The translations under genes and the position numbers were made by a program. Below are positions 1 to 64,000 of a DNA stretch of 64,000 nucleotides, piece after piece. The notes under the pieces are model-generated. The model did no database searches and was not told where the DNA came from. It saw only the letters and a list, made by a program, of their open reading frames with translations. The stretch covers positions 8,294 to 72,293 of the forward strand of contig JARLJD010000109.1 of NCBI GenBank assembly GCA_031291395.1. Reading direction: 5' to 3'. How positions within the stretch are numbered: the stretch's first letter is position 1; every line of letters starts with the position of its first letter. The stretch is from Alphaproteobacteria bacterium (GTDB taxonomy: Bacteria > Pseudomonadota > Alphaproteobacteria > UBA9219).

Positions 1-800
1 CCTCTTCCAGATCGCGGTTTGAGGTCGCGACCAAACGGATATCAATCTTGATCGGCTGCGTGCCGCCCACGCGGTCGATCTCGCGTTCCTGAATGGCGCG
101 CAGCAATTTGGCTTGCAGGCGGATGTCCATCTCGCTGATTTCGTCGAGCAGCAACGTGCCGCCGTTGGCTTCCTCGAATTTGCCAACGCGACGCGCGACA
201 GCGCCCGTGAACGCGCCTTTTTCATGCCCGAAAAGTTCGGACTCCAGAAGATTGTCGGGAATCGCGGCGCAGTTGACGGAGACGAAATTTCCTGTGGCGC
301 GGCGGCTCTTGCGATGGATATAACGCGCCATAACCTCCTTGCCTGTGCCGCTTTCGCCGGTGATAAGGATCGAGGCGTCGCTGGCGCCCACACGGTCAAC
401 CATTTGCAGCAAAGGTTTCATCGTCGCGTCGCGGGCGATGAAGGTCTGGTCTTCCTCGGCCACGGCTTGCAAAATCGCGGCGATCAAATCGGCGTCGGGC
501 GGCAAAGGGATGTATTCCTTCGCGCCCGCGCGAATGGCGCGCACGGCCGCAGTTGCGTCGGCACCGATGCCGCACGCGACCACGGGAATCGTGATGCGTT
601 CGGATTTCAAGCTGTCGATAAATTGCGCGATGTCGAGCGTCACGTCGCACATCACCAGATCCGCGCCTTGCCCGTTGCGCAAAGCGTTAAGCGCCCCCGC
701 GATGCTGTCGATATGCGCGACCTTGGCTCCGCGCTGCGTCGCCATGCGTCCGGCGGTGCCAAGAGGGCCTTCAAGTTGTCCGACGATGAGAAGTCTCATT
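1..800 (-). CDS. flbD: sigma-54-dependent transcriptional activator, FlbD-like (receiver-like N-terminus plus AAA+ domain), 3'-truncated by the window edge
   Basis: Minus-strand translation starts with ATG at 798-800 (MRLLIVGQ...) and runs off the window start. It contains GESGTGKE (Walker A) and [15 protein letters not shown] (GAFTGA sigma-54 contact motif). The + ORF 113..886 is its antisense shadow. Position downstream of fliN matches the Caulobacter fliF-fliG-flbE-fliN-flbD order. Confidence 0.8.
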
Positions 801-817
801 TTTCTTCCTTTACTCTA

Positions 818-1114
818 TTATCCTCGCACCAAATCATCCAGATCGACGCAGAGCGCTTTCGCGCAGACTTTAAGCGACGCGGCTGATCCCGGCTTCTTGC
901 CGTTTTCGACCTCGCTTAGATAACCCTTCGCAATGCCTGTCGCTTGACTGAGCTTGTCCAAGGTCATGCGCCGAAATTCGCGCCACAATCTGAGCGGCGT
1001 TTCTCCCGCCAGCAAGCGTTCGACCAGATCGTCCGGCCACGCGTCTTCGCTAGGCCCGCGTTCCTGCGCTTGCAGCATGTCGAAACGGTCTTTCCTGTTT
1101 TCATCCAAACGCAT
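818..1114 (-). CDS. small XRE-family helix-turn-helix protein
   Basis: 98-aa ORF. The C-terminal half, LSQATGIAKGYLSEVENGKK, is a typical XRE HTH. It sits between fliN and flbD in the same orientation. Confidence 0.5.
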   Translation of the reverse strand: MRLDENRKDRFDMLQAQERGPSEDAWPDDLVERLLAGETPLRLWREFRRMTLDKLSQATGIAKGYLSEVENGKKPGSAASLKVCAKALCVDLDDLVRG

Positions 1115-1162
1115 GTTCTGTTGTCCTTAGGCGGTGCGAGGGAATATGTGAATCTGTTTAAT

Positions 1163-1268
1163 GATTAAGAAAAACGGTAGAACAAGAGCGGCATGATTCC
1201 CTCCCCCATAGAGGGGGAGGGGACTCTATCGTTTTTGTCGCGTCATTTGTCTCACTTATTCCCTCATG
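1163..1268. repeat. MITE-like repeat family A, short (collapsed) copy
   Basis: ggcatgattccctcccccatagagggggaggggactctatcg, a perfect hairpin ccctccccc/gggggaggg. Flanks (gattaagaaaaacg...cacttattccctcatg) are shared with the copy at 1650-1868. Confidence 0.7.
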
Positions 1269-1275
1269 CCCCCTT

Positions 1276-1608
1276 CTAGCTGTTCCTGTCCGACTTAATG
1301 ATTTCCGTCATTGTGATCCCAAGCCGATCCTCGACCACCACGACTTCGCCGCGGGCGACGAGGCGGTTGTTGACGTAGATGTCGATCGCTTCGCCGACTT
1401 TGCGGTCGAGCTCGATGACCGCGCCGCGGCCAAGTTTCAGCAAATGGCTGACCTGCATTTCGGCTTTGCCCAGCACGGCGGCTACTTCGACCGGAATGCC
1501 GTACACGGCGTCGAGATCGCTCGCCGTCACCTGCTGCCCGTCTTTGGGTGTTTCCCCGGCATTGGCTTCAAGCTCGGTCAGGGTAAGGGATTCTTTGTCA
1601 TCCGCCAT
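1276..1608 (-). CDS. fliN: flagellar motor switch protein FliN
   Basis: 110 aa. Conserved FliN/SpoA C-terminal domain (VPVEVAAVLGKAEMQVSHLLKLGRGAVIELDRKVGEAIDIYVNNRLVARGEVVVVEDRLGI). Confidence 0.85.
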   Translation of the reverse strand: MADDKESLTLTELEANAGETPKDGQQVTASDLDAVYGIPVEVAAVLGKAEMQVSHLLKLGRGAVIELDRKVGEAIDIYVNNRLVARGEVVVVEDRLGITMTEIIKSDRNS

Positions 1609-1649
1609 AAAAAACTCCTGTTAAGGCTGCATAGGGAAGCAAGTAAACT

Positions 1650-1868
1650 TGTTTAGCGATTAAGAAAACGATGGGGCAAGAGCGGCAGGATTCCCTCCCC
1701 CTCTATGGGGGAGGGTTAGGGGGGGGGGATCGCGCCGCAAGGATCGTCTTCTGACTTGCAAAGACATCTCATGCGGAAACATCACCCCCACCCTAACCCT
1801 CCCCCATAGAGGGGGAGGGGATTCTATCGCTTTTACGGCATCTTTTGCCTCACTTATTTCCTCATGTG
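1650..1868. repeat. MITE-like repeat family A, full-length copy with inverted terminal hairpins
   Basis: Left end attccctccccctctatgggggagggttaggg; right end cccaccctaaccctcccccatagagggggaggggattc. The ends are inverted repeats of each other, each containing a GGGAGGG/CCCTCCC hairpin. Confidence 0.75.
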
Positions 1869-1870
1869 GT

Positions 1871-2530
1871 TTAAGAAGAAGGAAGTATCGTTTCCGCAAT
1901 CGCGTTTAGCGTTTTCTGCGTATCGCGATAGGCGCCGCCGTCGGCCCATTCGATGCGGCAATCGCCTGCTGCTACGGTATCGTCGGCCAGAACGATTACT
2001 TTGCCGGAATAGGCGCGTTTTGTCGCGATTTCCTCAATGCGTTCGTTCAGCGCGTCGAATTCGCCCTCGTGAACGCGAACGACCAGACGCGGCTCGCGCG
2101 ACATCTCGCGGATCGTGTCGTTGATAAGAGCCTCGATTTCCATCATACCGCTTTGCGCCGTAAAGGTCGGCAAAATCTTTTTTAGAGCTGCAAGGGACAA
2201 ACGGCGGATTTGTTCTTCCTGCTCTTGCGCCAAAGCGCCGATATGTTCGATCAGAACCGACACGTTTTGCTCGACCTTGGCCAGCGTCGCGGTCAAAAGC
2301 GCTGTTTGGTCGTCCTTTCCCGCCGTCTTGCCCGCGCCGAATCCCGTGTCGTAAGATTCTTTCTTCAGCGCGTCGATTTGCTCCGGCTTCATCAAAACCG
2401 GCTTGCGTTCGGGCGCGCGGTGAACAACCGCCGCGTCGTCGAACGAACGTTCGAACATGAATTTGCGCACGGGCGTACCCGGCGGCATTCCCTTTTTGTC
2501 TTTGAGGAGGGGTTCAGTAGACAAGCTCAT
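1871..2530 (-). CDS. fliH: flagellar assembly protein FliH / FlbE-like
   Basis: 219 aa. The C-terminal region ([19 protein letters not shown]...[23 protein letters not shown]) resembles the FliH C-terminus. It sits between fliG and fliN, as flbE does in Caulobacter. Confidence 0.65.
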
Positions 2531-3542
2531 CTTCCTCCGCGCCCTTAGCTATGACGATTTCGCCCTTGGCTGCCAAATCCTTGGCGGTCGCGACCAGATG
2601 CGCCTGCGCCTCTTCGACGTCGCGCAAACGCACGGGACCCATCGAGGCGATATCTTCCTTGAGAAGTTTTCCAGCGCGCTCCGACATATTCGAGAAGAAC
2701 AAATCCTTGATCGACTCCGAAGACCCCTTGAGCGCCGTCGGCAATTTGGTTTTGTCCGCGATGCGCAAAATCGCCTGAATGGCGGCGCCGTCGAGCTTCG
2801 ACAGATCCTCGAACGTGAACATCAGCCCCTTGATCTTTTCCGCCGCGTCGCGGTTGCGTTCTTCCAATGCCGTCATAAATTTGGCTTCGTTGGCTCTGTC
2901 GAGATTGTTGAAGATTTCCGCCATCATTTCATGCGAGTCGCGGCGGTTGGTGCGCGCCAGATTGCTCATGAACTCGTTGCGCAGCGTGCGTTCGATGTCG
3001 TCGATCACGTCTTTTTGCACCGCCTCCATCCGCAGCATGCGGGCGATGACTTCCATCGCAAAGCTTTCAGGCAATTGCGTCAGAACGCGTGCGGCGTGGT
3101 CGGCCTTGATCTTGGAAACCACCACGGCCACCGTTTGCGGATATTCGTTTTTCAGATAGGCGGCCAGAACCGTTTCGTTGACGTTTGCCAACTTGTCCCA
3201 CATCGTGCGACCGGCAGGGCCGCGGATGTCTTCCATAATGTTGCTGACGCGGCTTTTGTCCAGGACCTTCATCAAAAGGCGCTCGGTCGATTCCAGCGTG
3301 CCGACGGTGCCGCCCGAGGACGACATCTGCTCGGCAAAATCGACGAAGAGCTTTTCGACCAAAGTCGCGCTGACATTGCCGAGATTGGCCATAACCTGCG
3401 ACAGATCCTTGATCTCGTCGTCGTTCATGTGGCCGAAAATGCGCGCAGCGTACTCTTCGCCCAGAGCCAGAATGAATAGCGCGGATTTTTCGAGGCCGGA
3501 AAGGGATTTCACGTCCTCGCGGAGGCGTTGACCGGCAGCCAT
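2514..3542 (-). CDS. fliG: flagellar motor switch protein FliG
   Basis: 342 aa. FliG-like N-terminal, middle and C-terminal domains. The start overlaps the fliF stop. Confidence 0.9.
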
Positions 3543-5254
3543 TAATGATTCTCCTGATACATCCAGTTGCGCAGGATTCCGATCGCTTCGTCAGGATGCT
3601 TGTCGACGATTTCGCCGACCTTGCGCAGGGAGGAAGCCTTGACGCGTCCGTCGACGCGCGAAATGTCGATCATGCGTTCGATCTCGGACTCCGCCGCCGC
3701 GGCTGCGGACTCGGCTGAGGACTCGCCGCCTGACATGCCTGCGGGAGCCGGCAACTGCGCGACGTTGCCGCCGCCGCTGAGCAAAGCCTGCTGATCGGAG
3801 CCGACGGATCCCGCCGTCTCCAGAACTTTGCGTAAGATGGGGCGCACAACCAAAAGCACGACCAAAAGTCCGATCAAAGCGAGAATTAGAGTCTCCGCCG
3901 CATGGAAAATGTCGGCGCGGGGAATGCCCATCAAAAGATCGGGGTTGCCGGAGGTCGCTCCTTTATCCTGTTCGCCCTGCGCGAATTGCATATCGGTCAC
4001 GTCCAGCGTATCGCCGCGCGAAGCGTCGAAATTCACCGCCGATTTCACCAGATCCTTGATTTTGGCAAGCTCTTCAGGCGTGCGCGGGGCATAAGTGGTC
4101 GTTTTGCCGTCGGCCGAGGTTTTATAGGTGCCGTCGACGACGACCGCGATCGACAGTCGGCGAACGCGCCCGCTTTCGCGCACCTGATTGCGCACCGTTT
4201 TGTTGATTTCGTAATTGATCGTCTCTTCGGAGTGTTTGTTGTTGCTGGTTGGCGTGCTTGCCGCTGCCGGTGTTGCGCCTCCGTTCGCGATTTGCTGCGG
4301 CGTGGCGGGAAGATTGGTGGAGACGGACACGGCGCCGGAATTGCCTTCGGAATTCGTGTCCGTTTCGTTTGTGTTTTGTGTCGAACGTACAACCTGACTG
4401 TCAGGGTCGAAGATTTCCGAACTGGTGGTAATGCGGTCGAAATCCAGATCGGCCGATACCTGCGCCCTTACTTTGCCAAAGCCCAGCGTTTGGGTCAGCA
4501 AATCCTCGATCTTGCGCGTCTGCGCTTGTTCATACTGGATGCGCTGATCTTCCTGATCGTCTTGGCTGTCGCCCGCGGCATTATTGCTGGGGCGCGCCAA
4601 AAGATCACCCCTGTCGTCGACGATCGAAACCTCGTTGGGCTGCAACTGCGGCACGGCGGCTGCGATCAGATGCTGAATAGCGGCGATTTGCTCGCGTGAT
4701 AGAACCGCGCCGTTGCGCATTTTAAGGAAAATGCTGGCGGTTGCCGTCTGGGTCGCGTGGCTGAACAATTCGCGCTGCGGCAGCACCAGATGCACGCGCG
4801 CGCTGTTGATGGGATCAAGTGAGCTTATCGTTCGCTCCAATTCTCCTTCCAGCGCGCGCAGGTGATTGATGTTTTGCACAAAGCTGGTGGTGCCAAAGCC
4901 TTCTTTCTGATCGAAAATCTCGTACCCGACCGAACCGCCTCTGGGCAGGCCATCGGACGCCATCAGCATGCGTATTTTTCCGACCTGATCGGATGGGACG
5001 CGGATCAGGCTGCCGCTTGAATCGACCTGATAGGGGATTTTAAGGGCGTCGAGCTTTCCCGCGATCGCTGCCGAGTCATGCTGGTCGAGTTCCGTATAAA
5101 GCAAGGCAAGCGGCGAGGTCGAAATCCGCGTCGTGATAAAGCCAAGCATGCCCAGCAAACTGACGAGAACGACCGCAATCGCCGCCAGCCGCATAGGCCC
5201 CAGATTGCGCAGAGTCTGCAAAAATGCATTCACCTGTTTATTCTCCTGCTCCAC
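3542..5254 (-). CDS. fliF: flagellar M-ring protein FliF
   Basis: 570 aa. An N-terminal TM segment, a conserved periplasmic ring domain, a low-complexity linker and a C-terminal TM segment. Confidence 0.9.
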
Positions 5255-5555
5255 GGATGAAGAATCCTCGGACGAGGCTCCTTAGGCTTTAACCAAACAT
5301 CGGCACAAATTGCCCACTGATTCTTTCTATTGGTTAAACAATGGAGGGGGCTTTATGAAAATTTCCTTAACAAAGTCGGCAGAAATTGCCGCCACACCCT
5401 ATTTCTGTGTCTTTCATGCAACACAAGGGATTGGGTGCGGTTGCCAAGTTACTACTACATAATGATGTTGGTCAAGAGATTAACTATATCGTTTCAGCGT
5501 TTGTCTGTCCGTTTGTGAATAAGTGACTCAATGGGCAACCCCAAGCCGAAGGTGC

Positions 5556-5600
5556 CTTCATCCCCCCCCAAAAGGGGGAGCGGGAATCCCGCCGGTTTTG
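5556..5600. repeat. partial family-A repeat (solo hairpin, reverse orientation)
   Basis: cccccccaaaagggggagcgggaatcccgcc, the same GGGGGAG...GGGAATCC end motif as the other family-A copies. Confidence 0.4.
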
Positions 5601-5603
5601 CAT

Positions 5604-6683
5604 TCAATTTGCCGCCCGCAGACTTCGCTGGCGCAGCATATGATCGGCAAGGACGCAGGCGATCATAGCCTCGCCGACGGGAACTGCGCGGATTCCGACG
5701 CAGGGGTCGTGTCTGCCTCTGGTAATGATATCAGTGTTTTGTCCTGCGGTGTTGATTGTTTGCCGCATCTGCAGGATGGAGCTTGTCGGTTTGACGGCAA
5801 AGCGGGCTGTTATGTCTTGCCCGTTGGAAATGCCGCCCAGAATGCCGCCTGCGTTGTTGGACAGGAACTGCGGTTTGCCGTCGGAACTCATGCGCATTTC
5901 GTCGGCGTTTTCTTCGCCTGTCAGGTTGGCCGCGCCAAACCCCGCGCCGATTTCAACGCCCTTGACTGCGTTGATCGTCATCAAAGCGCGGGCGATGTCG
6001 CTGTCGAGTTTGTCATAGATCGGCTCGCCCCAACCCGCAGGAACGCCGGACGCCACGACTTCAACCACAGCGCCGATGGACGAGCCGTTTTTACGTATTT
6101 TGTCCAGATCATCTGCCCATACTGCGGCGGCTGTGGGATCGGGGCAAAACAGCGGATTTTGATCGACCGCGTTCCAATCCCATCGGTTGCGGTCGATTTT
6201 ATGCGCGCCGATTTGCACGACTGCGCCGCAGATTTTTATGGAATCGCCAAGGATTTTACGCGCCACAGCGCCCGCAGCGACGCGGCATGCCGTCTCGCGC
6301 GCCGAGGAACGCCCGCCGCCGCGATAATCGCGAATTCCGTATTTCACCCAGTAAGTGTAATCGGCATGACCCGGGCGGAATTTATCCTTGATGTCGTCAT
6401 AGTCCTTCGACCGCGTGTCGGTGTTTTCGATCACGAGGCTGATTGGCGCGCCAGTCGTGACTCCCTCGAAAACGCCAGACAGAATCTTGACCTTGTCCCC
6501 CTCCTGCCGCTGCGTCGTGAAACGCGACTGCCCGGGCCTGCGCTTGTCGAGCCACGGCTGAATGTCAGTTTCGGTTAAGGGAATAAGCGGCGGACAGCCG
6601 TCGATCACGACGCCGATCGCAGTGCCGTGGCTTTCGCCCCATGTGGTAAAACGGAAAATTGTGCCGAGGCTGTTGGAGGACAT
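5604..6683 (-). CDS. aroC: chorismate synthase
   Basis: 359 aa. The N-terminus [11 protein letters not shown] and GRSSARETA signature motifs are present. Confidence 0.9.
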
Positions 6684-7922
6684 TTAAGTCTCTTCGTAGT
6701 TGATGTCTTTGCCGTAAGTCTCGTCAATATTCATCCACCCCCAAAACGCGGCGGCGAATACGATCAAACCGATGACGCCGACGGCGACTTGCGAATTATA
6801 AAGGGGTTTAATCAGCCCGAACAACAGATTCATGGGAATCACCAGCGCGCGCGCAAAATTAGGGACGGTCGTCGCCACGGTCGCCCGAACATTGGTTCCG
6901 ACCTGTTCCGCAATCGACGCGCCGCCGATCATCCAAATTCCAAAAGAAAGGCCAAGCAATCCGTTGGTTATGTAAAATTCCTCGCGGCTGCCCGGAATCC
7001 ATAAAAGGTATTTCAGGAAAACAATCACGCCTAAAACAATAGAGGCAATAATTGCTTTTTTCCGGCTACCCATTTTTTCGCTTATAAGACAGGCGAAAAG
7101 CGCGCCGAACAAACCGCCTGCAAAACCGAGAGTCAGAGTCAGTCCCGCCTTGATCGGTTCTGTGATTCCTTGCGCTTGCGCTATTTCGGGAGACAAAGTC
7201 CAGACGATTTGCGGGATAAATGTGCAGGGCGCTACAAGAAAAATGGCGGCAATATATTTTCTCAGCAGCTGAGGATTCCAGAAAATGATTTTCAATCCGC
7301 CGCGAGTTGCTACGCGCTTGGCCATTTCGGCGTACATTCCGGATTCAAACACAAGAACACGGGCAAGCAGCAAAACAAGGCCGGCAATGCCGCCGACAAA
7401 ATAGGCTTTGCGCCACGAAAGTTCTTCTGTCGCCAAGGCTGCCAGCAGAACGCCGCAAATGCCGAGAACAAGGAAGAATGCCACGCCATAGCCTCGCCGA
7501 TCCGGCGCGAGTTTTTCGGATATGAGCGTAAGCCCGACGCCAAGTTCACCCGCGACTCCCACCCCCGCCAGAAACCGCCCCAGCGCATAATGATCGACCG
7601 TTTGCACCGCGCTGCAATAAAGCGCTGCCAGCGAATAAGTTAGAATGGACGCGAACAGGCATGATTTTCGCCCGAACTTGTCGCCCAAAACGCCCCATAG
7701 ATAACTGCCCACCAAAAGCCCGAACAACTGCCCGTTACCGATAAACAGTCCGGCATTGGTCAAGGCATCGCCGCTTAAGTGAAGGGCGCTCAGGCTTTCT
7801 GTTCTTGTGACGTTGAAGATGAGAAAGTCATACATATCGACAAGATATCCGAGCGCCGTAACAATCACTGTAGCATTCAGAATTTTGGTCGTCAGAAGAA
7901 GCGGGGGGGGGGTGGAGGACAT
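6684..7922 (-). CDS. MFS transporter
   Basis: About 12 predicted TM segments with an MFS-like loop (GDKFGRK). The start is set at the internal Met (ATG complement 7920-7922); the longer ORF that runs to 8078 is basic and low-complexity and overlaps the next gene. Confidence 0.65.
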   Translation of the reverse strand: MSSTPPPLLLTTKILNATVIVTALGYLVDMYDFLIFNVTRTESLSALHLSGDALTNAGLFIGNGQLFGLLVGSYLWGVLGDKFGRKSCLFASILTYSLAALYCSAVQTVDHYALGRFLAGVGVAGELGVGLTLISEKLAPDRRGYGVAFFLVLGICGVLLAALATEELSWRKAYFVGGIAGLVLLLARVLVFESGMYAEMAKRVATRGGLKIIFWNPQLLRKYIAAIFLVAPCTFIPQIVWTLSPEIAQAQGITEPIKAGLTLTLGFAGGLFGALFACLISEKMGSRKKAIIASIVLGVIVFLKYLLWIPGSREEFYITNGLLGLSFGIWMIGGASIAEQVGTNVRATVATTVPNFARALVIPMNLLFGLIKPLYNSQVAVGVIGLIVFAAAFWGWMNIDETYGKDINYEET

Positions 7923-7923
7923 T

Positions 7924-8778
7924 TCATCCCTCGCTGCGCTTTTTGATTTTCTTCGTCTCCGGCAAATAATTTGTCTTGCTGACGACTTTGCGGCCGGTTT
8001 GAACTTCCAGTTCCTTGCGCGCTTTACCGGCGACTTTGCCGCCTTCAATGGCGGCGACCCTGTTTTTGTTGAAGCCATGCGCGTTTTTGGTCTGCGCGAT
8101 TTCGGTCGTCGCGGCTTCGCCCAGCATCGTGAAAATCAATTCAAGATCGTTCATGTGGTCGCGCAGATTATGCTGCTTGCCAAGGCTTTTCAGGTTTTTG
8201 TATTGCTGCGGTTTCAGGCCGAACGTTGCCTGAGATATTTCTGCCGTTAAAATCGCGTATTCCTTTGTGCCTTTGACGCCGCGCTTGCCCCATTCTTCGG
8301 TCAGCTTTTCGCGAACGGCTATGCCGCGCATGCGTTTTTCGATCCAGTCGTTGGGATAGCCCTTGGCTTTGTATAATTCGCGCGTGCGCTGCGTGGCGAG
8401 TTCGGGATTTTCGATTTCCTTGATGCGTTCATAGCCGATTTTGGCCAGCCACAGCTTAAACGGTTCGGCCTTGGGCGAGGGGACGGATTGGATGATGCGC
8501 AGCATCGTTTCGGTGTTGGCGCAGTCGGTTGTATATAATTTTCCGTCAGCCGAGGGCAGTTTGAGTTGTACGATTTTCTCGTACAACTGGTTCTCTCCTT
8601 GTTCTTGCTCCACTTTCCTTTTCAAATCAGACCAATAGCGGCGCGCATTGGCGCTTTCGCTAAGAACGCCAACAACATCAACCACCGAAAACAACCACTC
8701 ATTGTTATGCCATTTGCGGCGGATGTGGTGATCTTCAAAAGCGACCAGATGTGACGGCACAGAGGGGAGGTTAGACAT
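7924..8778 (-). CDS. DinD-like / Bro-N domain protein (DNA-damage-inducible protein D family)
   Basis: The N-terminus (FEDHHIRRKWHNNEWLFSVVDVVGVL) resembles a Bro-N/KilA-N-like DNA-binding module. The C-terminal half matches my memory of the DinD family. This family is often phage-associated. Confidence 0.5.
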   Translation of the reverse strand: MSNLPSVPSHLVAFEDHHIRRKWHNNEWLFSVVDVVGVLSESANARRYWSDLKRKVEQEQGENQLYEKIVQLKLPSADGKLYTTDCANTETMLRIIQSVPSPKAEPFKLWLAKIGYERIKEIENPELATQRTRELYKAKGYPNDWIEKRMRGIAVREKLTEEWGKRGVKGTKEYAILTAEISQATFGLKPQQYKNLKSLGKQHNLRDHMNDLELIFTMLGEAATTEIAQTKNAHGFNKNRVAAIEGGKVAGKARKELEVQTGRKVVSKTNYLPETKKIKKRSEG

Positions 8779-8821
8779 TGCGTTTCCTTTGCGTCCTAAA
8801 GTGAATGGGCTTTCGCGGTTC

Positions 8822-9694
8822 TCACTGCCCATTCACCCCCGCATTCATAGTCCCAACCAATTCCGCCAGTTTCTGCGTCTCATCCACCGCGATCATGCCG
8901 ACGGTGTGGTAGCCGGAATCGACGTGAAGAACTTCGCCGGTGACGCCTGTACCCAGATCGCTAAGCAGATAAAGGGCGGAATGGCCGACTTCGAGCGTGG
9001 TGACGTTGCGTTTTAACGGCGCGTTGACTTCGTTCCATTTCAGGATGTAGCGGAAATCGCCGATGCCGCTGGCGGCCAACGTCTTGATCGGGCCTGCGGA
9101 AATGGCGTTGACGCGAATGCCTTTGCCGCCCAGATCGACCGCCATATAGCGCACGCTGGCTTCCAGCGCGGCTTTGGCGACGCCCATCACGTTGTAGTGC
9201 GGCATCACGCGCTCGGCGCCCAGATAGCTGAGCGTCAGAAGGCTGCCGCCGCGGGGCATCAGCGGCATCGCGCGGCGCGCCAGCGCGGTGAAGGAATAAC
9301 AGGAAATGTCCATCGTGCGCAGGAAGTTCTCGCGCGTCGTATTGACATAAAGCCCGTCAAGTTCGTTTTTGTCCGAAAAGGCGATTGCGTGGACGAGAAA
9401 ATCGAACGATCCCCATTCTTTCTTCAACGCTTCGAATAAAGAGTCCATGCTTGCTTCGTCCGTCACGTCGCAGGGCAGGATCAGTTTCGAGCCGACGGAG
9501 GCGGCCAAAGGCGCGACGCGTTTTTGCAGCGCCTCGCCCTGATAGGTGAAAGCCAGTTCCGCGCCTTGTGCGGCGCACACGGATGCGATGCCCCAAGCCA
9601 GCGAACGGTCGTTCGCCACGCCCATAATCAAGCCGCGTTTGCCGGAGAGGAGTGAACCTTGAAGGGCCGCGGCGGGAGAGGGAGATTCTATCAT
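8822..9694 (-). CDS. fabI: enoyl-[acyl-carrier-protein] reductase (NADH) FabI
   Basis: An SDR fold with LSGKRGLIMGVANDRSLAWGIA at the N-terminus and the FabI catalytic region (YNVMGVAKAALEASVRY). Confidence 0.85.
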   Translation of the reverse strand: MIESPSPAAALQGSLLSGKRGLIMGVANDRSLAWGIASVCAAQGAELAFTYQGEALQKRVAPLAASVGSKLILPCDVTDEASMDSLFEALKKEWGSFDFLVHAIAFSDKNELDGLYVNTTRENFLRTMDISCYSFTALARRAMPLMPRGGSLLTLSYLGAERVMPHYNVMGVAKAALEASVRYMAVDLGGKGIRVNAISAGPIKTLAASGIGDFRYILKWNEVNAPLKRNVTTLEVGHSALYLLSDLGTGVTGEVLHVDSGYHTVGMIAVDETQKLAELVGTMNAGVNGQ

Positions 9695-9857
9695 GTTGTC
9701 CTCGGAAAATACAAAAAAGCTCGCCGGACTTTACACGATTACGGTTGAGCGTCAAATGGCGGAGATTTGGTGAGGGGTGTTGCGGGAACTTGCCAGAAGA
9801 AACGGGAATTCGTATATATCAGTCTATAAATCTTCTTTCGCGAGCGTACGGCGGTTC

Positions 9858-9890
9858 GAATCCACCCCTGTCCACCATCCTCAAACGCGT
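9858..9890 (+). ncRNA. tRNA-Ala/tmRNA-like 3' terminal fragment (T-arm, acceptor 3' strand, CCA)
   Basis: ggcggttcgaatccacc cctgtcc a cca: a T-loop TTCGAAT, a 7-nt acceptor 3' strand with U at position 70 (implying a G3:U70 alanine identity pair), discriminator A and an encoded CCA. No D-arm, anticodon arm or matching 5' acceptor strand lies nearby. Confidence 0.4.
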
Positions 9891-9909
9891 CGCGTTTAAA
9901 GATGCCGCA

Positions 9910-10860
9910 ATGAAGGAAAATATGCGCGCATTCGTTATTATCGCAACCAAAGGGCGCGCGAAAGAAACGCGTGTTCTTCTGGACTTTTTGCAGCGCCAGA
10001 CTTTGCCGCCTGCCTATGCCCTTATCGTCGGAAGCGAAGCCGGGGATATCGACGGGTGCGGCGATCATCCTTTGTTGGCGGCAGGGCGCGGCGAGGCTTT
10101 TGTGTCGCCGCGCGTCGGTTCGACTTGCCAGCGCAACGCGGGGCTAGAGGCGCTGAAACGGCGCGGCGCGTTCGGGCAGAGCGGCGGCGATTGCTTTTGC
10201 GCCTTCTTCGACGATGATTTCCGTCCAGCTGCTGATTGGCTGGAAAACGCAGCCGCGCGTTTTGAAAAAGGCGGCATTGTCGGCCTGACGGGCCTCGTGC
10301 TGGCCGACGGCGTCACGACCGGCGGCTTGACCGAGGAACAGGCCGCCGCCTTCTTAAGCGGAAAAACGCCGCCTGCCGCACGTTATGCAAACATGAATAC
10401 CGAGCGCGAGACCGAGTGCGCCTATGGCTGCAACATGGCTTTTATCGGCACAGTCGCGCGCGACATCCGCTTTGACGAAAACCTCCCGCTTTACGGCTGG
10501 CAGGAAGACCGCGATTACACAGGGCAATGTTTGAAGTTGAATCTCGGCCGCGCGGTGTTCGTGCCTTCTTGCGTCGGCGTGCATAGGGGCGTGTCGAGCG
10601 GCCGCACCAGCGGCTTGCGCCTCGGCTATTCGCAAATCGCCAACCCTTTGTACCTGATGAAAAAGGGAACCATGACCTTAAAATCGGGTCTTTTGCATAT
10701 GGCGCGCAATGCCGTCGCCAATGTCGTCAAAAGCGTTGCCCCGCCTCGCCCCAATGTCGATTACAAAGGCCGCCTCATCGGCAATCTCCGCGCGATCGGC
10801 GACGTTCTGCGCGCCATATCGAACCCGCGCCGGATTCTGGATGCGGATTTTCAGGCTTGA
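9910..10860 (+). CDS. GT-A fold (family 2-like) glycosyltransferase
   Basis: N-terminus RAFVIIATKGRAKETRVLLDFL plus a FFDDDFRP acidic motif. The start is set at ATG 9910; the ORF upstream of that overlaps fabI. The 3' end overlaps the convergent GT4 gene by 86 nt. Confidence 0.55.
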   Translation: MKENMRAFVIIATKGRAKETRVLLDFLQRQTLPPAYALIVGSEAGDIDGCGDHPLLAAGRGEAFVSPRVGSTCQRNAGLEALKRRGAFGQSGGDCFCAFFDDDFRPAADWLENAAARFEKGGIVGLTGLVLADGVTTGGLTEEQAAAFLSGKTPPAARYANMNTERETECAYGCNMAFIGTVARDIRFDENLPLYGWQEDRDYTGQCLKLNLGRAVFVPSCVGVHRGVSSGRTSGLRLGYSQIANPLYLMKKGTMTLKSGLLHMARNAVANVVKSVAPPRPNVDYKGRLIGNLRAIGDVLRAISNPRRILDADFQA

Positions 10861-11947
10861 ACTTGAACCGCGTGTTTTTTTCGATCTCTTCAAGCAATTT
10901 CCCCGCGCTGTCCCTCCATAAAAACAAGCGAGTGCGAAGATCGCCTTTTCGTTTAAGTTCCGCCCTTAGCTCCGGCGAGGCGATAATTTCCTTCATCCGC
11001 GCAGCCATATCTGCCGTGTCCAAAGGATTGAAATAAAGCGCCGCGTCGCCGCAAACTTCCACGACCGGCGGAATGCGCGAAGCGACGACGGGACAACCCA
11101 GCGCCATTGCTTCCAAAGGGGGGATGCCGAAACCTTCGTAAAGGCTGGGAAACACAAGCGCCGCCGCGTTTCGGTAAAGCGCTACGATTTCGCCGTCGGT
11201 CAGGCGTCCCGTCATCATCACATTTTCAGTCGCCTCAAAACGATTGCCCGCAAAGACTTTCCCTGCCGTCGCGCCGACGATAACGAAAGCCGTATCCGGC
11301 CGCCGAAGCTCCGTGAAAGCTGCGATCGCGCGGTTCAAATTCTTGTTGGGAACGGGAGAGCCGACGAAAAAGAAATAAGGCCGTTTGCGCAGGCCGAGGC
11401 GGCCGAGAATTTCCGGCTCCGGTCTGTGCCGTAAAATATGTTCGTGGCCGTTGGGTAAAATCGAAACGGCGGATTCCTCGACGCCCCAGATAGCCGCGAG
11501 TTCCTTGCGCGAGAAATTGGAAACACTCGTCAGCATCGCCCGCTGCGCCAGAAAGCGCCCAAGCGCGCGATGAAACAGCCCGTAGAGCCGCCCGTAATTC
11601 CCCGGTATGCGATAGACCGCCGCGTCGTGAACGACGACAAGCTGCCGAGGATGGAAAACAGGGCCGCTGTTGCAAAAATTCAGCAGAACGCCGTGCCGCG
11701 CCGCGCGCGCCAAATCCCACTGCTCCCACGCGTGCCCGTGCAAGCAACCGACATTGGCAAAACCGATGCGCGACACACCATCGGGTTTTACTGTTCCCTG
11801 CGGCGCAAGAATCGTAACGTTGGCATCCGAATTGCGTTCGCAGAGAAGCGCGTCGAGCGCCGCCACGATCTCGCGCGCGAAACGTTCGGTTCCGGTGATT
11901 TTCTTCCCGTAGAAACGGCCATTTATGAAAATGGGCAGCGTTACCAT
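10775..11947 (-). CDS. glycosyltransferase family 4 (GT-B)
   Basis: C-terminal EX7E-type motif region (SLYEGFGIPPLEAMALGCPVVAS). The start ATG overlaps the stop of the upstream GT4 gene in the sequence ATGGTAA. Confidence 0.75.
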   Translation of the reverse strand: MVTLPIFINGRFYGKKITGTERFAREIVAALDALLCERNSDANVTILAPQGTVKPDGVSRIGFANVGCLHGHAWEQWDLARAARHGVLLNFCNSGPVFHPRQLVVVHDAAVYRIPGNYGRLYGLFHRALGRFLAQRAMLTSVSNFSRKELAAIWGVEESAVSILPNGHEHILRHRPEPEILGRLGLRKRPYFFFVGSPVPNKNLNRAIAAFTELRRPDTAFVIVGATAGKVFAGNRFEATENVMMTGRLTDGEIVALYRNAAALVFPSLYEGFGIPPLEAMALGCPVVASRIPPVVEVCGDAALYFNPLDTADMAARMKEIIASPELRAELKRKGDLRTRLFLWRDSAGKLLEEIEKNTRFKFKPENPHPESGAGSIWRAERRRSRGDCR

Positions 11948-13068
11948 GTTCCGCCGGATTCCCTGAATGCGCAAATGGCGTCGTCCACGACTTTTCCGAA
12001 ACGTTCCTTGAACAGCGCCGTGCTGAATCTTTCCGCGTTTTGCCGGATTTTATCGGCGGAGAATAGGGGCGCGATCCGTTCAAACCGCGCGACGCCTTCG
12101 ATCAGGGATTCTGGCGTTTGCCGCGGGAACAACACCCCCGTTTCGCCGTCAATCACCGTCTCTAACGCCCCGCCTTTGCCGAAGGCGATGACGGGCGTGC
12201 CGCAAGCCTGCGCTTCAACCGGCGCGATGCCAAAATCCTCCTCGGCGGCAAAGACGAAAGCCTTGGCGCGTTGCATATGGTCGATTAGAACGTCGCGCGG
12301 CTGATAGCCGAGAAAAGTTATATTCGCGCCCGCTTTTTCTTTAACGGCGGCGAAGTCGGGACCGTCGCCGATGACGATCAGTTTTTTATCCGGCATGCGC
12401 GTAAAGGCCTCGACGATCAGCGCCATTTTTTTGTAAGGAACGAAGCGCGAGGCCGCGAGATAAAAATCCTCCTTGCGCGTCCCCGGCACAAATTGTTCGA
12501 GCGAAACCGGCGGATAGATCACATCGGCGTCGCGCCCATAAACTTTCCTGATACGCCGCGCGATATAGTGTGAATTGGCTACGAAGCGGTCGACCCCGTT
12601 GCCTGTCCTGCAATCCCACATACGAATATAATGCAAAACCAGCCGCGCGAAAAAGCCGCGTAGCCCGCGCGAAATTCCCGTGTCCTTCAGATAAACATGT
12701 TGAAGATCCCACGCATAGCGAACGGGGCTATGCACATAGGAAATATGCAACTGATCAGGGCCGGTGATGACGCCTTTAGCGACGGCATGCGACGAGCTGA
12801 GGATAAGGTTATATTCCGACAGGTCGAATTGCTCGACGGCCAGCGGCATCAACGGCAGATAGAAGCGGTATTTCTTGCGCGCGAAGGGCAGCTTTTGGAT
12901 GAATGAGGTTGTGACGCGCCTGCCTTTCAGAAAGTCGCGGTCTTTCTCGGGAAGAAAATCTACTAGCGCGAACACACCTGCGTCAGGGAACATCTGAAGC
13001 ATAGATTCGACGACAGCCTCGGAACCAGCCTTCATCGTCAGCCATTCATGAACGATAGCGACCCGCAT
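11941..13068 (-). CDS. glycosyltransferase family 4 (GT-B)
   Basis: 375 aa with FVFAAEEDFGIAPVEAQACGTPVIA, a GT4 sugar-donor binding motif. Confidence 0.75.
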   Translation of the reverse strand: MRVAIVHEWLTMKAGSEAVVESMLQMFPDAGVFALVDFLPEKDRDFLKGRRVTTSFIQKLPFARKKYRFYLPLMPLAVEQFDLSEYNLILSSSHAVAKGVITGPDQLHISYVHSPVRYAWDLQHVYLKDTGISRGLRGFFARLVLHYIRMWDCRTGNGVDRFVANSHYIARRIRKVYGRDADVIYPPVSLEQFVPGTRKEDFYLAASRFVPYKKMALIVEAFTRMPDKKLIVIGDGPDFAAVKEKAGANITFLGYQPRDVLIDHMQRAKAFVFAAEEDFGIAPVEAQACGTPVIAFGKGGALETVIDGETGVLFPRQTPESLIEGVARFERIAPLFSADKIRQNAERFSTALFKERFGKVVDDAICAFRESGGTW

Positions 13069-13201
13069 TCGATTGTCCGAAGCTATGAGAATCCGTTATC
13101 GCCTCAGGATTCAAGAGGTTATTCGTCAACGAGGCGACTGTTCTTCGCATAGAGTGTGGATTAATACAAGTGTCGCGCCTTTAGGTGTCGCGCCTTGAGG
13201 C

Positions 13202-14425
13202 TTACACAAAATTCCGCATAATATCCTCGAAACTATCCCGCCTGCGTATCAGTCTGTCCTTGCCGTCGGAGCTGATCAAAACCTCCGCAGGTTTCAGCCT
13301 GCAGTTATAGTTGGAGGACATTGAAAAGCCATAAGCGCCCGCGTTCATCACCGCAATGATATCGCCTTCGCCTATGGGAGGAAGAACCCTGTCTTTTGCG
13401 ATGATGTCGCCGCTTTCGCATATGTTGCCGACAATGGTCGCTTTCTCGTTTCCGCCGGAAGATGCCTTCTTTTGCGCAACCCTGATCTGATGATATGAGT
13501 CATACATGACCGGTCTGGCGAGAACATTGAACCCCAAATCCGTGCCGACATACTTGATCCCGTAATTTTCTTTAACCGAATACACCTCGCCCAAAAGCAT
13601 CCCGCATTCGGCAACGATGTATCTTCCCGGCTCGGATTTGAACATGATATTTTTGTTGTCATACTTTTCTATGAACGCGGAAAAAACGGCGTCAAGTTTT
13701 CGGGACAATTCGGCAAGATCAAGCCTGTGTTCATCTTCCTTGTAAGGAACGCCAAAACCGCCGCCCATGTCGATAAAATCGAGTCCACGAAACTCGTGCG
13801 CGATTTCCAGAAGGTTTTTCACCCCGTCAATATACTTGTCCCCATCCAGAAACAGCGATCCGATGTGCTGATTGATCCCGACAAGTTTCAGGTCGTACTT
13901 CTGTATTAATTCTTTCACATGCCCGATAAAATCTTTCTGAACCCCGAACTTTGTTTTCTTTCCCGCAGTGACGACTTTCTCGTGATGCCCCGCGCCGACA
14001 CCCGCGTTAAATCTGACGGCGACTCGCCCGCCACGATTGATTTTGCCAAAAAGTTCCAGCTGCGAGAGGGAATCCACGCTGACAAGAACGCCTCTTTCTA
14101 TCGCATACGTCATCTCGTCCGCCGAGACGTTGTTCCCAATATAAAGAATCCTTTCTTTTGGGAACCCCGCTTCCTGTTCAACAAAAATCTCTCCCGGAGA
14201 CATGGCGTCGACGTCAATATCCTCGCTCAAAACAATTTTCAGCAATTCAAGATTGCTGTTCGCTTTTGCGGAATAATTGACCCTGTAATTTTTATTCGGC
14301 AGCAGATTCCTGATTTCCCTGCATCGCTCTCTCAGTATGTTTTCATCATAGACATAAAGCGGGCTGCCGTATTTCTCGATCAAGTCAAAGGCTCTGTCGT
14401 TGCTGATAAACATTCTATTCCCCAT
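13202..14425 (-). CDS. lysA: diaminopimelate decarboxylase-like PLP-dependent decarboxylase (Orn/DAP/Arg decarboxylase family 2)
   Basis: 407 aa. Alanine-racemase-like TIM barrel plus C-terminal beta domain; GSPLYVYDE N-terminal motif and CESGD near the C-terminus. Adjacent to dapA. Noticeably AT-rich. Confidence 0.7.
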   Translation of the reverse strand: MGNRMFISNDRAFDLIEKYGSPLYVYDENILRERCREIRNLLPNKNYRVNYSAKANSNLELLKIVLSEDIDVDAMSPGEIFVEQEAGFPKERILYIGNNVSADEMTYAIERGVLVSVDSLSQLELFGKINRGGRVAVRFNAGVGAGHHEKVVTAGKKTKFGVQKDFIGHVKELIQKYDLKLVGINQHIGSLFLDGDKYIDGVKNLLEIAHEFRGLDFIDMGGGFGVPYKEDEHRLDLAELSRKLDAVFSAFIEKYDNKNIMFKSEPGRYIVAECGMLLGEVYSVKENYGIKYVGTDLGFNVLARPVMYDSYHQIRVAQKKASSGGNEKATIVGNICESGDIIAKDRVLPPIGEGDIIAVMNAGAYGFSMSSNYNCRLKPAEVLISSDGKDRLIRRRDSFEDIMRNFV

Positions 14426-14446
14426 GCGTTGTATCGGTTTCCCGCT

Positions 14447-15343
14447 TCAGTTCAGCAGCCCTTGCTCTCTCATAACGGACGCCAAGAACTGACGATTGGC
14501 TTCCTCCATTTCGAACATCGGCAGACGCAATTCAGGGCTGTCGATCAGTTTCATCATCGCCATAGCTTCCTTGATCGGCCCGGGATTCGATTCGACAAAA
14601 ACGGCTTTGAAAAGCGGAAACAACTTCAAATGCAATTCACGCGCCCGCTGAAAATTGCCGGACAGCGCGGCGCGTATCAATTCGCTCATTTGTTTTGGTA
14701 TGATGTTGCCCACAGTGGAAATCACCCCTTTGCCGCCAACCGCCATGCAGGCAAGCGCCATATTGTCGTCTCCGCATAACATGGAAAAATTCTTCGGGCA
14801 CAGGCGTACAACCTGCGTCATTTGATCAAGCGAGCCGGAAGATTCCTTGACGCCGATGATGTTGGGGCAATCCTGCGCCAGCTTCGCCAAGGTCGCTGTT
14901 TCCATATTGACCGCCGTTCGGCCCTGAATGTTGTAAACAATAATGTCGAGCGGCGTGGATTCGGCGACAGCGCGGAAATGATGATAAAGCCCTTTTTGCG
15001 TCGGGCGATTGTAATAGGGACAGACAATCAGCGCGCCGTTCGCGCCATTGCGCTCCGCCTGTTTGGTGACTTCGATCACATGCTTGGTATTATTGGAACC
15101 GGTTCCGGCAAACACGGGAATTTTCTTTTCCGCTGCCTCGACGATTGTTTTTACAACGCGCCCATGTTCTTCGAGGCTCAGCGTCGGAGCCTCTCCCGTC
15201 GTGCCGCAAGCGATAATCCCGCTTGTGCCGTTTTCTATCTGAAATTTTACAAGTTTCTGGATTTGTTGTTCATCGACAACGTTGTCTTTAAACGGAGTGA
15301 CCAGAGCGACGAAACTTCCTTCAAGCGCAAAAGACATAGACAT
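14447..15343 (-). CDS. dapA: 4-hydroxy-tetrahydrodipicolinate synthase
   Basis: 298 aa. GTTGE motif, the active-site Lys context IIGVKES and YNIQGRT. AT-rich like lysA. Confidence 0.8.
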   Translation of the reverse strand: MSMSFALEGSFVALVTPFKDNVVDEQQIQKLVKFQIENGTSGIIACGTTGEAPTLSLEEHGRVVKTIVEAAEKKIPVFAGTGSNNTKHVIEVTKQAERNGANGALIVCPYYNRPTQKGLYHHFRAVAESTPLDIIVYNIQGRTAVNMETATLAKLAQDCPNIIGVKESSGSLDQMTQVVRLCPKNFSMLCGDDNMALACMAVGGKGVISTVGNIIPKQMSELIRAALSGNFQRARELHLKLFPLFKAVFVESNPGPIKEAMAMMKLIDSPELRLPMFEMEEANRQFLASVMREQGLLN

Positions 15344-15660
15344 GGAACCACCATTTCTTGATAGTGAGGGGAACGCTCTCCAAAAGAAGGAGCGCCGGAG
15401 AATTATTTGTCTGAGGAGGATGTTTGAGGCGGAACGTTAACGTCAGGCATCAAACGAAAATAAAAAAGGCCCTAGGCCTTCTTGCGCTTCAGCAGAAGTT
15501 TTTTCAGATTTTCGCAAAGGACGAATGAGCAAATCATGGATAAAACCTATAGAAGGTTTTTCTTTCTTTCAAGACTTATTTTGATTCTTTGCGAATAAAG
15601 GTGTTTTTTCCAATTTGACGGACACTAAACGGGTCTATAGATTTTAGCGCTTCTCCCGTT

Positions 15661-16830
15661 TTGAAAGTCCGTATGTTTTCTTGCACCGCCCTTATCGTCG
15701 CCGCCGGAACGGGATCGCGTTTTGGCGGTTCGCTTCCCAAGCAATATCATGAGCTTGCAGGCGAGCCGGTTTTGCGCCGCAGCGTTCTGGCGTTTTTGAA
15801 CCACCCGCATATCGACTGTGTGCAGGTGGTGATCAACCCCGACCACCGCTCGCTTTATGACGAAGCCGTAGGCGATCTGGTTCTGCCGGAACCTGTCCCC
15901 GGCGGCGACTCGCGACAGGAAAGCGTCTTGTTGGGGCTAGAGGCTTTGGCCAAATCCAACCGCCCCGATCTGGTCATGATCCACGATGCGGCGCGGCCTT
16001 TGATTGATGCCGCGACGATCACCGATGTGCGACGCGCGTTAGAGACATCCCGCGGCGCGATTGCGGCCAAGCCTTTGGTCGATACGCTGAAACGCGGCAA
16101 CGGCGTTGAAATCGTCACGACGATCGACCGAGCCAATCTGTGGCAGGCGCACACGCCGCAGGCTTTCCATTTCAACGATATTCTCGTCGCCCACCGCGAA
16201 GCGGCGAACGCGCAATTGACGGACGATGCCGCCGTCGCCGAAAGACTTGGCATGAAAGTGACGCTTGTACCTTCAAATCCGGATAACATGAAAATCACCA
16301 ATCCCGACGATCTTGACAGAGCCACGCGGCTTTTAGGCCAGAATTACGGCGATATTCGCACGGGGATGGGCTTTGACGTTCATCGCCTGATCCCGGGCGA
16401 TCATATCATGCTGTGCGGCATCGCCGTTCCGCACCCGTTTACAGCCGAGGGGCATTCTGATGCCGATGTCGGTCTGCACGCGCTGGTCGACGCTATTCTG
16501 GGCGCGATGAGCGCGGGCGACATCGGCCAGCATTTTCCGCCTTCCGATCCGCAATGGAAAGGAAAGGACAGCGCCCATTTCGTGCGCCACGCCGTCGGCA
16601 TGGTGTCCGAGCGCGGCGGCATCATCGCCCACGCCGACATCACGATGCTGTGCGAAGCTCCGCGTATTGGGCCGCATCGAGAGGCGATGATCCAGCGCGT
16701 GGCCGAACTTCTCGAAATCTCCCCTAGCCGCGTCAGCGTCAAAGCCACAACAACCGAACGTTTGGGTTTCACAGGCCGTGGCGAAGGCATCGCCGCGCAG
16801 GCAGTGGCAACGGTCAGGTTTCCGGGATAG
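15661..16830 (+). CDS. ispDF: bifunctional IspD/IspF (MEP cytidylyltransferase / MEcPP synthase)
   Basis: N-terminal IspD (ALIVAAGTGSRFG); C-terminal IspF (GMGFDVHRL...HSDADVGLHA). This fusion is typical of alphaproteobacteria. Confidence 0.9.
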   Translation: MKVRMFSCTALIVAAGTGSRFGGSLPKQYHELAGEPVLRRSVLAFLNHPHIDCVQVVINPDHRSLYDEAVGDLVLPEPVPGGDSRQESVLLGLEALAKSNRPDLVMIHDAARPLIDAATITDVRRALETSRGAIAAKPLVDTLKRGNGVEIVTTIDRANLWQAHTPQAFHFNDILVAHREAANAQLTDDAAVAERLGMKVTLVPSNPDNMKITNPDDLDRATRLLGQNYGDIRTGMGFDVHRLIPGDHIMLCGIAVPHPFTAEGHSDADVGLHALVDAILGAMSAGDIGQHFPPSDPQWKGKDSAHFVRHAVGMVSERGGIIAHADITMLCEAPRIGPHREAMIQRVAELLEISPSRVSVKATTTERLGFTGRGEGIAAQAVATVRFPG

Positions 16831-16903
16831 GAGAAAGCTCTAACGCCGAAAACAAATTCACTAATCCTCTCACATCGACTAACCCCTAACCACACTCTCC
16901 CCC

Positions 16904-17734
16904 ATGTCCCTCCTCCACGCCCTCATCATCGCTATCCTGCAAGGCGCAACGGAACTTTTTCCGGTCAGCAGCCTTGGCCACGCCGTTATTTTGCCCAGTT
17001 TGCTGGGCTGGCCGATCGATCAGAAATCGCCCGATTTTCTGCCTTTTCTTGTGGTGCTGCATCTGGGGACGGCAACGGCTCTACTGGCTTATTTCTGGCG
17101 CGACTGGCTTGGTTTCGCCTGCGCCGTTCTGGGGCGCGGAGAGGCGGAGACTGTGCGGCGCGAGCGCAAAACCTTCTGGCTGGTCTGCGCGGCGACCTTG
17201 CCCGCCGTCATCATCGGCTTTACTTTAGAGCATAAATTACGCGCATTTTTCGGTGTCCCCGCTCTGGCGGCGGGATTTTTGATCGTCAACGGTTTCATTC
17301 TTTATCTGGGCGATCGTCTGAAACAAGCCGGCATAAAAACACTTGATCAAGTCGGATTCAAAACCGCGCTGATCATCGGCGCCTGTCAGGCTTTGGCATT
17401 GATCCCGGGTATTTCGCGTTCGGGTGCGACAATGGTCGGGGGCGTGCTGGCGGGACTGACGCACAAGGACGCGGCGCGTTTTTCCTTCCTGATGGCAACG
17501 CCGGTGATCGCTGGCGCAGGCGTTCTCGAAGTTCCGAAACTTCTTAAAGCCCACGGCCAGATCGCCTTTGACGGCGGCGTGGTCGCGCTGGCGGGGGTGA
17601 TCGCCGGAATCGTCGCATGGCTCAGCGTTGCCGGATTGATGTACTATTTCAAGAAAAACGAAATAAACGCCTTGAAACCCTTCGCATTCTATTGCTGGAT
17701 CGCGGGCGCTCTTGCTTTGATCGCGCTGCTTTGA
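16904..17734 (+). CDS. uppP: undecaprenyl-diphosphatase
   Basis: 276-aa polytopic membrane protein with the BacA/UppP motifs ELFPVSSLGH and PGISRSGAT. Confidence 0.9.
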   Translation: MSLLHALIIAILQGATELFPVSSLGHAVILPSLLGWPIDQKSPDFLPFLVVLHLGTATALLAYFWRDWLGFACAVLGRGEAETVRRERKTFWLVCAATLPAVIIGFTLEHKLRAFFGVPALAAGFLIVNGFILYLGDRLKQAGIKTLDQVGFKTALIIGACQALALIPGISRSGATMVGGVLAGLTHKDAARFSFLMATPVIAGAGVLEVPKLLKAHGQIAFDGGVVALAGVIAGIVAWLSVAGLMYYFKKNEINALKPFAFYCWIAGALALIALL

Positions 17735-17784
17735 CCCCACCGTTTGGGTTTGATCGTTTCACGCAACTCGGTTACACAGGGCAC

Positions 17785-18126
17785 ATGAAGAAAACGCACA
17801 GCTGTCTGAAAATGTTCATCCTTGCGGCTGCATTTGCCTGCGGAGCGCGCGCGGGGTTTGCCCAAGGCTTGGACATGTTGACAAAAAGCCTCCAATTTGG
17901 CGCGGGCATGGAGACCAGCGCCCTTAAGTCCGCCCCGTCGGTCGACCGGATTATGCAACGGCTCAAGATTCAAGGCTATACAGACATAACAGCCCAGAAT
18001 TCTGGCCAGCCCGGTGATCAAATGCATTTCTTCGCTAACACGCCGGAAGGGGAGGCAGTAGATCTGGCTATTGACCCGACGACAGGCGGTATCATTTCGG
18101 CCACGCCGAGAGGGGCTTTACCTTGA
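17785..18126 (+). CDS. small secreted hypothetical protein
   Basis: Signal peptide MKKTHSCLKMFILAAAFACGARAGFA. The start is set at the internal ATG 17785 because the longer ORF overlaps uppP. Confidence 0.4.
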   Translation: MKKTHSCLKMFILAAAFACGARAGFAQGLDMLTKSLQFGAGMETSALKSAPSVDRIMQRLKIQGYTDITAQNSGQPGDQMHFFANTPEGEAVDLAIDPTTGGIISATPRGALP

Positions 18127-18226
18127 TTTGTTAATAATTCAAGGACGGTAATTCGCGGTTGACATAACTGTGCGCATTGCCTAAACCTTGCCGCCTGTCG
18201 AACGGGGACGCAGGTTCCCGCTTTAC

Positions 18227-18303
18227 GCGGGTGTAGCTCAGTTGGTTAGAGCGTCGGCCTGTCACGCCGAAGGTCGCGGGTTCAAGTCCCGTCACTCGCG
18301 CCA
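18227..18303 (+). tRNA. tRNA-Asp (GTC)
   Basis: GCGGGTGTAGCTCAGTTGGTTAGAGC...CCTGTCACG...GGTTCAAGTCCCGTCACTCGCGCCA: a cloverleaf with anticodon GUC and an encoded CCA. Confidence 0.9.
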
Positions 18304-18505
18304 TCCCCCTAGTCAGGGGTGGCCTAAGGAAGACCACAAGATAGTCCTCGAAAACCAAACGCCTTTTTAGCCCTTCCCTCGCGTGAAGAGGGGGGATGCT
18401 GCCGCTCTTTGCGGCGCTACTGTTTCTGAATCGCGACAACAAGCCATTCAGGACTTTGGCACGACCATTGCATTAACTCTTCATGCAAGATGAAAGGAAC
18501 CACCC

Positions 18506-19483
18506 TTGGGCACGCAAATCTCCACTGCGAAAGCGATAGATTCGGTTTTAGAACAATCGGATAGCACGAATGTTTCTTCGCGCATTATCAATGCCATCCA
18601 AAGCGCGGCCACGCGTACCGGCGTCAATTTTTCCTATCTGATGCAGAAAGCTTCGCAGGAAAGCAGCTTTGACCCAACGGCCAAGGCGACGAGCAGCAGC
18701 GCTACGGGGCTGTTCCAGTTCACCAGCCAGACGTGGCTGCACATGATTAAAACCTATGGGGATCAATATGGCCTATCCAATTACGCCGCGCATATCACGG
18801 CGGATTCCTCAGGCCATTTAAGCGTCGATAATGCCGCTACGCGTCAGGCGATTCTGGCTTTGCGCAAAGATCCACAGGTTTCGGCGGAAATGGCGGGCGA
18901 GCTGGACAAGGAAAATGCTGCCGCGTTGCAGCAAAAAGTGGGCGGCACGATCGGCGGCACGGAATTGTATCTCGCGCATTTCCTCGGCGCGAACGGCGCG
19001 AGCCATTTTATCCGCCAGATGCGCCATAATCCGAAAGTCGCGGCGGCGGATGTTCTGCCTTCGGCGGCGGCGTCCAATCCTTCGGTGTTTTACACCAAAT
19101 CGGGTCAACCACGCTCGTTGCAGCAGATTTATCAGCATTTCGCACAGAAATTCGACGACAGCTCGATGCGGATCGCCAGCACATCGCCTGCATCTTCGGC
19201 AGGCTTGCCTTCAAACGCGGCGCTTTCGTTCAACGTCGCCAGTCTGATGCCAACGGCGAATGCGGCGACGTTGTCTTCTGCCGCGGCGCATTCGATCGCC
19301 GCGCTTCGTTCCCCGACAGCAGGAAACATGACGCTCGCCTCGGCCGACGGCGCGACGATGTTCAACGCAATGCTTATGGGGCAGGTGGAAAGGAGCGGCT
19401 TAACCTCGACAGCGCCGATTTCCGCGATAGGGCAGGGGGCGGATAACAGAAAGAAAGTCGCGGCTTATGCGATGCTGTCGTAA
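18506..19483 (+). CDS. SLT-domain lytic transglycosylase-like protein
   Basis: ESSFDPTAKATSSSATGLFQFTSQTW matches the SLT catalytic Glu-Ser and GLMQ region. Confidence 0.55.
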   Translation: MGTQISTAKAIDSVLEQSDSTNVSSRIINAIQSAATRTGVNFSYLMQKASQESSFDPTAKATSSSATGLFQFTSQTWLHMIKTYGDQYGLSNYAAHITADSSGHLSVDNAATRQAILALRKDPQVSAEMAGELDKENAAALQQKVGGTIGGTELYLAHFLGANGASHFIRQMRHNPKVAAADVLPSAAASNPSVFYTKSGQPRSLQQIYQHFAQKFDDSSMRIASTSPASSAGLPSNAALSFNVASLMPTANAATLSSAAAHSIAALRSPTAGNMTLASADGATMFNAMLMGQVERSGLTSTAPISAIGQGADNRKKVAAYAMLS

Positions 19484-19485
19484 AA

Positions 19486-20169
19486 TCACGCCTTCCTGTA
19501 AACGTAAATCACTTCCTTAAACGGCGTGCGGAATTGCACCACTTCAACCGGCTCCCACGGGGCGAGGAGGGGGAAGGTGTGCGAGATGACGGTGCCGCCG
19601 GGCTTCAGTTCGCGGTAGAGTTTTTCTCCGGCGCGTTCGGCGAAAGGGCGGGAAAGATAAAACACCACCGCGTCGATTTCCGAACAATCATAAGGCCAGA
19701 AATCGCAGCGTTGATAGGAAAGATTTTTTGGCCCCAGCCAGCGTTGCATCCACGATGATTGCAGATAGGGAATGCGCGCCAGCTCGATGCCGATCACGCG
19801 CGCGGTTGGGATGGTTTTGGCGATATGCCGCGTCAATTCCCCGCGCCCAGAGCCCAGATCGATCACGGTATAGCCGCGATCCATCCGCAGCGAAGCCTCG
19901 CGTTTCAGAATGTCGGCGATCTTGCCGCGGCCTGCAAACCCCGTCGCCAGAGTCGGCACATTGGCGCGGTTGATCGTCAGTTCAAACACGATCCGAAACG
20001 CCGCATAGAAGATAAAGATTAGCGGAAGAACGGAATACCACGTAAACCCCCGCGCGATATGCCATGCGCTGAGCCCCAGAATAACCAAAAGGCCGACGCC
20101 GATGATATCCAGTTGGACATGGCCGGAGGAGAAAAATTTTTTGAGAGTCATAGGGAGGCCATGGATCAT
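19486..20169 (-). CDS. class I SAM-dependent methyltransferase with N-terminal TM helices
   Basis: VIDLGSGRGELT motif I. The start is trimmed to an internal Met so it does not overlap tRNA-Arg. Confidence 0.55.
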   Translation of the reverse strand: MIHGLPMTLKKFFSSGHVQLDIIGVGLLVILGLSAWHIARGFTWYSVLPLIFIFYAAFRIVFELTINRANVPTLATGFAGRGKIADILKREASLRMDRGYTVIDLGSGRGELTRHIAKTIPTARVIGIELARIPYLQSSWMQRWLGPKNLSYQRCDFWPYDCSEIDAVVFYLSRPFAERAGEKLYRELKPGGTVISHTFPLLAPWEPVEVVQFRTPFKEVIYVYRKA

Positions 20170-20174
20170 AAAAA

Positions 20175-20251
20175 TGGTGCGCCCTGCGGGATTCGAACCC
20201 ACGACCTGCCGCTTAGAAGGCGGCCGCTCTATCCAACTGAGCTAAGGGCGC
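20175..20251 (-). tRNA. tRNA-Arg (TCT)
   Basis: The reverse complement reads GCGCCCTTAGCTCAGTTGGATAGAGCGGCCGCCTTCTAAGCGGCAGGTCGTGGGTTCGAATCCCGCAGGGCGCACCA. The anticodon loop CTTCTAA gives anticodon UCU. Confidence 0.85.
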
Positions 20252-20319
20252 ATAGGGGTATATTGCCTTAAGGAAGCTAATAATTGGTTAGCTTCGCGGG
20301 TCAAGTAAAAAGGGAGGGG

Positions 20320-20913
20320 TTACGGCTTGGCGTAGGGTTCGGCTTGAATCCACAGGATTTTCCAGTTGTCGCCATAGGCGGCGGCCAGTTTGGGGGCGTT
20401 CCACAGGACGAGGACGTTTTCGGAATTATGTTGCTCGGCCGCGGCGGTGTAGTTGAATGAGCCTGTTTCCACGGTTTTGCCGTCGATCACCATATATTTG
20501 TCGTGCTGCAACGTGTGGATAATATCGACGCGGAGGGGGATTTTGGCGGTTATCAGGGCAGCCGTGACGGAATGATTGCTTTTTTCGATCTGGCCGTGAT
20601 CGACGACAACCTCGACATCGATCCCCTCGCGATGCGCCGCGATCAGAGCCGCGGCTATGGGGCGCGAGGTGAAAGAATAGGCGGCGATGCGAATGCTTTG
20701 CCGCGCCGATTGAATCGCCTTGATGACCAGATCCGTTGCCCCGCCGTTGGGGGAGAAGGCCACTTCGACCGAGGGCGGCATTTCCGTTATTTGCGTCCCG
20801 CCCCCTTGAATGGCTTGAACCAAGCGCTGGGCGAGGGTGGAGGCGTGGGCGGGCGGAATCCACGAGAAGAAAAGGGCAAGCGAAATAAACGCAAGGCTGG
20901 GCTTGGGCTGCAT
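20320..20913 (-). CDS. secreted phospholipase-D-family endonuclease (Nuc-like, single HKD motif)
   Basis: Signal peptide MQPKPSLAFISLALFFSWIPPAHAS. The HKD motif lies within LQHDKYMVIDGKTVETGSFNYT. Confidence 0.75.
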   Translation of the reverse strand: MQPKPSLAFISLALFFSWIPPAHASTLAQRLVQAIQGGGTQITEMPPSVEVAFSPNGGATDLVIKAIQSARQSIRIAAYSFTSRPIAAALIAAHREGIDVEVVVDHGQIEKSNHSVTAALITAKIPLRVDIIHTLQHDKYMVIDGKTVETGSFNYTAAAEQHNSENVLVLWNAPKLAAAYGDNWKILWIQAEPYAKP

Positions 20914-21464
20914 GCGAGTCCTTTGTCCTCCGCCAGAGCTTCGCTTGCGCGGAGGGGATGGCGGCGGTTACGCGGGGAGGAGAGGGTGGTTGGTTAGATC
21001 TTATTTCACTTTCTACTCCCTTTTTTCGTCACCTTTTCCAAAATCTACTTCCAAAATTGACGCCCCCATGGGATCCCTGCGCGCAAACGCTGGGATGTAC
21101 AACGCCCTGATAGATCGACCCTTCACTCGAGACCCCGGGATCTCTTAGGACAGCTACCACTACCAGTCACCGCCCCCTTATGCTTCTCATCAGGGTGATG
21201 ATGGGAGGTATCATATACCGTGTTTGGGAAATATGCAAGAGGTTTTTGGGGGGCGGGGATTTTTTTTTGGGTTCTTTTCTGCATATCCTGTTTTCTTGAG
21301 AAAACAAGAAAAGCGAGAAAGTAACCAAATGGGATTCCGGATAAATTTTGCGCCGCAACGGTCAGTTTTCAATCACAAAGTTGGTTAGGGCGCAAAATTT
21401 TCCGGAATGACGATCTTTCGTTTTTCGAGTTTTTAATAAGAGACTTTAATGAGACGAAGAATAA

Positions 21465-22409
21465 TTAAAAGCTACATGGTGTGGCGGCCGTTGCTACCTT
21501 ATGGGGTAAACCTCGCTGCATAGTTCTTTTGAGGCGAGGGGGAGACGCGGAATTGGCGGGCGCGTTTACTTGCTTTTCGGCGGCAAACCATGGGAGCCGC
21601 CTGTTGTTAACCAGGGGCTTAAGTCTCCTTGTTTTGTGAAGATCGACGATTTGTTGAGCCACTGTTAACAGCCTTGTTGATCCCAGATTAATCTCAACAA
21701 TTTTGTTCGCTTTCATATCCAGCGCCTGAATGACGCCAGGAAGCCGCGCTGCTCTGGCAAATTTAGAGTTATTGCTCGCGCCCAGCAAACAGTGAGCGGC
21801 TTTGACTATGGCAACGCCCGCAGGAGTGTAAAAAGATTCTAATGTAATTGTTTTGCTTTGCGAATCTGCGATCGTGTTCTGGAACTGATGCGTACATTCA
21901 GCGTTGAGGACAAATGATTCCCACCCCTGCTTAAGTTGGAGGAGTCTTTTGATGCCTTTGTCGTTATTGGCGACGACTTGCGTGACAAGCGCGCTAATCA
22001 AAAGGTCGTTGGCTTTTAGATATGTTTGCAGAATGCAAGCGTTGTATATGAGATCAAGGCAGAACCCTGCTGGCTTTTCTCCCGGCCTCCATATTGAGCC
22101 AATTTCGGCAAAATTGACATCTAAGGACATAGGCTGCGGCTCACATGAGCGGGCAGTAACTGTCGAGCCTATGTTTATACAGCCAGGAAGAATGTGAACC
22201 GCTCCTGTTGCGGCGATGTTTCCTTCTGGTGTTGTTAACAGCAACATCAGGTCGTTGTTGATCGCCGCCCCAAAAGCTTCTGGTGTGCGTTCAAAAACAG
22301 TCGAAGGCTTTCGTGGATCCTGAAAGAATTTGACAATATACGGAAGGTCTTCGTAGTTGGCTATACGAAGCGTATATCTGATAGGCTTTTCTTCTTGATC
22401 ATAATTCAT
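21465..22409 (-). CDS. hypothetical protein, 314 aa, no motif I recognise
   Basis: A long ORF in an AT-rich islet. It is the second gene of an apparent two-gene operon; only 24 nt separate it from the upstream XRE-fusion gene. Confidence 0.5.
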   Translation of the reverse strand: MNYDQEEKPIRYTLRIANYEDLPYIVKFFQDPRKPSTVFERTPEAFGAAINNDLMLLLTTPEGNIAATGAVHILPGCINIGSTVTARSCEPQPMSLDVNFAEIGSIWRPGEKPAGFCLDLIYNACILQTYLKANDLLISALVTQVVANNDKGIKRLLQLKQGWESFVLNAECTHQFQNTIADSQSKTITLESFYTPAGVAIVKAAHCLLGASNNSKFARAARLPGVIQALDMKANKIVEINLGSTRLLTVAQQIVDLHKTRRLKPLVNNRRLPWFAAEKQVNAPANSASPPRLKRTMQRGLPHKVATAATPCSF

Positions 22410-22433
22410 GTTCTTAATCCCTGCGCCTTATCA

Positions 22434-23114
22434 TCAGGCCGTCTCGGTTGCTTTAATCGGCTTTGCGTTTCTCCATAAAACATGGAACATATCGCGATAC
22501 GCCTTGGCGACGAGCGCCGACGAAATGACAACTATTTGGGGCTCTTTATTTTCCTCGAATATAAGAATTCCCAGCTTGTCTCCGTATACATAAAAGGGGA
22601 CATTTCCTTCTGTTGCATCTGTCTGGAGGCGATATTCCCTATAATTTGTGTCAGGAATTTCTAATGATACTCCGTCTTTAGCCAGTATCTTGACTCTGAT
22701 TTTATTTTGCAAAGCCTCCATGCGTTTTGCATGAAGGACGGAGTAATCATACAAGTGCTTTACAAAGAAACGGTCATCTACATTACTCACGAAAATCGGC
22801 TTATCTCCGTTTGTTCCTGTGCTTTGCCGAAGAGCGGCTTGATAAACATCGTCCAGAAAACTTTTAAACCCTTCAATGCCAGAATATGTGAATACTTTAT
22901 TTTGATTGCGTCTTATGCCGTCGTTTTCTGTAAACTCAACCCCATGCACCGCAAACGCCCTTATAATCGCCTCCTCTGTCGTTTCCTGCGGCCTGAACGT
23001 TCCGTGTTCTATATTCTTAATCGTTTCCGGCGAGATTCCCGACGCCTTGGACAGGTCGCTTCTGCTCCAGTCCAGCAGGCCTCGCGCGGCTCTTAATTGT
23101 GCGGCGGTTATCAT
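22434..23114 (-). CDS. XRE-family HTH domain fused to a C-terminal domain of unknown function
   Basis: N-terminus MITAAQLRAARGLLDWSRSDLSKASGISPETIKNIEHG is a canonical XRE HTH. About 150 further residues have no motif I recognise. AT-rich. Confidence 0.55.
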   Translation of the reverse strand: MITAAQLRAARGLLDWSRSDLSKASGISPETIKNIEHGTFRPQETTEEAIIRAFAVHGVEFTENDGIRRNQNKVFTYSGIEGFKSFLDDVYQAALRQSTGTNGDKPIFVSNVDDRFFVKHLYDYSVLHAKRMEALQNKIRVKILAKDGVSLEIPDTNYREYRLQTDATEGNVPFYVYGDKLGILIFEENKEPQIVVISSALVAKAYRDMFHVLWRNAKPIKATETA

Positions 23115-23442
23115 TCGTTACTTACCCAATAATGCTCAAAAACTAAACTTGCCCGCAGAGGGGGCGTTTTTTCAATTCGGGTACTAAACTACCCTTTAAG
23201 GGAAGCCTTATGCAAGCGAATGATTACTTTCGTCGCTTTTTTGGCCTTTGCGCGTATTTTTACCGCCGATTTTAAAAATCCATATCTTATACCTTAATAA
23301 CTTCTAAACCAAAAAAAAGTTTTATGCAACCATTTATTGGTATTTAATTGCCGGTAATTGGTATGTATACTCTAACTATGGTCGCCGCGTTATTTTCGTG
23401 GCGCATTATTCAGAAACGAATTTTTTAAAAGGATAGAACGTC

Positions 23443-23763
23443 ATGCACAAGATATATATGACAGGCGCAAAAGAAGGCATCCCCGCGATGCAGGATGTTG
23501 GCGCATCGGTCGAAGATAATGTCATTATGCCGCGACGGTGGATGAAGGGACAGGCTGCTATGCGACAAACGCAGCAAGCCGTGAACGCCAACCAGCTGAC
23601 ATCGATCAGCGCGATGATTGCCTATATTTCCTATCATTCCGGTCAAAGCGAATTTAAAATCGAACGCGGTCTTTCCGATCGTTTCAATGTTCCGAACGCC
23701 AAGTGTTTGGCGGCGGACGATTTCGATGCCGCTATTCGTTATTTAGCGGATATAATTCCCTGA
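23443..23763 (+). CDS. hypothetical protein, 106 aa
   Basis: An ORF with an upstream AAAGGA ribosome-binding site, in the AT-rich region. Confidence 0.3.
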   Translation: MHKIYMTGAKEGIPAMQDVGASVEDNVIMPRRWMKGQAAMRQTQQAVNANQLTSISAMIAYISYHSGQSEFKIERGLSDRFNVPNAKCLAADDFDAAIRYLADIIP

Positions 23764-23792
23764 TGCGTTTTTTTCCCAAGGCGGGGGCTTCA

Positions 23793-24164
23793 ATGAAAAA
23801 TCTGACGGTTCTGGTTTTGGCGGCGCTTGTCGTTTTTTATGCGCCCGAGGCAAAAGCCGTGAGGATAGCGCCGACCGTGCAGGTTTTTATTCCGCAGGTG
23901 CCGTCTTTGCCGACTGTGCCAAGCTATCCGACGCAGGCTCCTCAAATTCCGAGCGTGGGGTTTATGCCGACGGTTACGACTATTTCTCAAGCGCCCCTGT
24001 CGCCGCAGACGACTTATGCGCCTCAAACGCAATATTACAATACGCAGCCGCCTCTCGTTCCCACAGCGCCTACCGCAGAGCAAGACACAACCGCGCCAAC
24101 GGTGCAAAGGTATAATTCCAATCCGCAGATCTTGCCGCAGGTTCAGATTTATACGGATCCTTGA
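23793..24164 (+). CDS. secreted proline/glutamine/threonine-rich low-complexity protein
   Basis: Signal peptide MKNLTVLVLAALVVFYAPEAKA followed by PTVQ/PQ-rich repeats. Confidence 0.4.
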   Translation: MKNLTVLVLAALVVFYAPEAKAVRIAPTVQVFIPQVPSLPTVPSYPTQAPQIPSVGFMPTVTTISQAPLSPQTTYAPQTQYYNTQPPLVPTAPTAEQDTTAPTVQRYNSNPQILPQVQIYTDP

Positions 24165-24211
24165 TTTTTAATAAGTGACTCTGTTTGACAGTTTCAAATA
24201 ACGGTGAAGCG

Positions 24212-24395
24212 AAAGCGGCTGGATTCCCGCCCCCTTGCGGGGAGGGTCAGGGTGGGGGCGTGCCGCAAAAGCAAGTTTGGGGCTATGTAAAATCTTGCCG
24301 CAAGGTAAACCCCAACCGCATTTCCCAGCCGTTCTCCCCCCTCCCTAACCCTCCCCGCAAGGGGGAGTGGATTCCACCGTTCTTGCGGAACCGCC
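24212..24395. repeat. MITE-like repeat family A, full-length, variant sequence
   Basis: gcggctggattcccgcccccttgcggggagggtcagggtggggg ... ccctaaccctccccgcaagggggagtggattcc. Confidence 0.7.
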
Positions 24396-24628
24396 GTTTT
24401 TTCCGCGACTATTGCTTCGCAGCATTCGATCTGCTATAGGACGTTTTATGACTTCGACCGCCTCATCCTTGAACGCTTGTTCCGCTTCTTTGCGCGGCGC
24501 GTTTAGCTATGGCTGGTTTTATTGGTTCCGGTAACACCGGATCATACACACGCTTTTCCCCTCACATCGTTAATCTCTTGTAATCAGCCGCTGAAACGGC
24601 GGCGTAACTATTCAGTTAGGCAAAGATC

Positions 24629-25996
24629 ATGACACAGATATGGACTCCCGATAGCTGGCGCGCGAAACCGGTCAGGCAGATGCCGAAATATCCCGATGCT
24701 GACGAGTTAGCCGATGTCGAGCGGCAGTTGGAGACATTGCCGCCGCTGGTTTTCGCGGGCGAGGCGCGGCGGTTGAAAAAGCGGTTGGCCACAGTTGCGG
24801 CGGGCGAGGCGTTTTTGTTTCAGGGCGGCGATTGCGCCGAAAGCTTTGCCGAGTTTTCCGCCAACAATATCCGCGACGCTTTTCGCATCATTTTGCAAAT
24901 CGCCGTAGTGCTGACCTTCGGCGGCAGCATTCCCGTCGTCAAGGTCGCGCGCATGGGCGGGCAATTCGCCAAGCCGCGCTCGGACGATAACGAGACGCGG
25001 GACGGCGTTGTCTTGCCCAGCTATCGCGGAGATATCATCAACGGGCTGGATTTCACGGCGGAATCGCGCCGCCCCGATCCGCAGCGCATGATCAAGGTTT
25101 ATCATCAGTCGAGTTCGACATTGAATCTTTTGCGCGCTTTCGTTCAGGGCGGCTATGCCGATTTGCATCGCGTGCATCAATGGAATCTCGATTTCGTCGA
25201 CAGCAGCTTGCAGGGGGAGCGATACCGCGCTTTGTCGGGGCGCATCGGCGAGGCTTTGGATTTTATGGCGGCGTGCAACATCACCGCGGAAACCTCGTCG
25301 CAAATCCGCGAGACGGATTTCTATACGTCGCACGAGGCTTTGCTGCTGCCGTACGAGCAAGCCATGACGCGCATCGACAGCACGACGGGCGACTGGTACG
25401 ACGTCTCGGCGCATATGCTGTGGATCGGAGAGCGCACGCGCCAGTTGGACGGGGCGCATGTCGAATTCTTGCGCGGGGTCAAAAATCCCATCGGGCTGAA
25501 ATGCGGGCCGAAGATGACCGCGGACGAATTGCTGCGCTTGATCGATGTTTTGAATCCCGCGAACGAGCCCGGGCGATTGACGTTGATCGCGCGCATGGGG
25601 GACGACAAAATTGCGACGGCGTTGCCGAATTTGCTGAGGGCGACGAAGCGGGACGGACGCAACGTCGTGTGGTGCAGCGATCCGATGCACGGCAACACGC
25701 ACGCGTCCGACAGCGGGTACAAGACTCGCGACTTTACGCATATCGTGTCGGAAGTGCGATCTTTCTTCGACGTTTGCCGCGCCGAGGGCGTGCATCCCGG
25801 CGGCATGCATGTGGAAATGACGGGCAGGGAGGTCACCGAATGCATCGGCGGCGCTTCGGCCGTGACCGACGCGGGTTTAGGCGAACGCTATGAAACCCAT
25901 TGCGACCCGCGTTTGAATGCGACGCAGGCGTTGGAGCTGGCGTTTTTGATCGCGGATTACGTCAAGCAGGGGCGGAAGGTCGTTGAAGTAGGTTGA
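24629..25996 (+). CDS. aroG: 3-deoxy-7-phosphoheptulonate (DAHP) synthase, class II
   Basis: 455 aa. [14 protein letters not shown] and [17 protein letters not shown] are near-identical to class II (Mtb AroG-type) signatures. Confidence 0.9.
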
Positions 25997-26026
25997 AGGT
26001 GGTGGCGGCATTTTTACAGAATTGCC

Positions 26027-27418
26027 TTAGGAAAAGATCGCGGGGAATTGCACGAGGACTTCCAATCCCCCTCCGGCGGACTTGTTTTGCAAAGCGAGCT
26101 TCGCGTCGATGAGTTCGGCGGCGCGTTTGGCGATCGCGAGGCCGAGCCCCGCGCCGGGTTGCCTTTGCCCCGGCACGCGGTAGAAATGTTCCGTCACATA
26201 GGGCAATTTATCTTCGGGAATGCCATGCCCCGTGTCGGAGACGGCGAGAAGGACGGTTTGATCCTGCGCGGACAGACTTACAAGAACGTCTCCTTGCGCA
26301 GGCGTGTATTTGATCGCGTTTTCGATCAGATTGGAGAGAATGATCGCGATAAGTTCCTTGTTGCCGCGGACGGCGAGGGGGGCTTGCTGCTCGAAGCGCA
26401 GAGCAATTTGTTCTTGCGCGGCAAGCGGTCGCTTTTCCTGCACGACGGATCGCACGATGTCGTTGAGCGGCAATTTTTCCATCGGGATGTCGCCTTGCTC
26501 CAATCGTGCAAGGGCCAGCAGTTGATCGACCAGTTGGGTCGCACGATTGGCAGCTTGCACTTGCGCTTCCAGAATCATGCGCCGCTCGGCATCATTGGTC
26601 GACACTAGCGCGGTTTGCGCTTGCGTTTTCAGGACGGCGATCGGCGTTCGCAATTCATGCGCGGCAAAATCGGTGAAGCGGCGTTCTTTTTCCAGCTCAT
26701 AATCAAGATCGGCCAGAAGCCCGTTAATGGAATAAACCAGCGGCGTGATTTCCGTGAGCAAGCGTTCCGTCGGTATGGGAGTCAGGTCTTTGGCGGATCG
26801 GCGCTTGACGGCCTCGGAAAGCGCAAGCAGTGGCTTAAGCCCCGCTCTTAGCCCCATCCATGTGATCAGCAGGATGATAGGAAGCAACATAAGCAGAGGC
26901 GAAAAAATGGTGGTCAGAATGTCATTGACGAGCAATTTCCTGATTTTCAATCTTTGCGCCAACTCCAGCGTATAGCCGGTCTTTGCGTCGGGCAGAACAT
27001 AGAAACGCCAGTTTCTGCCGTTAATTTGCTGCGTAGAAAAGCCCTTGTTAAACCGTTCATCGCCAAAGTTTGCGGCTCTTTTGGAATAGAACAGCAATTT
27101 GCCGTGTTTCCATATCCGGAAGGCGACTTTTTCTTCGTATTGTTGTTCGTCTTTAAGGAAGAAGGTGGTCAATCCGACAATTTCCGGATTGATCTGTTTC
27201 TTGTCGTCGGCAATCAGGTCTTGCGCTGTTTCTTGCTGGTGTTCGGCGTGGAGCAGGGCGAGCATAAGCGAGGCGACATGCGACAATTCGGTGTCATATA
27301 TCCCTTCGGCCTCATTATAGGTCGAATAAAGGTCGAGGCTGCTGTCGATCGCCAGCGCCAGAATGACCGGCAGCGCAAGAAACAGCAAAAGACGGGCTTT
27401 AAGAGATCTTTTCCACAA
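26027..27418 (-). CDS. sensor histidine kinase (two TM segments, HAMP, HisKA, HATPase_c)
   Basis: H-box FTDFAAHELRTPIAVL, N-box LIENAIKYT and G-box DTGHGIP. Confidence 0.85.
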   Translation of the reverse strand: MWKRSLKARLLLFLALPVILALAIDSSLDLYSTYNEAEGIYDTELSHVASLMLALLHAEHQQETAQDLIADDKKQINPEIVGLTTFFLKDEQQYEEKVAFRIWKHGKLLFYSKRAANFGDERFNKGFSTQQINGRNWRFYVLPDAKTGYTLELAQRLKIRKLLVNDILTTIFSPLLMLLPIILLITWMGLRAGLKPLLALSEAVKRRSAKDLTPIPTERLLTEITPLVYSINGLLADLDYELEKERRFTDFAAHELRTPIAVLKTQAQTALVSTNDAERRMILEAQVQAANRATQLVDQLLALARLEQGDIPMEKLPLNDIVRSVVQEKRPLAAQEQIALRFEQQAPLAVRGNKELIAIILSNLIENAIKYTPAQGDVLVSLSAQDQTVLLAVSDTGHGIPEDKLPYVTEHFYRVPGQRQPGAGLGLAIAKRAAELIDAKLALQNKSAGGGLEVLVQFPAIFS

Positions 27419-28064
27419 CGTACCCCATCCCCCTTACGGTTTTGATAAGTGGCTCGCCAAGTTTCTTGCGCAGGTGTGAGATATGAACTTCCACCGTGTT
27501 GCTTTCAACCCCTGTGTCCCATCCGTATAGCTTGTCTTCGATTTCCTGTTTGCTGAAAAGCTTGCCGATATTTCCCATTAGAACCGCCAGCACCTCGAAT
27601 TCACGCGACGACAGGTTGACGGCCTCTCCGTCCTTCCACACCGTTTTGGCGGCAAGGTCGAGCGCGATGGAGCCGTTTTCGATCTGCGGTGTCGAAAGCC
27701 CTTTGCTGCGCCGAAAAAGCGCCTGCACCCGCGCGAGCAATTCATCGAGGTCGAAAGGCTTGGTCAAATAATCGTCTATACCCATGTTCAGCCCTTCGAC
27801 TTTCTGCTGCGTGGCGTTGCGCGCCGTCAGCGCCAGCACGGGAAGGACTTTCCGGTTTTTGCGCAGATCGGTTATCAGTGCCAGCCCCGATTTGCCCGGT
27901 AGATTGATGTCGAGAACCATAAGATCGTAGGTCGTGGTATCGAGCGCCGCTTCCGCATCCTCCGCCGTTTCGATCAGATCGACGGCATGACCTGCTTGGG
28001 ACAAAGCGACTTTTACCGCTCGCCCCATCATCGGATCGTCTTCAACCAATAATATGCGAATCAT
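27399..28064 (-). CDS. OmpR-family response regulator
   Basis: Receiver domain (MIRILLVEDDPMM...DLMVLDINLPGKSG) plus a winged-helix C-terminus (VEVHISHLRKKL). The start is set at the internal ATG, complement 28062-28064. Confidence 0.85.
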   Translation of the reverse strand: MIRILLVEDDPMMGRAVKVALSQAGHAVDLIETAEDAEAALDTTTYDLMVLDINLPGKSGLALITDLRKNRKVLPVLALTARNATQQKVEGLNMGIDDYLTKPFDLDELLARVQALFRRSKGLSTPQIENGSIALDLAAKTVWKDGEAVNLSSREFEVLAVLMGNIGKLFSKQEIEDKLYGWDTGVESNTVEVHISHLRKKLGEPLIKTVRGMGYVVEKIS

Positions 28065-28185
28065 ACTTTTTCTCGTCTCAAGAGTTGGCGCACTTTTGTA
28101 TTTACCACAAAGCTGGTGGTGGCACACCAACTCTTGAGTGAGGAGAACATTATTGCTTTGCGATCATTTTTTTTGCATGCGAAGT

Positions 28186-28890
28186 TCAGGCTGATACCGC
28201 CTCAGTTTTGACCCCCGGGGCGGGGGGTGAGGTTTCAAATCTGCGCAAGATGTCTCCGGCCATGACTTTGGGATGCGTAGTGAAATAAGCGCCCCATCGG
28301 GTTTCCTTGTATCCTTGCTGTTCGGAATATCCCTCTGCGATGACGCGCGGGGTGAGGCCGAGATTGCAAAGATAGCGTTTAAGCGGCGCCGTGCCGGTGA
28401 AGATAATGTGCGACACGCCTCTTAAGGCCAAAAGGCAGGTCATGCTGTGAAGCAGATACGAGATGTTGCCTGTTCCCGATGACGCCAAGTTTCCCACTTC
28501 GGCCAGCGCGCGGCGTGGGATGCGCCATCCTGTGTGTTCTTGCAAACAGGCTTCCGCAGATCTGGCGAGGTAGCGTTCCAGATACAGCGGAACGCCTTCC
28601 ACGGCGCGGCGAATGCCTAAGGCGGCGATGGGATCGCCTTTGGCATCGGCAAGCCCCATCAGAAGCGGGTAGGTCGTTTCGACATTCGCGCCATAGGTTT
28701 TGCGAAAAACAGTCGCGATATAGCGCGAAAGAGATTCATATCCGTCATTGCCCTCGCGCGCCAGCAACAGCGACGGATGCTGTACGTTAAGGTTGTCGTG
28801 CGCAGGATGTCTGGAAGGATTGGCGTGGTATTGTGAAATGCGTGTTTGCATGGAAGCCTCCGTGCGATTGGTGAAGGCCACAGTCTGCAC
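28186..28890 (-). CDS. thermostable-hemolysin-like / GNAT-fold acyltransferase-like protein (uncertain)
   Basis: 234 aa with EVGNLASSG, a GNAT-like beta-bulge motif. It resembles my recollection of the delta-VPH (T_hemolysin) family. The true start may be the internal Met at about 28851. Confidence 0.35.
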   Translation of the reverse strand: MQTVAFTNRTEASMQTRISQYHANPSRHPAHDNLNVQHPSLLLAREGNDGYESLSRYIATVFRKTYGANVETTYPLLMGLADAKGDPIAALGIRRAVEGVPLYLERYLARSAEACLQEHTGWRIPRRALAEVGNLASSGTGNISYLLHSMTCLLALRGVSHIIFTGTAPLKRYLCNLGLTPRVIAEGYSEQQGYKETRWGAYFTTHPKVMAGDILRRFETSPPAPGVKTEAVSA

Positions 28891-28947
28891 AGCAAGCTGA
28901 AGGGAATCTGAAGGGGAGAAATTTTTTTGATTCTGATGACAAAGGCC

Positions 28948-28995
28948 GTCATTCCAGCGAAAGCGGGAATCCAGCGCGAGCGATAGCGAGCCTAT
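28948..28995. repeat. repeat family C, solo arm
   Basis: gtcattccagcgaaagcgggaatccagcgcgagcgatagcgagc. It is related to the paired copies at 38388-38530 and 52083-52210. Confidence 0.6.
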
Positions 28996-29213
28996 GAGTC
29001 CAGCGGCGTTTGTTATAGAAACGCCGCTTTTTATATCGCGCGGACGTGCCTCAAGATGGATTTGCGCTTTCGCAGGAACAACGACTGTTTAGCGCGTGTC
29101 ATAAAATGAACAAGAAAATGGTTTAAAAAAAAATCAGGGGGGTGGTCTTTGGCCGCCTTTGTTCGGTCAGAAACCATCTTTCGCAAGATTAACGATCAGC
29201 AAAGGAGGGTGTC

Positions 29214-29639
29214 ATGAAAACCAAAAGCAAAATCCATTGGGCTCTCTTGGTCGGCGTTGCGGCTGTCGGTTTCGCCGTTCCTGCCGTGGCGGGGACGGTG
29301 ATGATGTCGCCCGTGCATGATGGGAGCGTCACCTTTGTCACCGGCGGCATCGGCCTTGGTCAGGAGAAGGCGCTTGAGGCTTCGGCGGGTGAATACAATC
29401 TGGAAATTACAAACGCCGACAAGGCAGGCGCTTTCACGGCGGACGAAAATTTCCAGATCTACGGCAAAGACGGGCGGAGGTTGATTAGCGTCAGCGATGC
29501 CGGGCCGTTATTCTACGCCAAACTTCCAGCTGGAGACTATACCATCCGCGCTATGGAGGGCGGCGAGCGCACGGTGCGGAAAGTGACGGTCGCCGCCAAC
29601 AAGTCGACGGCGGTTCATCTGATTTGGAAAACGAGTTGA
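29214..29639 (+). CDS. secreted hypothetical protein (possible prealbumin/CarboxypepD_reg-like fold)
   Basis: Signal peptide MKTKSKIHWALLVGVAAVGFAVPAVAG. LPAGDYTIRA is reminiscent of carboxypeptidase regulatory-like domains. Confidence 0.4.
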   Translation: MKTKSKIHWALLVGVAAVGFAVPAVAGTVMMSPVHDGSVTFVTGGIGLGQEKALEASAGEYNLEITNADKAGAFTADENFQIYGKDGRRLISVSDAGPLFYAKLPAGDYTIRAMEGGERTVRKVTVAANKSTAVHLIWKTS

Positions 29640-29659
29640 TCTGAAATTTCTTGCAGTAA

Positions 29660-29715
29660 TGGCGGGATTCCCTCCCCCATAGAGGGGGGGGGATTCTACC
29701 GTTTTTGCAGCGGAG
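29660..29715. repeat. MITE-like repeat family A, short copy
   Basis: ggcgggattccctcccccatagagggggggggattctaccg. Confidence 0.7.
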
Positions 29716-29722
29716 CGTATAA

Positions 29723-30169
29723 TTACGGAGCCGGTTTGAACCACGACTTTATTTTGTCATAGGCTCGTTTGTAAAAAGGCTTAGACTCCTCCGAGACGGG
29801 GGCTGCGGTTGTTGCAGTCGAAGCAGGGGGCTCCATCGCGGCGGGCGGCATCGCTGTATTTGGCGCGGCGGGAGGTGTTATCGCCGTTTCTGTCTTTGAG
29901 TCGCTTGGCGGAGCCTGAGTTGTCTCCGACGCAGGGGGAGGCGTTGTTGTCCCCATCTCGGCGGCTGGGGCTTCTGTGTCCGGCGCTGAAGGAGGGGGTG
30001 TCGCCGTTTCAGTTTTTAGATCGTTTGGCGAAGTCGGCGTTGTCTCTGCAGCGGGGGAAGACGTTGCGGCGTCTGGCGCCGAAGCGGGGGCGGTGTTTTC
30101 AGCGAGAGCTGCTCCTCCGGCAAATAAAGCCGCGGCAAGCGCGGCGGCTACGACAGAAGAATTTTTCAT
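29723..30169 (-). CDS. secreted Pro/Thr/Ala-rich tandem-repeat protein
   Basis: Signal peptide MKNSSVVAAALAAALFAGGAALA. The protein repeats TETATPPPSAPDTEAPAAEMGTTTPPPASE and TETAITPPAAPNTAMPPAAMEPPAS are encoded by an imperfect tandem DNA repeat of about 100-120 bp. Confidence 0.5.
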   Translation of the reverse strand: MKNSSVVAAALAAALFAGGAALAENTAPASAPDAATSSPAAETTPTSPNDLKTETATPPPSAPDTEAPAAEMGTTTPPPASETTQAPPSDSKTETAITPPAAPNTAMPPAAMEPPASTATTAAPVSEESKPFYKRAYDKIKSWFKPAP

Positions 30170-30493
30170 TGCGGTTTTCTCCCTAATTTTGACGAAAGAG
30201 CGGAAGTGATTTTGATTCTTTGGCGCGATACCTTCACAGTTGGAATTTTATTCGTGGAGAGTGTCAAAAATGTGGCGAAGCGAAAAGTAGGAGCGGCTCC
30301 CAGCCGCGACCCATTTCAAAAAAAAAGAGTCACGGCAGGAAATCCCTTCAACAAGAAAACGCTACCGGCGCTATTTCTGCAATGGGAAATTCCCCGCCCC
30401 CATAATCGTTATTGCAAGCCTTGGCTGAACATATTACGAAAATGGGACGCGGGCTTGAGCTGCGGCGTGCTGTGAATAACAACCGATCATCAA

Positions 30494-32113
30494 ATGTTAA
30501 CTGGAAATTCCAAATTTTATCGTTACGCAGCTTGGGCTGTTTTCGCCGTCGTGCTTGTCCTGATCCTTCTCACCTTTCTCGATTACGGCATAACGTGGGA
30601 CGAGGAGCTGCAGAGCCAATATGGGCTGGCGATCGCCGATTATTACGCGTCGTGGTTTAAAGACCACCGCTTTGATGAGATTTTTAATCTTTATCTTTAC
30701 GGCGGCATGTTCGACGGGCTGGCGGCAGTCGTCGATCAGTATTTGCCGTTGCGCATTTACGACTCGCGCCATTTGCTGAACGCTTTGTTCGGTTTGCTGG
30801 GCATGTGGGGAACGTGGCGCGTGGGGCGCTTGCTGGGCGATGGCGCGACGGCGCTTCTTGCGCTGATTTTGCTCGCAACGGTGCCGATGTATTACGGGCA
30901 TATGTTCAATAATCCAAAGGATATTCCGTTCGCGGTCGGGATCATCTGGATCGTTTATTTTATGACGCGCAGCTATGCCAAGCCGGAGTTGCCGGTTTTG
31001 CTGAAGCTCGGCGTAGTGCTCGGATTGACGCTGGGGGTCAGGGTCGGCGGCGCGATGATCTTCTTTTTCTGGCTTGCGCCGATGGGGATCGTCGCGGGTC
31101 TTCCTTGGTTGCGGCAACGGAATGGGGAGAACGCGCGCGTTGTATTCAAGGACGTGTGGCACAAGGCGTGGCGCGTCGTGTTGCCTGTCGGGGCTGTCGG
31201 GTATGCGGTGATGCTGCTTTGCTGGCCGTGGGCGCAGCAGAATCCGATCATGAACCCACTGCACGCGTTGGCTGAATTCAGTAATTTCCCGCAAATAGTC
31301 GAGGTGCTGTTCGACGGGACGACTTATATGTCGACGGATTTGCCGTGGTATTATGTGCCGCTTTATTTTGGTATCCAGTTACCGGAGCTTTTACTGTTTC
31401 TGCTGGCTGCTTCGGTGTTTTTTCTTCCGAAAACATGGCGTCATTTTACGTTGGCGCAAAAGCAGGGGTTTTCTCTGATCGTTTTGATGATGGGGGTTCC
31501 CGTTCTTTACGCGATGCTGCGGCATCCCGCGCTTTACGACAATGTGCGGCATTTCCTGTTTGCCGTGCCGTTGATGTGCGTCGTGGCGGCTTTGGGTGCG
31601 CGGACGGGGTTTGTGTGGTGCGTTTCCCAATTCCGGAATCATGCGGCGAAGCATGCGGTGGCCGCGGCTTTGTGCGTTTTTGTCGCGATCCTGCTCGGCT
31701 CGCAGATCGTTATTATGGCGCGGTTGCATCCTTATGAATATATATATGACAATCAATTTATCGGCGGCGTCAGCGGCGCTTATGGAAAATATTCATCCGA
31801 TTATTGGGGATCGTCGTTCAAGGACGCGGCGCAGAGGATTCAGGAATTGGTCGCCAAGGAAGGCGGCGTACCGGACGGAAAAATATTCAAAATCGCCATT
31901 TGTGGCCCGTGGGATGCGGCGATGATTTATCTGCCTCCGGATTACGAAGCCGTCACTGCCGACAAGCCCGCCGATTTCTTTTTAGCGACGACGCGCTGGA
32001 TGTGCCAGAACATGCGTCCCGGCAAGGAAGTCATCCGCATCCAGCGCATGGGCGTGCCGCTGGCCGTCGTCAAAGATCTGCGCGGAGGGTTCGAGGTTTA
32101 TAAGGGGAAGTGA
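30494..32113 (+). CDS. polytopic membrane glycosyltransferase, ArnT/PMT-like (GT39/GT83 superfamily)
   Basis: 539 aa with at least 10 TM helices. The N-terminal extracytoplasmic loop carries a DxD-like motif (LDYGITWDEE). It lies near the PmrAB-like two-component system. Confidence 0.5.
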   Translation: MLTGNSKFYRYAAWAVFAVVLVLILLTFLDYGITWDEELQSQYGLAIADYYASWFKDHRFDEIFNLYLYGGMFDGLAAVVDQYLPLRIYDSRHLLNALFGLLGMWGTWRVGRLLGDGATALLALILLATVPMYYGHMFNNPKDIPFAVGIIWIVYFMTRSYAKPELPVLLKLGVVLGLTLGVRVGGAMIFFFWLAPMGIVAGLPWLRQRNGENARVVFKDVWHKAWRVVLPVGAVGYAVMLLCWPWAQQNPIMNPLHALAEFSNFPQIVEVLFDGTTYMSTDLPWYYVPLYFGIQLPELLLFLLAASVFFLPKTWRHFTLAQKQGFSLIVLMMGVPVLYAMLRHPALYDNVRHFLFAVPLMCVVAALGARTGFVWCVSQFRNHAAKHAVAAALCVFVAILLGSQIVIMARLHPYEYIYDNQFIGGVSGAYGKYSSDYWGSSFKDAAQRIQELVAKEGGVPDGKIFKIAICGPWDAAMIYLPPDYEAVTADKPADFFLATTRWMCQNMRPGKEVIRIQRMGVPLAVVKDLRGGFEVYKGK

Positions 32114-32169
32114 AGAGGGACATAGGCGGCGGTGGGATATACTTCTGGCCGATACGATTGTGACGTTCG

Positions 32170-32235
32170 TAGGAGCGGCTTCCAGCCGCGACTGTTGTCG
32201 TAAAAAAAAGGCCGCGGCTGGAAGCCGCTCCTACG
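32170..32235. repeat. repeat family B, perfect palindrome (likely bidirectional terminator)
   Basis: gtaggagcggcttccagccgcgac ...a8... gccgcggctggaagccgctcctac, between convergent genes. Confidence 0.7.
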
Positions 32236-33376
32236 AGAAAGCGTGATTTGTGTTATTCTGTAGTATTATCATAACCTTCCATAATTCCCCCATTTCCGCG
32301 GGCGAGGTCAGTTTGTCGAGGGCGGCGACGATTTTATTTTTTTCCGGCGGCGAGGCTTCGCGTTTGTAGGCTTGCGTTTTTATGCCGAGTTCCAAGAGAA
32401 AATCGCCTTGGCCTTTCAGGTCTGTGACCCGCGCGCCTTGCGTTTCCGCCGCGCGGCGCAGGGCGGAGAAATCGACGCCAACCGTTATATCCGTTTGACC
32501 CGGGGACGTCAGAAGGTTTGTATAAATATGCTGGCTCCAAGCGGCAAAGGTCGGCTGACCGGAGGGCGCGGCGTGGCCGTAATCTATGACAAGCGCGGTT
32601 CCCCCATGCCGGACGATATGCGCGGAAATTTTCTCGATGATTTGGCGGGATTGGTTGGATATTTCGTAGGCGCCCCACGGTTTTGCTTCTTTCAGATTAT
32701 CGTTGAGGAATTTTTTGGTCGAGGGATCGGTTATTTTCTCGTCCACGAAAAACAGGCTTCCGTTTTTGCAATCGACGCGGCGTTCCATCCAGCCTGACGG
32801 GGCGTTTAGGAACAGCCGCGCCGGAATATTGTCGAAAAATTCATTGGCGATGACGAGGATCGGTTCGGCATTAAGCTGGGCGAGGTTTTCGATATGAACG
32901 GGGGAAAACTTCGCCAGAATTTCCTGTTGCAGGGCGCGCAGGGTCGCATTGCTTTCGATCAGGCGGATGTTCAGGGCTTTATGAAAATCCGGCGCGGATG
33001 ATGTGGCGCGCAACAGGTCGTTCAGCAAAGTGCCGCGGCCGGGGCCGAGTTCGAGGAGGGTGAAGGATTCGGGTTTTCCCATTTTCTCCCACGCGTTCAG
33101 GCACCAGACGCCGATCATTTCTCCGAACAGAGGGCTGATTTCGGGGGCGGTGTGGAAATCCCCGTGCGCGCCGATGGGATTGCCTTTGCGATAATAGCCG
33201 TAGCGGGGATGTTGCAGCGTTATCTCCATATAACGCTCAAGCGTTAGGGGGCCTTGCCGTCGGATGATGTCTTTGAGGATCGGCACGAGGGGCGCGGCGG
33301 CGCGGTTTATTTGAAAGCGAAGATAGCGGTTGGCAAGGAACTGTTTGAAGCGGCGGATGTATTTGGGGCGTTTCAT
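32231..33376 (-). CDS. MidA-like class I SAM-dependent methyltransferase (DUF185 / NDUFAF7 family)
   Basis: 381-aa C-terminal portion of track ORF 32231..34555, with LELGPGRGTL motif I and DUF185-like sequence. The start is set at MKRPKY (ATG complement about 33374-33376); the upstream extension is antisense to mnmA. Coordinates may be off by ±1. Confidence 0.6.
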   Translation of the reverse strand: MKRPKYIRRFKQFLANRYLRFQINRAAAPLVPILKDIIRRQGPLTLERYMEITLQHPRYGYYRKGNPIGAHGDFHTAPEISPLFGEMIGVWCLNAWEKMGKPESFTLLELGPGRGTLLNDLLRATSSAPDFHKALNIRLIESNATLRALQQEILAKFSPVHIENLAQLNAEPILVIANEFFDNIPARLFLNAPSGWMERRVDCKNGSLFFVDEKITDPSTKKFLNDNLKEAKPWGAYEISNQSRQIIEKISAHIVRHGGTALVIDYGHAAPSGQPTFAAWSQHIYTNLLTSPGQTDITVGVDFSALRRAAETQGARVTDLKGQGDFLLELGIKTQAYKREASPPEKNKIVAALDKLTSPAEMGELWKVMIILQNNTNHAFS

Positions 33377-33463
33377 TGGGGGAACCGGTGCTTGTTTTTT
33401 GGCGGCGTGTATACTGTAATAAGGCGCGAAAACATAATCACGGATGATGCGGAGGAAGGCAAC

Positions 33464-34549
33464 TTGGAATTTGATCAGGAACCCAAAGGCGCGCGGGTTG
33501 CCGTCGCGATGTCGGGCGGCGTGGATAGCGGCGTAGCGGCTGCCTTGCTGGCGCAGCAGGGGTGCGATGTCGTCGGTGTGACGATGCGGCTTTATAGCGG
33601 GGGGAAAGACGCCGTTGAGGATGCGCGTCGAGTGGCGGATAAGATAGGGATTCCGCATCATGTTTTCGATTGCGCAAGCGAATTTTCGCACAGCGTGATT
33701 GACGATTTCGCGGACAGTTATTTGCGCGGCGAGACGCCTGTGCCTTGCGCGCGGTGCAATCAGCGCATCAAATTCGGCGCGTTGCTTTTGAAGGCGCGCG
33801 AGATGGGCGCCGAGGCTTTGGCGACGGGGCATTACGCGCGGCGCGTGATGGGGGCGAAGGGCGCGGAGTTGCATCGCGCGGCGGATCAAACCCGCGATCA
33901 AAGTTATTTCCTGTTCGCGACGACGCAAGAGCAGTTGGCGTTTCTGCGTTTTCCTTTGGGCGGGATGAGGAGCAAGGATGACGTTCGCGCTTTGGCCGCA
34001 CGTTTTGATTTGCCGGTAGCGTCGAAGCCGGACAGTCAGGATATTTGTTTCGTCCCGGACGGCGATTACGCCGGTCTTGTCGCCAAACTGCGCCCGGGCG
34101 CGTGCGCGGCGGGGGATATCGTTGATGAGCAAGGGCGCGTTTTGGGGCGGCATGAGGGCATCATTCATTACACGGTCGGGCAAAGGCGCGGACTGAATTT
34201 CGGGCGCAGGGGCGAGAATAACGCGCCGCTTTATGTTCTGCGGTTGGATGCCGAGAGAAAGCTGGTCGTTGTCGGGCCGCGGGAATCCCTTGCGCAGCGG
34301 GAGGTTTTTTTGCGCGAGGTTAATTGGTTGGGCGATGTCGTGCCGGAGGAGGGGATCGGCGTCAGCATCAAACTGCGTTCCGCGCAGCCGCCCTTGGCCG
34401 CGATTTTCCGGATGCATGACGAAGGTCGCGGCGTTGTGACCCTTGCCGAGCCAGCATACGGCGTCGCGCCCGGGCAGGCGGGGGTGATTTATGCGGGGGA
34501 GCGGGTGTTGGGGGGCGGGTGGATTGAGTCGCAATACCCCTCCGTCTGA
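33464..34549 (+). CDS. mnmA: tRNA-specific 2-thiouridylase MnmA
   Basis: PP-loop VAVAMSGGVDSGVAAALL plus the catalytic Cys region (CARCNQRIKFGALL). There is no in-frame ATG near the expected N-terminus, so a TTG at 33464 is proposed. Confidence 0.75.
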   Translation: MEFDQEPKGARVAVAMSGGVDSGVAAALLAQQGCDVVGVTMRLYSGGKDAVEDARRVADKIGIPHHVFDCASEFSHSVIDDFADSYLRGETPVPCARCNQRIKFGALLLKAREMGAEALATGHYARRVMGAKGAELHRAADQTRDQSYFLFATTQEQLAFLRFPLGGMRSKDDVRALAARFDLPVASKPDSQDICFVPDGDYAGLVAKLRPGACAAGDIVDEQGRVLGRHEGIIHYTVGQRRGLNFGRRGENNAPLYVLRLDAERKLVVVGPRESLAQREVFLREVNWLGDVVPEEGIGVSIKLRSAQPPLAAIFRMHDEGRGVVTLAEPAYGVAPGQAGVIYAGERVLGGGWIESQYPSV

Positions 34550-35523
34550 AACCACTTTATAGCGTCTTCAATGGCTTCGCGGGCGGGGCGGGAGGTGTAG
34601 GTTAGGTCGCGGGTGGCTTTGGCTGACGTGAAATACATTTTCTTTTTTGACATGCGCAGGGCGTCGCGGGTGACGATGGGGTTCCAGCCGGTTAGGCGGG
34701 CGGCGAGTTCCATGCCGATGGCGACGGGATAAATCGCGGCGCGGGGGAGTTGGATTTTGGGGGCGGGGCGGCGGGTAAGCTCGGCGATGATTGCGAGGAT
34801 GTCGCTGAGCGCGAGGTTGTCGCCGCCGAGGATGTAACGCTCGCCGATCTTGCCGCGCTCCAAAGCCAGCCAGTGTCCCAGTGCGACATCGTCGACGTGG
34901 ACGACGTTCAGGCCGGTGTCGACATAGGCGGGCATGCGGCCGCGCGCGGCGTCGACGATGATGCGGCCGGTTGGAGTCGGCTTGATGTCGCGCGGGCCTA
35001 TGGGGGTTGAGGGATTGACGATAACGGCGGGAAGGTTGTGGTGTTCGATCAGGCGGCGGACTTCGGCTTCGGCGAGATATTTCGATTGTTTATAAGTGCC
35101 GACCATATCCTCGAAAGTCACGGGCGAATCTTCGCTCGCGGGCGAGCCGTCTTTGTGCAGACCTAACGTCGCGACTGAGCTTGTGTAGACCACGCGTTCA
35201 ACATTGGCATCAAGAGCAGCAAGCATCAGAGCGCGGGTGCCATCGATATTGACGCGGTTCATTGCCGCAGCGTCCGGCACCCAAATCCGGTAATCTGCCG
35301 CGACGTGCAGGAGGTTACGGCAGTTTTTTAAGGCATTACGGTAGGTTTCAGGTTGGGTGAGGTCGCCTTCGACGATTTCGATGTCTAGGCCGTTCAGATT
35401 GCGGCGGTCGTTATGGGGGCGCGAGAGGACGCGCAGACGATGCCCTTTGGCGATCAGTAAGCGGGCGACAGCCGCACCGACAAAGCCGGTGGCTCCGGTG
35501 AGGAAGGTGGTTTGTTGGGTCAT
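34489..35523 (-). CDS. NAD-dependent epimerase/dehydratase family protein (HpnA-like)
   Basis: N-terminal Rossmann motif FLTGATGFVGAAV and a YxxxK region. Confidence 0.65.
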   Translation of the reverse strand: MTQQTTFLTGATGFVGAAVARLLIAKGHRLRVLSRPHNDRRNLNGLDIEIVEGDLTQPETYRNALKNCRNLLHVAADYRIWVPDAAAMNRVNIDGTRALMLAALDANVERVVYTSSVATLGLHKDGSPASEDSPVTFEDMVGTYKQSKYLAEAEVRRLIEHHNLPAVIVNPSTPIGPRDIKPTPTGRIIVDAARGRMPAYVDTGLNVVHVDDVALGHWLALERGKIGERYILGGDNLALSDILAIIAELTRRPAPKIQLPRAAIYPVAIGMELAARLTGWNPIVTRDALRMSKKKMYFTSAKATRDLTYTSRPAREAIEDAIKWFQTEGYCDSIHPPPNTRSPA

Positions 35524-35570
35524 TCTACTTATCGAAGGGGTTTCATTGATTATTCATTTGAACAAATTCA

Positions 35571-38282
35571 TCACCCGTTCGCCGCATGCAATTCTTCTTT
35601 GATTTGCTGCAGGTGCCCGTCGAGGATTCCGAGGGTGTCGACCAGTTCCGTTAGAATCTCCGCTTGTTTTTCGAGTTGGACTTGCGTGGCAAAATCAGAG
35701 ACGGATCTGGTTGGCGCAAGCGTCGGCTTGGCGGTCAGACGGGTTTCTATTTTATCGAGTTGCCCTGCAATTTCTCCGACCAGACTGGCGCGCGAGGCTT
35801 CGATCTGCGCCGACACCTGAAACCACTGGTCGAGGAATTGCTGCTGCATCTCCGGCGGAATGGAACATGTCGGCATCGGGATGGGTTTGCCCGCTTCCGC
35901 TTGCGCGGCCTCTGCCGCCTGACGAGTCGCGGCGAGCTCTTGACCGAACGCGCTGAGCGCCAGATTGGTTTCCCCCTGCGCGGCGGCGATCTTCTCGCCA
36001 AGCGCGGCGATGTCGTTTTGTTCGCTTAGATTCTGCAGTTCTTCCCGCAAATTCTGGCGCAAGTCGCCGGGCAAGGCCGAAGCCAGAATGGCGACTTTGC
36101 CGTTCAGTTCGGCCAGTTCCGCGACTTTTTCCTCTAGAACGGAAAGCTGGTTTTGCTCCTTCAAAACTTGCAGCTCCTCCCGCAAATTCTGGCGCAAATC
36201 GCCGGGCAAAGCGGAGGCCAAAATGGCGACTTTGCCGTTCACTTCGGCCAATTCCGAAATCTTTGCGCCGAGATCGGCTATATCGTTGTGCGCGGTTATG
36301 CGTTGCAAATCTTCCTGTAAATTGGAGCGCATTTGGTCGGGCAGGGCGGTGACAAACGCGGCAATCCGTTCGTGCAATGCGGTCAACGATGCCGCTACGG
36401 CCTCCTTCTGCTCCGCATGATTTTGCGCGAGGTTTTGTTCCAAAGCCCCGGCCAAGCCCGCTTGCGCGTCTTTCTGTTCGTCAAGTTTGATTTGAAGCGC
36501 CGCCAATTGTCCCGCGATATGTTCAAACTGGCTTGCTAAGGGAACCAAAGCGGATTCCGGCGCGGCTCCAACCTGAATGTTTGTTTGCCCCTCCAGCTTG
36601 TTTTGCACCAAGGCCAATTGGCTTGCGATTTGTTCAAGCTGACTTTTCAAAGGCGCTGCAATCGCGTCCGGCGCAGCGCCTTTTTCCAAGGCCTCCGCAA
36701 AATAGGCATGCGCGTTTGTTTGCTCGTCCAGTTTAACCTGTAAGACATCCAACTGCCCCGCGATATGTTCGATCTGGTCGGTCAAAGGAGCCAATACGGA
36801 TTCTTGCGTTGCCGCGCCGACAGGCGTGTTCGCCTTTTCGTCCAGCCCGTTTTGCAGCGTCGTCAACTGATCCTTGATCTGGTTCAACCGTTCGGCCAGC
36901 GCGGCGAATTGCGCTTCGGGGGCGTTGTTTTTGATGTTCTCCGTCGTTTCGGCCAGAACTTTTCCGCCCGCTTGCAGCAAATTAATCGCGCCGAACAAAC
37001 GCTCGCCCAGATCGTCCGCCGTCGAGGAAAGTTTGTTTAGCGTTTCCCCTGCTTGTTCGGCGTTCGACTTCAAACCGATTTCGCTGGTGGCCAAAGACTG
37101 CAACGTTTGCGCGATCTGCTTGCCCGTTATTTGCGTAATCTCGGCAAGCCCTTGAGCGCGATCCTGAATAAGCGGGATCAAGCGGGTCAACTGATCGGCG
37201 GCGTGCGCGTGCGCGTTTTTCAAATTTTCCGCCGAACCCGTCATCTCGGCAATCGCCTGTTTAATCTGCATATCGCCACTTTGCCCGCTTTTGGCAATAT
37301 TTTGTAAAATCGTTTCGACTTTTTGCGCTAGCGCGGCGACGGACTGCTTTTGTAGCGCAACGGCATCGGTCAGCGTCGCGGCCTGCGCGCGGATGGTTTC
37401 CGAGTCGCCGGAGATCGCCTTCATCATTGCTTCGAACAGAGAGCGCGAACCGCCTTCAAACCGCATGCGCACGGGGCCTTGTTCGCTGAGCAGCGACAGA
37501 TCGGGCAGGTGGCTGAATTGATATCGCGCCAGATCAACGGCGCGCGCCAACTCGCCGATCATGTCCTGCCGTTCGATGCCCCAAATGGCGGTGCGCATGT
37601 CGCCGCGCGCCATATTCTGGATGCTTTGCGCCAGCGCGCGCATGGGTGCGGATTGCCGGTCGCGTAAAACCAAATAAATGCCGGCGGCGCAAGCGGCCGC
37701 GATGATCAGGCTGCTCCAACTGACCAAGGTCAGTAGCATCGCCCAGAACTGCATCCCTTTTTGCGCCGCAAGCCGCGCCGAGGCATTGGCGGCCGCGTCC
37801 CGCGTTTCCAAAACCGGCAAAGTCGCATAAAGCGGCGCAAGATCGGCGGCGGTGAATTCATTTGCCCCTGTTGCGTCCGCAGGCGCGTCGATTTTCTGCA
37901 GCGCTCCATCGAACATCGCGGCAATCGCGGTCAATTCGCGGTGCGTCTCGGCGGAAGTTGTGTCAGGCAGATGCGCGACGATATCATCCGCCGATTTGAT
38001 CAGTTCTTTCATATCGGCAAAGTTCGACGCGTCGCGCGTCGAGACATATTTCTGCGCAAGGCCGACAAATCCCCCATAGCCCCAATCGCGGCGCAAACTG
38101 TCGAACATATCCTGATTGCCGCCCAAAGCGTTATCGGGCGCGGCCAGCACTGTCTCCGCGCGGTCGAGCTGATATTTCATATACCCCGCCCCGCCGATCA
38201 TCGCCACGCAGACAAAGACTGTAAGGCTAAGCGCAAAAGCAGCAAAACGACTGACGCCGGAGAAGGGAGAGTTGGGGGACAT
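35571..38282 (-). CDS. large membrane-anchored HAMP-domain coiled-coil protein with internal tandem repeats
   Basis: Two TM segments flank a periplasmic region of about 200 aa. A HAMP-like segment follows (PMRALAQSIQNMARGDMRTAIWGIERQDMIGELARAVD), then about 600 aa of heptad-rich sequence with repeated blocks (e.g. VAILASALPGDLRQNLREELQ twice). The start is set at the internal Met preceding TM1. Confidence 0.45.
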   Translation of the reverse strand: MSPNSPFSGVSRFAAFALSLTVFVCVAMIGGAGYMKYQLDRAETVLAAPDNALGGNQDMFDSLRRDWGYGGFVGLAQKYVSTRDASNFADMKELIKSADDIVAHLPDTTSAETHRELTAIAAMFDGALQKIDAPADATGANEFTAADLAPLYATLPVLETRDAAANASARLAAQKGMQFWAMLLTLVSWSSLIIAAACAAGIYLVLRDRQSAPMRALAQSIQNMARGDMRTAIWGIERQDMIGELARAVDLARYQFSHLPDLSLLSEQGPVRMRFEGGSRSLFEAMMKAISGDSETIRAQAATLTDAVALQKQSVAALAQKVETILQNIAKSGQSGDMQIKQAIAEMTGSAENLKNAHAHAADQLTRLIPLIQDRAQGLAEITQITGKQIAQTLQSLATSEIGLKSNAEQAGETLNKLSSTADDLGERLFGAINLLQAGGKVLAETTENIKNNAPEAQFAALAERLNQIKDQLTTLQNGLDEKANTPVGAATQESVLAPLTDQIEHIAGQLDVLQVKLDEQTNAHAYFAEALEKGAAPDAIAAPLKSQLEQIASQLALVQNKLEGQTNIQVGAAPESALVPLASQFEHIAGQLAALQIKLDEQKDAQAGLAGALEQNLAQNHAEQKEAVAASLTALHERIAAFVTALPDQMRSNLQEDLQRITAHNDIADLGAKISELAEVNGKVAILASALPGDLRQNLREELQVLKEQNQLSVLEEKVAELAELNGKVAILASALPGDLRQNLREELQNLSEQNDIAALGEKIAAAQGETNLALSAFGQELAATRQAAEAAQAEAGKPIPMPTCSIPPEMQQQFLDQWFQVSAQIEASRASLVGEIAGQLDKIETRLTAKPTLAPTRSVSDFATQVQLEKQAEILTELVDTLGILDGHLQQIKEELHAANG

Positions 38283-38387
38283 GATGATGAAGGAAATGGG
38301 AACGGGGAAGGCGGGGGGATTATGGTAAATTTTGGGTGGAAAAGCAATCGGTTCATGGGGCATGCTTACCCCCACGTCAAAAAAAAT

Positions 38388-38530
38388 GTCGTTATTCCAG
38401 CGAAAGAGGGAATCCATCTTGAGGCGCGTCTGCGCCGATAAAAACAACTGCATTTTCAATGGAACTGCAGTTGGACTTTTATGCTCGCTATCGCGAGCGA
38501 TGGATTCCTGCTTTCGCGGTAATGACGATC
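38388..38530. repeat. repeat family C, full element with terminal inverted repeats
   Basis: gtcgttattccagcgaaagagggaatccatc ... gatggattcctgctttcgcggtaatgacgatc. Confidence 0.65.
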
Positions 38531-38602
38531 AGACGGAAGAAGAGAAAAAGTCGCTAATTAGTTTCAAGATTCTATGCTATGTTTTTTTAATTATGAGGTT
38601 AT

Positions 38603-38899
38603 ATGCCTCCAATAAAGCAACTTTATAATCATGAGGGTACAATGAAGAATACGACAAAATGCCTTTTTGCTGTCGCAGCTGTCGGGGGATTAGTGTGGGC
38701 CGGGAGTCATTTATATAAGACACAAAAGAAGAATGGTAATTTGTCCTCGAGGGCGGCTATCTCGCAAAGTTGCGGCCTTCTTCCCGATCCTGATTATACA
38801 CAGGAGGAGGTGATTGCGTCGTTTTGCGAGAATGTCGCCGATCCTGCTCATCCTGCGGACGTCTGTCGTAAAAACGTGACCAAGAGACTGGAACGGTAG
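38603..38899 (+). CDS. small hypothetical secreted/membrane protein, 98 aa
   Basis: An AT-rich ORF with an N-terminal hydrophobic segment (CLFAVAAVGGLVWAG) and four Cys residues. Confidence 0.35.
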   Translation: MPPIKQLYNHEGTMKNTTKCLFAVAAVGGLVWAGSHLYKTQKKNGNLSSRAAISQSCGLLPDPDYTQEEVIASFCENVADPAHPADVCRKNVTKRLER

Positions 38900-38917
38900 T
38901 TCTAGCAAGGGTCAACA

Positions 38918-38958
38918 GGGACGGAGTGTGAGAAAGAACACTCCGTCCCTCCCGATTT
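38918..38958. terminator. bidirectional rho-independent terminator
   Basis: gggacggagtgtgagaaagaacactccgtccc followed by a T-rich tail, between convergent genes. Confidence 0.6.
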
Positions 38959-38967
38959 TATAAATAG

Positions 38968-40107
38968 TTACTCATTCAACCCCGTTCGCGATATCCTCAA
39001 ATCCCGATGCACGGAAATCGACAACAACACGCCGCAGCCGATCAAGAGGGTCATCATCGCTGTGCCGCCATAGGACACAAGAGGCAGGGGGATGCCGACG
39101 ACGGGGATGGTGCCGGTGACCATGGCGACGTTGACAAAGACATAAAGAAAAAACGTCACCGTCAGGCCGAAAGCCGCCAGCCGCCCGAACTGGTTCTGGC
39201 AGGTCAACGAGATCATGAAGCCGTAGGCGATCAGCAAGAAATACATAAAGAGAAGGCACAAAGCGCCCAGTATGCCGAATTCCTCGGCGAGGACGACGAA
39301 GATGAAATCGGTGTGTTTTTCGGGCAGGAATTGCAACTGGCTTTGCGTGCCGTGGCCAAAACCGCGCCCGAACAGGCCGCCTGAACCCAGCGCGATTTTC
39401 GATTGCAGGATATTATACCCTCGGCCTAAAGGATCGGATCCAGGATTCAGAAAAGTCAGTAAACGGGCTTTCTGATAGTCGTGCAGGTGGTGCCACGCGA
39501 TCGGCAGGATTGCGGCAGCTATGGCGATCACGATCACGAATTTCCACCAGCGTACGCCGCCTGCAAAAAACACCGCGCCGCTGGCCAATGTTAAAAGCAG
39601 AGCCGTCCCGAGATTGGGCTGTAACAACACCAGCCCCACGGGCGCCAGAACCATAGCGACCGGAGCCAGAAGTTTATGCGGCTGGCCGATTTCCTCCAGC
39701 GACAATCCGTGAAAATATTTTGCCAGCGCCAGAACCAGCGTGATTTTCATCAATTCCGAGGGCTGAATAACGAAAAAGCCCAGATTAATCCAGCGTTGCG
39801 CCCCCATGCCGATATGCCCCATGACCTCGACCACGACCAGAAGAAGAAGCATCAGCGCATACATCGAATAAGCGTATTGAAGCCAGACGCGCACATCCGT
39901 TAAAGCGATCACCATCATCAAGCAAAGCCCCGCCGCAAACCGCGCCAATTGAGGCCCAGCCCACGGATGCCAGCTTTTCCCTCCGGCAGAATAGAGCAAA
40001 GCGACGCCGGTAAGCCCGATCATGACGATCAATAAGATCATGCCCCAGTTCAGAAGCCGCAGCTTCTCGGGGAGGGTGAGGTTGTCGGAGGGGGAGAGGC
40101 GGGACAT
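38968..40107 (-). CDS. SEDS-family peptidoglycan glycosyltransferase (RodA/FtsW)
   Basis: 379 aa with 10 TM helices and conserved SEDS motifs (FQPSELMKI, GTIPVVGIPLPLVSYGG). Confidence 0.85.
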   Translation of the reverse strand: MSRLSPSDNLTLPEKLRLLNWGMILLIVMIGLTGVALLYSAGGKSWHPWAGPQLARFAAGLCLMMVIALTDVRVWLQYAYSMYALMLLLLVVVEVMGHIGMGAQRWINLGFFVIQPSELMKITLVLALAKYFHGLSLEEIGQPHKLLAPVAMVLAPVGLVLLQPNLGTALLLTLASGAVFFAGGVRWWKFVIVIAIAAAILPIAWHHLHDYQKARLLTFLNPGSDPLGRGYNILQSKIALGSGGLFGRGFGHGTQSQLQFLPEKHTDFIFVVLAEEFGILGALCLLFMYFLLIAYGFMISLTCQNQFGRLAAFGLTVTFFLYVFVNVAMVTGTIPVVGIPLPLVSYGGTAMMTLLIGCGVLLSISVHRDLRISRTGLNE

Positions 40108-40265
40108 AAGATTGAGGGATGTTTGGGGATTAGGGAGTTAGAGGCAAGAATTAAAGTGCAGGGAGTTTTACCCTCGACTACGCCTAATTCCCTAATCTCC
40201 CTTTCTTTCCACACAAAAATGCCCTAAGTTGCCTCTGGTTTCCACTGAATTCGGGATTATTTTCC

Positions 40266-40931
40266 ATGCAATCTGCGATTATCATTTTTCCGGGCACAAA
40301 CCGCGAACGCGACGCTGTTTTGGCGCTGGAGCGCGCAACGGGGCATAAACCGCACCTTGTCTGGCATACCGAAAGCGCGTTGCCTAATGTCGATCTGATC
40401 GTTTTACCCGGCGGTTTCTCCTATGGCGATTATTTGCGCACCGGCGCTATGGCCGCGCATGCACCGATCATGCGGGAAGTCAAAGCCCGCGCTGCGCAGG
40501 GCGTGCGGGTTTGGGGAATTTGCAACGGCTTTCAGATTTTATGCGAATCCGGCCTTTTGCCCGGCATCTTGTTACGCAACAAAAGCCTGAAATTTATTTG
40601 CAAGCCGGTGACGCTCTCGGTCGAAAACACCGACAGCGATTTCACGCGCCTGTGCCGCAAGGGGCAGGATTTGCGCGCGATCATTGCCCATGGCGATGGC
40701 AATTACTTCGCTGAGGCCGAGACGCTAAAAGCGCTTGAAGGAAACGGTCAGGTCGCGTTCCGTTACCGCGAAAACCCCAACGGATCGCTCAACGACATCG
40801 CCGGAATCTTCAACAAACAGCGCAATGTCCTCGGCATGATGCCCCACCCCGAAGACGCTGTGGAAGAACTGCACGGCAGCACGGACGGGAAATTGTTGTT
40901 CGACAGCGTGGTGAAGGCAATAGCGGCGTGA
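40266..40931 (+). CDS. purQ: phosphoribosylformylglycinamidine synthase subunit PurQ (glutaminase)
   Basis: 221 aa. A class I GATase with GICNGFQIL (catalytic Cys) and HPE. Confidence 0.85.
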
Positions 40932-40953
40932 ATTCTTAGGGGCATCCCGCCGC

Positions 40954-41619
40954 TTACTTCCCCTGCTCCGGCTCTTTCAATTGATTGCGCATTTTTTGCA
41001 GCAGACCGTCTATGCGGCCGCCGTCTTGCTGGATGATGGAGGCATATTCCTGCTTTTGCGTGACGCTGAGGCTGACGCCTTCGACGACGACGTCGATCAC
41101 ACCCATTTTGCCGTCCTTCTGGCGCACGCGCCAATCGATTTCCGTCGGAGGCGATCCATCGGGGTGCGTAATCTGGCTTAACACCGTCGTGTCCATTTCC
41201 GATTCGGGACGGGTGCCGACAACCCCAAATCCTTCGCCCGCGTACATGGCCATGCGATCGCCGTAATCCTTGATCACCAGCGCTTTAAACAATTTCATAT
41301 AGTCGGACTGCTGCTCGGGCGTGGCGACGTTCCATGTGCGACCGATCACAAATCGGCCAATGGTTCTGAGGTCGAACGAATCGTTCAGGATTTTGCTGAA
41401 TTCCTCCGAGCGTTGTTCGGGAGATATTTGCTTGTCGGCGATGATCTTGATCGCGCGATCGCCCAGCTCTTGAATGAATTTTCCCGCAGGGGCTTTCACT
41501 GCCTGTTCGTGCGTCCGCGTTGCCGCAGAGGCTGTCATGTCGGCGGCAAACGTCGGCGCAGACGCTGCCAGAGCGACGACGCAAGAAGCCAATAAGGTGA
41601 AACGGAACAAGCGTGGCAT
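40954..41619 (-). CDS. mlaC: MlaC/Ttg2D-family periplasmic phospholipid-binding protein
   Basis: Signal peptide MPRLFRFTLLASCVVALAASAPTFA. The MlaC-like region includes GRFVIGRTW. The start is set at the internal ATG (complement 41617-41619). Confidence 0.55.
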   Translation of the reverse strand: MPRLFRFTLLASCVVALAASAPTFAADMTASAATRTHEQAVKAPAGKFIQELGDRAIKIIADKQISPEQRSEEFSKILNDSFDLRTIGRFVIGRTWNVATPEQQSDYMKLFKALVIKDYGDRMAMYAGEGFGVVGTRPESEMDTTVLSQITHPDGSPPTEIDWRVRQKDGKMGVIDVVVEGVSLSVTQKQEYASIIQQDGGRIDGLLQKMRNQLKEPEQGK

Positions 41620-41926
41620 AGGAAAACTCCTGAAAGAGGGGGATCGGTTGGAGAGATTATATACACAAGAAACTGGCGCGGGGAAATAGGGGAGGAAGGG
41701 GAATTGGGGAAATAGGAAGAGTCTATTTCTCTTCCCCTCTATTCCTGTTCCGCCCTCTTTCTGCCTTCTTCTTGCCACGATCTGTGTCTTTTTGGAGATA
41801 GGGCGCAAAAGAAAGAAAAGTCACCCTAAAAACTCATTGACGACAATAATTTGCCATGCTCATTTGCTTATCTATCACAACGGCTCGATCGGGCCCGATA
41901 TAAAACTCCATTGAAAGGACACTGCT

Positions 41927-42202
41927 ATGCGTTCGATGAACCTCTTGTTTGCTACGGCTCTGGTTGCCGCTCTGGTTGCCGGCCCCGTTTTGGCGCAAAC
42001 TGCCCCCACACCAGACGAAGCTCCTGCGGCTGCGGCTGAAACCGCTGCTCCGGCTCCTGCGGCTGAAACCACTGCTCCTGCGAAGACGGTCAAGCATACC
42101 GCCAAGCATGCCGTCAAGCATACTGCCAAGAAGCACTCAGCCAAGAAGCACTCCCACAAGAAGGCTGCTGCTCCTGCGGAAATGGCCCCGGCTGCTCAGT
42201 AA
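41927..42202 (+). CDS. small secreted Ala/Lys-rich protein
   Basis: Signal peptide followed by AETTAPA repeats and a KHTAK/KKHS basic repeat. Confidence 0.4.
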   Translation: MRSMNLLFATALVAALVAGPVLAQTAPTPDEAPAAAAETAAPAPAAETTAPAKTVKHTAKHAVKHTAKKHSAKKHSHKKAAAPAEMAPAAQ

Positions 42203-42226
42203 GTCTGGTTAAGTCGCAAGACAAAG

Positions 42227-42266
42227 AAACCGCCGCGCTCGGGATGTCCGCGCGGCGGTTTTTTGT
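42227..42266 (+). terminator. rho-independent terminator
   Basis: aaaccgccgcgctcgggatgtccgcgcggcggtttttt. Confidence 0.7.
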
Positions 42267-42367
42267 TGCGCGCAGGGAAGCGAGGGGCAGGGATTATATT
42301 TGCGTTTCTATTCTCTCGATGCTAACCCCTAATCCCTAAATGTTAACCCCTAACCCCTTTTATAAAC

Positions 42368-42934
42368 ATGCAAGTTGACGCCAATACCATCCGCAAGGGC
42401 CACGTTATGGACTATAACGGCAAGCTGTGGGTCGTCATGAAAAGCGAGATCATGATCCCCGGCAAGGGAAACGCGGTCATTCAAGTTGAAATGCGCGACG
42501 TGCGCACCGGCATTAAGACTAACGTTCGTTTCCGGACGCAGGAAACGGTCGAGCGCGTCCAGTTGCAGGAACATGAAATGCAGTTCCTGTTCGCGACCGG
42601 CGACGATTACACCTTTATGGATAATGAGACTTTTGAACAATTTTCAATACCCAAAGACGTTATCGGCGATCCGGTTGTGTTTCTGTCCGAAGCGATGCTT
42701 TGCAAAGTCATGACCTATGAGGGCGCGGCTTTGTCGGTCGAATTGCCGCAAACGGTGACGTTGGAACTGGTCGAAGCCGATCCCGTTGTTAGAGGCCAAA
42801 CGGCGTCGTCCTCCTATAAACCCGCCAAACTGTCGAACGGCGTGCGCGTTCTGGTGCCCCCTTTCATCGAAGCGGGAACAAGAGTTGTGGTGAACACGAC
42901 GGACGGGTCGTATGTGGAGAGGGCGCGGGATTAA
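42368..42934 (+). CDS. efp: elongation factor P
   Basis: 188 aa. KGNAVIQVEMRDVRTG plus the KOW-like and OB domains typical of EF-P. Confidence 0.9.
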   Translation: MQVDANTIRKGHVMDYNGKLWVVMKSEIMIPGKGNAVIQVEMRDVRTGIKTNVRFRTQETVERVQLQEHEMQFLFATGDDYTFMDNETFEQFSIPKDVIGDPVVFLSEAMLCKVMTYEGAALSVELPQTVTLELVEADPVVRGQTASSSYKPAKLSNGVRVLVPPFIEAGTRVVVNTTDGSYVERARD

Positions 42935-42942
42935 TCGGAAAA

Positions 42943-43881
42943 ATGAAGTTTTCTGGAATCAATGCCATTATTTCCACTCCGTTCACAAATGGGGAAGAAG
43001 TCGACTATGAAAGCCTGTGCAATTTAATCGACAAAATCGTTTGCAAGGGCGTTCACGCGATTACGATATTGGGCGTGGCGAGCGAGGCGCAGAAACTTTC
43101 GGCACAAGAACGGTCTGAAATTGCGGCAAAGGCTTTTGAGACTGTGGCTGGACGCTGTCCTGTTGTCGTGACCACATCCGGCAATGATACGGATGCAGTC
43201 GTTTCAGCCTCGCTTGCGGCGGAACGCGCGGGCGCTGCGGCTGTTATGGTCGCGCCGCCTAAGGGACTGAAATTCAGTCCTGAACTTGTGGAGCATTACA
43301 GCAAAATTGCGCAAGCGATATCCATTCCGATCGTGCTTCAAGACCTGGCCGAAGCGACGGGGGTTGATTTGTCTCCTCGCGCGATGTCTGAATTATTGAA
43401 AGCGGTGCCGCAGATAACGGCGATCAAGCTCGAAACGCCCCCGACTCCGCTGCGGATAAGCGAGACGCGCAAACTTGTTTCGGATGAAATAGCTATTTTG
43501 GGCGGAAACGGTGGCGTCCATTTCTTGAATGAACTGCGCCGCGGCGCGAACGGAGCGATGACCGGCTTTGCGTACACGGAGGCCTTACTGCAAATCTGGA
43601 ATTATTGGAACATTGGGAATCGCGCTGCCGCGGCAAAAAGTTATTTGGAAATTCTTCCTCTGCTCGTTTTTGAATTTCAGCCCAAGATTGGCGTTGCCAT
43701 TCGCAAAGAGATTCTAAAACGGCGAGGATTGATCAAAACGGCGGTTCTGCGGGGCGTTCCCGAAGGGCTTAGTCCTGAAATGCTTTCCGATTTGTCTGAA
43801 ACTCTTGTCGACCTTGGCGTTCAAGAGAGGTATGACGATAGGAGGCGTGAGGAAATAAGTGAGCCTGTTTTGGTGAGTTAG
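42943..43881 (+). CDS. DHDPS-family (class I aldolase) protein, a DapA paralogue
   Basis: 312 aa with the TPF N-terminus and DHDPS-fold motifs. A bona fide dapA exists at 14447-15343, so this is probably another aldolase of the family. Confidence 0.6.
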   Translation: MKFSGINAIISTPFTNGEEVDYESLCNLIDKIVCKGVHAITILGVASEAQKLSAQERSEIAAKAFETVAGRCPVVVTTSGNDTDAVVSASLAAERAGAAAVMVAPPKGLKFSPELVEHYSKIAQAISIPIVLQDLAEATGVDLSPRAMSELLKAVPQITAIKLETPPTPLRISETRKLVSDEIAILGGNGGVHFLNELRRGANGAMTGFAYTEALLQIWNYWNIGNRAAAAKSYLEILPLLVFEFQPKIGVAIRKEILKRRGLIKTAVLRGVPEGLSPEMLSDLSETLVDLGVQERYDDRRREEISEPVLVS

Positions 43882-43899
43882 AATCAGTGGTGCCGCAAC

Positions 43900-44055
43900 A
43901 GCGGCGGAATCCCCTCCCCCTCTATGGGGGAGGGTTAGGGTGGGGGTGGTGGTTATACACAAACTGCTTTTGATTATGCAAAACAGTTGTTGTGGCACGT
44001 TCGCCCCCACCCTACCCCTCCCCCATAGAGGGGGAGGGAATCACGCCGTTTTCGT
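43900..44055. repeat. MITE-like repeat family A, full-length
   Basis: gcggcggaatcccctccccctctatgggggagggttagggtggggg ... cccccaccctacccctcccccatagagggggagggaatc. Confidence 0.75.
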
Positions 44056-44155
44056 TTCACTGTTATTTTAATCGTCAAACAGATTTGCTTATTTCCTCAC
44101 GGCGACATAACTGATTTCTGGCGTTTTTGAAAGATTGACTCGATAGGAAAAAATC

Positions 44156-44956
44156 ATGCCCATTCGCTCTCCCCTGATGAACGTCATGTTCAAAGCCGCC
44201 GACAAGGCCGCTAAAAGCCTTGTGCGCGATTTTGGCGAGGTTGAGAATTTGCAGGTGTCGCGCAAGGGGCCGGCGGATTTCGTCAGCACGGCCGATTTGA
44301 AGGCGCAGAAGGCGATTCGCGAAGAATTGAGCAAGGCGCGTCCCGAATTCGGCTTTCTGATGGAAGAAAATGACGGCGCACCCGACACCTCCGGAAAAAC
44401 CGAACGCTGGATCGTCGATCCGCTCGACGGCACCTCGAATTTCCTGCACGGCCTCGGCCACTGGGCGATCTCGATCGCCGCGGAAAGGGCGGGGGAGCTG
44501 ATCGCGGCTTTGATCTACGATCCGATCAAGAACGAGAGTTTTTGGGCCGAAAAAGGCATGGGCGCTTACAGCAGCAGCAAACGCCTGCGCGTCTCCGGCC
44601 GCAAGGACTTCGCCGATTGCCTGATCGCGACGGGCGCGCCGTTCAAAGGCGTCATGCATCGCCGCCCGAATTTTTCCAAGCAACTTTCCGCTGTCATGCC
44701 GCAAGTCGCCGGAATCCGCCGTTTTGGCGCGGCCGCGCTTGATCTTGCTTATGTCGCGGCGGGGCGTTTCGACGGATTTTGGGAAGAAGGGTTAGGCGCG
44801 TGGGATTGCGCTGCTGGGATGTTGCTGGTTCGCGAAGCCGGGGGGTTCGTCGCCCCCATCGTGCCCAAGGAAAATCCTTTGTTGACCGGAAATATTATCG
44901 CCAGCAATTCCGAGATTCATGAGCCGTTGGTCAAGGTGATACGGGAGGCGAAGTAA
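44156..44956 (+). CDS. suhB: inositol monophosphatase family protein (SuhB)
   Basis: WIVDPLDGTSNF and ISIA motifs. Confidence 0.85.
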   Translation: MPIRSPLMNVMFKAADKAAKSLVRDFGEVENLQVSRKGPADFVSTADLKAQKAIREELSKARPEFGFLMEENDGAPDTSGKTERWIVDPLDGTSNFLHGLGHWAISIAAERAGELIAALIYDPIKNESFWAEKGMGAYSSSKRLRVSGRKDFADCLIATGAPFKGVMHRRPNFSKQLSAVMPQVAGIRRFGAAALDLAYVAAGRFDGFWEEGLGAWDCAAGMLLVREAGGFVAPIVPKENPLLTGNIIASNSEIHEPLVKVIREAK

Positions 44957-44999
44957 GAATCTCCCAGAAATCCCCTGACGGGTTCTCAGCGAGGCAAAA

Positions 45000-46202
45000 A
45001 TGGTGGAAACGGCTGATTTTCTCGTGCTGGGCGCAGGCGTGATCGGCTTGAACATTGCGCGCGAATTGGCTGAGCGGCACAAGGGCAGCCGCATCGTTGT
45101 ATTGGAAAAGGAGCAATCGCTTGGCGCCCACGCCAGCGGTCGTAACAGCGGCGTATTGCATGCCGGTTTCTATTATACGGCGGACAGCCTGAAGGCCAAG
45201 TTTACGCGCGACGGCAATCGGGAAATGACATCCTTTTGCGATACGCGTGGTTTGCGCATCAACAAGTGCGGTAAACTGGTCGTCGCGCGCGACGAAAGCG
45301 AACTTTCCGGACTGGAAACGCTTCTTCAGCGAGGCCGCGCGAACGGCGTCGATCTGCACAGGATAACGGCGAAAGAAGCCAAAGAAATCGAGCCGCGGGT
45401 TAAAACGTGCCAATACGCCCTCTATTCTCCGACAACATCCTCCGTTGATCCTTGCGAAGTGATGAGCGCCTTGGGTAAAGAGGCAAACAGCAATGGGGTT
45501 GATCTACGTTTCGGCGAAAAATATCTTGGGTTTAAATCCGGACGCGTCATAACGAGCCGAGGCGCTTACGCATGCGGGTATGTCGTGAATGCCGCTGGTT
45601 TATTTGCCGACCGCGTCGCGCGGGATTTTGGGTTCAGCCAAGGCTATTATCTTCTGCCGTTCAAAGGATTGTATCTTTATTCCGACGAGCCTGCAGGCGA
45701 ATTATCGACCCACATCTATCCTGTGCCTAATCTGGCGCACCCGTTTTTGGGATCCCATTTCACCGTAGCGGTTGACGGCCATATCAAGATCGGGCCAACT
45801 GCCATACCCGCGTTTTGGCGCGAGCAGTACACTTGGCGCGATAATTTCAACCTTCAAGAGCTTGTCGAGACGGCGTGGCGGCAAGTCGGCTTGCTGTTTA
45901 ACGCCGGTTTTGATTTCAACCGTTTGGCTGTCGAGGAACTTCATAAATATTACCGCCCCTATCTTGTCGCGCAAACCACCGCTCTTGCCGAGGGGGTTAG
46001 GGTGGGGGATTACAAAACCTGGGGGAAACATGGAATTCGAGCGCAACTTGTCAGGAAAGACACAAAGTCTCTCGAAATGGATTTTGTTTTGGAAGGCGAC
46101 AAAAAGTCGATTCACGTGCTTAACGCCGTTTCGCCAGCCTTCACTTGCTCGATTCCGTTCTCTCAATACGTTGTTGATCGGATAGCGGATTTTGTTCGAT
46201 AG
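45000..46202 (+). CDS. FAD-dependent oxidoreductase, L-2-hydroxyglutarate oxidase/dehydrogenase-like (LhgO)
   Basis: N-terminal dinucleotide-binding fold DFLVLGAGVIGLNIAREL. The DAO-family length and motifs resemble LhgO. Confidence 0.6.
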   Translation: MVETADFLVLGAGVIGLNIARELAERHKGSRIVVLEKEQSLGAHASGRNSGVLHAGFYYTADSLKAKFTRDGNREMTSFCDTRGLRINKCGKLVVARDESELSGLETLLQRGRANGVDLHRITAKEAKEIEPRVKTCQYALYSPTTSSVDPCEVMSALGKEANSNGVDLRFGEKYLGFKSGRVITSRGAYACGYVVNAAGLFADRVARDFGFSQGYYLLPFKGLYLYSDEPAGELSTHIYPVPNLAHPFLGSHFTVAVDGHIKIGPTAIPAFWREQYTWRDNFNLQELVETAWRQVGLLFNAGFDFNRLAVEELHKYYRPYLVAQTTALAEGVRVGDYKTWGKHGIRAQLVRKDTKSLEMDFVLEGDKKSIHVLNAVSPAFTCSIPFSQYVVDRIADFVR

Positions 46203-46535
46203 GTAGGCTTTCCTTCCAATCTTTCATCAAGGCCTTCTCGTTACACAAGACCCATAAAAAGCACCATAGCTCGAATATATCATCGGCCATTCATAGACGC
46301 TTGAAACAAAGCGCATGATCCCATTGCCCGCCGGATCGCTGGCGGCCACCGCTCGCGGCTGACGGCGGCATTTTGTATCTCAATTTCGTAACATGTTACA
46401 CTAAAGCGAAGAAACAAAAGCCAAGAACACGTCACATAAAGATTTCAATGATGACAGATTAATTGAAGGCATTTTAACTATACATAAAGGTGGAAACAGA
46501 CACAACCGCTGTGCTATTGCTTTTCTATCGGATTA

Positions 46536-47114
46536 ATGGAGGGACATATGGTTTTTTCAAAAAAATATGCAGGACTCGAGGAAGATAAACGCGCCTACCA
46601 TGCTGGTCTTGCTGCCCGTTTAAGCGGGGATGTTAAGGTTATTGGAGCGGACGGCAATCCACTTGAAGAATACATGACCCCAGAATGGCAGGAGTGCCTG
46701 ACGACGCCGGATGATACTCCTGTCTCATTCAAAAGCCCCGGTCATTATAGCGAATACTACGCAAGTAGAGATGGAAAGCTAAAATGTGCTATTCACTGGG
46801 ATAACGGAGGTCAAGAATATGCGAATGAACGATATGAGAATATTAAAGATGAAACGACCCACTTTATATTACGTTATTCCGATGGCCGTGTAGTAGAATT
46901 TCGAGGATGGAAAGGAGGCGTGCTCCATAACAAAATAGCGGGTTCGGATGATTGTCCGGCTTCTATTTTTTCTCCGGCTTATATTTTTTCTGAACGCGAC
47001 AAGGACACCGGTCAACAAAGGGTCACGTATAGTGAATATTACGATCGAAACAGGCCGCTTCTTAAAGTGCAAGGACTCGGTGGCCCTGTATGTCTAATTC
47101 CCTCACCAAGATAA
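46536..47114 (+). CDS. hypothetical protein, 192 aa
   Basis: A long AT-rich ORF with a GGAGG ribosome-binding site and no motif I recognise. Confidence 0.4.
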   Translation: MEGHMVFSKKYAGLEEDKRAYHAGLAARLSGDVKVIGADGNPLEEYMTPEWQECLTTPDDTPVSFKSPGHYSEYYASRDGKLKCAIHWDNGGQEYANERYENIKDETTHFILRYSDGRVVEFRGWKGGVLHNKIAGSDDCPASIFSPAYIFSERDKDTGQQRVTYSEYYDRNRPLLKVQGLGGPVCLIPSPR

Positions 47115-47118
47115 AAGC

Positions 47119-47513
47119 GCCAGACGGTCTATAAGCCGGGTTTTGTCATCGCATTGCTGCAATGGACGATCATTCATCTGGGACGTTTGTTGCCAAACGC
47201 CTCAAGCAACCAACCCGAGCCGCGCGCGGGGAAAGCGCCGCGCACCTATGATACGAATATCAGGTATGCGCTATGCGGCTCCTATTCGGTTTTGCTTCGG
47301 GTGGGGTTTTCCGTGCCGCCTTTGTTGCCAAAGACGCGGTGCGCTCTTACCGCACCTTTTCACCTTTTCCCTCCCTTACGAGAAGGTAGTTTGTTTTCTG
47401 TGGCACTTTCCTTCGAGTCGCCCCGACCGGACGTTATCCGGCACCCTTTTCCCCTGAAGCCCGGACTTTCCTCCCCAACCTGAAGGAAGGGGCGATCATC
47501 CGACCGTCTGGCG
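47119..47513 (-). ncRNA. rnpB: RNase P RNA, bacterial type A
   Basis: The reverse complement carries GGAGGAAAGTCCGGGCT (P4), GGGTGCCGGATAACGTCCGG, AAGGGTGAAAAGGTGCGGTAAGAGCGCACC, CACGGAAAACCCCACCCGAAGCAA and AGATGAATGATCGTCCA...ACAAAACCCGGCTTATAGACCGTCTGG. It is colinear with E. coli M1 RNA, and the P1 pairing is CCAGACGGTC/GACCGTCTGG. Confidence 0.85.
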
Positions 47514-47715
47514 ATTTCAGCCTATCAGGGGTGTATCCGAAAAACAACACATTTGAAATTATTCAAAAAAGCCACGAAAATAACCAATTCTGACGCTAAG
47601 TTTTGATCCTAAAGATTCGTCAAGATCGGTCTTTAATGGTAGCTTAACAGTGTAAGTCATGAGTTTGGCACCATTCCCGCCTCTCTTTTCACAAATCATC
47701 CCTAAGGAGCAAGAC

Positions 47716-48789
47716 ATGAAGAAAATTTACGTTTCCCTTGTAGCGCTGGCAGCGGCGCTTGCAATAGCCCCCGTCGCGCATGCCGATCAGACGCCCGGCT
47801 GGTATGCTGGCGCGGGCGTAGGCGCGACTTTCCCCGTTAATCCGACGTTGCACACCCGTACAGGCAGCCACGACGCCAAGGACGAGAATCAAAATCTCGA
47901 TCTGTTGGGCAATGGCGGTTATGCTTGGTCCAACGGACTGCGTCTGGAAGGCGAATATTTCCACAACCAGAACAACACCAAGAGCGTCGCGGGCGTTCCG
48001 GGCGGTGGCCATGTCACCAACAACGCGCTGTTTGCCAACGTTTTTTATGACTTTAAGACCGGTTCGATGTATACACCGTATATCGGTGCCGGTGTCGGCC
48101 CCGACTTCATCAATGTGAAGAGCGTTGGCGCGCCCAACGTTGGCTACCTTAAGGGCGATACCGCCGACGGCGCTTATCAGGGCATCGTTGGCGTAGCGGC
48201 GCAGCTTGATCGCAATTGGGCGGTCACGGCGGATTACCGTTACATCGCTTCGTTCGATCCCAAGGTCGATTCGACGGCGGGCGGTCAGGGACGCATGGAC
48301 AACGCGTCGCATAATGTTGTTCTCGGCCTGCGCTACAGCTTTGCGGAGCCTGCGGCTCCTGTTATGGCTGCTGCTCCCGTTCCTATGCCGATGCGCATGG
48401 TGGAAGCTCCTGCTGTTGCGCCACGCGCGCCGGAAAGGCCGGTGGTCGCTCCGGTGGCGCAGAACTTCACGGTGTTCTTTGACTTTGACCGCTCGACGCT
48501 TACGCCGGAAGCCAAGCGGATCATCGCGACGGCCGCGCAGGAATATCAGCGCGGCGGCTTTGCCAGAATTACCGTTACGGGCCATACCGATACGGTCGGA
48601 ACGGCGACGTATAACGAGAAACTCTCGCAGCGTCGCGCTATGGCGGTGGAAGTGGAGCTTAAGAGGCTTGGCGTCGATACCGATCATATCAAGGAAATCG
48701 GTGTCGGCAAGAACGACCTTCTGGTTCCCACGGCAGACGGCGTACGCGAAGCGCAAAACCGCCGCGCGCAGATCGTGTTGACCAAGTAA
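47716..48789 (+). CDS. OmpA-family outer-membrane protein (N-terminal beta-barrel, Pro/Ala-rich linker, C-terminal OmpA domain)
   Basis: Signal peptide MKKIYVSLVALAAALAIAPVAHA. The C-terminal domain has TGHTDTVGTATYNEKLSQRRA. An AAGGAG ribosome-binding site lies upstream. Confidence 0.8.
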   Translation: MKKIYVSLVALAAALAIAPVAHADQTPGWYAGAGVGATFPVNPTLHTRTGSHDAKDENQNLDLLGNGGYAWSNGLRLEGEYFHNQNNTKSVAGVPGGGHVTNNALFANVFYDFKTGSMYTPYIGAGVGPDFINVKSVGAPNVGYLKGDTADGAYQGIVGVAAQLDRNWAVTADYRYIASFDPKVDSTAGGQGRMDNASHNVVLGLRYSFAEPAAPVMAAAPVPMPMRMVEAPAVAPRAPERPVVAPVAQNFTVFFDFDRSTLTPEAKRIIATAAQEYQRGGFARITVTGHTDTVGTATYNEKLSQRRAMAVEVELKRLGVDTDHIKEIGVGKNDLLVPTADGVREAQNRRAQIVLTK

Positions 48790-48814
48790 GGCTGAGGCGA
48801 TTGGTTTGTTAAAG

Positions 48815-48846
48815 AAACGCCGCTCCGCAAGGAGCGGCGTTTTTCT
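48815..48846. terminator. bidirectional rho-independent terminator
   Basis: aaacgccgctccgcaaggagcggcgttttt, between convergent genes. Confidence 0.7.
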
Positions 48847-49140
48847 TCATAAATCGAGCGGAACGTAATACTCATCCGACGGTTCCTTGTCGAAACCGTC
48901 ATGCGCAAAATGGCCGATGAATATTTTCTTTCTGCCGAACAGCGAACGCTCAAATTCCTGATCTATTTCCGTCGCTAAAGTTTCGACGTCACCATTTACG
49001 AAAGAGACGCTCAGATTCCGTACGTCAGAAAGATAGGCAACGTTCTTGATCTTTCGGGTTTCATCAACGACAACAAGGCCAAGAACTCCTTCGCTGTTTT
49101 CCAGTAGAAATCCGTCCATGTTTTTCCTGTTTAGAGCCAA
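48847..49140 (-). CDS. hypothetical protein, 98 aa
   Basis: AT-rich. It overlaps the upstream ORF by 10 nt (operon-like). Confidence 0.4.
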   Translation of the reverse strand: MALNRKNMDGFLLENSEGVLGLVVVDETRKIKNVAYLSDVRNLSVSFVNGDVETLATEIDQEFERSLFGRKKIFIGHFAHDGFDKEPSDEYYVPLDL

Positions 49141-49451
49141 AGCGGATGAGAAACAAACGCGGTAAATGTTTTAAATCTTTGCCTGAAGCCAGGCGGGCTA
49201 TCCGTGGGATATTCCTCTTGAATCACGGATTTTGTCGCAAGGGTTTGGAAGAGGGAGCCTATCGTATAAACTTCAATCGCAGCCACAATGTAAGGCGCTT
49301 TTGCAACCAAGGATCCGTCGTGAACGAGCAGGCCTAATAAAGCTCCTAAACCTGCAACTTTTCCGACGCTGCCCAAAAACATCCCTAGGGGAGCGCTGGT
49401 GACATATTGAGCCTTATTTTCTCCCCAGAAAATTCGTCTAAATGCGCCCAT
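49131..49451 (-). CDS. hypothetical small membrane protein with a glycine-zipper-like segment
   Basis: [19 protein letters not shown]-rich; this is the first gene of an overlapping pair. Confidence 0.4.
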
Positions 49452-49681
49452 GTAAGAGGCTCCCGTTCAAGTTAAAATTGATAGGCAAATCCTTTTCCAG
49501 TCGTCCCATGGACGATTTGTACCAAATGGATGCGCAAGCCACAAGAATCAGAACATGGTTAAAATGTTTTTGTCGTTGCGCAATATTCTGTCGTGACTGT
49601 TGCGTTCGATATGGGCGTCCTCTTGCGACAGGGGGGGCTGCGGTCTATAAGTTGAACTCCTCATTCCTGAAGCATTCCCCC

Positions 49682-50659
49682 ATGCCCACCAGCCTTTTTC
49701 CCCACGTTCGCCTGCGTCGCCTGCGCAAAACCCCCGCCCTACGCGATCTGGTGCGTGAGAATGCCGTGACGATGAATGATTTGATCCTGCCGATTTTTGT
49801 CGAAGAGGGGATCGACGATCCTGTGCCTGTCGACTCGATGCCCGGCATCGTTCGTATTCCTGAAAAGAATCTCGCAAAGGAAATTAAAGGCATTTATGCC
49901 GACGGGGTCAAAGCCGTGATGCTGTTTTGCGTCTCGCACAAGAAAGACGCGGTGGGCAGCGACGCGTGGAAACCGGACGGCGTTTTGGCGCGCGTCATCA
50001 AACGCGCCAAGGACGCCGCGCCCGAACTGGTCGTGATCGCCGACACCTGCTTTTGCGAATACACCGATCACGGCCATTGCGGCGTCGTGCGTGAGGGACA
50101 GGTCGATAACGACGCCACGCTCGTCAATCTGGCGCGGCAGGCGGTCAATTCCGCGCAAGCTGGCGCCGACATCATCGCGCCCAGCGCGATGATGGACGGG
50201 CAAATTGCCGCGCTTCGTCAAGGATTGGACGATGCCGGATTCACAGACATGCCCCTTATGGCCTATTCGACCAAATTCGCCTCGGCCTTCTATGGCCCGT
50301 TCCGCGCCGCCGCCGGATGCGAATTGAAAGGCGACCGCAAAGCCTATCAAATGGATCCCTTTAATGGCCGCGAAGCCTTACGCGAGTCGATGCTGGACGA
50401 AGCCGAGGGAGCGGATTTTTTGATGGTCAAGCCGGGGTTGCCCTATCTTGATATTCTTTCCAAACTGCGCGAGGCGACGTTGTTGCCGCTCGTCGCCTAT
50501 CAGGTCAGCGGCGAATACGCGATGATCAAATTCGCCGCCGCGGCCGGAGCGTTCGACGAAAAACGCATTGTGCGCGAAACGCTGGGCGCGTTCAAACGAG
50601 CGGGCGCGGATTTAATTTTGTCTTATTTCGCGCGGGATATTGCGCGGGAGGGGTTTTAG
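49682..50659 (+). CDS. hemB: porphobilinogen synthase (delta-aminolevulinic acid dehydratase)
   Basis: N-terminus RLRRLR; the [14 protein letters not shown] metal-binding motif; and the active-site Lys region. Confidence 0.9.
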
Positions 50660-50667
50660 GAACGCCA

Positions 50668-51222
50668 ATGGACAGCGCTGCGCCGTTTCTTAAAGTTTCT
50701 TGCCTCGCTCTGGCGGAAGCCGCGGCAGTTGACCACAAAGCTGAGCTTGTCATAAGCCTTCTAAGCGCCGACATGCGCGCGCCGTCTTTTGCGTCCGTGG
50801 CGACGCTGCGCAAACACATCGCCTTTTACTTTTACGATCAGGAATCCGTTCTGCCCGAGGGGATGACGGATGCCGTTGCCGAACTGGCGCATCTGGGGCA
50901 GTCGTGGCGGCAGAGCGGGAGGTTTCCCCAAACGTTGGTTCACTGCCACGGCGGCGTCAGCCGCAGCACGGCCGCGACCTATATCCTTTTGTGCGCCGCT
51001 TTTCCCGACCTTCCGCCTGAGGCGCATTTTGAAACCCTGCTGCGCCTCGCGCCCAAGCCGTGGCCGAATATGCGCATGATCGCGATCGCCGACGGGCTTT
51101 TGAACGCGATGGGGGGAATGCTAAGCCCGCTTATGACCTATCGCAACGCTAACCCTAACCGCCTCGACGTTTTTCGTAGGCTGAACAGGAGGCGCGGGAT
51201 TGTCGATAGGGTGAAGCGCTAA
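50668..51222 (+). CDS. protein-tyrosine/dual-specificity phosphatase-like protein
   Basis: CX5R P-loop in the context VHCHGGVSRST. Confidence 0.5.
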   Translation: MDSAAPFLKVSCLALAEAAAVDHKAELVISLLSADMRAPSFASVATLRKHIAFYFYDQESVLPEGMTDAVAELAHLGQSWRQSGRFPQTLVHCHGGVSRSTAATYILLCAAFPDLPPEAHFETLLRLAPKPWPNMRMIAIADGLLNAMGGMLSPLMTYRNANPNRLDVFRRLNRRRGIVDRVKR

Positions 51223-52037
51223 GACTCTCTCTGCGCCTTAATCAGAAAAATCTTGTACGGAATATCGCAAAACGCCGGCACGGCGCATCTTTTAACCGCG
51301 TTTCCTTCCAGAAGGATTCCGGGAATCCACGCGGCGCCTAATCCCGCTTTGACTTGAGCCAGCAAAGCTTCGGCCGAGGCGCTTTCGCAGACGGGGGATT
51401 CGATGATCTGGATATGATGCGCGTCCAGCATCGCGGCGATGCGCGCGCCATAGGTCGTGCCGGGGGTATAGACCATTAAGGGGCCGCAAAGGCGGTTTTT
51501 GTTCAAAACGACCGCGCGTTTTTGTGTCTGTCCCGTCACCAACGTCAGGCAATCGTCGCCGACCGCCTCTGCCTGCAAGCCGATAAAATCGCTCTGCGTT
51601 CCGAAATGGGGAATCAAAGCCAGATCGGCATGTTTGCGCTTGATCGCTTCGACGCATCCCGCGATCGAGGCGACGATCAGCGAATAATTTTCCAGCCTGT
51701 TCTCGATCAGCCACGTCGAGAGAAAGCTTCCGGCCAGCGTATTGGTCGTGTAAATGCGCAGGTTTTTCTTGAAATGGCTCGATGCGCTCAGCACGGCACG
51801 GCGGGCGTCGAATATATCCTCGCGCAGACGCACCGCCCGAACCAGAAATTCCTCGCCTGCCGGAGTCAGGCCGACGGGCCGCGATTCGCGATAAAATAAT
51901 GACGATCCGAGCCACTCCTCCAGCCGCTGAATGCGCCTGCTATAGGCGGATTGTGTCGTGCAGCGGTTCTCCGCCGCGCGGGTAAAATTCCGCGTGTGGC
52001 AAAGCGCGAGAAAATCGTCGATCCATTGAAGTTCCAT
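51219..52037 (-). CDS. LysR-family transcriptional regulator
   Basis: N-terminal HTH (FTRAAENRCTTQSAYSRRIQRLEEWLG) plus a LysR substrate-binding domain. Confidence 0.8.
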   Translation of the reverse strand: MELQWIDDFLALCHTRNFTRAAENRCTTQSAYSRRIQRLEEWLGSSLFYRESRPVGLTPAGEEFLVRAVRLREDIFDARRAVLSASSHFKKNLRIYTTNTLAGSFLSTWLIENRLENYSLIVASIAGCVEAIKRKHADLALIPHFGTQSDFIGLQAEAVGDDCLTLVTGQTQKRAVVLNKNRLCGPLMVYTPGTTYGARIAAMLDAHHIQIIESPVCESASAEALLAQVKAGLGAAWIPGILLEGNAVKRCAVPAFCDIPYKIFLIKAQRES

Positions 52038-52082
52038 GATTGGCCTGTTTTAGAATCAGTTCAAACACCGGCGACGTCCCTA

Positions 52083-52210
52083 AACACCGGCGTCATCCCC
52101 GCGAAAGCCGGATCCATCTTCCTTGCTTGCTTTCTTGCGGCCAAGCCTGCCCCGTTGAAAAACGGGGATGGATCCCCGCCTTCGCGGGGATGACGCCGGT
52201 GTTTGGATGC
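52083..52210. repeat. repeat family C variant, with terminal inverted repeats
   Basis: aaacaccggcgtcatccccgcgaaagccggatccatc ... gatggatccccgccttcgcggggatgacgccggtgttt. Confidence 0.65.
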
Positions 52211-52308
52211 AAAATATGCATCATGTCAGCAGAAAAAACAATTGGACTTTCGGGGCAGGGTAGGGCGTGTTAGGACTCTATTATGTGAAAAAAGAAAAGG
52301 ATGACCCA

Positions 52309-52992
52309 ATGAAATACGCTGTCATCGGCACCGGAAAAACCGGTCAAACGATTTTGGATTTGTTGCCGCAATCCGACATTGTCGCCGTCTGCAATTCGCG
52401 CAATCCTGTGACGCGTGAAAAGGTCAAGGAAGCCGATGTCGGCGTTGTCTTTGTCCCGGGCAAGGCGATGGGCGATTTGTTTCCTACGCTGCTGAATCTG
52501 GAACTGCCTTTGGTCATCGGCACGACGGGTTTTGCTTGGCCAGCGGATCTCGACCGGCAATTGAAGGAGATGGAGGTGGCGTGGATGTTGGGGCAAAGCT
52601 TCAGCCTCGGCCTTAACGTCATGCGTTATTATGCCGAACGGGTGAAAAAGTCATTGCTTGCGTTAAACCCGCAAACCCGCATCGGCATTACCGAAAAACA
52701 TCATGTTCATAAGCTTGACGCGCCCAGCGGCACCTCAATCTATATCGCGCATGCGCTGGGCGTGCCAAAGGAAGAGATTGCGTCGATCCGCGAAGGCGAC
52801 GTCAAAGGCACGCATAGTGTTTCCTTTGACTGGCCTTATGATCGCGTTTCGCTGACCCACGAAGCCGTGGATCGCCGTTCTTTCGGCGAAGGCGCGCTTG
52901 TTGCTTGTGAAAACATGCCGCGCATGAAACCCGGGCTGCACACGTTTGAAAAATTGGCGGATGAATTGATTGAAAACAGCTTGAAGGGATAA
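52309..52992 (+). CDS. dapB: 4-hydroxy-tetrahydrodipicolinate reductase
   Basis: MKYAVIGTGKTG, a Rossmann fold, plus EKHHVHKLDAPSGT (the DapB E-x-HH-x-K-x-DAPSGTA signature). Confidence 0.8.
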   Translation: MKYAVIGTGKTGQTILDLLPQSDIVAVCNSRNPVTREKVKEADVGVVFVPGKAMGDLFPTLLNLELPLVIGTTGFAWPADLDRQLKEMEVAWMLGQSFSLGLNVMRYYAERVKKSLLALNPQTRIGITEKHHVHKLDAPSGTSIYIAHALGVPKEEIASIREGDVKGTHSVSFDWPYDRVSLTHEAVDRRSFGEGALVACENMPRMKPGLHTFEKLADELIENSLKG

Positions 52993-53031
52993 AGGGGCGC
53001 TGGCTGCCGACCAAAGAATCTGGAATGACGC

Positions 53032-54240
53032 ATGACCTTCATCAACGAAAACTTTCTCAAACTTTCCGAAACCTATTTGTTTGTCGAAATCGGGCGGCGC
53101 GTCGAGGCTTATTGCAAGACGCATCCCGAAGCCGCGATCGTTCGCTGCGGCATCGGCGACGTTACGGAGCCTTTGCCCGACGCTTGCATTAAGGCGATGC
53201 ACAAAGCGGTCGATGAAATGGCCGCGCGCGAAACTTTTCGCGGTTATGGGCCGGAGGCGGGGTATGAATTTTTGCGTCATGCGATCGCTGAAGGTGATTT
53301 CCGCCAGCGCGGCATTGAAATCGCCGACGATGAGATTTTTATTTCCGACGGCAGTAAATGCGATTGCGCCAATTTTCTGGATATTCTGGGTGCGGGCAAT
53401 CGCATTCTGATGCCCGATCCGGTCTATCCCGTCTATGCCGACACCAATATTATGGCAGGCAACGCGATTTCTTTTTCGCAAGCGACTGCTGAAAACGGTT
53501 TCGTTCCCGCGCCGCCCGATGCGCCTGCCGATCTGATTTATCTTTGCTTTCCCAACAATCCGACCGGAGCCGTCGCGACGAAAGAACAACTGGCGGCGTG
53601 GGTCGCCTACGCGCATCGACACGATGCGATCATCCTGTTCGACGCGGCCTATGAATCTTTTGTGCGAACGCCTGATCTGCCAAAGTCGATTTATGAGATT
53701 CCGGACGCGCTGGATTGCGCCGTTGAAATGCGCAGCTTTTCCAAAAGCGGCGGATTTACGGGATTGCGCTGCGGCTACTGCGTCGTGCCGAAAGCTGTCA
53801 AGGGACGCAAACAAAGTGGCGGCGAAAAATCCCTGCATGCGCTGTGGTCGCGCCGCCAATCGACTAAATTCAACGGCGTCGCCTATATCGTGCAACGCGC
53901 GGCCGAGGCTTTGTATTCCGATGAGGGCAGGGCGCAAGTTGCGGCGCTGACAGGATTCTATTTGGAAAATGCGCGCCTTCTGGCCGATGCTTTGACTCGC
54001 GCGGGAAGATCGTTCGTCGGGGGCGTCGATGCGCCCTATCTGTGGGTTAAGGGAAACAAGGGCATGACGAGTTGGGACATGTTCGCGCATTTGCTGGAAC
54101 AAGCAGGGATCGTCGCAACGCCCGGCAGCGGCTTCGGCGCGAAGGGCGAGGGGTATTTCCGGCTTTCGGCATTCAACATTCGGGAGAATATCGAAGAAGC
54201 GTGTCGGCGGTTGGCGGCCATAAGCCTTGAAAAACTATAA
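53032..54240 (+). CDS. dapL: LL-diaminopimelate aminotransferase
   Basis: 402-aa fold-type I aminotransferase. The N-terminus FLKLSETYLF plus SFSKSGGFTGLRCGY (the PLP-Lys region) match DapL. Confidence 0.75.
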   Translation: MTFINENFLKLSETYLFVEIGRRVEAYCKTHPEAAIVRCGIGDVTEPLPDACIKAMHKAVDEMAARETFRGYGPEAGYEFLRHAIAEGDFRQRGIEIADDEIFISDGSKCDCANFLDILGAGNRILMPDPVYPVYADTNIMAGNAISFSQATAENGFVPAPPDAPADLIYLCFPNNPTGAVATKEQLAAWVAYAHRHDAIILFDAAYESFVRTPDLPKSIYEIPDALDCAVEMRSFSKSGGFTGLRCGYCVVPKAVKGRKQSGGEKSLHALWSRRQSTKFNGVAYIVQRAAEALYSDEGRAQVAALTGFYLENARLLADALTRAGRSFVGGVDAPYLWVKGNKGMTSWDMFAHLLEQAGIVATPGSGFGAKGEGYFRLSAFNIRENIEEACRRLAAISLEKL

Positions 54241-54256
54241 GGAAAGGAAAGACATC

Positions 54257-54946
54257 GTGCGTCCTGAAACCACTCTTTTTATATTGACGTCCGTTGATGG
54301 AAAAATTTCAACTGGAGATACGGACCAGTTGGACGTCGATCAGGATTTTCCAAATATTCCAGGCATCGCTGAAGGCTTGACCCAATATTACGAATTGGAA
54401 AAAACGACGGATTTCTTTTCGTTGAATTCTGGCCGAGTTATGGCCAAGATCGGCGCTAACAGATATTTGCCTGATGTAAAAAACACTTTGTGCACTTTTA
54501 TCATTATCGATAACAAACCCCATCTTGAGGAGACGGGCGTTGACTACCTTAAAAAACGCTGCAAGGGTCTCATTCTGGTGACCAGCAATCCCCAACATCC
54601 AGCGTTTGCAAGAAAAGCGGATAACGGCTTGAGAATATTCTATTATGAGAAGAAGATAGATTTTCCCGATCTTTTTTCAAAACTAAAAAGCGAATGCGGT
54701 GTAGATCGCCTGACAATTCAAAGCGGTGGTTCATTGAATGCGCAGTTTGTCCGTTTGGGTCTGGTTGACCATCTTTCAATTGTGGTTGCGCCCGCCCTCA
54801 TCGGAGGGAAGAATACTTCGTCACTGATGGACGGAGAATCTCTTCATAATCTATGCGATCTTTCAAACATTAAGGCCTTGAGGCTCACAGAGTGCCGTGT
54901 TTTGGATCATTCTTATCTTAACCTGAGGTATGACCTTATAAATTGA
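54257..54946 (+). CDS. RibD C-terminal-domain / dihydrofolate-reductase-like reductase
   Basis: TLFILTSVDGKIS and LTIQSGGSLNAQFVRLGLVDHLSIVVAPALIGG. A GTG start at 54257 follows an AAGGAAAGGAAAG ribosome-binding site. AT-rich. Confidence 0.55.
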   Translation: MRPETTLFILTSVDGKISTGDTDQLDVDQDFPNIPGIAEGLTQYYELEKTTDFFSLNSGRVMAKIGANRYLPDVKNTLCTFIIIDNKPHLEETGVDYLKKRCKGLILVTSNPQHPAFARKADNGLRIFYYEKKIDFPDLFSKLKSECGVDRLTIQSGGSLNAQFVRLGLVDHLSIVVAPALIGGKNTSSLMDGESLHNLCDLSNIKALRLTECRVLDHSYLNLRYDLIN

Positions 54947-54981
54947 CGCTGCTTTTTTGCAGATAGAAAGGGATAACAACA

Positions 54982-57507
54982 ATGCGCATAAGCCTTATCT
55001 GCGGCGGCCCTTCCGCCGAGCGCGGCATATCCTTAAACTCCGCGCGGTCGGCGATGGATCATCTGACGCCATTGGGGTGGGAGATCGTGCCGTTCTATTG
55101 CGATCTGGAACGCCATTTCTATCGCTTGTCGCCTTCGCAGCTTTATTCCAACACGCCATCCGATTTCGATTTCAAACTGGCGCATACGGCGCAGCCTTTG
55201 ACGGAAAGCGAATTCATCGCAGCGTGCCGCGAAACCGATCTTGTTTTTCCCGCCATTCACGGCGCGTTCGGCGAGGACGGGCAGTTGCAGGAATTGCTGG
55301 AAGCGCACGACATTCCCTTTGTCGGCTCTCCCGCCGCCGCATGCCGGTTGATGTTCGATAAGGCGATCGCCAACACGCATATGGCGCAGCACGGCTTTGC
55401 GACATTACCAAACTGCCGCATCGACGAAAGCGACGCGCCGGATGTTCGGTTGAAAAAAGCGAGCGATTTCTTTGCGCGCACTCACATCGACAAAGCTGTC
55501 GTGAAACCTTCCGCCGGAGGGTCGAGCCTCGGCGTCGCAAGCGCGGTAACGCCGCAAGAAGCCGCCGCGCGCGCCGAGGATATTTTTGCGCAAAAGCACG
55601 GTGCGCAAGCTCTGATTGAGCCTTATTGCCAAGGCCGCGAATTCACCGTCGTCGTTTTGCAAAACAAAAAGGGCGAGCTGGTCGCGTTGATCCCGACCGA
55701 AATCGACCTGATCGGCGGCGATCTGTTCACGTTCCGCCATAAATATCTGCCGACCTGCCACGTCGAATATCATTGCCCGCCGCGCTTTGCCGACGACGTG
55801 ATCGCGCGCATTCAGAAAGCCGCCGAGGTTCTGTTTACCTTTTTCGACATGCGCGATTTCTCGCGCCTCGACGGCTGGCTGTTGGACGACGGGCGTTTGA
55901 TTTTCTCGGATTTCAATCCTATCTCGGGCATGGAGCAAAACAGTTATCTGTTCATTCAGGGCAGCCGCATCGGCTTCACCCACGGCGATACGCTGCGGTA
56001 TATCGTCGCGCACGCGGCGGAACGGTATGGGATCAAAGCCCCTCTCCCCCCCCTTGGGGGGAGAGGGGTTGGGGTGAGGGGGGAAGTTGGGGTTTGTGAA
56101 TCCCTCGTCCCCCCTCACCCCCGCATCAAGTGCGGGGCAGGCTCTAACCCTCTCCCCCCAAGAGGGGGGAGAGGGAATCCGCCCACAAACATCCGCGTTC
56201 TTTTCGGCGGAACGACGGCGGAACGCCAAGTCTCTTTGATGTCCGGCACAAATGTGTGGCTGAAATTGTTGCACAGCGCGGATTATATGCCCGCGCCTTA
56301 TATCCTCGCGCCGGAACATGAAATCTGGCAATTGCCTTACAGCTTCACCCTCAATCACACGGTCGAGGAAATCCTCGCGCGGTGCGCCGAATCCGAAAAT
56401 ATTGTTGCGCGGCTGAAAGTCCTCGTCCCGCCTCTGCGCCAGCGTTTGGGCTTGCCGCCCTTGCCCGCCAACGCTTTTATCCAACCGCGCCGCATGAGCC
56501 TCGATCAATTCTGTCGGGAATCCGCCGATGAAAACGCCTTCGTGTTCATTGCCCTTCACGGCGGCGAGGGCGAGGACGGGACGTTGCAGGCGAAATTCGA
56601 CAGCTACGGACTTGCCTATAACGGCTCCGCGCCTGCGGCCTCGCATGTGTGCATGGATAAAAGCGCGACGGGCGACGTTTTGCGCGCTTTGAACGATCCG
56701 CTTTTGACCTCTGCCGGAAAAGTTTTGCTGACGGCGGGGCAGGGGGGACGGGCCGAAGCGATTTGGGCGGACGCCGTGCAAAAATTGAAAACCGCCGACA
56801 TCCTCATCAAGCCGCAAGCCGACGGCTGTTCCGCGGGAGTCGTGCGTTTGCAATCCGCGCAAGAATTGAAACTGTATCTGCAAGCTTTGGCGCAAGGGCA
56901 AACGATGCTGCCCGCGGGCACGCTGGCGCATCAACCGATGATGATCGAATTGCCTGAACAGGCGGACGCCTTCATGCTCGAACCCTTTATCGTCACTGAC
57001 GCTATTTATATCTCCGGCCTTCATCTTACGCACACGCCGCGAACCGGCTGGATCGAATTGACGGTCGGCGTGTTGGAAGAAAAAGGCGTTTATCACGCCC
57101 TGTCGCCCAGCATCACCGTGGCCAAAGGCCATGTCCTCTCGCTGGAGGAAAAATTTCAGGGCGGCACAGGCGTCAACCTGACCCCGCCGCCTGCCGACAT
57201 CATTTCCGGCGAGCAAATCGACCTGATCAAAAGCAAAATTGAAAAAACCGCCAATGCGCTAGGCATCGAAGGCTACGCCCGCATCGATATTTTCTTTAAC
57301 ACGCGCAGCAACCAGACAATGGTCATCGAAGCCAACACTTTACCGGGACTCACCCCCTCGACGGTTATTTATCATCAATCCCTAGCCGAAACCCCGCCGC
57401 TTGCGCCGCGCGAGTTTTTGGCGAAATTGGTGGAATTCGGCAGGGAACGGCAGGCGCGAGGATTGGAAGAAACGCGATCTGTGGCGCAAGCGGTGAGAGA
57501 ATTATAG
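54982..57507 (+). CDS. tandem (double) D-alanine--D-alanine ligase-like ATP-grasp protein, linker encoded by a family-A repeat
   Basis: Residues 1 to about 353 and about 400 to 841 each resemble a complete Ddl (N-domain MRISLICGGPSAERGISL / IRVLFGGTTAERQVSLMSG; E.NT.PG(L/M)T C-terminal motifs). The roughly 47-codon linker is the repeat copy at 56041-56183 with no stop codon in this frame. Confidence 0.6.
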   Translation: MRISLICGGPSAERGISLNSARSAMDHLTPLGWEIVPFYCDLERHFYRLSPSQLYSNTPSDFDFKLAHTAQPLTESEFIAACRETDLVFPAIHGAFGEDGQLQELLEAHDIPFVGSPAAACRLMFDKAIANTHMAQHGFATLPNCRIDESDAPDVRLKKASDFFARTHIDKAVVKPSAGGSSLGVASAVTPQEAAARAEDIFAQKHGAQALIEPYCQGREFTVVVLQNKKGELVALIPTEIDLIGGDLFTFRHKYLPTCHVEYHCPPRFADDVIARIQKAAEVLFTFFDMRDFSRLDGWLLDDGRLIFSDFNPISGMEQNSYLFIQGSRIGFTHGDTLRYIVAHAAERYGIKAPLPPLGGRGVGVRGEVGVCESLVPPHPRIKCGAGSNPLPPRGGRGNPPTNIRVLFGGTTAERQVSLMSGTNVWLKLLHSADYMPAPYILAPEHEIWQLPYSFTLNHTVEEILARCAESENIVARLKVLVPPLRQRLGLPPLPANAFIQPRRMSLDQFCRESADENAFVFIALHGGEGEDGTLQAKFDSYGLAYNGSAPAASHVCMDKSATGDVLRALNDPLLTSAGKVLLTAGQGGRAEAIWADAVQKLKTADILIKPQADGCSAGVVRLQSAQELKLYLQALAQGQTMLPAGTLAHQPMMIELPEQADAFMLEPFIVTDAIYISGLHLTHTPRTGWIELTVGVLEEKGVYHALSPSITVAKGHVLSLEEKFQGGTGVNLTPPPADIISGEQIDLIKSKIEKTANALGIEGYARIDIFFNTRSNQTMVIEANTLPGLTPSTVIYHQSLAETPPLAPREFLAKLVEFGRERQARGLEETRSVAQAVREL
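56041..56183. repeat. MITE-like repeat family A copy lying in-frame inside a coding region
   Basis: cctctcccccccccttggggggagagggg ... ccccctcacccccgcatcaagtgcggggcaggctctaaccctctccccccaagaggggggagagggaatccgcc. Confidence 0.7.
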
Positions 57508-57511
57508 CTCC

Positions 57512-59059
57512 CTACTTCCTCTCAATCACCGCTTTCACATCCCTCCACCGCATCGCGCCTGTCACGTGCAGCGCGGCGGCGTAGGCGATTCCTGATAGGC
57601 CGATCAAGGCGCTTAGAGCGAGGATTTCTTGCATGATGCCCTTCATTGGGATCGCGGTCCAGCCGTATTGCGTCAAGACAAGAGAAACGCCGGACATGAT
57701 CGCGGCGCAGAGGATGATTTTTTTGATCCGCCCCACCAGCTTCTCGTCGCAAATCGGGAAATTATGGCGGCGCAGATGGTAGTAGTGCAGCGCGGCGTTC
57801 AGGGTGACGGCGATGCTGCTGGCCAGCGCGATGCCGATATGTTGCAGCGGCCCTAACAATAGGATCGATAAAATAACGTTGGTGGCTATGGCGACAAGGG
57901 CGGCTTTGACCGGCGTTTTGGTGTCTTGGCGGGCGAAAAAATCGGCGGCGAAAACCTTGACCAGCAAAAAACCAGGGATGCCGAGCGCATAGGCGCGCAA
58001 AGCTTGAACCGTGGCGACGGCGTCCTGATGCTTGAAAGCGTTGTGCTCGTATAACGTCTGGACAATGGGTTGCGCGATGACGATCAGCCCGATCATAGCG
58101 GGTAGGCCGAGCAGGAGGGAAAATTCGATTGCGCGGCTGTTGAAATGGCGGATCTTCGCCGCGTCTCCGGCCGCTACATGGCGCGCTAGCAAAGGCAGCA
58201 GGGTCGTGGCGACCGCTATGCCGACAATGCCCTGAGGCAGAGAGTTCAGACGGTCGGCGTAATACAAATGGGATATGGCACCCACAGGCAAGAACGAGGC
58301 AAGGTTCGTCGAAATCAGCAAATTGATCTGGGACGCGCCCGCGCCGACGGCGCCGGGGCCTATGCGGCGGAACAGCTTGGCTCCCGCCTCGCTTAAATGC
58401 GGGCGCAGCAAGGGAATGGACGCGCGCGCGCGATAGCAGCTTATCGCCAGCCACGCGCATTGCACGACGCCGGAAATCGTCACCGACCAGGCAAGCGCGT
58501 ATCCCACATGCCAATGGAGAAAGTGCGCCGCGAGCATGCCAAGGATCATGACGATGTTAAAGGCGACGGGAGCTGCCGCCCCCGGCGCGAATACCCCCCG
58601 CGCGTTCAAAACGCCGGTTTGCAAGGCCGTGACGGAAATCAGCGCAAGATAGGGGAAGGTGATGCGCCCGAATTCGACCGCGAGCCGGTATTGTTCCGAC
58701 TCGCGCGTGTAGCCGTATATTAGAAGCGACATCGCCTGCGGCATGAACGTCATCACCAGAACGGAAAGAGGAATTAACGCCGTCAGCAACAGCATCAACG
58801 CCTGTCCGGCAAAACGCTCTGCCGCGGCTTCGCCGTTCAGTTCATGTTCGGCGGCGTAAAGGGGAACGAAGGCCGCCGAAAACGCGCCCTCGGCGAACAG
58901 GTTGCGGAAGAGATTGGGCAAGCGCAGCGCCACGAAAAACGCATCCGCCTCCGGCCCTGCACCCAGAAAATTCGCGGTAAGAAAATCCCGAATGCAGCCC
59001 CCGATCCGGCTGACGATCGTCAAGCTGCTGACGGTGAAGAGGGAGCGGGCGAAGTTCAT
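57512..59059 (-). CDS. murJ: lipid II flippase MurJ (MviN)
   Basis: N-terminus MNFARSLFTVSSLTIVSRIGGCIRD plus 14 TM helices. The start is set at the internal ATG, complement 59057-59059. Confidence 0.85.
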   Translation of the reverse strand: MNFARSLFTVSSLTIVSRIGGCIRDFLTANFLGAGPEADAFFVALRLPNLFRNLFAEGAFSAAFVPLYAAEHELNGEAAAERFAGQALMLLLTALIPLSVLVMTFMPQAMSLLIYGYTRESEQYRLAVEFGRITFPYLALISVTALQTGVLNARGVFAPGAAAPVAFNIVMILGMLAAHFLHWHVGYALAWSVTISGVVQCAWLAISCYRARASIPLLRPHLSEAGAKLFRRIGPGAVGAGASQINLLISTNLASFLPVGAISHLYYADRLNSLPQGIVGIAVATTLLPLLARHVAAGDAAKIRHFNSRAIEFSLLLGLPAMIGLIVIAQPIVQTLYEHNAFKHQDAVATVQALRAYALGIPGFLLVKVFAADFFARQDTKTPVKAALVAIATNVILSILLLGPLQHIGIALASSIAVTLNAALHYYHLRRHNFPICDEKLVGRIKKIILCAAIMSGVSLVLTQYGWTAIPMKGIMQEILALSALIGLSGIAYAAALHVTGAMRWRDVKAVIERK

Positions 59060-59832
59060 GGGGAGCCGATCAACTGATAAAAAACGCACAAAGCCAGTGA
59101 CAGGCACAAGGCGGGGGCGAAGGGGAATTGTTTGTCATCGCTAATGCGGCGCCAGATCAGGTTAAACAAAACGCCGATAAAGCCTCCGAGCGCCAGAAAC
59201 CACGGCGCGGTGTGAAGGTGAAGCCACATCCCTGCCGCGGCGAACAGCTTAACGTCGCCCAGCCCCAACATTTCGCGCCCGCGCCATTTGCTGTAAACGA
59301 TCGCGAAGAACAGGCCGAGCGCGAGCAACGCGCCGGATGCGACCAGCCCGAAGAAAAAATCGTCGCCGCGGAAAAGAACGAAGAGGAAACCAAAAACTCC
59401 TAAGAGAAAATTCAGCCCGTCGGGAATAATGCCGAAATAAAAATCGATCAGCGCAATCGCGGGCAGCAAACCGATCCCCAAACACAAAGGCAACGCCGCC
59501 CACGACCAGTCCTGAAGATACATAGCAAGCCCGCCAAGCGCAAAGCCCACAAGCTCGCAAACCGGTTGTTGCCACACCCCTGTGCGCTGACCGCAAGGGC
59601 AGGGGAAGGACAATGTATCGGGACGCAATAGCCAGCCGATAAGCGGCGAAAGCTCTTGCCATGTATGCGGGCGCGAACAATAAACGCATTGCGGCCTGCG
59701 GCTTTCCCCGGGCAACCGATCTGCGCTGCGCCAACCAAACGCCATAGCCAAACTAGCCCCAATCAACCCCAACCCACCCCCGGCCAGAAGATGCAGGAGA
59801 TTGGCGATGATATGGTGGTTGTGGTGATGCAT
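59056..59832 (-). CDS. type IV prepilin peptidase (A24 family, PilD-like)
   Basis: N-terminal Cys tetrad CVYCSRP...CPCG, and the catalytic Asp motifs IDFYFGIIPD and GLGDVKL. The stop overlaps murJ by 4 nt. Confidence 0.7.
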   Translation of the reverse strand: MHHHNHHIIANLLHLLAGGGLGLIGASLAMAFGWRSADRLPGESRRPQCVYCSRPHTWQELSPLIGWLLRPDTLSFPCPCGQRTGVWQQPVCELVGFALGGLAMYLQDWSWAALPLCLGIGLLPAIALIDFYFGIIPDGLNFLLGVFGFLFVLFRGDDFFFGLVASGALLALGLFFAIVYSKWRGREMLGLGDVKLFAAAGMWLHLHTAPWFLALGGFIGVLFNLIWRRISDDKQFPFAPALCLSLALCVFYQLIGSP

Positions 59833-60099
59833 GAGACGGGGAAGGTTAGGGGGCGGGAGAATGTTATCAGATATTTTGGGGGGAATGGAAAGATGAAAGA
59901 AGGAGTCTTTTTTGCGGCCTAAATTATGGATTCTTTGTCTCCTAGAAAACCAGAAAAATAGAGACATTGCCATTCCGGAAAATTCTGCGCTCTAACCGAT
60001 TTTGTAAGTCAAAATTGGCTGTTGAGGCGCAAAAATTATCCGGAATCCTATTTATTTGCATTTTTTTCTTTTTCAGGTTCTCAAGGAAACGAGGTGGAG

Positions 60100-60137
60100 A
60101 AAGAAAAAAGGCTCGAAGGTGAAAATGCCTTCGAGCC
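60100..60137 (-). terminator. rho-independent terminator for the 60155-60920 gene pair
   Basis: Minus strand reads GGCTCGAAGGCATTTTCACCTTCGAGCC followed by TTTTTTCTTTC. Confidence 0.65.
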
Positions 60138-60154
60138 GGAGGTTTATTGCGTGT

Positions 60155-60472
60155 TTATCCGGAGATCATTGGACCTTTGGCGTCGGGAACAATTGCGCGG
60201 ACTTTCCGAGTGTTTTCGGAACGATGTGGTGCTTTAGGGTAGCTGTCTGCGGCCAGAGTGGGCGCGTTTCCTTTTGGGGTTAACGGCGTTGCCGCCCCGA
60301 ACAATTCTTCAAGCCGTGAGATTTGCTGTATGTATGGATTAGGGAGTTTTCCGAATAATGAGCTAACCCCGTAGTCCTTGGCGTACATTTTTTGAAGCGC
60401 TCGCATCGAAGCATAATTTCTTCGAGAAACGCGGGACAATTGTTCCACGGAAATTTCCGGCTTATTCTGCAT
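60155..60472 (-). CDS. hypothetical basic protein, 105 aa
   Basis: AT-rich. It overlaps the upstream ORF by 11 nt. Confidence 0.4.
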   Translation of the reverse strand: MQNKPEISVEQLSRVSRRNYASMRALQKMYAKDYGVSSLFGKLPNPYIQQISRLEELFGAATPLTPKGNAPTLAADSYPKAPHRSENTRKVRAIVPDAKGPMISG

Positions 60473-60869
60473 GATCGTCCTCCAAAGATAAGATTAAATT
60501 TTCTGCTCTTTTAACGTGAAGCGGCACATCTTCTTCGCTAAGGCTTATTTGATTTTCATCGGCGGGTGAAAAATAGGCGTCATATATTTCGCGTAAGGCT
60601 TTCAGCTTCGGGGCGTCTTGTTCCTGTTCTTCCTTGTTGCGCGTCAGAAGAATGCGATCCATCTCGTCCAACTGTTCATAGACGTGTTTCCTTAGTTCCT
60701 TATGCACAGCCCTCTCGATCTTCAAATCCTCCCAATCCTTCATAATCTTATAAATAGTGTTCTTAACAACCGGCCAATGGTCGCCCTCGCCCATTTCATG
60801 ACCCGCGACGAGGAGGGCGTTGCGGACGAGGCGCACCATTTGTTCTTCGGCGATGTCGACTTCTGTCAT
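60462..60869 (-). CDS. hypothetical acidic protein, about 135 aa
   Basis: AT-rich. The start is set at the internal Met (MTEVDIAEEQ); the longer ORF begins in an upstream hydrophobic stretch. Confidence 0.4.
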   Translation of the reverse strand: MTEVDIAEEQMVRLVRNALLVAGHEMGEGDHWPVVKNTIYKIMKDWEDLKIERAVHKELRKHVYEQLDEMDRILLTRNKEEQEQDAPKLKALREIYDAYFSPADENQISLSEEDVPLHVKRAENLILSLEDDHAE

Positions 60870-61120
60870 GGTTTTCTCCACGCCTTTATCGTACCACGCA
60901 AAGGCGAAAGTAATTAGCAAAAAACGCCTGTGGCACAGTCGTTTCTTAGCATTTTTGTGTTTAAGGAACGCTTAATATCGTATGGCTTTTTAGAGAATAT
61001 TTTGGGGGAACGCCTGCGGAATTAACGTAAAATTACTTTCACAGAAGATGCGGGGTTTTGTTAACGGATTGTTTGCTTTATATTCCGAATATTCCGACCA
61101 ATATTAAATAGCTCTTGTTC

Positions 61121-61188
61121 GTAGGAGCGGCTTCCAGCCGCGACCCTTTGTTCTTACGTCAACAGTCGCGGCTGGAAGCCGCTCCTAC
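61121..61188. repeat. repeat family B, perfect palindrome
   Basis: cttgttcgtaggagcggcttccagccgcgac ... gtcgcggctggaagccgctcctacgaacaag. A half copy lies at 30288-30315. Confidence 0.7.
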
Positions 61189-61202
61189 GAACAAGCGCAA
61201 AA

Positions 61203-62075
61203 TTAAGGCGTTTTCCACTGATTCCGAAACCACGTCATTTGCCGCTTGGCATAATTGCGGGTCATTTGCTGGGCTTTGGCGATAGCGGCGTCCAAGCTGA
61301 TTTCGCCGCGTAGAAAGGCCGCTATTTCGCGCACGCCCAAAATTTTCATCGCGGGCAGGGCAGGGGGCAGATCAAGCGAGAGCAGCCGCTTGACTTCGTC
61401 GATTGCGCCGCGTTCGATCATCGTTAGGAAACGTCTGTCGCAAGCGGCATAAAGTTCGTCGCGCGACGGGAGAATAAGGTGGCGTTCGGCTTCAAATTCT
61501 TTCCCTGAATCCTGATCGCTGATCCCAGATGCCTCCTTTTGCCAGTAGCTCAGCGATTTCCCCGTGTGCATGACGACTTCATAAGCGCGGATCAGCCTTT
61601 GGCGGTCGTTGCGGGCGATGCGAGTCGCGCTTTGAGGGTCGCGCAGGGCAAGTTCGGCGCGAAAATTTTCTTCGCCCAGCGCGTCGTATAATTTTGCGGC
61701 CTCAATACGCGCGCTGTCGGGAATAGGGGGAATGTCGGCAAGGCCGCCAAGAAAAGCGGCGAAATAAAGTCCCGTGCCGCCGACAAGAATAGGCGTTTGT
61801 CTTGCATTTACGGCCTTCGCCATTGCGTTTTTGGCCTCTTGCAGCCATTTGCCGACCGAGAAGGCGTCGCTTGCGCAAACGGTTCCGTAAAGACAATGGG
61901 GAATTTCGGCGCGATCTTCGGCCTCCGGCTGCGCGGTCAAGATAGGCATTCCGGCATAGATCTGCATCGCATCGGCATTGATGATGCACCCGTTCCTCTC
62001 CCGCGCCAGCCGCATCGCCATCGCGGATTTTCCGGAGGCCGTCGGCCCGCCGATAAGAATTACAGAAGATGCCAT
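61203..62075 (-). CDS. miaA: tRNA dimethylallyltransferase
   Basis: P-loop GPTASGKS at the N-terminus plus MiaA-family conservation. Confidence 0.85.
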   Translation of the reverse strand: MASSVILIGGPTASGKSAMAMRLARERNGCIINADAMQIYAGMPILTAQPEAEDRAEIPHCLYGTVCASDAFSVGKWLQEAKNAMAKAVNARQTPILVGGTGLYFAAFLGGLADIPPIPDSARIEAAKLYDALGEENFRAELALRDPQSATRIARNDRQRLIRAYEVVMHTGKSLSYWQKEASGISDQDSGKEFEAERHLILPSRDELYAACDRRFLTMIERGAIDEVKRLLSLDLPPALPAMKILGVREIAAFLRGEISLDAAIAKAQQMTRNYAKRQMTWFRNQWKTP

Positions 62076-62152
62076 TTTTATCTTTCTTTCGCCTTTATTC
62101 TCGTTTCTTATACTGTGACTTGAAGTGATTTTAAACTAAACTTGCCACAGAA

Positions 62153-62335
62153 ACGGCGGAATCCCCTCCCCCTCGCGGGGAGGGTTAGGGAGGGGGGAGA
62201 GCGACTGGGAAAGGCGGTTGGGAATGAGGAACGATCTTGCTGCAAGATTTCTTATAATTCCAAATTTGGTCTCTTGCGGAACTCCCCCCTCCCTAACCCT
62301 CCCCGCGAGGGGGAGGGGATTCTACCGCCCTTGCG
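62153..62335. repeat. MITE-like repeat family A, full-length
   Basis: aacggcggaatcccctccccctcgcggggagggttagggagggggg ... cccccctccctaaccctccccgcgagggggaggggattctaccg. Confidence 0.75.
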
Positions 62336-62408
62336 GCACTGCTTCTTTCGCTTATAAAAGAGGCTCATTTATTCTCTCAGATGCCTAACCCCTAACCCCC
62401 GCCTTCCA

Positions 62409-62975
62409 ATGTCGCCACCCCTCATCCTCCCCTTCCACGGCATCCTGCCAAAAATCCACCCCACGGCCTTTATCGCGCCCGGGGCCGTCATTATCGGCGA
62501 TGTCGAGATCGGCGAAGATAGTTCGATCTGGTTCGGGTGCGTCATTCGCGGCGACGTGAATAAAATCCGCATCGGCGCGCGCACGAACATTCAGGACGGC
62601 ACCGTCATTCATGTGGCGGGCGCAGAAGAATCCACGCTTGCGAGCACGCCGCCCGCGCAGGGAAGCGCCGCGCTTATCGGCGACGACGTGACCGTCGGCC
62701 ATATGGCTTTGCTGCACGCTTGTACGGTCGAGAGCCATAGTTTTGTCGGCATGAAAGCCGTTGTTATGGACGGGGCGACGATCAAGAGCGGCGGCATGCT
62801 GGCGGCGGGCGCTTTGCTGACCGCGGGCAAGACGGTGGCGTCGGGGGAGATATGGGCGGGCAATCCGGCAAAATTCTGGCGTAAATTGACTGAGGCGGAT
62901 TCCGCGCAGTTCAATGCACGCGCCGGGCAATACGCGCAGTTGGCGCGGGAATATCGGAAAGAGAATAAAATATGA
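62409..62975 (+). CDS. gamma-class carbonic anhydrase family / hexapeptide-repeat protein (YrdA/PaaY-like)
   Basis: A left-handed beta-helix with hexapeptide repeats and the His ligand pattern (IRGDVNKIRIGARTNIQDGTVIH). Confidence 0.7.
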   Translation: MSPPLILPFHGILPKIHPTAFIAPGAVIIGDVEIGEDSSIWFGCVIRGDVNKIRIGARTNIQDGTVIHVAGAEESTLASTPPAQGSAALIGDDVTVGHMALLHACTVESHSFVGMKAVVMDGATIKSGGMLAAGALLTAGKTVASGEIWAGNPAKFWRKLTEADSAQFNARAGQYAQLAREYRKENKI

Positions 62976-63781
62976 CAGCGTCCCTTATCCCTTCGCCACG
63001 TCCGCGCTTCATCGGCTTCGTCAACTGGCTCGGCTTGGGAACATTGATCGCCAAGGAAATTGAGCGATTCTTGGGAGTCTATACCACGACGATCCTCGCC
63101 CCCGTCGTCACGACTTTGCTGTACTTTACCGTCTTCGCCTTTGCGTTCGGCGGCAGCCTGCGCAGCGTTGGCGCCGTTCCTTTTCTGGCGTTTCTCGCGC
63201 CCGGCCTTGTCATGATGTCGATGGCGCAGAACGCCTTCATTAATACGTCAAGTTCGCTGGTCATTTCAAAGATTCAGGGCAATATCGTCGATGTGTTGAT
63301 GCCGCCCTTGTCGTCGTTTGAATTAATGGCGGGCTATGCCTTGGGCGGCCTCGCGCGCGGGCTTGTGGTGGGGGCGGTCTCTGTCGCTTGTCTGGCATTC
63401 CTCGCGCCTATGGCCGTTCACAGCCTTTTCTTTATCCTTTATCACGCGATCATGGGATCGATGATGCTGGCGCTTGTCGGGATCATGGGCGGCTTGTGGT
63501 CGGAGAAATGGGATCATTTGGCGGCGGTGCAAAACTTTATCGTCCTGCCCGCGACGTTTTTGTCCGGCACTTTCTACTCCATCAACCTTTTGCCGCAAAG
63601 CTGGCAGTTTTTGTGTCGCCTCAACCCGTTTTTCTATATGATCGACGGATTCCGCTTCGGCTTTATCGGTGTGGCCGACGGAAACCTGCTGATCGGATTG
63701 CTGGTGATGTTCGAGATAAATCTTGTGTTGCTTTGGGCGGCGCACAGCTTAATTGCTGGCGGTTACAAACTGAAGGCGTAA
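62972..63781 (+). CDS. ABC-2 family transporter permease
   Basis: 269 aa with six TM helices. The ABC-2 signature region includes FNPF. Confidence 0.6.
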   Translation: MTASLIPSPRPRFIGFVNWLGLGTLIAKEIERFLGVYTTTILAPVVTTLLYFTVFAFAFGGSLRSVGAVPFLAFLAPGLVMMSMAQNAFINTSSSLVISKIQGNIVDVLMPPLSSFELMAGYALGGLARGLVVGAVSVACLAFLAPMAVHSLFFILYHAIMGSMMLALVGIMGGLWSEKWDHLAAVQNFIVLPATFLSGTFYSINLLPQSWQFLCRLNPFFYMIDGFRFGFIGVADGNLLIGLLVMFEINLVLLWAAHSLIAGGYKLKA

Positions 63782-63785
63782 AAAT

Positions 63786-64000
63786 ATGAAAAAATATGGC
63801 ATCCTCCTCGCGCTTTTTCTGGCCTTGGCGGCCTGCGCCGACAGCGATAAATCTCCGGCTAAGGATCAACCTGCCATGCCAGAGATCAAAACCGACAATT
63901 TGATCTGTCCGCAGGTCGCCATTTTGCAGGAGGCTCAAGAAACGTTCGATTATGGCGGCGAGAAGCCCGACCCCGCGCAACTAATCGCCAAGGCGCGGCT
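63786..64000 (+). CDS. lipoprotein, 5' partial (truncated by the window end)
   Basis: MKKYGILLALFLALAACADSD has a lipobox LAAC. It is absent from the ORF track because no stop codon falls inside the window. Confidence 0.4.
   Translation, partial: MKKYGILLALFLALAACADSDKSPAKDQPAMPEIKTDNLICPQVAILQEAQETFDYGGEKPDPAQLIAKAR

Follow-up and report, generated by a model that had tools for sequence, protein, structure and literature searches.

Palindromic repeats with a potential triplex-forming core flank fliN in the flagellar operon of an alphaproteobacterium

Two elements, one of 132 bp at 1137-1268 and one of 245 bp at 1624-1868, border the fliN gene studied here, all positions being those of the window, that is, the whole 64-kb stretch of DNA that was analysed. 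We consider it likely that both are copies of a genome-specific, non-coding palindromic repeat, and this judgement covers the account as a whole: that the arms of the repeat carry a potential intrastrand triplex of a known class, that the copies inserted into the operon, that the shorter one is a collapsed form, and that the repeat spreads as folded single-stranded DNA.

The elements belong to an already known, poorly understood repeat class and are not a new kind of element, nor do they reveal a new mechanism. They are a natural example of BoxC-type repeats inserting between a stop codon and a ribosome-binding site in a tightly packed, conserved operon, and the family to which they belong indicates that such repeats can also insert in frame in a protein linker and decay to single hairpins. 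The class is thereby extended to an uncultured, Micavibrio-like alphaproteobacterial lineage, in which its composite architecture is new, and the mirror (triplex) rule that characterizes it holds across many phyla.

Structure of the two elements

An earlier note on this DNA had described paralogous elements of a dispersed family on either side of fliN. Such elements are indeed present: each is a palindrome from end to end, and at least six further copies lie in the window. The sites were correctly placed, the left ends were not, the true left edges lying at about 1137 and 1624. The outer flanks are shared as the note had observed, since a repeat search aligns 1199-1268 with 1797-1866 at 87% identity over 70 nt.

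The short element, or singlet, occupies the interval from the fliN stop codon to a gene for a helix-turn-helix (HTH) protein. It has one G-hairpin, CCCTCCCCC-ATAGA-GGGGGAGGG (1199-1221), adjoined by the GANTC sites GATTC (1195) and GACTC (1222), and no third G-strand. The long element, or doublet, lies in the fliH-fliN spacer (fliH stop at 1871, fliN start at 1608). Its two arms, each about 100 nt long and inverted relative to the other, enclose a centre of about 55 nt; within the arms, 1666-1727 and 1785-1846 are 84% complementary. Alignment of the arms gives the order terminus GAGGRAATAAGTGAG, GANTC, CCCTCCCCC, a 5-nt loop, GGGGGAGGG, TTA and GGGTGGGGG. The termini GAGGRAATAAGTGAG and CTCACTTATTYCCTC are inverted repeats that are paired in the predicted fold, and the terminal motif has 12 matches at up to three mismatches, where 1.7 are expected, the six best of them all at element ends. 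The hairpin CCCTCCCCC-N5-GGGGGAGGG occurs five times (at 1199, 1693, 1797, 43912 and 44016), compared with an expectation of 0 from shuffled sequences. GANTC is found at the foot of every hairpin, and its density is 12.9 per kb within the elements and 2.9 per kb outside them.

The RNA-fold prediction for which the earlier note had called yielded stable structures for both elements. The transcript of 1615-1875 (minus strand) is predicted to fold at -132.4 kcal/mol (z = -10.1), with more than 25 contiguous base pairs in the long element, and that of 1125-1280 (minus strand) at -57.1 kcal/mol (z = -4.7), with its ends paired. No Rfam family reached its gathering threshold for the element, the window as a whole passing only RNase P RNA and two tRNAs; at permissive E-values the element gave only sub-threshold matches to generic miRNA-precursor hairpins, and a Pfam search of its translated open reading frames found no match.

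A potential intrastrand triplex in the arm core

BoxC, PIT or TMECO repeats are a described and widespread bacterial repeat class (Hoyne and Maher 2000; Holder et al. 2015, PMC4666352). TMECO repeats follow the pattern CCCTCNCCC N3-6 GGGNGAGGG N3 GGGNGAGGG, their second loop being TTA or CCG, and CD and NMR have demonstrated that the triplex forms; in E. coli K-12 MG1655 the repeats are always intergenic and often form inverted pairs, and their loci are hypervariable (PMC4666352).

Judged by its sequence, the arm core of the fliN-flanking elements is a purine-motif potential intrastrand triplex of this class. The core module opens with a hairpin of 9 G:C base pairs, and the G-strand behind it is a mirror image of the purine arm in which T or A faces the single A; the module is also compatible with the G-quadruplex motif. 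Units were scored as class II potential triplexes where a pyrimidine block, its Watson-Crick complement and an antiparallel-mirror third block, in which G faces G and A or T faces A, followed one another, stem lengths of 8-15 nt and loop lengths of 1-6 nt being allowed. Four scored units have this layout, all with second loops of 3 nt. The left unit of the long element (1693-1728, plus strand) comprises a C-arm (1693-1701), the loop TCTAT, a G-arm (1707-1715), the loop TTA and a third strand GGGGGGGGG(G) at 1719-1728; it has 8 of 9 triads and is also a canonical G-quadruplex motif. The right unit (1785-1819) reads CCCTCCCCC-TCTAT-GGGGGAGGG-TTA-GGGTGGGGG from 1819 on the minus strand and has all nine triads, as do the units at 43912 (plus strand) and 44038 (minus strand); in all four the N3 loop is TTA or GTA. 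The arms at 24229/24349 and 62164/62297 have a matching layout with 8-bp stems. The singlets at 1199 and 29670 lack the third block and fall outside the triplex definition. The triplex identity of the core had not been recognized in the earlier note.

The resemblance to BoxC/TMECO extends from the core to the habit of the repeats. Both consist of a C-rich strand, its purine complement and a purine strand in mirror image, with 9-nt stems, a first loop of 3-6 nt and a second of 3 nt, which here is TTA as in TMECO type A; both are intergenic, frequently in inverted pairs, variable between relatives, and given to decay of the pairs to a single stem-loop. The present family differs in its blocks (CCCTCCCCC/GGGGGAGGG/GGGTGGGGG, with one T:A position where TMECO has two), in that its units are embedded in a longer element, the arms of which measure about 100 nt and bear conserved termini and GANTC, and in having one copy inside a gene. 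Because of the single T:A position, the strict TMECO pattern is unmatched in the window (0 matches), as against 20 matches among the listed loci L001-L119 of the scan described below. The window family thus reads as a sequence variant of the triplex class, with GGGTGGGGG instead of GGGNGAGGG as its third block. The mirror symmetry could instead stem from a G-quadruplex, from the binding of a protein or from base pairing between the arm and its partner.

A scan of a genome collection with the hairpin pattern returned at least 119 loci from many phyla among the matches listed, the source genome not being one of those listed; they range over Alphaproteobacteria, Bacteroidota, Nitrospirota, Planctomycetota, Chloroflexota and Bacillota. 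At these 119 loci GGG[T/A]GGGGG comes after the hairpin almost without exception, and variant hairpins carry matching mirror tails: GGGGGAGAG occurs with GAGAGGGGG, GGGGGAAGG with GGATGGGGG, and GGGAGAAGG with GGAAGAGGG. With the loop fixed at 3 nt, perfect antiparallel mirrors make up 90 of 202 tails, compared with five perfect parallel ones and with 3.3% among permuted pairs. The core module is common to unrelated phyla, where its flanks differ.

Other copies in the window

The remaining copies that the earlier note had listed (5556, 24212, 29660, 43900, 56041 and 62153) all proved to be real. A degenerate singlet (5520-5612) lies directly downstream of the aroC stop and upstream of fliF, and a further singlet (29640-29715) is found between convergent genes. 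Doublets lie between two co-directional genes (24160-24400, the stems being 8 bp long and the loops TTGC/GCAA), between a DHDPS-family gene and suhB (43847-44108, with 9/9 triads in both arms and the termini GAGGAAATAAGTGAG and GCTTATTTCCTC), and between the divergent miaA and a hexapeptide-repeat gene (62100-62378). In total the window holds 11 G-hairpins. Inverted pairs account for five of the eight copies, and seven of the eight lie between genes; the exception to intergenic placement is a variant doublet of the CCCTCTCCCC/GGGGAGAGGG type (56040-56175), which has no outer arms and lies in frame within a tandem Ddl-like gene.

At this last copy the Ddl-like protein, 841 aa in length, carries an in-frame stretch of 37 aa that five homologues of 800-808 aa are without; in the inter-domain linker the copy is apparently tolerated. 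It is also the window copy closest to E. coli TMECO (GGGAGAGGG ... GGGTGAGGG), with longer stems and a different spacing. A blastn search of 56030-56185 against E. coli genomes gave no match, of which low-complexity filtering is the probable cause. Rickettsia palindromic elements (RPEs) were reportedly described by Ogata and colleagues in 2000. The Ddl-like gene resembles the cases of RPEs and of intragenic REPs (PMC3733652) in that a palindromic repeat stands in frame in a protein-coding gene; it differs in that there is no sequence relationship and in being the single such case in the window. A stretch at 45979-46008 was rejected as a family copy, as it lies within an lhgO-like coding sequence and has no hairpin, its similarity probably being due to chance.

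Insertion into the flagellar operon

The two elements interrupt a fliF-fliG-fliH-fliN-flbD operon. The fliH gene (1871-2530, minus strand) encodes a product of 219 aa as an open reading frame and 217 aa in its database version, which is 100% identical to P0001 and carries PF02108. The fliN gene (1276-1608, minus strand) encodes 110 aa; exact look-up of this FliN found none on record, and its orthologues in the relatives L124, L127 and L128 carry PF01052 (FliMN_C). Between fliN and flbD lies the XRE-family HTH gene (818-1114, minus strand; Pfam HTH_31/HTH_3). In the relatives fliN is directly followed by flbD, and none has the HTH gene at this position. A homologue of the HTH gene (76% identical) is found elsewhere, in a toxin-antitoxin-like gene pair.

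Comparison with related fliF operons, a check that the earlier note had put forward, found the element absent from the orthologous spacers of all three relatives. These relatives (FliH 66-75% identical) have fliH-fliN gaps of 11-20 nt and fliN-flbD gaps of 10-17 nt, and about 74 kb of DNA from five relatives contain no G-hairpin, as against the 11 of the 64-kb window. Since the relatives' spacers measure only 10-20 nt and are without the element, and since their DNA is without the G-hairpin, the copies are lineage-specific insertions and not conserved regulatory DNA. Three insertion sites are empty in the relatives, none of which is a close strain. Both copies fall exactly in the interval from a stop codon to the ribosome-binding site that follows it, and the relatives keep the ribosome-binding context TAACAGGAG...ATG that here adjoins the downstream side of the element. 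Six Logan contigs of the same strain each have an end within the hairpins that adjoin fliH and the HTH gene, as is expected of a multi-copy repeat.

The elements are probably co-transcribed with the operon and would then fold into very stable RNA hairpins, which may alter mRNA processing or stability and are not predicted to be intrinsic terminators. The suggestion of the earlier note that they might supply terminators or promoters found no support, as no consensus site of either kind occurs in 700-2000: a search of both strands for G+C-rich hairpins with a U-run gave none, the hairpins being followed by TTAGGG or GAYTC, and sigma-70 promoter-like sites were likewise absent from this interval. 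The net effect on the operon is most likely near-neutral. It is hard to credit that the elements are selected cis-regulatory sequences acting as terminators or attenuators, RNase sites or promoters that uncouple fliN and flbD from fliF-fliG-fliH, and we judge this highly improbable. The copies do lie precisely in the spacers with the downstream ribosome-binding site intact, and hairpins with more than 25 contiguous base pairs could be substrates for double-strand-specific RNases. However, the orthologous operon of the three relatives manages without the elements, neither terminator-like nor promoter-like sites are present, the family is also found beside unrelated genes, between convergent or divergent genes and inside a coding region, and no regulatory role has been reported for BoxC/TMECO (PMC4666352).

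Probable collapse and spread of the repeat

The short copy had been read in the earlier note as the long copy minus its inter-hairpin segment, and as direct evidence of local collapse. The structural part of this reading stands: after removal of 1702-1805 (104 nt, between two CCCTCCCCC direct repeats) from the long copy, the two are collinear and identical at 118 of 146 positions. The claim of direct evidence does not stand, as the copies differ at about 15-19% of aligned positions, and on this divergence the short copy is not a recent derivative of its neighbour, an in-place collapse of the adjoining copy being excluded. The order of events was probably doublet first, the 132-bp copy being a collapsed form that would have lost the 104 nt between its two hairpins, most likely when replication slipped from one 9-bp direct repeat CCCTCCCCC to the other on a template able to form a hairpin or triplex. 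Such a collapse would correspond to the 'palindrome effect' reported for E. coli, where inverted TMECO pairs lose part of both units and a stem-loop remains (PMC4666352), a shrinkage that the collapsed copy here matches. The opposite order, in which the short form is primary and the long form arose when a triplex-motif pair was nested into the loop region of the outer palindrome, seems to us quite unlikely. A bare core pair that could have served for nesting does exist at 56040-56175, and REP dimers are regularly found within longer palindromes (Di Nocera et al., PMC3733652). Yet the window contains no hairpin-less outer palindrome, every good match to the terminal motif accompanying a hairpin; single units in other genomes, among the listed loci, retain their G-tail, whereas the singlets here are without it, as is expected after an inter-hairpin deletion; and inverted pairs in E. 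coli have been observed to shrink in just this way (PMC4666352).

The repeat probably depends for its spread on an enzyme that acts in trans on folded single-stranded DNA, as in the case of REPINs, and a route of this kind would be in keeping with the lack of a target-site duplication. Bacterial MITEs such as Correia/NEMIS and ERIC are non-coding sequences of 100-250 bp with terminal inverted repeats, which occupy intergenic positions, including those within operons, and give co-transcribed hairpin RNAs; the classical ones are bordered by a duplicated target site (TA for Correia) and are related to an insertion sequence. The label of MITE that the earlier note had given is apt for the small size of the elements, their lack of coding function, their terminal inverted repeats and their intergenic placement, also inside an operon; it is not apt in respect of the target-site duplication, and neither this nor a related insertion sequence was seen in the 64-kb window. 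That the elements are classical MITEs, namely deletion derivatives of an insertion sequence mobilized by a DDE transposase that recognizes GAGGRAATAAGTGAG in trans, is in our view unlikely. Their long inverted arms, conserved termini found only at element ends, length below 300 bp, lack of coding capacity, dispersed intergenic positions and absence from the same sites in relatives all speak in its favour. Against it, the bases beside the termini of copies A, B and E (CAT...ATG, CGT...ACG), compared without a near-identical empty site, are inverted and hence part of the palindrome, so that no target-site duplication is visible; the window encodes no insertion sequence or transposase with these ends; and a metagenome scan for terminus plus hairpin gave two chance matches only, both without hairpins. 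Moreover, the core module recurs in unrelated phyla with other flanks, and the copy at 56040-56175 is a core pair without outer arms. Somewhat less improbable, though still doubtful, is the reading of the family as true REPINs, inverted REP doublets with decayed singlets that are replicated by a single-copy RAYT-type HUH tyrosine transposase elsewhere in the genome. The REPIN layout of two inverted palindromic units with a spacer, forming one long hairpin and leaving singlet remnants (Bertels and Rainey 2011, PMC3116915), is that of the window family, and both are intergenic, confined to one lineage and free of target-site duplications (PMC3116915, PMC3337134). The presence of GTAG-type REPs in the genome makes a RAYT probable there, and inverted repeats that have GGGGWSAS in common border some RAYT-like 'TIRYT' genes (PMC3733652). 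In the arm alignment, however, the hairpin is not adjoined by a GTAG or CGTC tag, the arms are much longer, and the core is of triplex/G-quadruplex type in place of a simple REP stem-loop. A tblastn search, with an E. coli RayT sequence as query, found no homologue within the 64-kb window and one among the 119 listed hairpin loci (L043), flanked by GTAG REPs and not by G-hairpins; in E. coli, no link between TMECO and mobile elements was found (Holder et al., PMC4666352). Separate GTAG and CGTC REP families occur elsewhere in the window. G-rich sequences are absent from the supplements of Di Nocera et al. (PMC3733652).

Possible wider implications of the core module

Repetitive potential G-quadruplex sequences of Methanomicrobiaceae switch in vitro between hairpin, antiparallel triplex and G-quadruplex (Chashchina et al. 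2021, PMC8044849). Like the present repeat they are interspersed and intergenic and combine four G-runs with an adjacent C3TC3-type tract; they differ in the order of parts (G-tail, G-arm, loop and C-arm there; C-arm, loop, G-arm and G-tail here), in their archaeal hosts and in that long outer arms are not described for them (PMC8044849). These archaeal sequences were the exception in a full-text literature search with GGGGAGGG or CCCTCCCC, the matches to which were mostly irrelevant.

A bolder reading, to which we assign a low probability, is that the hairpin and its mirror G-strand are jointly a pan-bacterial functional unit and not a by-product of G+C-rich palindromes. If so, the position-by-position tracking of the purine arm by the third strand across variants would imply selection on folded single-stranded DNA, be it triplex or quadruplex, the folded structure could serve as a recognition or priming element for a putative machinery that copies the repeats, and in this alphaproteobacterium the module would have been captured into a larger composite element.

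Caulobacter has intergenic repeats associated with CcrM sites, the CIRs, reportedly described by Chen and Shapiro in 2003. The present elements are similar to CIRs in being alphaproteobacterial intergenic inverted repeats of more than 100 bp with GANTC, and CIRs are not known to contain triplex motifs. On the bolder reading, and given the GANTC site at the foot of every hairpin, the behaviour of the element could be tied to cell-cycle methylation if a CcrM-type methylase is encoded.

Flagellar operon and its genomic setting

The window is alphaproteobacterial DNA with a G+C content of 54.8%, and its flagellar operon, on the minus strand, comprises fliF (3542-5254), fliG (2514-3542), fliH (1871-2530), fliN (1276-1608), an XRE-type HTH protein gene (818-1114) and a gene for an flbD-like sigma-54 activator (2-799). 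The closest match to FliH outside the identical source record is 75% identical, and the labels of FliH relatives, some of which read Bdellovibrionales, suggest that the host belongs to a Micavibrio-like lineage. Only in this genome does the HTH gene stand between fliN and flbD. Its homologue in another MAG (76% identical; locus L132, near recA) overlaps an 83-aa ORF before it, in the manner of the antitoxin in a toxin-antitoxin pair. Next to flbD in the source strain comes a gene for a CMAS-type methyltransferase (1803-3068 of locus L133, past the window start) where relatives carry flhA-flhF, so the operon is rearranged at its flbD end too.

Insertion of repeats on both sides of fliN

Three relatives with FliH proteins 75%, 67% and 66% identical all keep the gene order fliF-fliG-fliH-fliN-flbD-flhA in the orthologous operon, with gaps of 20, 11 and 15 nt between fliH and fliN and of 11, 17 and 10 nt between fliN and flbD, which directly follows fliN. 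Neither the HTH gene nor the short element (singlet) downstream of fliN is present in them. Native context resumes directly after the long element (doublet) upstream of fliN (TTAACAGGAGTTTTTTATG in the window, compare TAACAGGAGCTTGATATG in the relative's operon L128), which places this element exactly between the fliH stop and the fliN ribosome-binding site. Approximately 74 kb of sequence from five relatives lacks the G-hairpin at the core of the family, which occurs 11 times in the 64-kb window. For six Logan contigs of the same strain, an end falls inside the hairpins adjoining fliH and the HTH gene, a signature of a multi-copy repeat interrupting de Bruijn assembly. The earlier note's reading of dispersed repeats rather than conserved orthologous DNA is borne out, as the three relatives' operons lack elements at these positions.

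A third independent insertion is the variant doublet at 56040-56175, a TMECO-like palindromic pair (TMECO is described below) that lies within the gene for a conserved tandem Ddl-like protein, here 841 aa long (54982-57507, plus strand). Translation of the repeat adds 37 aa, in frame, to the inter-domain linker, a stretch that homologues of 800-808 aa lack; palindromic elements of Rickettsia are likewise translated.

Anatomy of the repeat family

The hairpin CCCTCCCCC-N5-GGGGGAGGG occurs at 1199, 1693, 1797, 43912 and 44016 and in none of 100 shuffled sequences. A repeat search of the window paired 1199-1268 with 1797-1866 (87% identity over 70 nt), and, with the shared flanks, this upholds the proposal that paralogous copies lie on both sides of fliN. 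The long element forms a large inverted repeat on its own (1666-1727 versus 1785-1846). When all arms were aligned in the outside-to-inside direction, a single consensus emerged: a terminus GAGGRAATAAGTGAG, 30-50 nt of variable sequence, CGGCGG-GANTC, the hairpin, TTA, and GGG(T/A)GGGGG. The terminal motif has 12 matches in the window at three or fewer mismatches versus 1.7 expected, and all six good matches are at element ends. The elements are therefore longer than first read: the right ends of the original bounds (1163-1268 and 1650-1868) hold, and the left ends move out to give ~1137-1268 and ~1624-1868. In the long element, a 245-bp composite palindrome, triplex-motif units are set in arms of ~100 nt with conserved termini, and both fliN-flanking copies share a shorter arm type on the side toward the upstream gene. 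Both elements fold end to end, at -132.4 kcal/mol (z = -10.1) for the long one and -57.1 kcal/mol (z = -4.7) for the short one.

As the earlier note had anticipated, the family recurs in the window, at six further sites: doublets at ~24160-24400, ~43847-44108 and ~62100-62378, the variant doublet, a singlet at ~29640-29715 and a degenerate singlet at ~5520-5612. GANTC, the CcrM target, adjoins every G-hairpin (19 sites across 1472 bp of element sequence, or 12.9 per kb versus 2.9 per kb elsewhere). The stop and last ~11 codons of a DHDPS-family ORF (42943-43881) fall within the left terminus (43847-43881) of the element at 43847-44108, and insertion of this element may have replaced the protein's native C-terminus.

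Removal of 1702-1805, the 104 nt between the two CCCTCCCCC direct repeats, leaves the long copy collinear with the short one, with 118 of 146 positions identical and the loop ATAGA retained as expected. The short copy thus has the form of a long copy without its internal stretch, and the geometry proposed in the earlier note is correct. Insertion and the geometry of collapse stand; recent collapse from the neighbour does not, since the two copies differ at ~15-19% of positions, too many for the short one to have arisen from the long one recently and in place. The short copy behaves as do inverted pairs of TMECO, for which a 'palindrome effect' is described whereby both units are partly lost and a stable stem-loop is left (Holder et al. 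2015, PMC4666352).

Core module as a potential intrastrand triplex

A hairpin-pattern scan of one genome per species returned at least 119 loci in at least 10 phyla, those listed including Alpha-, Gamma- and Deltaproteobacteria, Bacteroidota, Nitrospirota, Planctomycetota, Chloroflexota, Gemmatimonadota, Verrucomicrobiota, Armatimonadota and Bacillota; the true number of loci with CCCTCCCCC-N5-GGGGGAGGG and a mirror G-tail is much larger. At nearly all of the listed loci GGG(T/A)GGGGG comes 2-3 nt after the hairpin. This tail, a potential third strand, mirrors the purine arm GGGGGAGGG and sets T or A against its A, a relation that in sequence terms is the rule of an antiparallel purine-motif triplex. 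Variant hairpins obey it as well (GGGGGAGAG then GAGAGGGGG; GGGGGAAGG then GGATGGGGG; GGGGGAGGA then AGGTGGGGG; GGGAGAAGG then GGAAGAGGG). Of 202 G-rich tails compared at a constant second-loop length of 3 nt, 90 mirror the purine arm perfectly in antiparallel orientation and only 5 match it perfectly in parallel; permuted pairs of arm and tail reach 3.3%. Triads in the window are 9/9 at 1819(-), 43912(+) and 44038(-) and 8/9 at 1693(+), and 9 of its 12 canonical G-quadruplex motifs lie within family elements.

Place among known repeats

The closest described repeat is TMECO, formerly BoxC or PIT (Hoyne and Maher), a G/C-rich class II intrastrand triplex motif of the form CCCTCNCCC N3-6 GGGNGAGGG N3 GGGNGAGGG with TTA or CCG as its second loop, whose triplex was demonstrated by CD and NMR (Holder et al. 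2015, PMC4666352). Its 3610 copies in 262 proteobacterial genomes are often inverted pairs, are intergenic without exception in E. coli K-12 MG1655 and show strong local hypervariability among strains; no link to known mobile elements and no regulatory role was found (PMC4666352). The strict TMECO pattern has no match in the window because the third block there is GGGTGGGGG, and the family is accordingly assigned to the general class and not to TMECO proper. A mirror-image analogue in Methanomicrobiaceae switches in vitro between hairpin, triplex and quadruplex (PMC8044849). Judged by sequence, the window elements are a new, lineage-specific family within the known BoxC/intrastrand-triplex class. 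Scanning metagenomes for the terminus together with the hairpin gave two chance matches only, and the 245-bp composite appears confined to this lineage.

Spread of the repeat and effect on the operon

The earlier note had labelled the elements MITEs. That label is not retained: no target-site duplication was seen, the bases outside the termini being inverted and not direct, and the 64-kb window holds no transposase. The doublet/singlet architecture and the missing duplication lead us to favour a REPIN-like route via folded single-stranded DNA over cut-and-paste transposition. One RAYT homologue occurs among the hairpin loci listed (at least 119), flanked by GTAG REPs; RAYT-like genes with flanking inverted repeats that share GGGGWSAS (Di Nocera et al., PMC3733652) offer a lead only. 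A second repeat family in the window, the GTAG-tagged REP GTAGGAGCGGCTTCCAGCCGCGAC (30287, 32169, 32234(-), 61121 and 61188(-)), includes inverted pairs and is REPIN-like, so that a RAYT gene probably lies elsewhere in the genome. A third, the CGTC-tagged REP CGTCATTCCAGCGAAAGCGGGAATCCA (28947 and 38390, plus strand), lies in larger inverted matches (28947-29090 and 38383-38527) and belongs to a type described in Micavibrio and in many Alphaproteobacteria.

The suggestion that the elements supply terminators or promoters is not supported: a search of 700-2000 found no site resembling a terminator or a sigma-70 promoter. The elements match no Rfam family. They should be co-transcribed and would then form very stable RNA hairpins, with a possible part in RNA processing or stability. 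A selected flagellar function is argued against because relatives do without the elements and copies lie beside unrelated genes.

Other features of the window

Four copies of the C-rich motif CTAACCCCTAACCCC are present (16879, 42322, 42343 and 62385, plus strand) versus 0.03 expected, each on the coding strand and 10-45 nt before a start codon (a uppP-like gene, efp and a hexapeptide-repeat gene). The motif is also found ~15 nt before suhB in a relative (locus L135), and may belong to a leader or act in translation initiation. Within a 962-aa coiled-coil-like ORF (35571-38459, minus strand) lies a 135-nt tandem duplication (35986-36255) of 78% identity.

Follow-up and report, generated by a model that had tools for sequence, protein, structure and literature searches.

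Between fabI and a glycosyltransferase gene, in a 64,000-nt stretch of DNA from an uncultured alphaproteobacterium (the window, in whose coordinates all positions are given), lies what is left of a tRNA-Tyr gene. As judged by sequence comparison, the fragment derives from a class II tRNA-Tyr(GUA) gene and from neither a tRNA-Ala nor a tmRNA gene; it covers about 59 nt, with positions 1-27 of the parent tRNA missing and the anticodon region decayed. We infer that this non-functional 3' remnant is, on balance, most likely a tDNA fragment displaced by an integrase acting at the anticodon loop and later separated both from its island and from the intact gene. Remnants of this sort are an ordinary and common kind of genomic scar, and the correct label for the present one is tRNA-Tyr pseudogene fragment.

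The most tRNA-like segment of the locus, GGCGG-TTCGAAT-CCACC-CCTGTCC-A-CCA, can be read directly from the plus strand at 9850-9877. The first-pass annotation had placed a tRNA-like 3' end at 9858-9890, an interval that begins in the middle of the T loop and overruns the CCA by 13 nt; the T-arm, acceptor and CCA features that it reported are real, and their true span starts about 8 nt further left. Its TTCGAAT T-loop, acceptor 3' strand, discriminator A and encoded CCA are all present, above a T stem that is imperfect, with one C·A mismatch (C9852 against A9864). The 25-mer running from the T stem to the CCA, GGTTCGAATCCACCCCTGTCCACCA, occurs a single time in the window, and none of 100 shuffled sequences matched it at up to three mismatches. 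Base for base, the locus is 100% identical in two independent Logan assemblies (SRR23300977 and SRR23300978) and so did not arise as an error of one assembly. Downstream, as had been claimed, the DNA is coding, the glycosyltransferase reading frame opening at an ATG at 9910 or 9922. A short palindrome located 6 nt after the CCA drew no call from the terminator scan; it may be a leftover of the 3' flank of the tRNA gene. The fragment and its surroundings are set out in Table 1.

Table 1. The tRNA-Tyr fragment, its parts and its immediate neighbours in the window.
Feature	Position	Strand	Evidence or remark
fabI (enoyl-ACP reductase), left neighbour, divergent	8822-9694	-	Pfam adh_short_C2, 313 bits
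fabI promoter TTGACG-16-TAAAGT	9728-9755	-	Only promoter-like site called in 9500-10100
Weak promoter-like TTGCCA-17-TATATA	9790-9818	+	Abuts the 5' edge of the fragment; putative, read from sequence
tRNA-Tyr gene 3' fragment (tRNA positions 28 to 76, encoded CCA included), ~59 nt, pseudogene/relic	9819-9877	+	Alignment, BLAST, covariance model
Decayed anticodon arm, anticodon ATA (9826-9828) for GTA	9819-9835	+	13/17 against GCAGA-CTGTAAA-TCTGC
Class II long variable arm, TTT CGCGAGCG TAC	9836-9849	+	11/14 against L087/L006; 14-nt length as in alphaproteobacterial genes
T arm GGCGG-TTCGAAT-CCACC	9850-9866 (loop 9855-9861)	+	16/17 against L087; sole change a T>C transition at 9852
3' acceptor strand CCTGTCC, discriminator A, encoded CCA	9867-9873, 9874, 9875-9877	+	11/11 against at least 115 complete tRNA-Tyr genes, several phyla
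Short palindrome AAACGCG-T-CGCGTTT	9883-9897	+	6 nt after the CCA; read from sequence
GT2-like glycosyltransferase, right neighbour, first of the GT2-GT4-GT4 module (to 13068)	9922-10860 (ATG 9910 or 9922)	+	Annotated glycosyltransferase family 2, 312 aa

A genome scan for the 23-nt 3' end, TTCRAWTCCNCCCCTGTCCACCA, covering one genome from each of 185,579 species, returned at least 120 loci. ARAGORN called complete tRNA-Tyr(GTA) genes at no fewer than 115 of them among the matches listed, and these genes come from Acidobacteriota, from Sphingomonadales and other Alphaproteobacteria, from Clostridia and from other groups; the remaining loci among the matches listed are two tRNA-Phe genes, one archaeal tRNA-Ala(GGC) and two orphan fragments. 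The archaeal gene (L112, 7-82 on the minus strand, from a Methanomassiliicoccaceae MAG) has the 5' acceptor strand GGGCAGG and thus a G3:U70 pair, and both tRNA-Phe genes (L026 and L030) are bacterial. Since the same 23 nt are common to tRNA-Tyr, tRNA-Ala(GGC) and tRNA-Phe, the 3' end alone cannot identify the isoacceptor.

The sequence further upstream can. In a gapless alignment anchored on the CCA, 51 of the 59 positions in 9819-9877 are identical to 86-nt alphaproteobacterial tRNA-Tyr genes (L087, L006, L013, L017 and L033). Within this alignment, 28 of the 36 nt immediately upstream of the searched 23-mer match in a fixed register (binomial P ~5e-9); this evidence, independent of the search pattern, we regard as decisive for the tRNA-Tyr identity. 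The distance from the anticodon loop to the T stem, 19 nt, equals that of the 86-nt genes, and the body upstream of the T arm consists of a 14-nt class II variable region and a CTATAAA loop homologous to the CTGTAAA of tRNA-Tyr, with no class I short variable loop or NGC anticodon. Two further methods gave the same answer. By BLAST against GenBank phages, the window from 9818/9820 to 9877 aligned to annotated tRNA-Tyr genes at 79-80%, and a covariance model built from 37 tRNA-Tyr genes scored the site at 30-32 bits (rough E ~4e-6 over the window), the 5' third fitting poorly. Taken together, the scan, the alignment, BLAST and the covariance model define a tRNA-Tyr 3' piece of about 59 nt, which is more than a T arm and an acceptor strand. 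The earlier statement that the remaining tRNA body is absent therefore holds for positions 1-27 (window 9792-9818), where identity in register is random (6 of 27), and fails for the variable arm and the decayed anticodon arm, both of which are present (Table 1).

Compared with alphaproteobacterial class II tRNA-Tyr(GUA) genes of the 86-nt type, such as those of a Sphingomonadales MAG (L087) and a Rhodospirillaceae MAG (L006), the fragment differs by one transition in its 3' 39 nt, and it shares with them both the spacing and the variable-arm sequence CGCGAGCGTAC. It is unlike them in that positions 1-27 are gone, the anticodon reads ATA, and pairing is disturbed in the anticodon stem as well as in the variable stem; nor do ARAGORN, tRNA covariance models or Rfam call it a gene. 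Eight substitutions separate it from L087, the closest full gene among the matches listed: 9819 G>T, 9823 A>T, 9826 G>A, 9834 G>T, 9836 C>T, 9837 C>T, 9838 G>T and 9852 T>C. The third of these turns the anticodon GTA into ATA and the last creates the C·A mismatch of the T stem, while the run at 9836-9838 leaves TTT where the genes read CCG, so that the first two variable-stem positions are mutated and the base of that stem is unpaired. In the anticodon stem at most two of five pairs are possible.

Decay has been uneven. Seven of the 20 positions in 9819-9838 are mismatched, five of the seven changes being GC>AT, against one of the 39 positions in 9839-9877 (Fisher P = 0.0014). Possible reasons are that an A/T-rich promoter region was selected for once the rearrangement had taken place, that the fragment is composite in origin, or that it was partly converted by the intact gene. 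Neither the 5' acceptor strand GGACAGG nor a D arm is present at the site, where ARAGORN made no call, and no tRNA-Tyr 5' half was found elsewhere in the 64-kb window. The covariance model offered one alternative, with GGUGAGG at 9769 as the 5' acceptor strand; it forms five of seven pairs across a 32-nt insertion for a gain of 1.5 bits, as expected by chance, and was rejected. The fragment is predicted to be incapable of making a functional tRNA because it is without a 5' acceptor strand and a D arm, its anticodon stem is broken and its anticodon would read AUA. At most, it would be a passive passenger in the leader, upstream of the coding part of the glycosyltransferase mRNA.

We also compared the gene order on either side with that of relatives. 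The upstream 9.8 kb of the window carries, all on the minus strand, fliN, fliH, fliG, fliF, aroC, a gene for an MFS transporter, a BRO-N gene and fabI. Downstream lie the GT2-like gene and two GT4 genes, both of the latter with Pfam matches, followed by lysA, dapA, ispDF, uppP, tRNA-Asp, an SLT-domain gene, a methyltransferase gene and tRNA-Arg. Relatives with 85-87% FabI identity keep the linkage of aroC to fabI, and the only intergenic part that they retain is a 31-nt block containing the fabI promoter; past it they carry unrelated genes (prfC, a pga operon, polysaccharide export) and no tRNA fragment. On the other side, glycosyltransferase relatives (L133 and L134, 77% and 69% identity) hold the GT2-GT4-GT4 module inside larger polysaccharide clusters, in which the GT2-like gene follows directly on other genes and lacks its own promoter region; no tRNA lies near the module in either. 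Because synteny with the fabI-side relatives and synteny with the glycosyltransferase-side relatives both break at this point, the fragment sits exactly at a synteny breakpoint, where fabI adjoins a three-gene glycosyltransferase module that has been relocated, and it marks a rearrangement beside fabI in this uncultured alphaproteobacterium. In a BLAST search of 9758-9910 against phages and plasmids only the tRNA-Tyr part found a match, the 60 nt that separate the fragment from the fabI promoter finding none, and tblastn revealed no synteny between canonical tRNA-Tyr loci and the window.

Some further observations concern the fabI side. A 1656-nt contig (P0002; ENA ERZ21849424) encodes a 385-aa FabI-like product made up of a partial FabI and, joined to it, another FabI copy of greater divergence; either a chimeric assembly or, in a related organism, a tandem duplication probably accounts for it. 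The BRO-N protein beside fabI (7924-8832, minus strand) is a full-length match to the PADLOC candidate defence family PDC-S13 (E 1.3e-116, 387 bits). In relatives, the slot between fabI and aroC that it occupies holds a relB/yafQ toxin-antitoxin pair or small unknown ORFs, and this variable content makes the slot look like a small insertion hotspot.

Orphan 3' fragments of tRNA-type genes are a classic by-product of integrase action at tDNAs (PMC4383910), and to this extent the first-pass annotation, which had read the segment as such an orphan, has been borne out. When a tyrosine integrase acts on a tDNA, the gene is cut in two and made whole again by the incoming element, and the native end piece that has been displaced marks the island's far border (PMC4383910). 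In the Islander collection 3' fragments were recorded in 3760 of 3919 islands and anticodon-centred sites in 2083 (PMC4383910), and tRNA-Tyr is a documented integration target, for example of SLP1 (PMC2440964). The geometry of the present fragment fits an att scar: it reaches the CCA, and its 5' edge falls at tRNA position 28, in the 5' strand of the anticodon stem, which corresponds to the 'A' sites of Islander. It overlaps no protein domain, lying between the starts of fabI (9694) and the glycosyltransferase gene (9910 or 9922). It is on account of this geometry, with a 5' edge at the anticodon stem and a 3' end that runs through the CCA, that we take the fragment to be, most likely, an old integration scar. 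In such a history a tyrosine integrase would have recombined at the anticodon loop of a tRNA-Tyr gene, splitting off the native 3' part from the anticodon stem onwards; both the island and the intact tRNA-Tyr gene would later have become separated from the scar by loss or rearrangement, and the anticodon-arm part would since then have gained mostly GC-to-AT changes. The fragment thus suggests, without proving it, that a tRNA-Tyr-targeting mobile element was once active in this lineage.

By the orientation rule for such sites, the intact gene has to stand upstream of its 3' fragment, in the same orientation and with the island between them, which by the Islander criteria means 2-200 kb away on the same replicon (PMC4383910); any island would therefore have stood on the fabI side of the fragment and not on the glycosyltransferase side. 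No intact tRNA-Tyr gene is found there in the 9.8 kb upstream, nor anywhere in the 64-kb window. A second copy of the fragment was likewise absent from the window, whether sought at up to three mismatches, as further matches of the covariance model or as direct repeats in 9-26 kb, and no ORF of at least 90 aa across the 64 kb has an integrase or recombinase Pfam domain. These absences from the window speak against an integrase origin, as does the flank on the island side, which holds core genes, with the conserved fabI promoter only about 60 nt from the fragment. The uneven distribution of mismatches, moreover, is not what simple, uniform neutral decay of one displaced fragment predicts.

The likeness to known cases is correspondingly partial. 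As in the displaced 3' fragments at anticodon-centred Islander sites, the sequence is intergenic and extends from the anticodon stem through the CCA; unlike those, it is partly decayed, it is flanked by core genes, and the window contains no cognate intact tDNA, integrase or island. With SLP1 of Streptomyces coelicolor and similar elements it has the target isoacceptor in common, whereas the host phylum and the tRNA-Tyr sequence are different and element genes are absent here. It is also a partial tRNA gene of the kind ascribed to the integration of genetic elements in cases described by van der Gulik et al. 2023 (PMC9897764); those cases had been mis-called as canonical by tRNAscan-SE, whereas the present fragment is too truncated for ARAGORN to call at all.

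A comparable fragment among the matches of the genome scan supports the fit to an att scar. In a Clostridia MAG (CAKQQQ010000002.1; L025, 7137-7190, minus strand) an independent orphan tRNA-Tyr 3' fragment starts exactly at the anticodon loop (CTGTAAATCTG...), within an AT-rich intergenic stretch in which no tRNA was called. It has the look of an att-type fragment, and the examined part of the contig showed no integrase. A scan of viral contigs returned five, all with complete tRNA-Tyr genes (four of them in phage tRNA arrays) and none with an attP-type fragment, and in one of these contigs (L130) no integrase lies beside the tRNA-Tyr gene. The exact GGCGG T-stem variant had no match in a scan of JGI metagenomes.

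Plain rearrangement is the explanation that competes best with an integration scar. A tRNA-Tyr paralogue that once stood upstream of the glycosyltransferase module, or beside fabI, could have lost positions 1-27 at the breakpoint that joined the two, with no integrase involved. We hold this to be possible, though rather unlikely. It would account for the position of the fragment exactly at the breakpoint relative to both sets of relatives and for a window that is without integrase, partner or repeat, and a rearrangement-prone spot is suggested by the region upstream of fabI, which is different in each of the relatives examined. It does not, however, anticipate the combination of a 5' edge at the anticodon stem with a run to the very 3' end, which is the geometry of an anticodon-loop integrase; a random breakpoint would fall within a few nt of the anticodon-stem edge in roughly one case in ten, and the canonical tRNA-Tyr loci have no neighbour genes in common with the window.

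A different proposal concerns function. The fragment, or the AT-rich sequence that replaced its 5' part, might have been co-opted as a promoter or 5' leader of the glycosyltransferase gene, as a tRNA-like leader module of T arm, acceptor and CCA, or as a secondary attB still usable by tRNA-Tyr-targeting integrases. The contrast between a 3' block that is nearly perfect (38 of 39 nt) and an adjoining 20 nt strongly altered towards A/T speaks in its favour. The TTGCCA-17-TATATA element is placed directly against the fragment, in front of a gene that in relatives lacks a promoter region of its own. Against this, the element fails the rule of the promoter scan for a T at position 6 of the -10 hexamer; the fold predicted for the leader has unremarkable stability (z = -1.78) and leaves the T arm unformed; enzymes of tRNA processing have no minihelix to act on, since the 5' acceptor strand is missing; and, as no relative carries the element, evidence of conservation is lacking. 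We consider co-option improbable. More doubtful still is its boldest version, in which the 39-nt block would be a retained functional module, either a tRNA-like leader element fed by a promoter that arose from the decayed 5' part or a live secondary attB through which the spot would stay open to elements that target tRNA-Tyr, or, at the extreme, the 3' half of a bacterial split tRNA.

The first-pass annotation had interpreted the segment as the 3' end of a tRNA-Ala or tmRNA gene with an implied G3:U70 pair, left as an attL or attR beside a cargo of glycosyltransferase and lysA-dapA genes, or else as the acceptor piece of a permuted two-piece tmRNA; we now regard both versions as very remote. 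U70, A73 and the CCA are indeed present, and one archaeal tRNA-Ala(GGC) has the same 23-nt 3' end. The long class II variable arm and the CT[A/G]TAAA loop, however, match tRNA-Tyr and not a class I tRNA-Ala or a tmRNA, and variable arm, alignment, BLAST, covariance model and the loci of the genome scan all give tRNA-Tyr. As for the G3:U70 pair, the fragment has U70 and no 5' strand. The 5' acceptor strand of tRNA-Tyr, the gene found at at least 115 of the at least 120 loci with this 3' end, is GGACAGG, and U70 therefore pairs with A3 rather than with G3; A3 is present in 117 of 118 complete genes with the same 3' end among the matches listed.

The tmRNA version fared no better. ARAGORN found no tRNA or tmRNA at the site, permuted forms included, its only tRNAs in the window being tRNA-Asp (18227-18303, plus strand) and tRNA-Arg (20175-20251, minus strand). 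At gathering thresholds Rfam likewise had nothing at the site, and in the window only tRNA-Asp, tRNA-Arg and RNase P RNA; with relaxed thresholds the sole related match at the site was the tmRNA model RF00023, whose 8.8 bits (gathering score 47) came entirely from the T arm and acceptor. Of the other parts of a tmRNA (tag reading frame, pseudoknots, 5' acceptor strand) none was found: only 217 nt are intergenic, they contain no GG[AG]CAGG partner, and the flanks are coding.

The supposed cargo meets a separate difficulty. The lysA-dapA region (13202-15343, minus strand) does have a lower GC content, 0.49-0.50, a point in favour of this reading. The orientation rule nevertheless sets any island upstream of the fragment, and downstream there is no second copy within 54 kb; it argues against glycosyltransferase, lysA and dapA genes as cargo of the event that left the fragment, unless further deletions are invoked. 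The fragment alone offers no basis for delimiting a genomic island with these genes. Chance, finally, is a negligible explanation of the likeness to a tRNA 3' end, given the outcome of the shuffles, the agreement outside the searched motif and the covariance-model E value reported above.

Several other features of the window deserve mention. On the 5' side of tRNA-Arg(TCT), the interval 20320-24200 has a low GC content (0.44-0.47, compared with about 0.55-0.59) and encodes a PLD-like nuclease with weak DrmC-like PADLOC matches, a 314-aa protein without family, a 226-aa HTH_3 protein and an unknown protein of 153 aa; the interval may be an islet that was acquired or is related to defence. A second DHDPS-family paralogue (42943-43881, plus strand) is located 28 kb away from lysA-dapA. 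The 962-aa ORF at 35571-38459 (minus strand) matched no Pfam family at E <= 0.001. At 54982-57507 (plus strand) an 841-aa ORF matches the N-terminal and the C-terminal domain of D-Ala-D-Ala ligase in two stretches each, which suggests a tandem double Ddl-like fusion. The bacterial class A RNase P RNA (47116-47511, minus strand) is full-length at 326 bits and carries, relative to the Rfam consensus, an extra insertion of about 30 nt in one helix.

Follow-up and report, generated by a model that had tools for sequence, protein, structure and literature searches.

An XRE-type regulator with a catalytically dead PLD-fold domain in an AT-rich gene cluster conserved among relatives of Micavibrio

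When a helix-turn-helix (HTH) gene is followed closely by a larger gene in AT-rich DNA beside a tRNA gene, is the locus a toxin-antitoxin or defence module, or something else? The question is raised by a block at about 21-24 kb in a stretch of alphaproteobacterial DNA of 64,000 nucleotides (the whole stretch analysed, hereafter the window), which a preliminary description had proposed to be a horizontally acquired islet carrying a candidate module of this kind. Our analysis moves the locus from that candidate class to a conserved cluster consisting of a regulator and its cargo. The ORFs, the tRNA-Arg, the PLD nuclease and the MITE were all located where the preliminary description had put them, and the layout is as follows.

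20175-20251, minus strand: tRNA-Arg(TCT), found by ARAGORN and Rfam; a neighbour, outside the module
20320-20913, minus strand: PLD nuclease gene (PLDc_2), 197 aa; last gene of the conserved operon
21205-21239, minus strand: second copy of the candidate promoter/operator motif, upstream of the PLD gene
21290-21434: family-B repeat element containing a 21-bp hairpin, in the gap from fam314 to the PLD gene
21465-22409, minus strand: fam314 gene, 314 aa; ORF confirmed
22434-23114, minus strand: regulator gene, 226 aa; ORF confirmed, with a 24-nt gap to fam314; N-terminal XRE helix-turn-helix like that of R-M controller proteins, C-terminal PLD/Nuc fold without catalytic residues
23115-23442: divergent control region, between the regulator gene and p109
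23443-23763, plus strand: p109 gene, 106 aa, divergent from the regulator gene
23793-24164, plus strand: gene for a secreted Pro/Gln/Thr/Val-rich low-complexity protein, downstream of p109
24202-24393: family-A MITE-like element, the block boundary on the DAHP-synthase side

Conservation, composition and mobility signs

In relatives of the predatory bacterium Micavibrio, the five genes of the AT-rich stretch form a conserved cluster. At least 8 related metagenome genomes (L001, L003/L004/L011, L007/L008/L014, L012, L022, L026, L035 and an ERZ1426827 contig) share the arrangement of p109, a divergent XRE regulator, a ~310-aa protein and a secreted PLD nuclease, with different flanking genes at each of those loci, and the cluster is kept across genomes whose regulators are only 60-75% identical. 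The 78 genome loci with a regulator all come from MAGs that carry the label Alphaproteobacteria, Rhodospirillaceae, Micavibrio or 'Bdellovibrionales' (under which NCBI lists Micavibrio), and one is from Micavibrio aeruginosavorus HCB189. The preliminary description had set its proposal against the case of housekeeping genes with syntenic orthologues in relatives; synteny in relatives holds for the cluster, but the genes are lineage-specific rather than housekeeping and their flanks are not syntenic.

The PLD nuclease had been regarded as a boundary of the islet and proves instead to be the last gene of the conserved operon. A family-B repeat element, absent from the preliminary description, lies in the 550-nt gap that separates the 314-aa gene from the PLD gene; these two genes overlap in L001 and L007 and lie 25 nt apart in L003, and in this window the element has cut the PLD gene off from the operon. 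A second copy of the element, at 59946-60090, is inverted and matches the first at 74% over 145 nt, the core being almost invariant. The family-A MITE has 57-nt inverted-repeat arms at 24202-24258 and 24337-24393, and related copies are present in the window at 1170-1870, 43890-44110 and 62143-62340.

GC content in 500-nt windows is 0.42-0.49 from ~21000 to 23750 and 0.55-0.61 on both flanks. No 2.6-kb stretch of the 64-kb window has a lower GC than the block beginning at 21.1-21.2 kb, which stands at 0.451-0.455 versus a window mean of 0.548 (500-nt windows, sd 0.046). For both the regulator gene and fam314, GC3 is 0.48, versus 0.641 +/- 0.082 for 47 long ORFs (z about -2), and both rank within the four lowest of these ORFs. 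The low GC claimed for ~21.1-24.2 kb was therefore seen, but not the end at 24.2 kb, as GC rises near 23.76 kb. At related loci the regulator gene has a higher AT content than the DNA around it in 15/15 cases, and so does the fam314 gene in 12/13. Because every related genome examined has low GC in its orthologues too, the low GC does not argue for recent transfer; it is a long-standing trait of these genes across the clade and no mark of recent import, and the earlier reading of foreign composition in a recently acquired islet is not sustained. The pattern of a genomic island, with a composition foreign here but not in the orthologues' own genomes, was not what we found. The PLD gene is GC-richer than its surroundings at 7/8 related loci; three genes are thus persistently AT-rich while the PLD gene in the same operon is GC-normal.

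The preliminary description had seen no integrase, and there is none among the ORFs at 11.9-32 kb; 17.5-26.5 kb contains no tRNA-derived direct repeat, and no att repeat was found. With no integrase, no repeat of the tRNA 3' end and a position 5' of tRNA-Arg, where a tRNA-linked island is expected on the 3' side, the block does not have the make-up of a tRNA-linked genomic island. The flanks consist of housekeeping genes and hold no integrase or defence gene, and no defence genes lie within ~8 kb of the block. Rfam over 18-26 kb gave two tRNAs only, with sub-threshold microRNA-precursor artefacts at the MITE. A 16-nt direct repeat flanking the AT-rich block was considered as a mobility signature and not adopted as one, because the PLD gene is contiguous with the block in orthologous loci. 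The methyltransferase at 19486-20202 was compared with the 241-aa gene that follows PLD in L003, and the equation was rejected, there being no similarity between them.

Proteins of the cluster and their control region

The preliminary description had reported an HTH fused to a second domain of ~150 aa; the fusion was borne out, and the second domain has a PLD/Nuc fold. The HTH is of the XRE type (HTH_3, 1e-07, residues 7-60), and its best matches in both sequence and structure are R-M controller proteins such as C.Kpn2I and C.AhdI. Pfam, NCBIfam and PADLOC gave generic HTH matches only, and no Pfam model covers the C-terminal domain. The His and Lys of the HKD motif are missing from this domain; the motif is found in 0/40 members of the regulator family versus 12/12 of the nucleases. 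An XRE HTH joined to a catalytically dead PLD/Nuc-fold domain is an undescribed regulator architecture, and a literature search on Micavibrio regulators and XRE/PLD-fold regulators turned up nothing relevant. The family, which appears to be confined to Micavibrio-related Alphaproteobacteria, is much expanded: it has over 300 members, and one genome carries ~10 copies in tandem.

The PLD protein matches PLDc_2 at 1.3e-25 (90 bits, cut-off 27) and carries a complete HKD motif, HDKYMVIDGKTVETGSFN, that is kept in 12/12 orthologues; it has the single domain of ~150 aa and the HxK(x)4D(x)6GSxN motif of Nuc-type endonucleases. Its N-terminus is signal-peptide-like (MQPKPSLAFISLALFFSWIPPAHA/S), and all orthologues have an N-terminal hydrophobic segment ending at an AxA-like site. 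We classify it as a secreted Nuc/NucT-type single-domain endonuclease, with Sec export and nuclease activity predicted from these motifs. In comparison with Nuc (pKM101/Salmonella) and NucT (Helicobacter pylori), the NCBIfam NucT models score it at 24-39 bits, below cut-offs of 211-351, and it thus belongs to a distinct subfamily. Its identity with the L003 orthologue is 66%. In L001, L003, L007, L012, L019, L022, L026, L035, L041, L043 and L045 the gene comes after fam314 or after a different enzyme gene. Of the 78 regulator loci, only about a dozen have a linked PLD gene, so that the regulator family overall is not a nuclease regulator.

The 314-aa product, fam314, is a cytoplasmic protein of a rare lineage-specific family, with 35 representatives among 1.84 billion. 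A word-indexed homologue search brought up no more than 3-4 relatives and, even when run with a profile, failed to find the L003 protein (48% identical), so that family membership required an exhaustive HMMER search. Pfam, NCBIfam, PADLOC and PHROGs yielded nothing usable. Among the folds proposed earlier for checking, GNAT is the only one with any evidence, at a sub-threshold level: no Pfam GNAT model reached its gathering score and only 4 weak member matches were obtained, the structure model has a pLDDT of 46, and in hhalign comparisons with 12 other partner-enzyme clusters fam314 aligned collinearly with the Acetyltransf_3 cluster only. These weak signals suggest that the N-terminal ~150 aa are probably GNAT-like. 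The protein differs from the GNAT superfamily in an extra C-terminal region of ~150 aa, for which no relatives were found, and in lacking an evident acyl-CoA motif A (Q/RxxGxG/A), the sequence after the putative beta4 strand reading WRPGEKPAGF.

On the other side of the control region, p109 has a conserved C-terminal domain of ~65 aa and adjoins the regulator gene in about 50 of the 78 loci; its identity is 61% with the L003 protein and 47% with the L005 protein. No match was found in Pfam or the PDB. Weak PHROG matches among 30 members (13 to phrog_6521, 8 to phrog_5825, 4-6 to anti-repressor families) indicate that p109 is possibly a phage-type anti-repressor-like partner. The Pro-rich protein encoded downstream has a signal-peptide-like N-terminus, MKNLTVLVLAALVVFYAPEAKA, and at the equivalent position L004 and L007 encode signal-peptide-bearing proline-rich proteins of 144-147 aa.

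The pairing of the HTH gene with the 314-aa gene, as claimed earlier, is real: it is kept in 18/18 loci with a fam314 member, and also at a distant member. Directly after the regulator gene there is nearly always a gene for an enzyme of 300-430 aa, its family differing between paralogues; the partners include Methyltransf_33 enzymes, class-I methyltransferases, GNATs, a 2-hydroxyacid dehydrogenase, a D-glutamate-cyclase-like protein and an LPG-synthase-C-like protein. Branches of the regulator tree cluster by partner type. Unrelated, metabolic-type partners together with a tree ordered by partner amount to the behaviour of dedicated regulator-enzyme pairs.

The control region holds a conserved block, GACGAAAGTAATCA..CTTGCATA..CCCTTAAAGGG..TACC, at 23180-23235 on the regulator side and, towards p109 at 23338-23363, a direct repeat of ATACCAAT whose two copies are 21 nt apart; these blocks are kept in 12 loci despite regulators only 55-75% identical. 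The copy upstream of the PLD gene has the form CTTGCATA-N3-CCC-N6-GGTA-N5-TACC and reads TTGCAT, 17 nt, TATGAT. The pattern CTTGCAT-N4-9-CCC-N5-9-GGTA has exactly two matches in 64 kb, one before the regulator gene and one before the PLD gene, versus 0.00 expected from shuffles. An operator-like element inside the promoter and a gene placed first in a nuclease-ending operon are shared with R-M controller (C) proteins. C proteins, however, stand alone at 80-100 aa, whereas the HTH here is fused to a domain of 150 aa, and they adjoin cytoplasmic restriction enzymes and DNA methyltransferases, whereas here the nuclease is predicted to be exported and no DNA methyltransferase is present.

Rival readings of the cluster

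As a type II toxin-antitoxin system, the locus would have the XRE protein as antitoxin and the GNAT-like 314-aa protein as toxin, for example an aminoacyl-tRNA acetyltransferase like TacT/AtaT. The strict pairing, the co-oriented genes 24 nt apart with the regulator first, the weak GNAT signals and the low-scoring resemblance of the HTH to HipB-type and other XRE antitoxins all agree with this, and the HTH gene in front, the larger gene close behind and the likely autoregulation are shared with HipBA, HigBA and TacT/AtaT. No toxin family, however, was matched in Pfam, NCBIfam or PADLOC, and the unrelated partners of the paralogous regulators are ordinary metabolic-type enzymes rather than toxins. 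The pair is part of a conserved cluster of 4-5 genes and is not a compact autonomous mobile module; three further genes, p109 and PLD among them, are vertically conserved with it, and full-length homologues were absent from plasmids and phages. Known GNAT toxins, moreover, are ~170 aa long and paired with RHH/DUF1778 antitoxins, which also counts against a toxin-antitoxin system. We therefore regard this reading as very unlikely. An anti-phage system, with the PLD nuclease as effector (as DrmC in DISARM or PLD-type restriction enzymes), the XRE protein as controller and the middle enzyme as modifier, is highly improbable. PADLOC-DB 2.0 gave partial matches for the HTH (control protein, RmrA N-terminus, capH) and for the PLD protein (DrmC, best 8e-11), but the DrmC score was 38.8 bits with a cut-off of 133, and fam314, p109 and the Pro-rich protein had no match there. 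The signal peptide on the PLD protein in 12/12 orthologues predicts action outside the cytoplasm; no other DISARM or R-M component is nearby, most regulator loci are without a PLD gene, and the Methyltransf_33 partners are enzymes that we take to be EgtD-like small-molecule methyltransferases, not DNA methyltransferases. The toxin-antitoxin or defence module of the preliminary description is thus not upheld.

A remnant of prophage immunity, in which an XRE repressor faces an Ant-like anti-repressor and carries moron genes, could account for the divergent pair with operator-like repeats between its genes, for the low GC and for a p109 domain that is common, at weak E-values, to phage proteins including anti-repressor PHROGs. 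The window flanks contain no other phage genes, though, the cluster is chromosomal in many genomes with multiple paralogues per genome, and none of 50,697 phage records gave a full-length match, leaving this the most improbable of the readings. A quorum-sensing-like arrangement is unlikely: each enzyme would make a modified amino-acid-type molecule that the cognate dead PLD pocket senses, and expansion would create orthogonal channels. Nothing speaks directly for a diffusible product, ordinary substrate-responsive regulators of catabolic or modifying enzymes predict an equal pattern, and the fold of fam314 is uncertain.

Proposed mechanism and wider relevance

The explanation that we prefer, and to which we give about even chances, is that Micavibrio-related Alphaproteobacteria have a regulatory unit specific to their lineage: two divergent genes with cargo attached to them, in which a regulator-plus-enzyme operon also controls a secreted nuclease. 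The regulator, of a one-component type, faces p109 across the strongly conserved control region and, by analogy with Nuc, would dimerise via its PLD-fold domain. It would bind the CCC-N6-GG(G)TA element within the spacers of two promoters, that of its own operon and that of the PLD gene, modulated by a small charged ligand in the former active-site pocket for which a relation to the paired enzyme's substrate or product is plausible, while p109 might act as an antagonist or second regulator. The output would be a cytoplasmic acyl-transfer reaction and two exported proteins, one of them a nuclease that would suit nucleic-acid scavenging by an epibiotic predator; a predatory lifestyle of the source organism is assumed here from its relatives.

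Two extensions of the regulatory unit may be considered. The XRE/dead-PLD regulators and the enzymes directly following them might be cognate signal receptors and signal synthases, each enzyme making a small modified metabolite that its regulator reads with the former active-site pocket; in Micavibrio-like predators such pairs would have multiplied into numerous orthogonal channels by which secreted predation factors, the Nuc-type nuclease for one, are gated. We hold this to be unlikely. As a variant, the dead PLD domain may have its origin in the neighbouring nuclease gene and may form a pair with the nuclease precursor, blocking its activity before export; a domain that holds the precursor inactive would make the regulator double as an immunity protein.

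The defined DNA motif marks a candidate regulon that ties the regulator to a secreted nuclease and offers a lead for work on predatory bacteria, a group whose biology is poorly known and in which the ligands of the regulator-enzyme pairs could be found biochemically. The regulator also adds, besides TrmB, a second case of a nuclease/phospholipase fold reused as a regulator domain. Pfam TrmB models gave no sequence match to it. Like TrmB and TrmBL2, transcription regulators of archaea and bacteria, it has a PLD-like fold domain without the HKD motif; they have a winged helix, whereas it has an XRE/Cro-C1 HTH, and it is without both the coiled-coil linker and the C-terminal sugar-binding beta subdomain, ending instead with the PLD fold.

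A recurring four-gene cluster

Exact-protein look-ups and an HMM scan of 88 fetched loci revealed a recurring gene order, in which a gene of ~109 aa is divergent to a 226-aa helix-turn-helix (HTH) gene, which is followed by a gene of ~300-340 aa and then by a PLDc_2 gene of ~200 aa. The preliminary description had the genes in the right place, as it did the ORFs, tRNA-Arg(TCT), the PLD-family protein and the MITE-like element, but its unit was too small, since the recurring cluster also takes in the PLD gene. The features at the locus are as follows.

19486-20202 (-), class-I methyltransferase ORF as listed, overlapping tRNA-Arg by 28 nt
20175-20251 (-), tRNA-Arg(TCT)
20320-20913 (-), PLD-family protein (predicted exported nuclease)
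21290-21434, family-B repeat of ~145 nt
21465-22409 (-), 314-aa protein (family fam314)
22434-23114 (-), 226-aa XRE HTH regulator
23443-23763 (+), 106-aa protein (p109)
23793-24164 (+), secreted proline-rich protein
24202-24393, family-A MITE-like element
26027-28130, histidine-kinase/response-regulator pair, adjoining the next gene
28186-28890 (-), T_hemolysin (PF12261) family protein

The true start of the methyltransferase is probably the ATG at 20169 (MIHGLPM...), immediately beyond the 3' end of tRNA-Arg. At least eight independent contigs, from metagenomes or MAGs, share the four-gene order (L001, L003, L007, L012, L022, L026, L035 and an ERZ1426827 contig); relative to the window proteins, identity is 60-75% in the regulator, 21-64% in the 314-aa protein, 61% in p109 and 66% in the PLD protein. 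The flanking genes were different in every genome; around the present locus lie a LysA-like decarboxylase, IspDF, UppP, tRNA-Asp, a lytic transglycosylase, the methyltransferase, tRNA-Arg, DAHP synthase and the two-component pair. The secreted proline-rich protein follows the p109 gene in the window, L004 and L007. In relatives, the PLD gene and the ~310-aa gene abut or overlap; in the window, they are separated by a 550-nt gap containing the 145-nt repeat element. PLD genes elsewhere follow fam314, Methyltransf_33 (L019) or an unknown 390-aa family (L043, L045), and in L041 the PLD gene comes directly after the regulator gene.

The regulator and its partners

The regulator was predicted with a confident structure (pLDDT 87.8), the HxKxxxxD motif is present in 0 of 40 family members, compared with a full HKD motif in 12 of 12 neighbouring nucleases, and sequence likeness to the nucleases is confined to the last helix (hhalign E 0.0015). 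On these grounds, the regulator resembles TrmB/TrmBL2 in its dead PLD-fold domain, but differs from TrmB in that its DNA-binding domain is of the XRE type. Pfam has no model for the C-terminal domain, and many invariant charged and aromatic residues are retained in the former catalytic pocket. The closest known matches are R-M controller proteins for the HTH and Nuc/NucT for the predicted exported nuclease. As far as the libraries searched and the searchable literature show, neither the regulator architecture nor fam314 has been described.

Scanning with the regulator alignment, one genome per species, gave 78 loci, all in MAGs labelled Alphaproteobacteria, Rhodospirillaceae, Micavibrio or 'Bdellovibrionales' (the last because NCBI taxonomy places Micavibrio under Bdellovibrionales) and in Micavibrio aeruginosavorus HCB189. 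Several genomes carry many paralogues, with strong expansion of the family in some: ~10 tandem XRE/dead-PLD paralogues lie within 7 kb at L051:5234-12329 (MAG STD2_238, JAQUYN010000002.1). Other loci, among them L083, L084, L086 and L065-L067, hold several regulator-plus-p109 pairs side by side. The next gene after the regulator almost always encodes an enzyme of 300-430 aa: Methyltransf_33 in 20 loci (M. aeruginosavorus among them), fam314 in 18, and otherwise class-I methyltransferases, Acetyltransf_1 and Acetyltransf_3 GNATs, a 2-hydroxyacid dehydrogenase, an LPG-synthase-C-like protein, a D-glutamate-cyclase-like protein or one of three unknown families. Regulators cluster by partner enzyme in a neighbour-joining tree.

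Fam314 is a rare family: out of 1.84 billion proteins, 35 representatives reached E <= 1e-3. Its N-terminal half is probably GNAT-like, as several weak signals agree: GNATs make up three of the top four PDB profile matches (E 0.06-1.7), members match Acetyltransf_3, _8 or _9 below threshold, and the family is collinear over 184 columns with Acetyltransf_3 proteins that follow other regulator paralogues (weak; E 0.0019, probability 14%). GNATs are its tentative closest match; the C-terminal half matched nothing. A distant member, P0138, is likewise preceded by a 230-aa HTH gene.

The small protein p109 has no relative in Pfam or the PDB. A stretch of ~65 residues is common to it and phage proteins: of 30 members, 13 match phrog_6521, 8 match phrog_5825 and 4-6 match anti-repressor families, in every case weakly.

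Control region and possible function

The p109 and regulator genes are separated by 330 nt whose conservation among 12 loci is striking. The regulator-side block, GACGAAAGTAATCA..CTTGCATA..CCCTT(T)AAAGGG..TA..TACC, looks like a -35-like TTGCAT whose spacer holds a near-palindrome; a TTGCAT-N17-TATAAA (TAGAAG in the window) stands farther upstream, and the p109 side carries ATACCAAT twice as a direct repeat, at a spacing of 21 nt. The 64-kb window holds exactly two matches to CTTGCAT-N4-9-CCC-N5-9-GGTA, where shuffled sequence predicts 0.00: one at 23190-23216 before the regulator gene, the other at 21216-21239 before the PLD gene, where it forms TTGCAT-17-TATGAT. Because a copy precedes both genes, the PLD gene appears to retain the operon's control element despite its separation by the repeat element.

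Domain content, gene order, conservation, motif duplication and regulator-enzyme co-diversification are all shown here, and we rate the locus as a one-component regulator with cargo. The regulator would dimerise via its PLD-fold domain and bind the spacer element in its own promoter and in that of the PLD gene, it would respond to a small ligand seated where the catalytic pocket used to be, and p109 may modulate it; the output would comprise an acyl-transfer enzyme in the cytoplasm plus two exported proteins, among them a nuclease. We give this overall picture roughly an even chance. A signalling version, with synthase-receptor pairs, is considered improbable.

The preliminary description had proposed a candidate toxin-antitoxin or defence module, a proposal that finds no support here. 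Of the toxin-antitoxin and defence families tested, none includes this locus, and we regard a toxin-antitoxin role as very improbable. At L090:8041-8557 there is a BrnT/BrnA toxin-antitoxin pair; the distant regulator-fam314 pair 2 kb upstream of it is unrelated. Defence is likewise very improbable, and no defence gene or integrase lies within ~8 kb of the locus, in agreement with the earlier failure to see an integrase. A prophage remnant might be suggested by the weak phage matches of p109. Full-length homologues were absent from 50,697 phages, and we consider this origin very unlikely. The one-component regulator remains our reading.

Composition and repeats

The AT-rich stretch reported earlier is real: GC is 0.42-0.49 at ~21.0-23.75 kb versus 0.55-0.61 in both flanks, and no other 2.6-kb segment of the window is as low in GC (0.451-0.455 versus a mean of 0.548). 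GC3 is 0.48 for both the regulator and fam314 genes, versus 0.641 +/- 0.082 for 47 long ORFs. Similar or even lower values occur at 46536-47114 (+) (0.36; no Pfam family) and 54227-54946 (+) (0.45; a RibD_C-domain protein). Horizontal acquisition had been proposed partly from this composition, but the orthologous genes of related loci are AT-rich as well, being AT-richer than their own surroundings in 15/15 loci for the regulator, 12/13 for fam314 and 9/10 for p109; low GC is therefore no indication of recent acquisition by this genome. The PLD gene is the opposite, GC-richer than its surroundings in 7/8 related loci. Other signs of mobility are lacking: besides the missing integrase, no tRNA-derived repeat was found, and 72,556 plasmids, like the phages, gave no full-length homologue.

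A 16-nt direct repeat, TTTTTAATAAG[A/T]GACT, at 21430-21445 and 24165-24180 exactly brackets the AT-rich four-gene block; the window has no further exact copy, each of the two abuts a repeat element, and the bracketing may be chance. Family-A elements, with a CCCTCCCC...GGGGAGGG palindrome, lie at 1170-1870, 24202-24393, 43890-44110 and 62143-62340, with two copies close together at 1.2-1.8 kb; in Rfam they gave only spurious sub-threshold microRNA-precursor matches. The family-B repeat has a 21-bp internal hairpin (GGATTCCGGATAAATTTTGCGCC...GGCGCAAAATTTTCCGGAATG), and its second copy, at 59946-60090, lies in another AT-rich stretch, adjoining two small unknown ORFs (60155-60920).

Follow-up and report, generated by a model that had tools for sequence, protein, structure and literature searches.

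The window, the whole 64,000-nucleotide stretch of DNA analysed here, contains a gene for a receptor-like membrane protein in which several hundred residues of repetitive helix stand where an output domain would be expected, and the question it raises is how such a protein could pass on a signal. We put about even confidence in the view that it is a chemoreceptor-derived transducer whose output would be the binding of putative partners on a modular scaffold. The gene is real and encodes 903 aa plus a stop (Table 1). The mechanical open reading frame reaches a TTG at 38459 (35571..38459, minus strand) and the NCBI call begins at an ATG at 38362, giving 930 aa, a length at which the database protein P0001 is 100% identical. 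We set the start at the family-consistent ATG at 38282 because the N-termini of homologs align with the methionine at this position. The GC content of the gene equals that of the flanking genes, by which it is evidently native to its genome; a foreign or mobile origin was rejected on this match and on the vertical synteny of the family. A promoter and terminator scan of 35300-39100 returned nothing above shuffle expectation.

Table 1. Features of the HAMP/helical-repeat gene and its upstream neighbour, in window positions
Feature	Position	Strand	Basis
rodA, upstream neighbour	38968..40107	-	TIGR02210, 410.7 bits vs cut-off 336.7
HAMP/helical-repeat CDS	35571..38282	-	ORF and homolog alignment
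TM1 (aa 12-34)	38181..38249	-	hydrophobic stretch in translation; inside predicted helix 10-47
Periplasmic four-helix-bundle-type sensor domain (aa 37-175), predicted	37758..38174	-	AF2 and Foldseek
TM2 (aa 177-204)	37671..37754	-	translation and predicted helix
HAMP domain (aa 206-258)	37509..37667	-	Pfam sub-threshold, Foldseek, profile, hhalign
Post-HAMP motif FSHLPDLSLLSEQGPVRMRFEGGSRSLFEAMM (aa 259-290), predicted beta-hairpin	37413..37508	-	invariant columns and AF2
Conserved cytoplasmic core, three long helices (aa 291-453)	36924..37412	-	alignment, AF2
Repeat family R1, about three diverged units (aa 489-620)	36423..36818	-	self dot-plot
R2 array, 45-aa/135-bp tandem units	35940..36419	-	TRF period 135
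R2 unit U0 (diverged)	36285-36419	-	R2 array
R2 unit U1	36150-36284	-	R2 array
R2 unit U2	36015-36149	-	R2 array
R2 unit U3 (partial)	35940-36014	-	R2 array
C-terminal module, two conserved helices (aa 805-903)	35574..35870	-	alignment

The N-terminal part is predicted to place a periplasmic four-helix-bundle sensor between two transmembrane helices, with a HAMP domain after the second. In the AlphaFold2 (AF2) model the sensor domain has a pLDDT of about 85-97. Foldseek matched it to sensor-TM-HAMP fragments of NarQ, to the sensor domain of Adeh_2942, and to the ligand-binding domain of PcaY, with probabilities up to 0.99 and weak E-values; an E. coli chemoreceptor (8c5v_I) was also matched, again with a weak E-value. 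The residues after TM2, RDRQSAPMR, are positively charged, and the HAMP domain, recognized by both fold and profile, adjoins the helix directly. This domain superposes on the Af1503 HAMP with an rmsd of 0.9-1.4 A (Foldseek probability 0.95-0.98), and the family profile retrieved Af1503 HAMP chains from the PDB at E 6e-5. The Pfam match in the window protein (E 0.008, 16.9 bits) falls under the gathering cut-off of 25, and PF00672 is on record for 14 of 119 homologs. Together, the Foldseek matches and HAMP profiles identify an input module of the type found in methyl-accepting chemotaxis proteins (MCPs), namely periplasmic sensor, TM2, and HAMP. A preliminary description had named a membrane protein in which a periplasmic domain and a HAMP domain precede a long helical region, a layout that AF2, Foldseek, and Pfam uphold. 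Since the sensor domain is missing from 10 of the 119 homologs, periplasmic ligand sensing cannot be a core function common to the whole family.

What follows the HAMP domain departs from known receptors. The same plan of TM1, four-helix bundle, TM2, and HAMP occurs in MCPs with a 4HB sensor (Tar/Tsr type; 4HB_MCP/TarH, HAMP, and PF00015), which also share an Ala/Gln/Glu-rich helical cytoplasmic region, and of the annotated proteins it is genuine MCPs that come closest in profile searches. In an exhaustive search with a HAMP-plus-core profile, genuine MCPs appear among the low-scoring matches (E about 1e-7 to 1e-5), of which 10 of 20 sampled carry MCPsignal. The core helices weakly resemble the N-arm of MCP cytoplasmic domains (TM1143 at E 3.6e-4 in a profile search). 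Against MCPs, hhalign gave 98.4% with the HAMP domain included and 46.6% (E 2e-4) with it removed, a biased comparison in that the MCPs had been preselected as best matches. Unlike MCPs, however, the family lacks the MCPsignal domain, the conserved CheA/CheW-binding hairpin tip, and the methylation consensus; it has a beta-hairpin motif directly after HAMP, Pro/Gly and Pro/Ala linkers divide its helices into modules, and the part that varies in length is central within the cytoplasmic region. No match to MCPsignal (PF00015) was found in the window protein even at E<=1, and none is on record for the 119 homologs. Neither HisKA nor HATPase was matched in the window protein by Pfam (E<=1) or NCBIfam, so that the HisKA/DHp and HATPase_c pair of a sensor histidine kinase is absent, as the preliminary description had read from the translation along with the missing MCP signalling domain. 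This also sets the protein apart from the NarX/NarQ kinases, although a NarQ sensor-TM-HAMP fragment is among its best structural matches (probability 0.94-0.99).

These comparisons bear on one alternative, in which the protein is a non-canonical receptor of a Che-like pathway that replaces an MCP for a CheA-REC/ChpT-like phosphorelay. The MCP-like overall architecture is what such a receptor would show, but the MCPsignal tip occurs in neither the window protein nor any homolog with a Pfam record, and the region that hhalign aligns with MCPs stops short of the tip. The methylation consensus [ASTG]xx[EQ][EQ]xx[ASTG][ASTG] was found at one site versus 0.8 expected from shuffles, and at no alignment position in 20 or more of 119 members. 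Pro/Ala-rich linkers that interrupt the helices are also a poor fit to a continuous MCP hairpin. We consider this alternative distinctly unlikely, and return to it below with the gene neighbourhood.

The cytoplasmic part instead begins and ends with conserved units of its own. The post-HAMP motif has five invariant columns (P260, D261, P270, G277, and F283) and strands predicted at 263-266 and 269-272, which appeared again in a core-only model. This predicted beta-hairpin motif is family-specific and drew no match from Pfam or the PDB. The three-helix core that follows ends in a near-invariant ERLFGAINLLQAGGKVLAETT. A match of the core profile to BurrH (E 5e-14) was rejected as a repeat/composition artefact, as it contained no significant stretches. 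At the C-terminus, occupancy and conservation in the homolog alignment climb again over helix A (LPPE.QQQ..DQW.Q..AQIEA.R), a Pro/Ala-rich linker, and helix B (EQQTQIL.ELV.TLG.LD.H.Q), with invariant R, Q, I, E, L, V, T, and D columns in the C-terminal alignment (A3). The profile of this module retrieved nothing from the PDB with E below 0.06 and only scattered sub-threshold coiled-coil and DUF matches from Pfam, while the full-length profile gave only generic coiled-coil matches in the PDB, such as ApoA-IV and SMC.

Past the HAMP domain the sequence is acidic and helical for about 650 residues, and the cytoplasmic part as a whole has a pI of 4.8 and a net charge of -34. In the AF2 model, Pro/Gly breaks spaced 15-70 residues apart interrupt the predicted helices at 18 or more points. 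Past residue 260 the confidence of the full model is moderate (pLDDT 50-85, pTM 0.38), and the core-only model (aa 205-450) is poor (pLDDT 57). Hydrophobic periodicity is weak, typically 3.5-3.7, with Fourier peaks at 3.2-3.8 that have low power and differ between sequence windows. The region had been called heptad-rich, a term that applies only loosely to helices with such weak periodicity and so many Pro/Gly breaks.

Within this region, tandem repeats had been reported as near-perfect units of about 120 bp. Their presence beyond chance was borne out: Tandem Repeats Finder (TRF) scored them at 338 and 323, and self-comparison of the protein scored 97 at offset 45 versus a maximum of 41 in 20 shuffles. 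The period is instead 135 bp, or 45 aa, both in TRF and in a second repeat search (family D1), and the units are far from perfect, with 75-80% matches in TRF and 104/135 nt (77%) and 34/45 aa identical between U1 and U2. Over the whole unit, this pair has a dN of 0.156 and a dS of 0.86. The only identical protein stretch is a 24-aa block, NGKVAILASALPGDLRQNLREELQ, encoded at 36168-36239 and 36033-36104; its DNA differs at 8/72 positions, all eight synonymous, giving a dN of 0 and a dS of about 0.67, and dS outside the block is 1.17. Because the block differences are all synonymous and dS is high, the duplication is old and the peptide is under purifying selection in both copies. The substitution pattern thus indicates that the R2 repeats are an old tandem duplication in the lineage of the window organism, kept by purifying selection, and not a hypermutable tract. 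An assembly artefact, a caveat of the preliminary description, is an unlikely source, as copies that differ at 23% of bases are too divergent for duplication or collapse by an assembler. When peptide repeats are identical, synonymous sites should be checked before recent homogenisation is inferred. Upstream in the same gene lies a second repeat family, R1, more diverged than R2, with units of the type PL..Q.EHIAGQL..LQ.KLDEQ and self dot-plot scores of 56-76 at offsets 45, 37, and 82 (shuffle maximum 41).

The family comprises 119 homologs in one search and 39 genome loci. All homologs whose records carry a source name or title are from MAGs of uncultured Alphaproteobacteria, a statement that covers named records, as the library used for the exhaustive profile search carries no names. 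A literature search on CcfM, on HAMP with RodA and coiled coils, and on output-less HAMP proteins found nothing describing the family, which is uncharacterised and lineage-restricted. Conserved across it are TM2, HAMP, the beta-hairpin motif, the three helices, and the C-terminal helix pair; invariant residues are concentrated in aa 213-290, and two more stretches, aa 351-450 and 826-900, are also conserved. Both length and sequence vary over positions 451-800, and the proteins range from 552 to 1413 aa. Among 33 homologs that carry the R2 unit, 25 have one copy, four have two, two have three, and two have five, and units are mostly closest to their neighbours inside the same protein. Judged from these comparisons, the length variation is between species and reflects independent, lineage-specific duplications. 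Several MAG assemblies break inside the family gene.

Copy number that varies between species, units that are tandem, in-frame, and 135 bp long, the breaks in assemblies, and the relative P0016, whose units are 90-97% identical at the protein level, are all features expected of a contingency or phase-variable locus, or of a molecular ruler, in which repeat number shifts fast by slippage or recombination. We regard this explanation as very improbable. Contingency loci have near-identical tandem DNA units or a simple-sequence tract that can slip, with copy number polymorphic inside a species, whereas the units in the window share 77% of their nucleotides with a dS of 0.67-1.17, contain no long identical tract on which slippage could act, and differ only synonymously in the conserved block. 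The earlier proposal of recent homogenisation with slippage and phase variation is contradicted by the same values. A second strain, and with it any strain-level variant, was found neither in the homolog search nor in a scan of JGI metagenome contigs for same-species variants, in which a degenerate 59-nt repeat pattern gave 0 matches. For the ruler version, also suggested earlier, we found no evidence, and no structure was identified whose length the protein could set.

Gene order offers a different set of clues. In 21 of 30 assessable species-level loci the family gene follows purQ / rodA on the same strand, with a gap of about 100-200 bp after rodA in 12 of the 21. The order is kept in locus L030, though the protein there is only 33% identical, and the upstream gene is a true RodA. 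These observations, together with purQ rather than a PBP2 gene on the far side of rodA (in the window and in locus L001) and a sensor domain that is dispensable in the family, are consistent with an elongasome-associated scaffold that would act with RodA to position or regulate cell-wall elongation, its HAMP and transmembrane helices serving mainly as a dimeric anchor. However, purQ is functionally unrelated and yet kept in the block, so the order may simply be inherited among relatives, whose RodA proteins are 68-89% identical. In nine of the 30 loci the neighbours are different (among them a che cluster with nadK, carD-rimM, alaS, an AAA ATPase, and an amino-acid-binding protein), and in the window rodA and the gene are 600 bp apart, with low GC and an ORF on the opposite strand in the gap. 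We therefore treat an elongasome role as possible, if on the improbable side. The downstream gene hpnA was rejected as a conserved partner, as it occupies this position in this window only.

The che neighbours lend some substance to the Che-like receptor introduced above. Four distant members have an HPTransfase-cheA(REC) pair about 1 kb from the family gene, with only nadK between; the two che loci read further also hold cheW, cheY, and cheB, and one of them, L047, cheR as well. The L047 cluster, the sole locus read to 10 kb, contains no MCP gene. The window organism also has flagella (FliF at 3542-5254), as would suit a chemotaxis function, but adjacency to che genes is confined to one clade, and MCP genes in general often lie apart from che clusters.

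The reading that we favour, with roughly equal chances of being right or wrong, is the chemoreceptor-derived, signal-responsive scaffold. The gene product would be an inner-membrane signal transducer in which the periplasmic four-helix-bundle sensor and TM2 feed the HAMP domain, and HAMP is coupled to the family-specific unit of beta-hairpin motif and three helices. This unit leads into an acidic array, variable between members, of helix-break-helix modules of roughly 40-45 residues, and then into the two conserved C-terminal helices; the 45-aa repeats are extra copies of one such module. A conformational change relayed by HAMP may alter which partners bind the helical modules, so that the protein would act as a scaffold and not as an enzyme. 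Gene neighbourhoods that change from clade to clade speak against this reading, as do the loss of the sensor domain in some members and the low hhalign value against MCPs once HAMP is removed.

A scaffold is a viable reading, and some known proteins are of similar design. The polar hubs HubP and FimV combine a periplasmic domain and a membrane anchor with acidic cytoplasmic repeats, each about 45 residues long, and end in a short conserved motif; their repeats are imperfect and differ in number between species. The likeness is one of design and function only, with acidity and varying repeat number demonstrated in the family protein; no LysM or FimV C-terminal domain was matched in the window protein, and no sequence relationship to HubP/FimV was detected. 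TipN and CcfM, membrane-anchored coiled-coil landmark proteins of Alphaproteobacteria, likewise have N-terminal transmembrane helices and a long helical cytoplasmic region. They are not known to have a HAMP domain or a 4HB sensor; the family described here, where records are named, comes from uncultured MAGs.

If the proposed mechanism is true, the family would show that a HAMP receptor need not act on a kinase, a cyclase, or a CheA array and can use a modular scaffold of adjustable length instead. It would also be a candidate connection from envelope sensing to RodA, or to an orphan Che pathway, in a lineage of uncultured Alphaproteobacteria. A more specific version, in which the CheA/CheW tip of a chemoreceptor ancestor was swapped for an expandable array of helical modules that bind partners, with the periplasm or membrane as input and, as output, the RodA elongasome in the main clade or an MCP-less CheA-REC/ChpT-like phosphorelay in a distant clade, seems to us quite unlikely as a whole. 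Were it correct, either output machinery would give HAMP receptors a new output logic. In the RodA case, it would couple envelope sensing to cell-wall growth.

Residues of the protein under study, here called the HAMP protein, are numbered from the Met at 38282 (MSPNSPF..., 903 aa), the position at which homolog N-termini align; the NCBI annotation of an identical MAG protein, P0001 ('MAG: Alphaproteobacteria bacterium'), begins at an ATG at 38362 and gives 930 aa. The sole Pfam domain match was to HAMP, sub-threshold at E 0.008, with no match to MCPsignal, HisKA or HATPase, and NCBIfam returned no meaningful match. Using the family alignment as input, AF2 produced a model with a mean pLDDT of 74, in which a confidently predicted periplasmic helical bundle (pLDDT 85-97) is accompanied by a TM2 continuous with HAMP helix AS1, then a connector and AS2. 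A predicted beta-hairpin (residues 263-272) precedes three predicted helices (282-331, 336-382 and 384-453), followed by many shorter ones with Pro/Gly breaks. Foldseek searches against the PDB gave weak E-values and a coherent set of matches, comprising an E. coli chemoreceptor, 4HB sensor domains, NarQ sensor-TM-HAMP fragments (probability 0.94-0.99) and the Af1503 HAMP (rmsd ~1 A). With a pI of 4.8 and a net charge of -34, the cytoplasmic part is acidic; it has abundant Ala, Gln, Leu and Glu and a weak hydrophobic periodicity of 3.5-3.7, and no Pfam or PDB match to its modules was found.

A search of 5.8 billion proteins yielded 119 homologs of 552-1413 aa. Their sources label them hypothetical or use the loose names 'methyl-accepting chemotaxis' and 'HAMP domain-containing'; wherever a source gives an organism, it is an uncultured Alphaproteobacteria or 'Bdellovibrionales' MAG. 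Among 185,579 species-representative genomes, a pattern scan located 39 loci, every one of them in a MAG and none in a cultured organism, and literature searches found no published description of the family. Ten of the 12 invariant columns fall within residues 217-283, and the periplasmic domain is absent from 10 of the 119 members. The architecture and conservation pattern of the HAMP protein are established (see table). Genes of this family are evidently hard for assemblers: in three MAGs the family gene is split over two contigs or present as a duplicate fragment (loci L034/L040, L027/L041 and L010/L042), and the breaks (residues 310-393) fall inside the conserved core, upstream of the variable repeats.

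Features of the HAMP gene, its protein and surrounding or related loci (positions refer to the window unless a locus is named)
Feature	Position	Strand	Remarks
HAMP gene	35571-38459	-	long single ORF
TM2, HAMP, post-HAMP	aa 176-300	-	conservation highest
Conserved cytoplasmic stretch	aa 351-450	-	conservation high; C-terminal end is near-invariant ERLFGAINLLQAGGKVLAETT
Variable region	aa 451-800	-	length and sequence both variable
C-terminal region	aa 805-903	-	conservation returns; two helices with a Pro/Ala-rich linker between (alignment A3)
R1, more diverged repeats	aa 489-620	-	self dot-plot offsets 45, 37 and 82, scores 56-76
R2 repeats	aa 639-781	-	self dot-plot offsets 45 and 90, scores up to 97
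U1, R2 unit	aa 667-711; 36150-36284	-
U2, R2 unit	aa 712-756; 36015-36149	-
98-aa ORF	38603-38899	+	in the rodA-HAMP gene gap
hpnA	34489-35523	-	downstream of HAMP gene; TIGR03466, 491 bits
FliF, flagellar M-ring protein	3542-5254	-
tRNA	18227-18300	+
tRNA	20178-20251	-
RNase P RNA, class A	47116-47511	-	326 bits
841-aa ORF	54982-57507	+	two separate stretches matching D-Ala-D-Ala ligase N- and C-terminal domains
L047 chemosensory cluster	L047:2425-8959		cheR-cheB-cheY-cheW-cheA(C-terminal REC)-PF10090 HPTransfase (ChpT-like)

An exhaustive search with a profile of HAMP plus the core gave 71 cluster representatives at E<=1e-30, rising to 348 at E<=1e-3. Half of 20 proteins sampled from its tail (E 1e-7 to 1e-5) were genuine MCPs with HAMP and MCPsignal, and sampled intermediate matches (E 1e-23 to 1e-6) contained no MCPsignal. 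When the family core was aligned to nine tail MCPs, hhalign gave 98.4% with HAMP and 46.6% (E 2e-4) without it, the latter alignment ending just short of the MCP tip. The family thus has the look of one derived from MCPs, or at least resembling them, but it does not pass the tests that define MCP membership, having neither MCPsignal nor a conserved methylation consensus.

The preliminary description had reported near-perfect, recently homogenised DNA repeats of about 120 bp. Repeats are indeed present: a self dot-plot resolved two families in the protein, R1 and R2, with scores above the highest obtained from 20 shuffles (41), and TRF found one array in the gene (36034-36323, ~2 copies, 0 indels). 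Their period is 135 bp, however, and with 75-80% matches they are far from near-perfect; a second DNA repeat search again gave 135-nt spacing, at 78% identity. AF2 predicts two helices in each 45-aa R2 unit, one 15-16 residues long (16 in both complete units) and the other of ~25 residues. Units U1 and U2 share 34 of 45 residues and 104 of 135 nucleotides (Nei-Gojobori dN 0.156, dS 0.86). An assembly artefact is an unlikely source of the repeats, given the 23% nucleotide divergence between the units.

U1 and U2 encode the same peptide over a 24-residue block, NGKVAILASALPGDLRQNLREELQ, whose DNA differs at 8 of 72 positions, all eight synonymous (dN 0, dS 0.67); outside the block, dN is 0.38 and dS 1.17. 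This synonymous divergence excludes recent homogenisation or gene conversion and shows that the peptide is under purifying selection in each of the two copies. Both the age of the repeats and the selection acting on them are thereby established. The earlier proposal of a slippage, phase-variation or ruler locus is highly improbable, being essentially excluded here by the same dS values of 0.67-1.17. An HMM of the unit detected it in 33 homologs, with one copy in 25, two in four, three in two (one of them the HAMP protein) and five in two. In most multi-copy proteins the closest relative of each unit is another within the same protein (identity 79% in the HAMP protein, 90% in homolog P0002 and 97% in homolog P0016), so duplications occurred independently in several lineages. 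Judged from these comparisons, length variation in the family appears to be evolutionary, between species. The closest homolog is just 59-74% identical, and scanning metagenome DNA for repeat variants gave 0 matches.

In the window the gene order is purQ (+), rodA (-), a 600-bp gap, the HAMP gene and hpnA, with rodA scoring above the TIGR02210 cut-off. The gap is low in GC (0.43) and holds an opposite-strand 98-aa ORF with no Pfam or NCBIfam match, in which a signal-peptide-like stretch, MKNTTKCLFAVAAVGGLVWAGS, starts at internal Met 14. Since the gap is only ~100-150 bp in most relatives, this region may be a lineage-specific insertion. The order purQ, rodA, family gene, the last two on the same strand, recurs in 21 of 30 assessable species-level loci; 12 of the 21 have gaps of ~100-200 bp, and one of the 21 is L030, whose protein has only 33% identity. 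An elongasome-associated scaffold linked to RodA is on this evidence possible, if rather unlikely. In a distant clade of four loci (L047, L043, L046 and L029), the family gene adjoins nadK and, divergently arranged, an HPTransfase-cheA(REC) pair. At the two of these loci that were read further, cheW, cheY and cheB are present as well; L047 additionally carries cheR, with no MCP gene in its cluster out to 10 kb. A non-canonical receptor serving such an MCP-less Che cluster is a doubtful prospect. Other family loci have unrelated neighbours. Because there is no universal partner gene, context provides two clade-specific leads and no answer.

Hopanoid genes are found immediately downstream of the family gene both in the window (hpnA) and in a relative, L001, where they are a squalene-hopene cyclase and a member of the PNP_UDP_1 family whose position makes it hpnG-like (L001:11994-14585); hpnA itself was not seen beside the family gene in other loci. 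A 774-aa mechanical ORF (32231-34555, minus strand) is a chimera, the real gene being only 32231-33253 (Methyltransf_28) and the remainder antisense to mnmA (33254-34549, plus strand). The 841-aa ORF looks like a double Ddl fused in tandem, and FliF indicates that the organism is probably motile.

The HAMP protein is a transmembrane receptor of the HAMP kind whose output is unrecognised, modular and non-enzymatic. The best-supported reading, to which we give about even credence, is a chemoreceptor-derived transmembrane transducer that acts as a signal-responsive scaffold. Its HAMP domain would drive both a conserved cytoplasmic unit specific to the family and acidic helical modules, arranged in an array that can expand, which, we infer, would bind partner proteins. 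The function that we infer for the HAMP protein comes with testable leads in RodA and the Che cluster.
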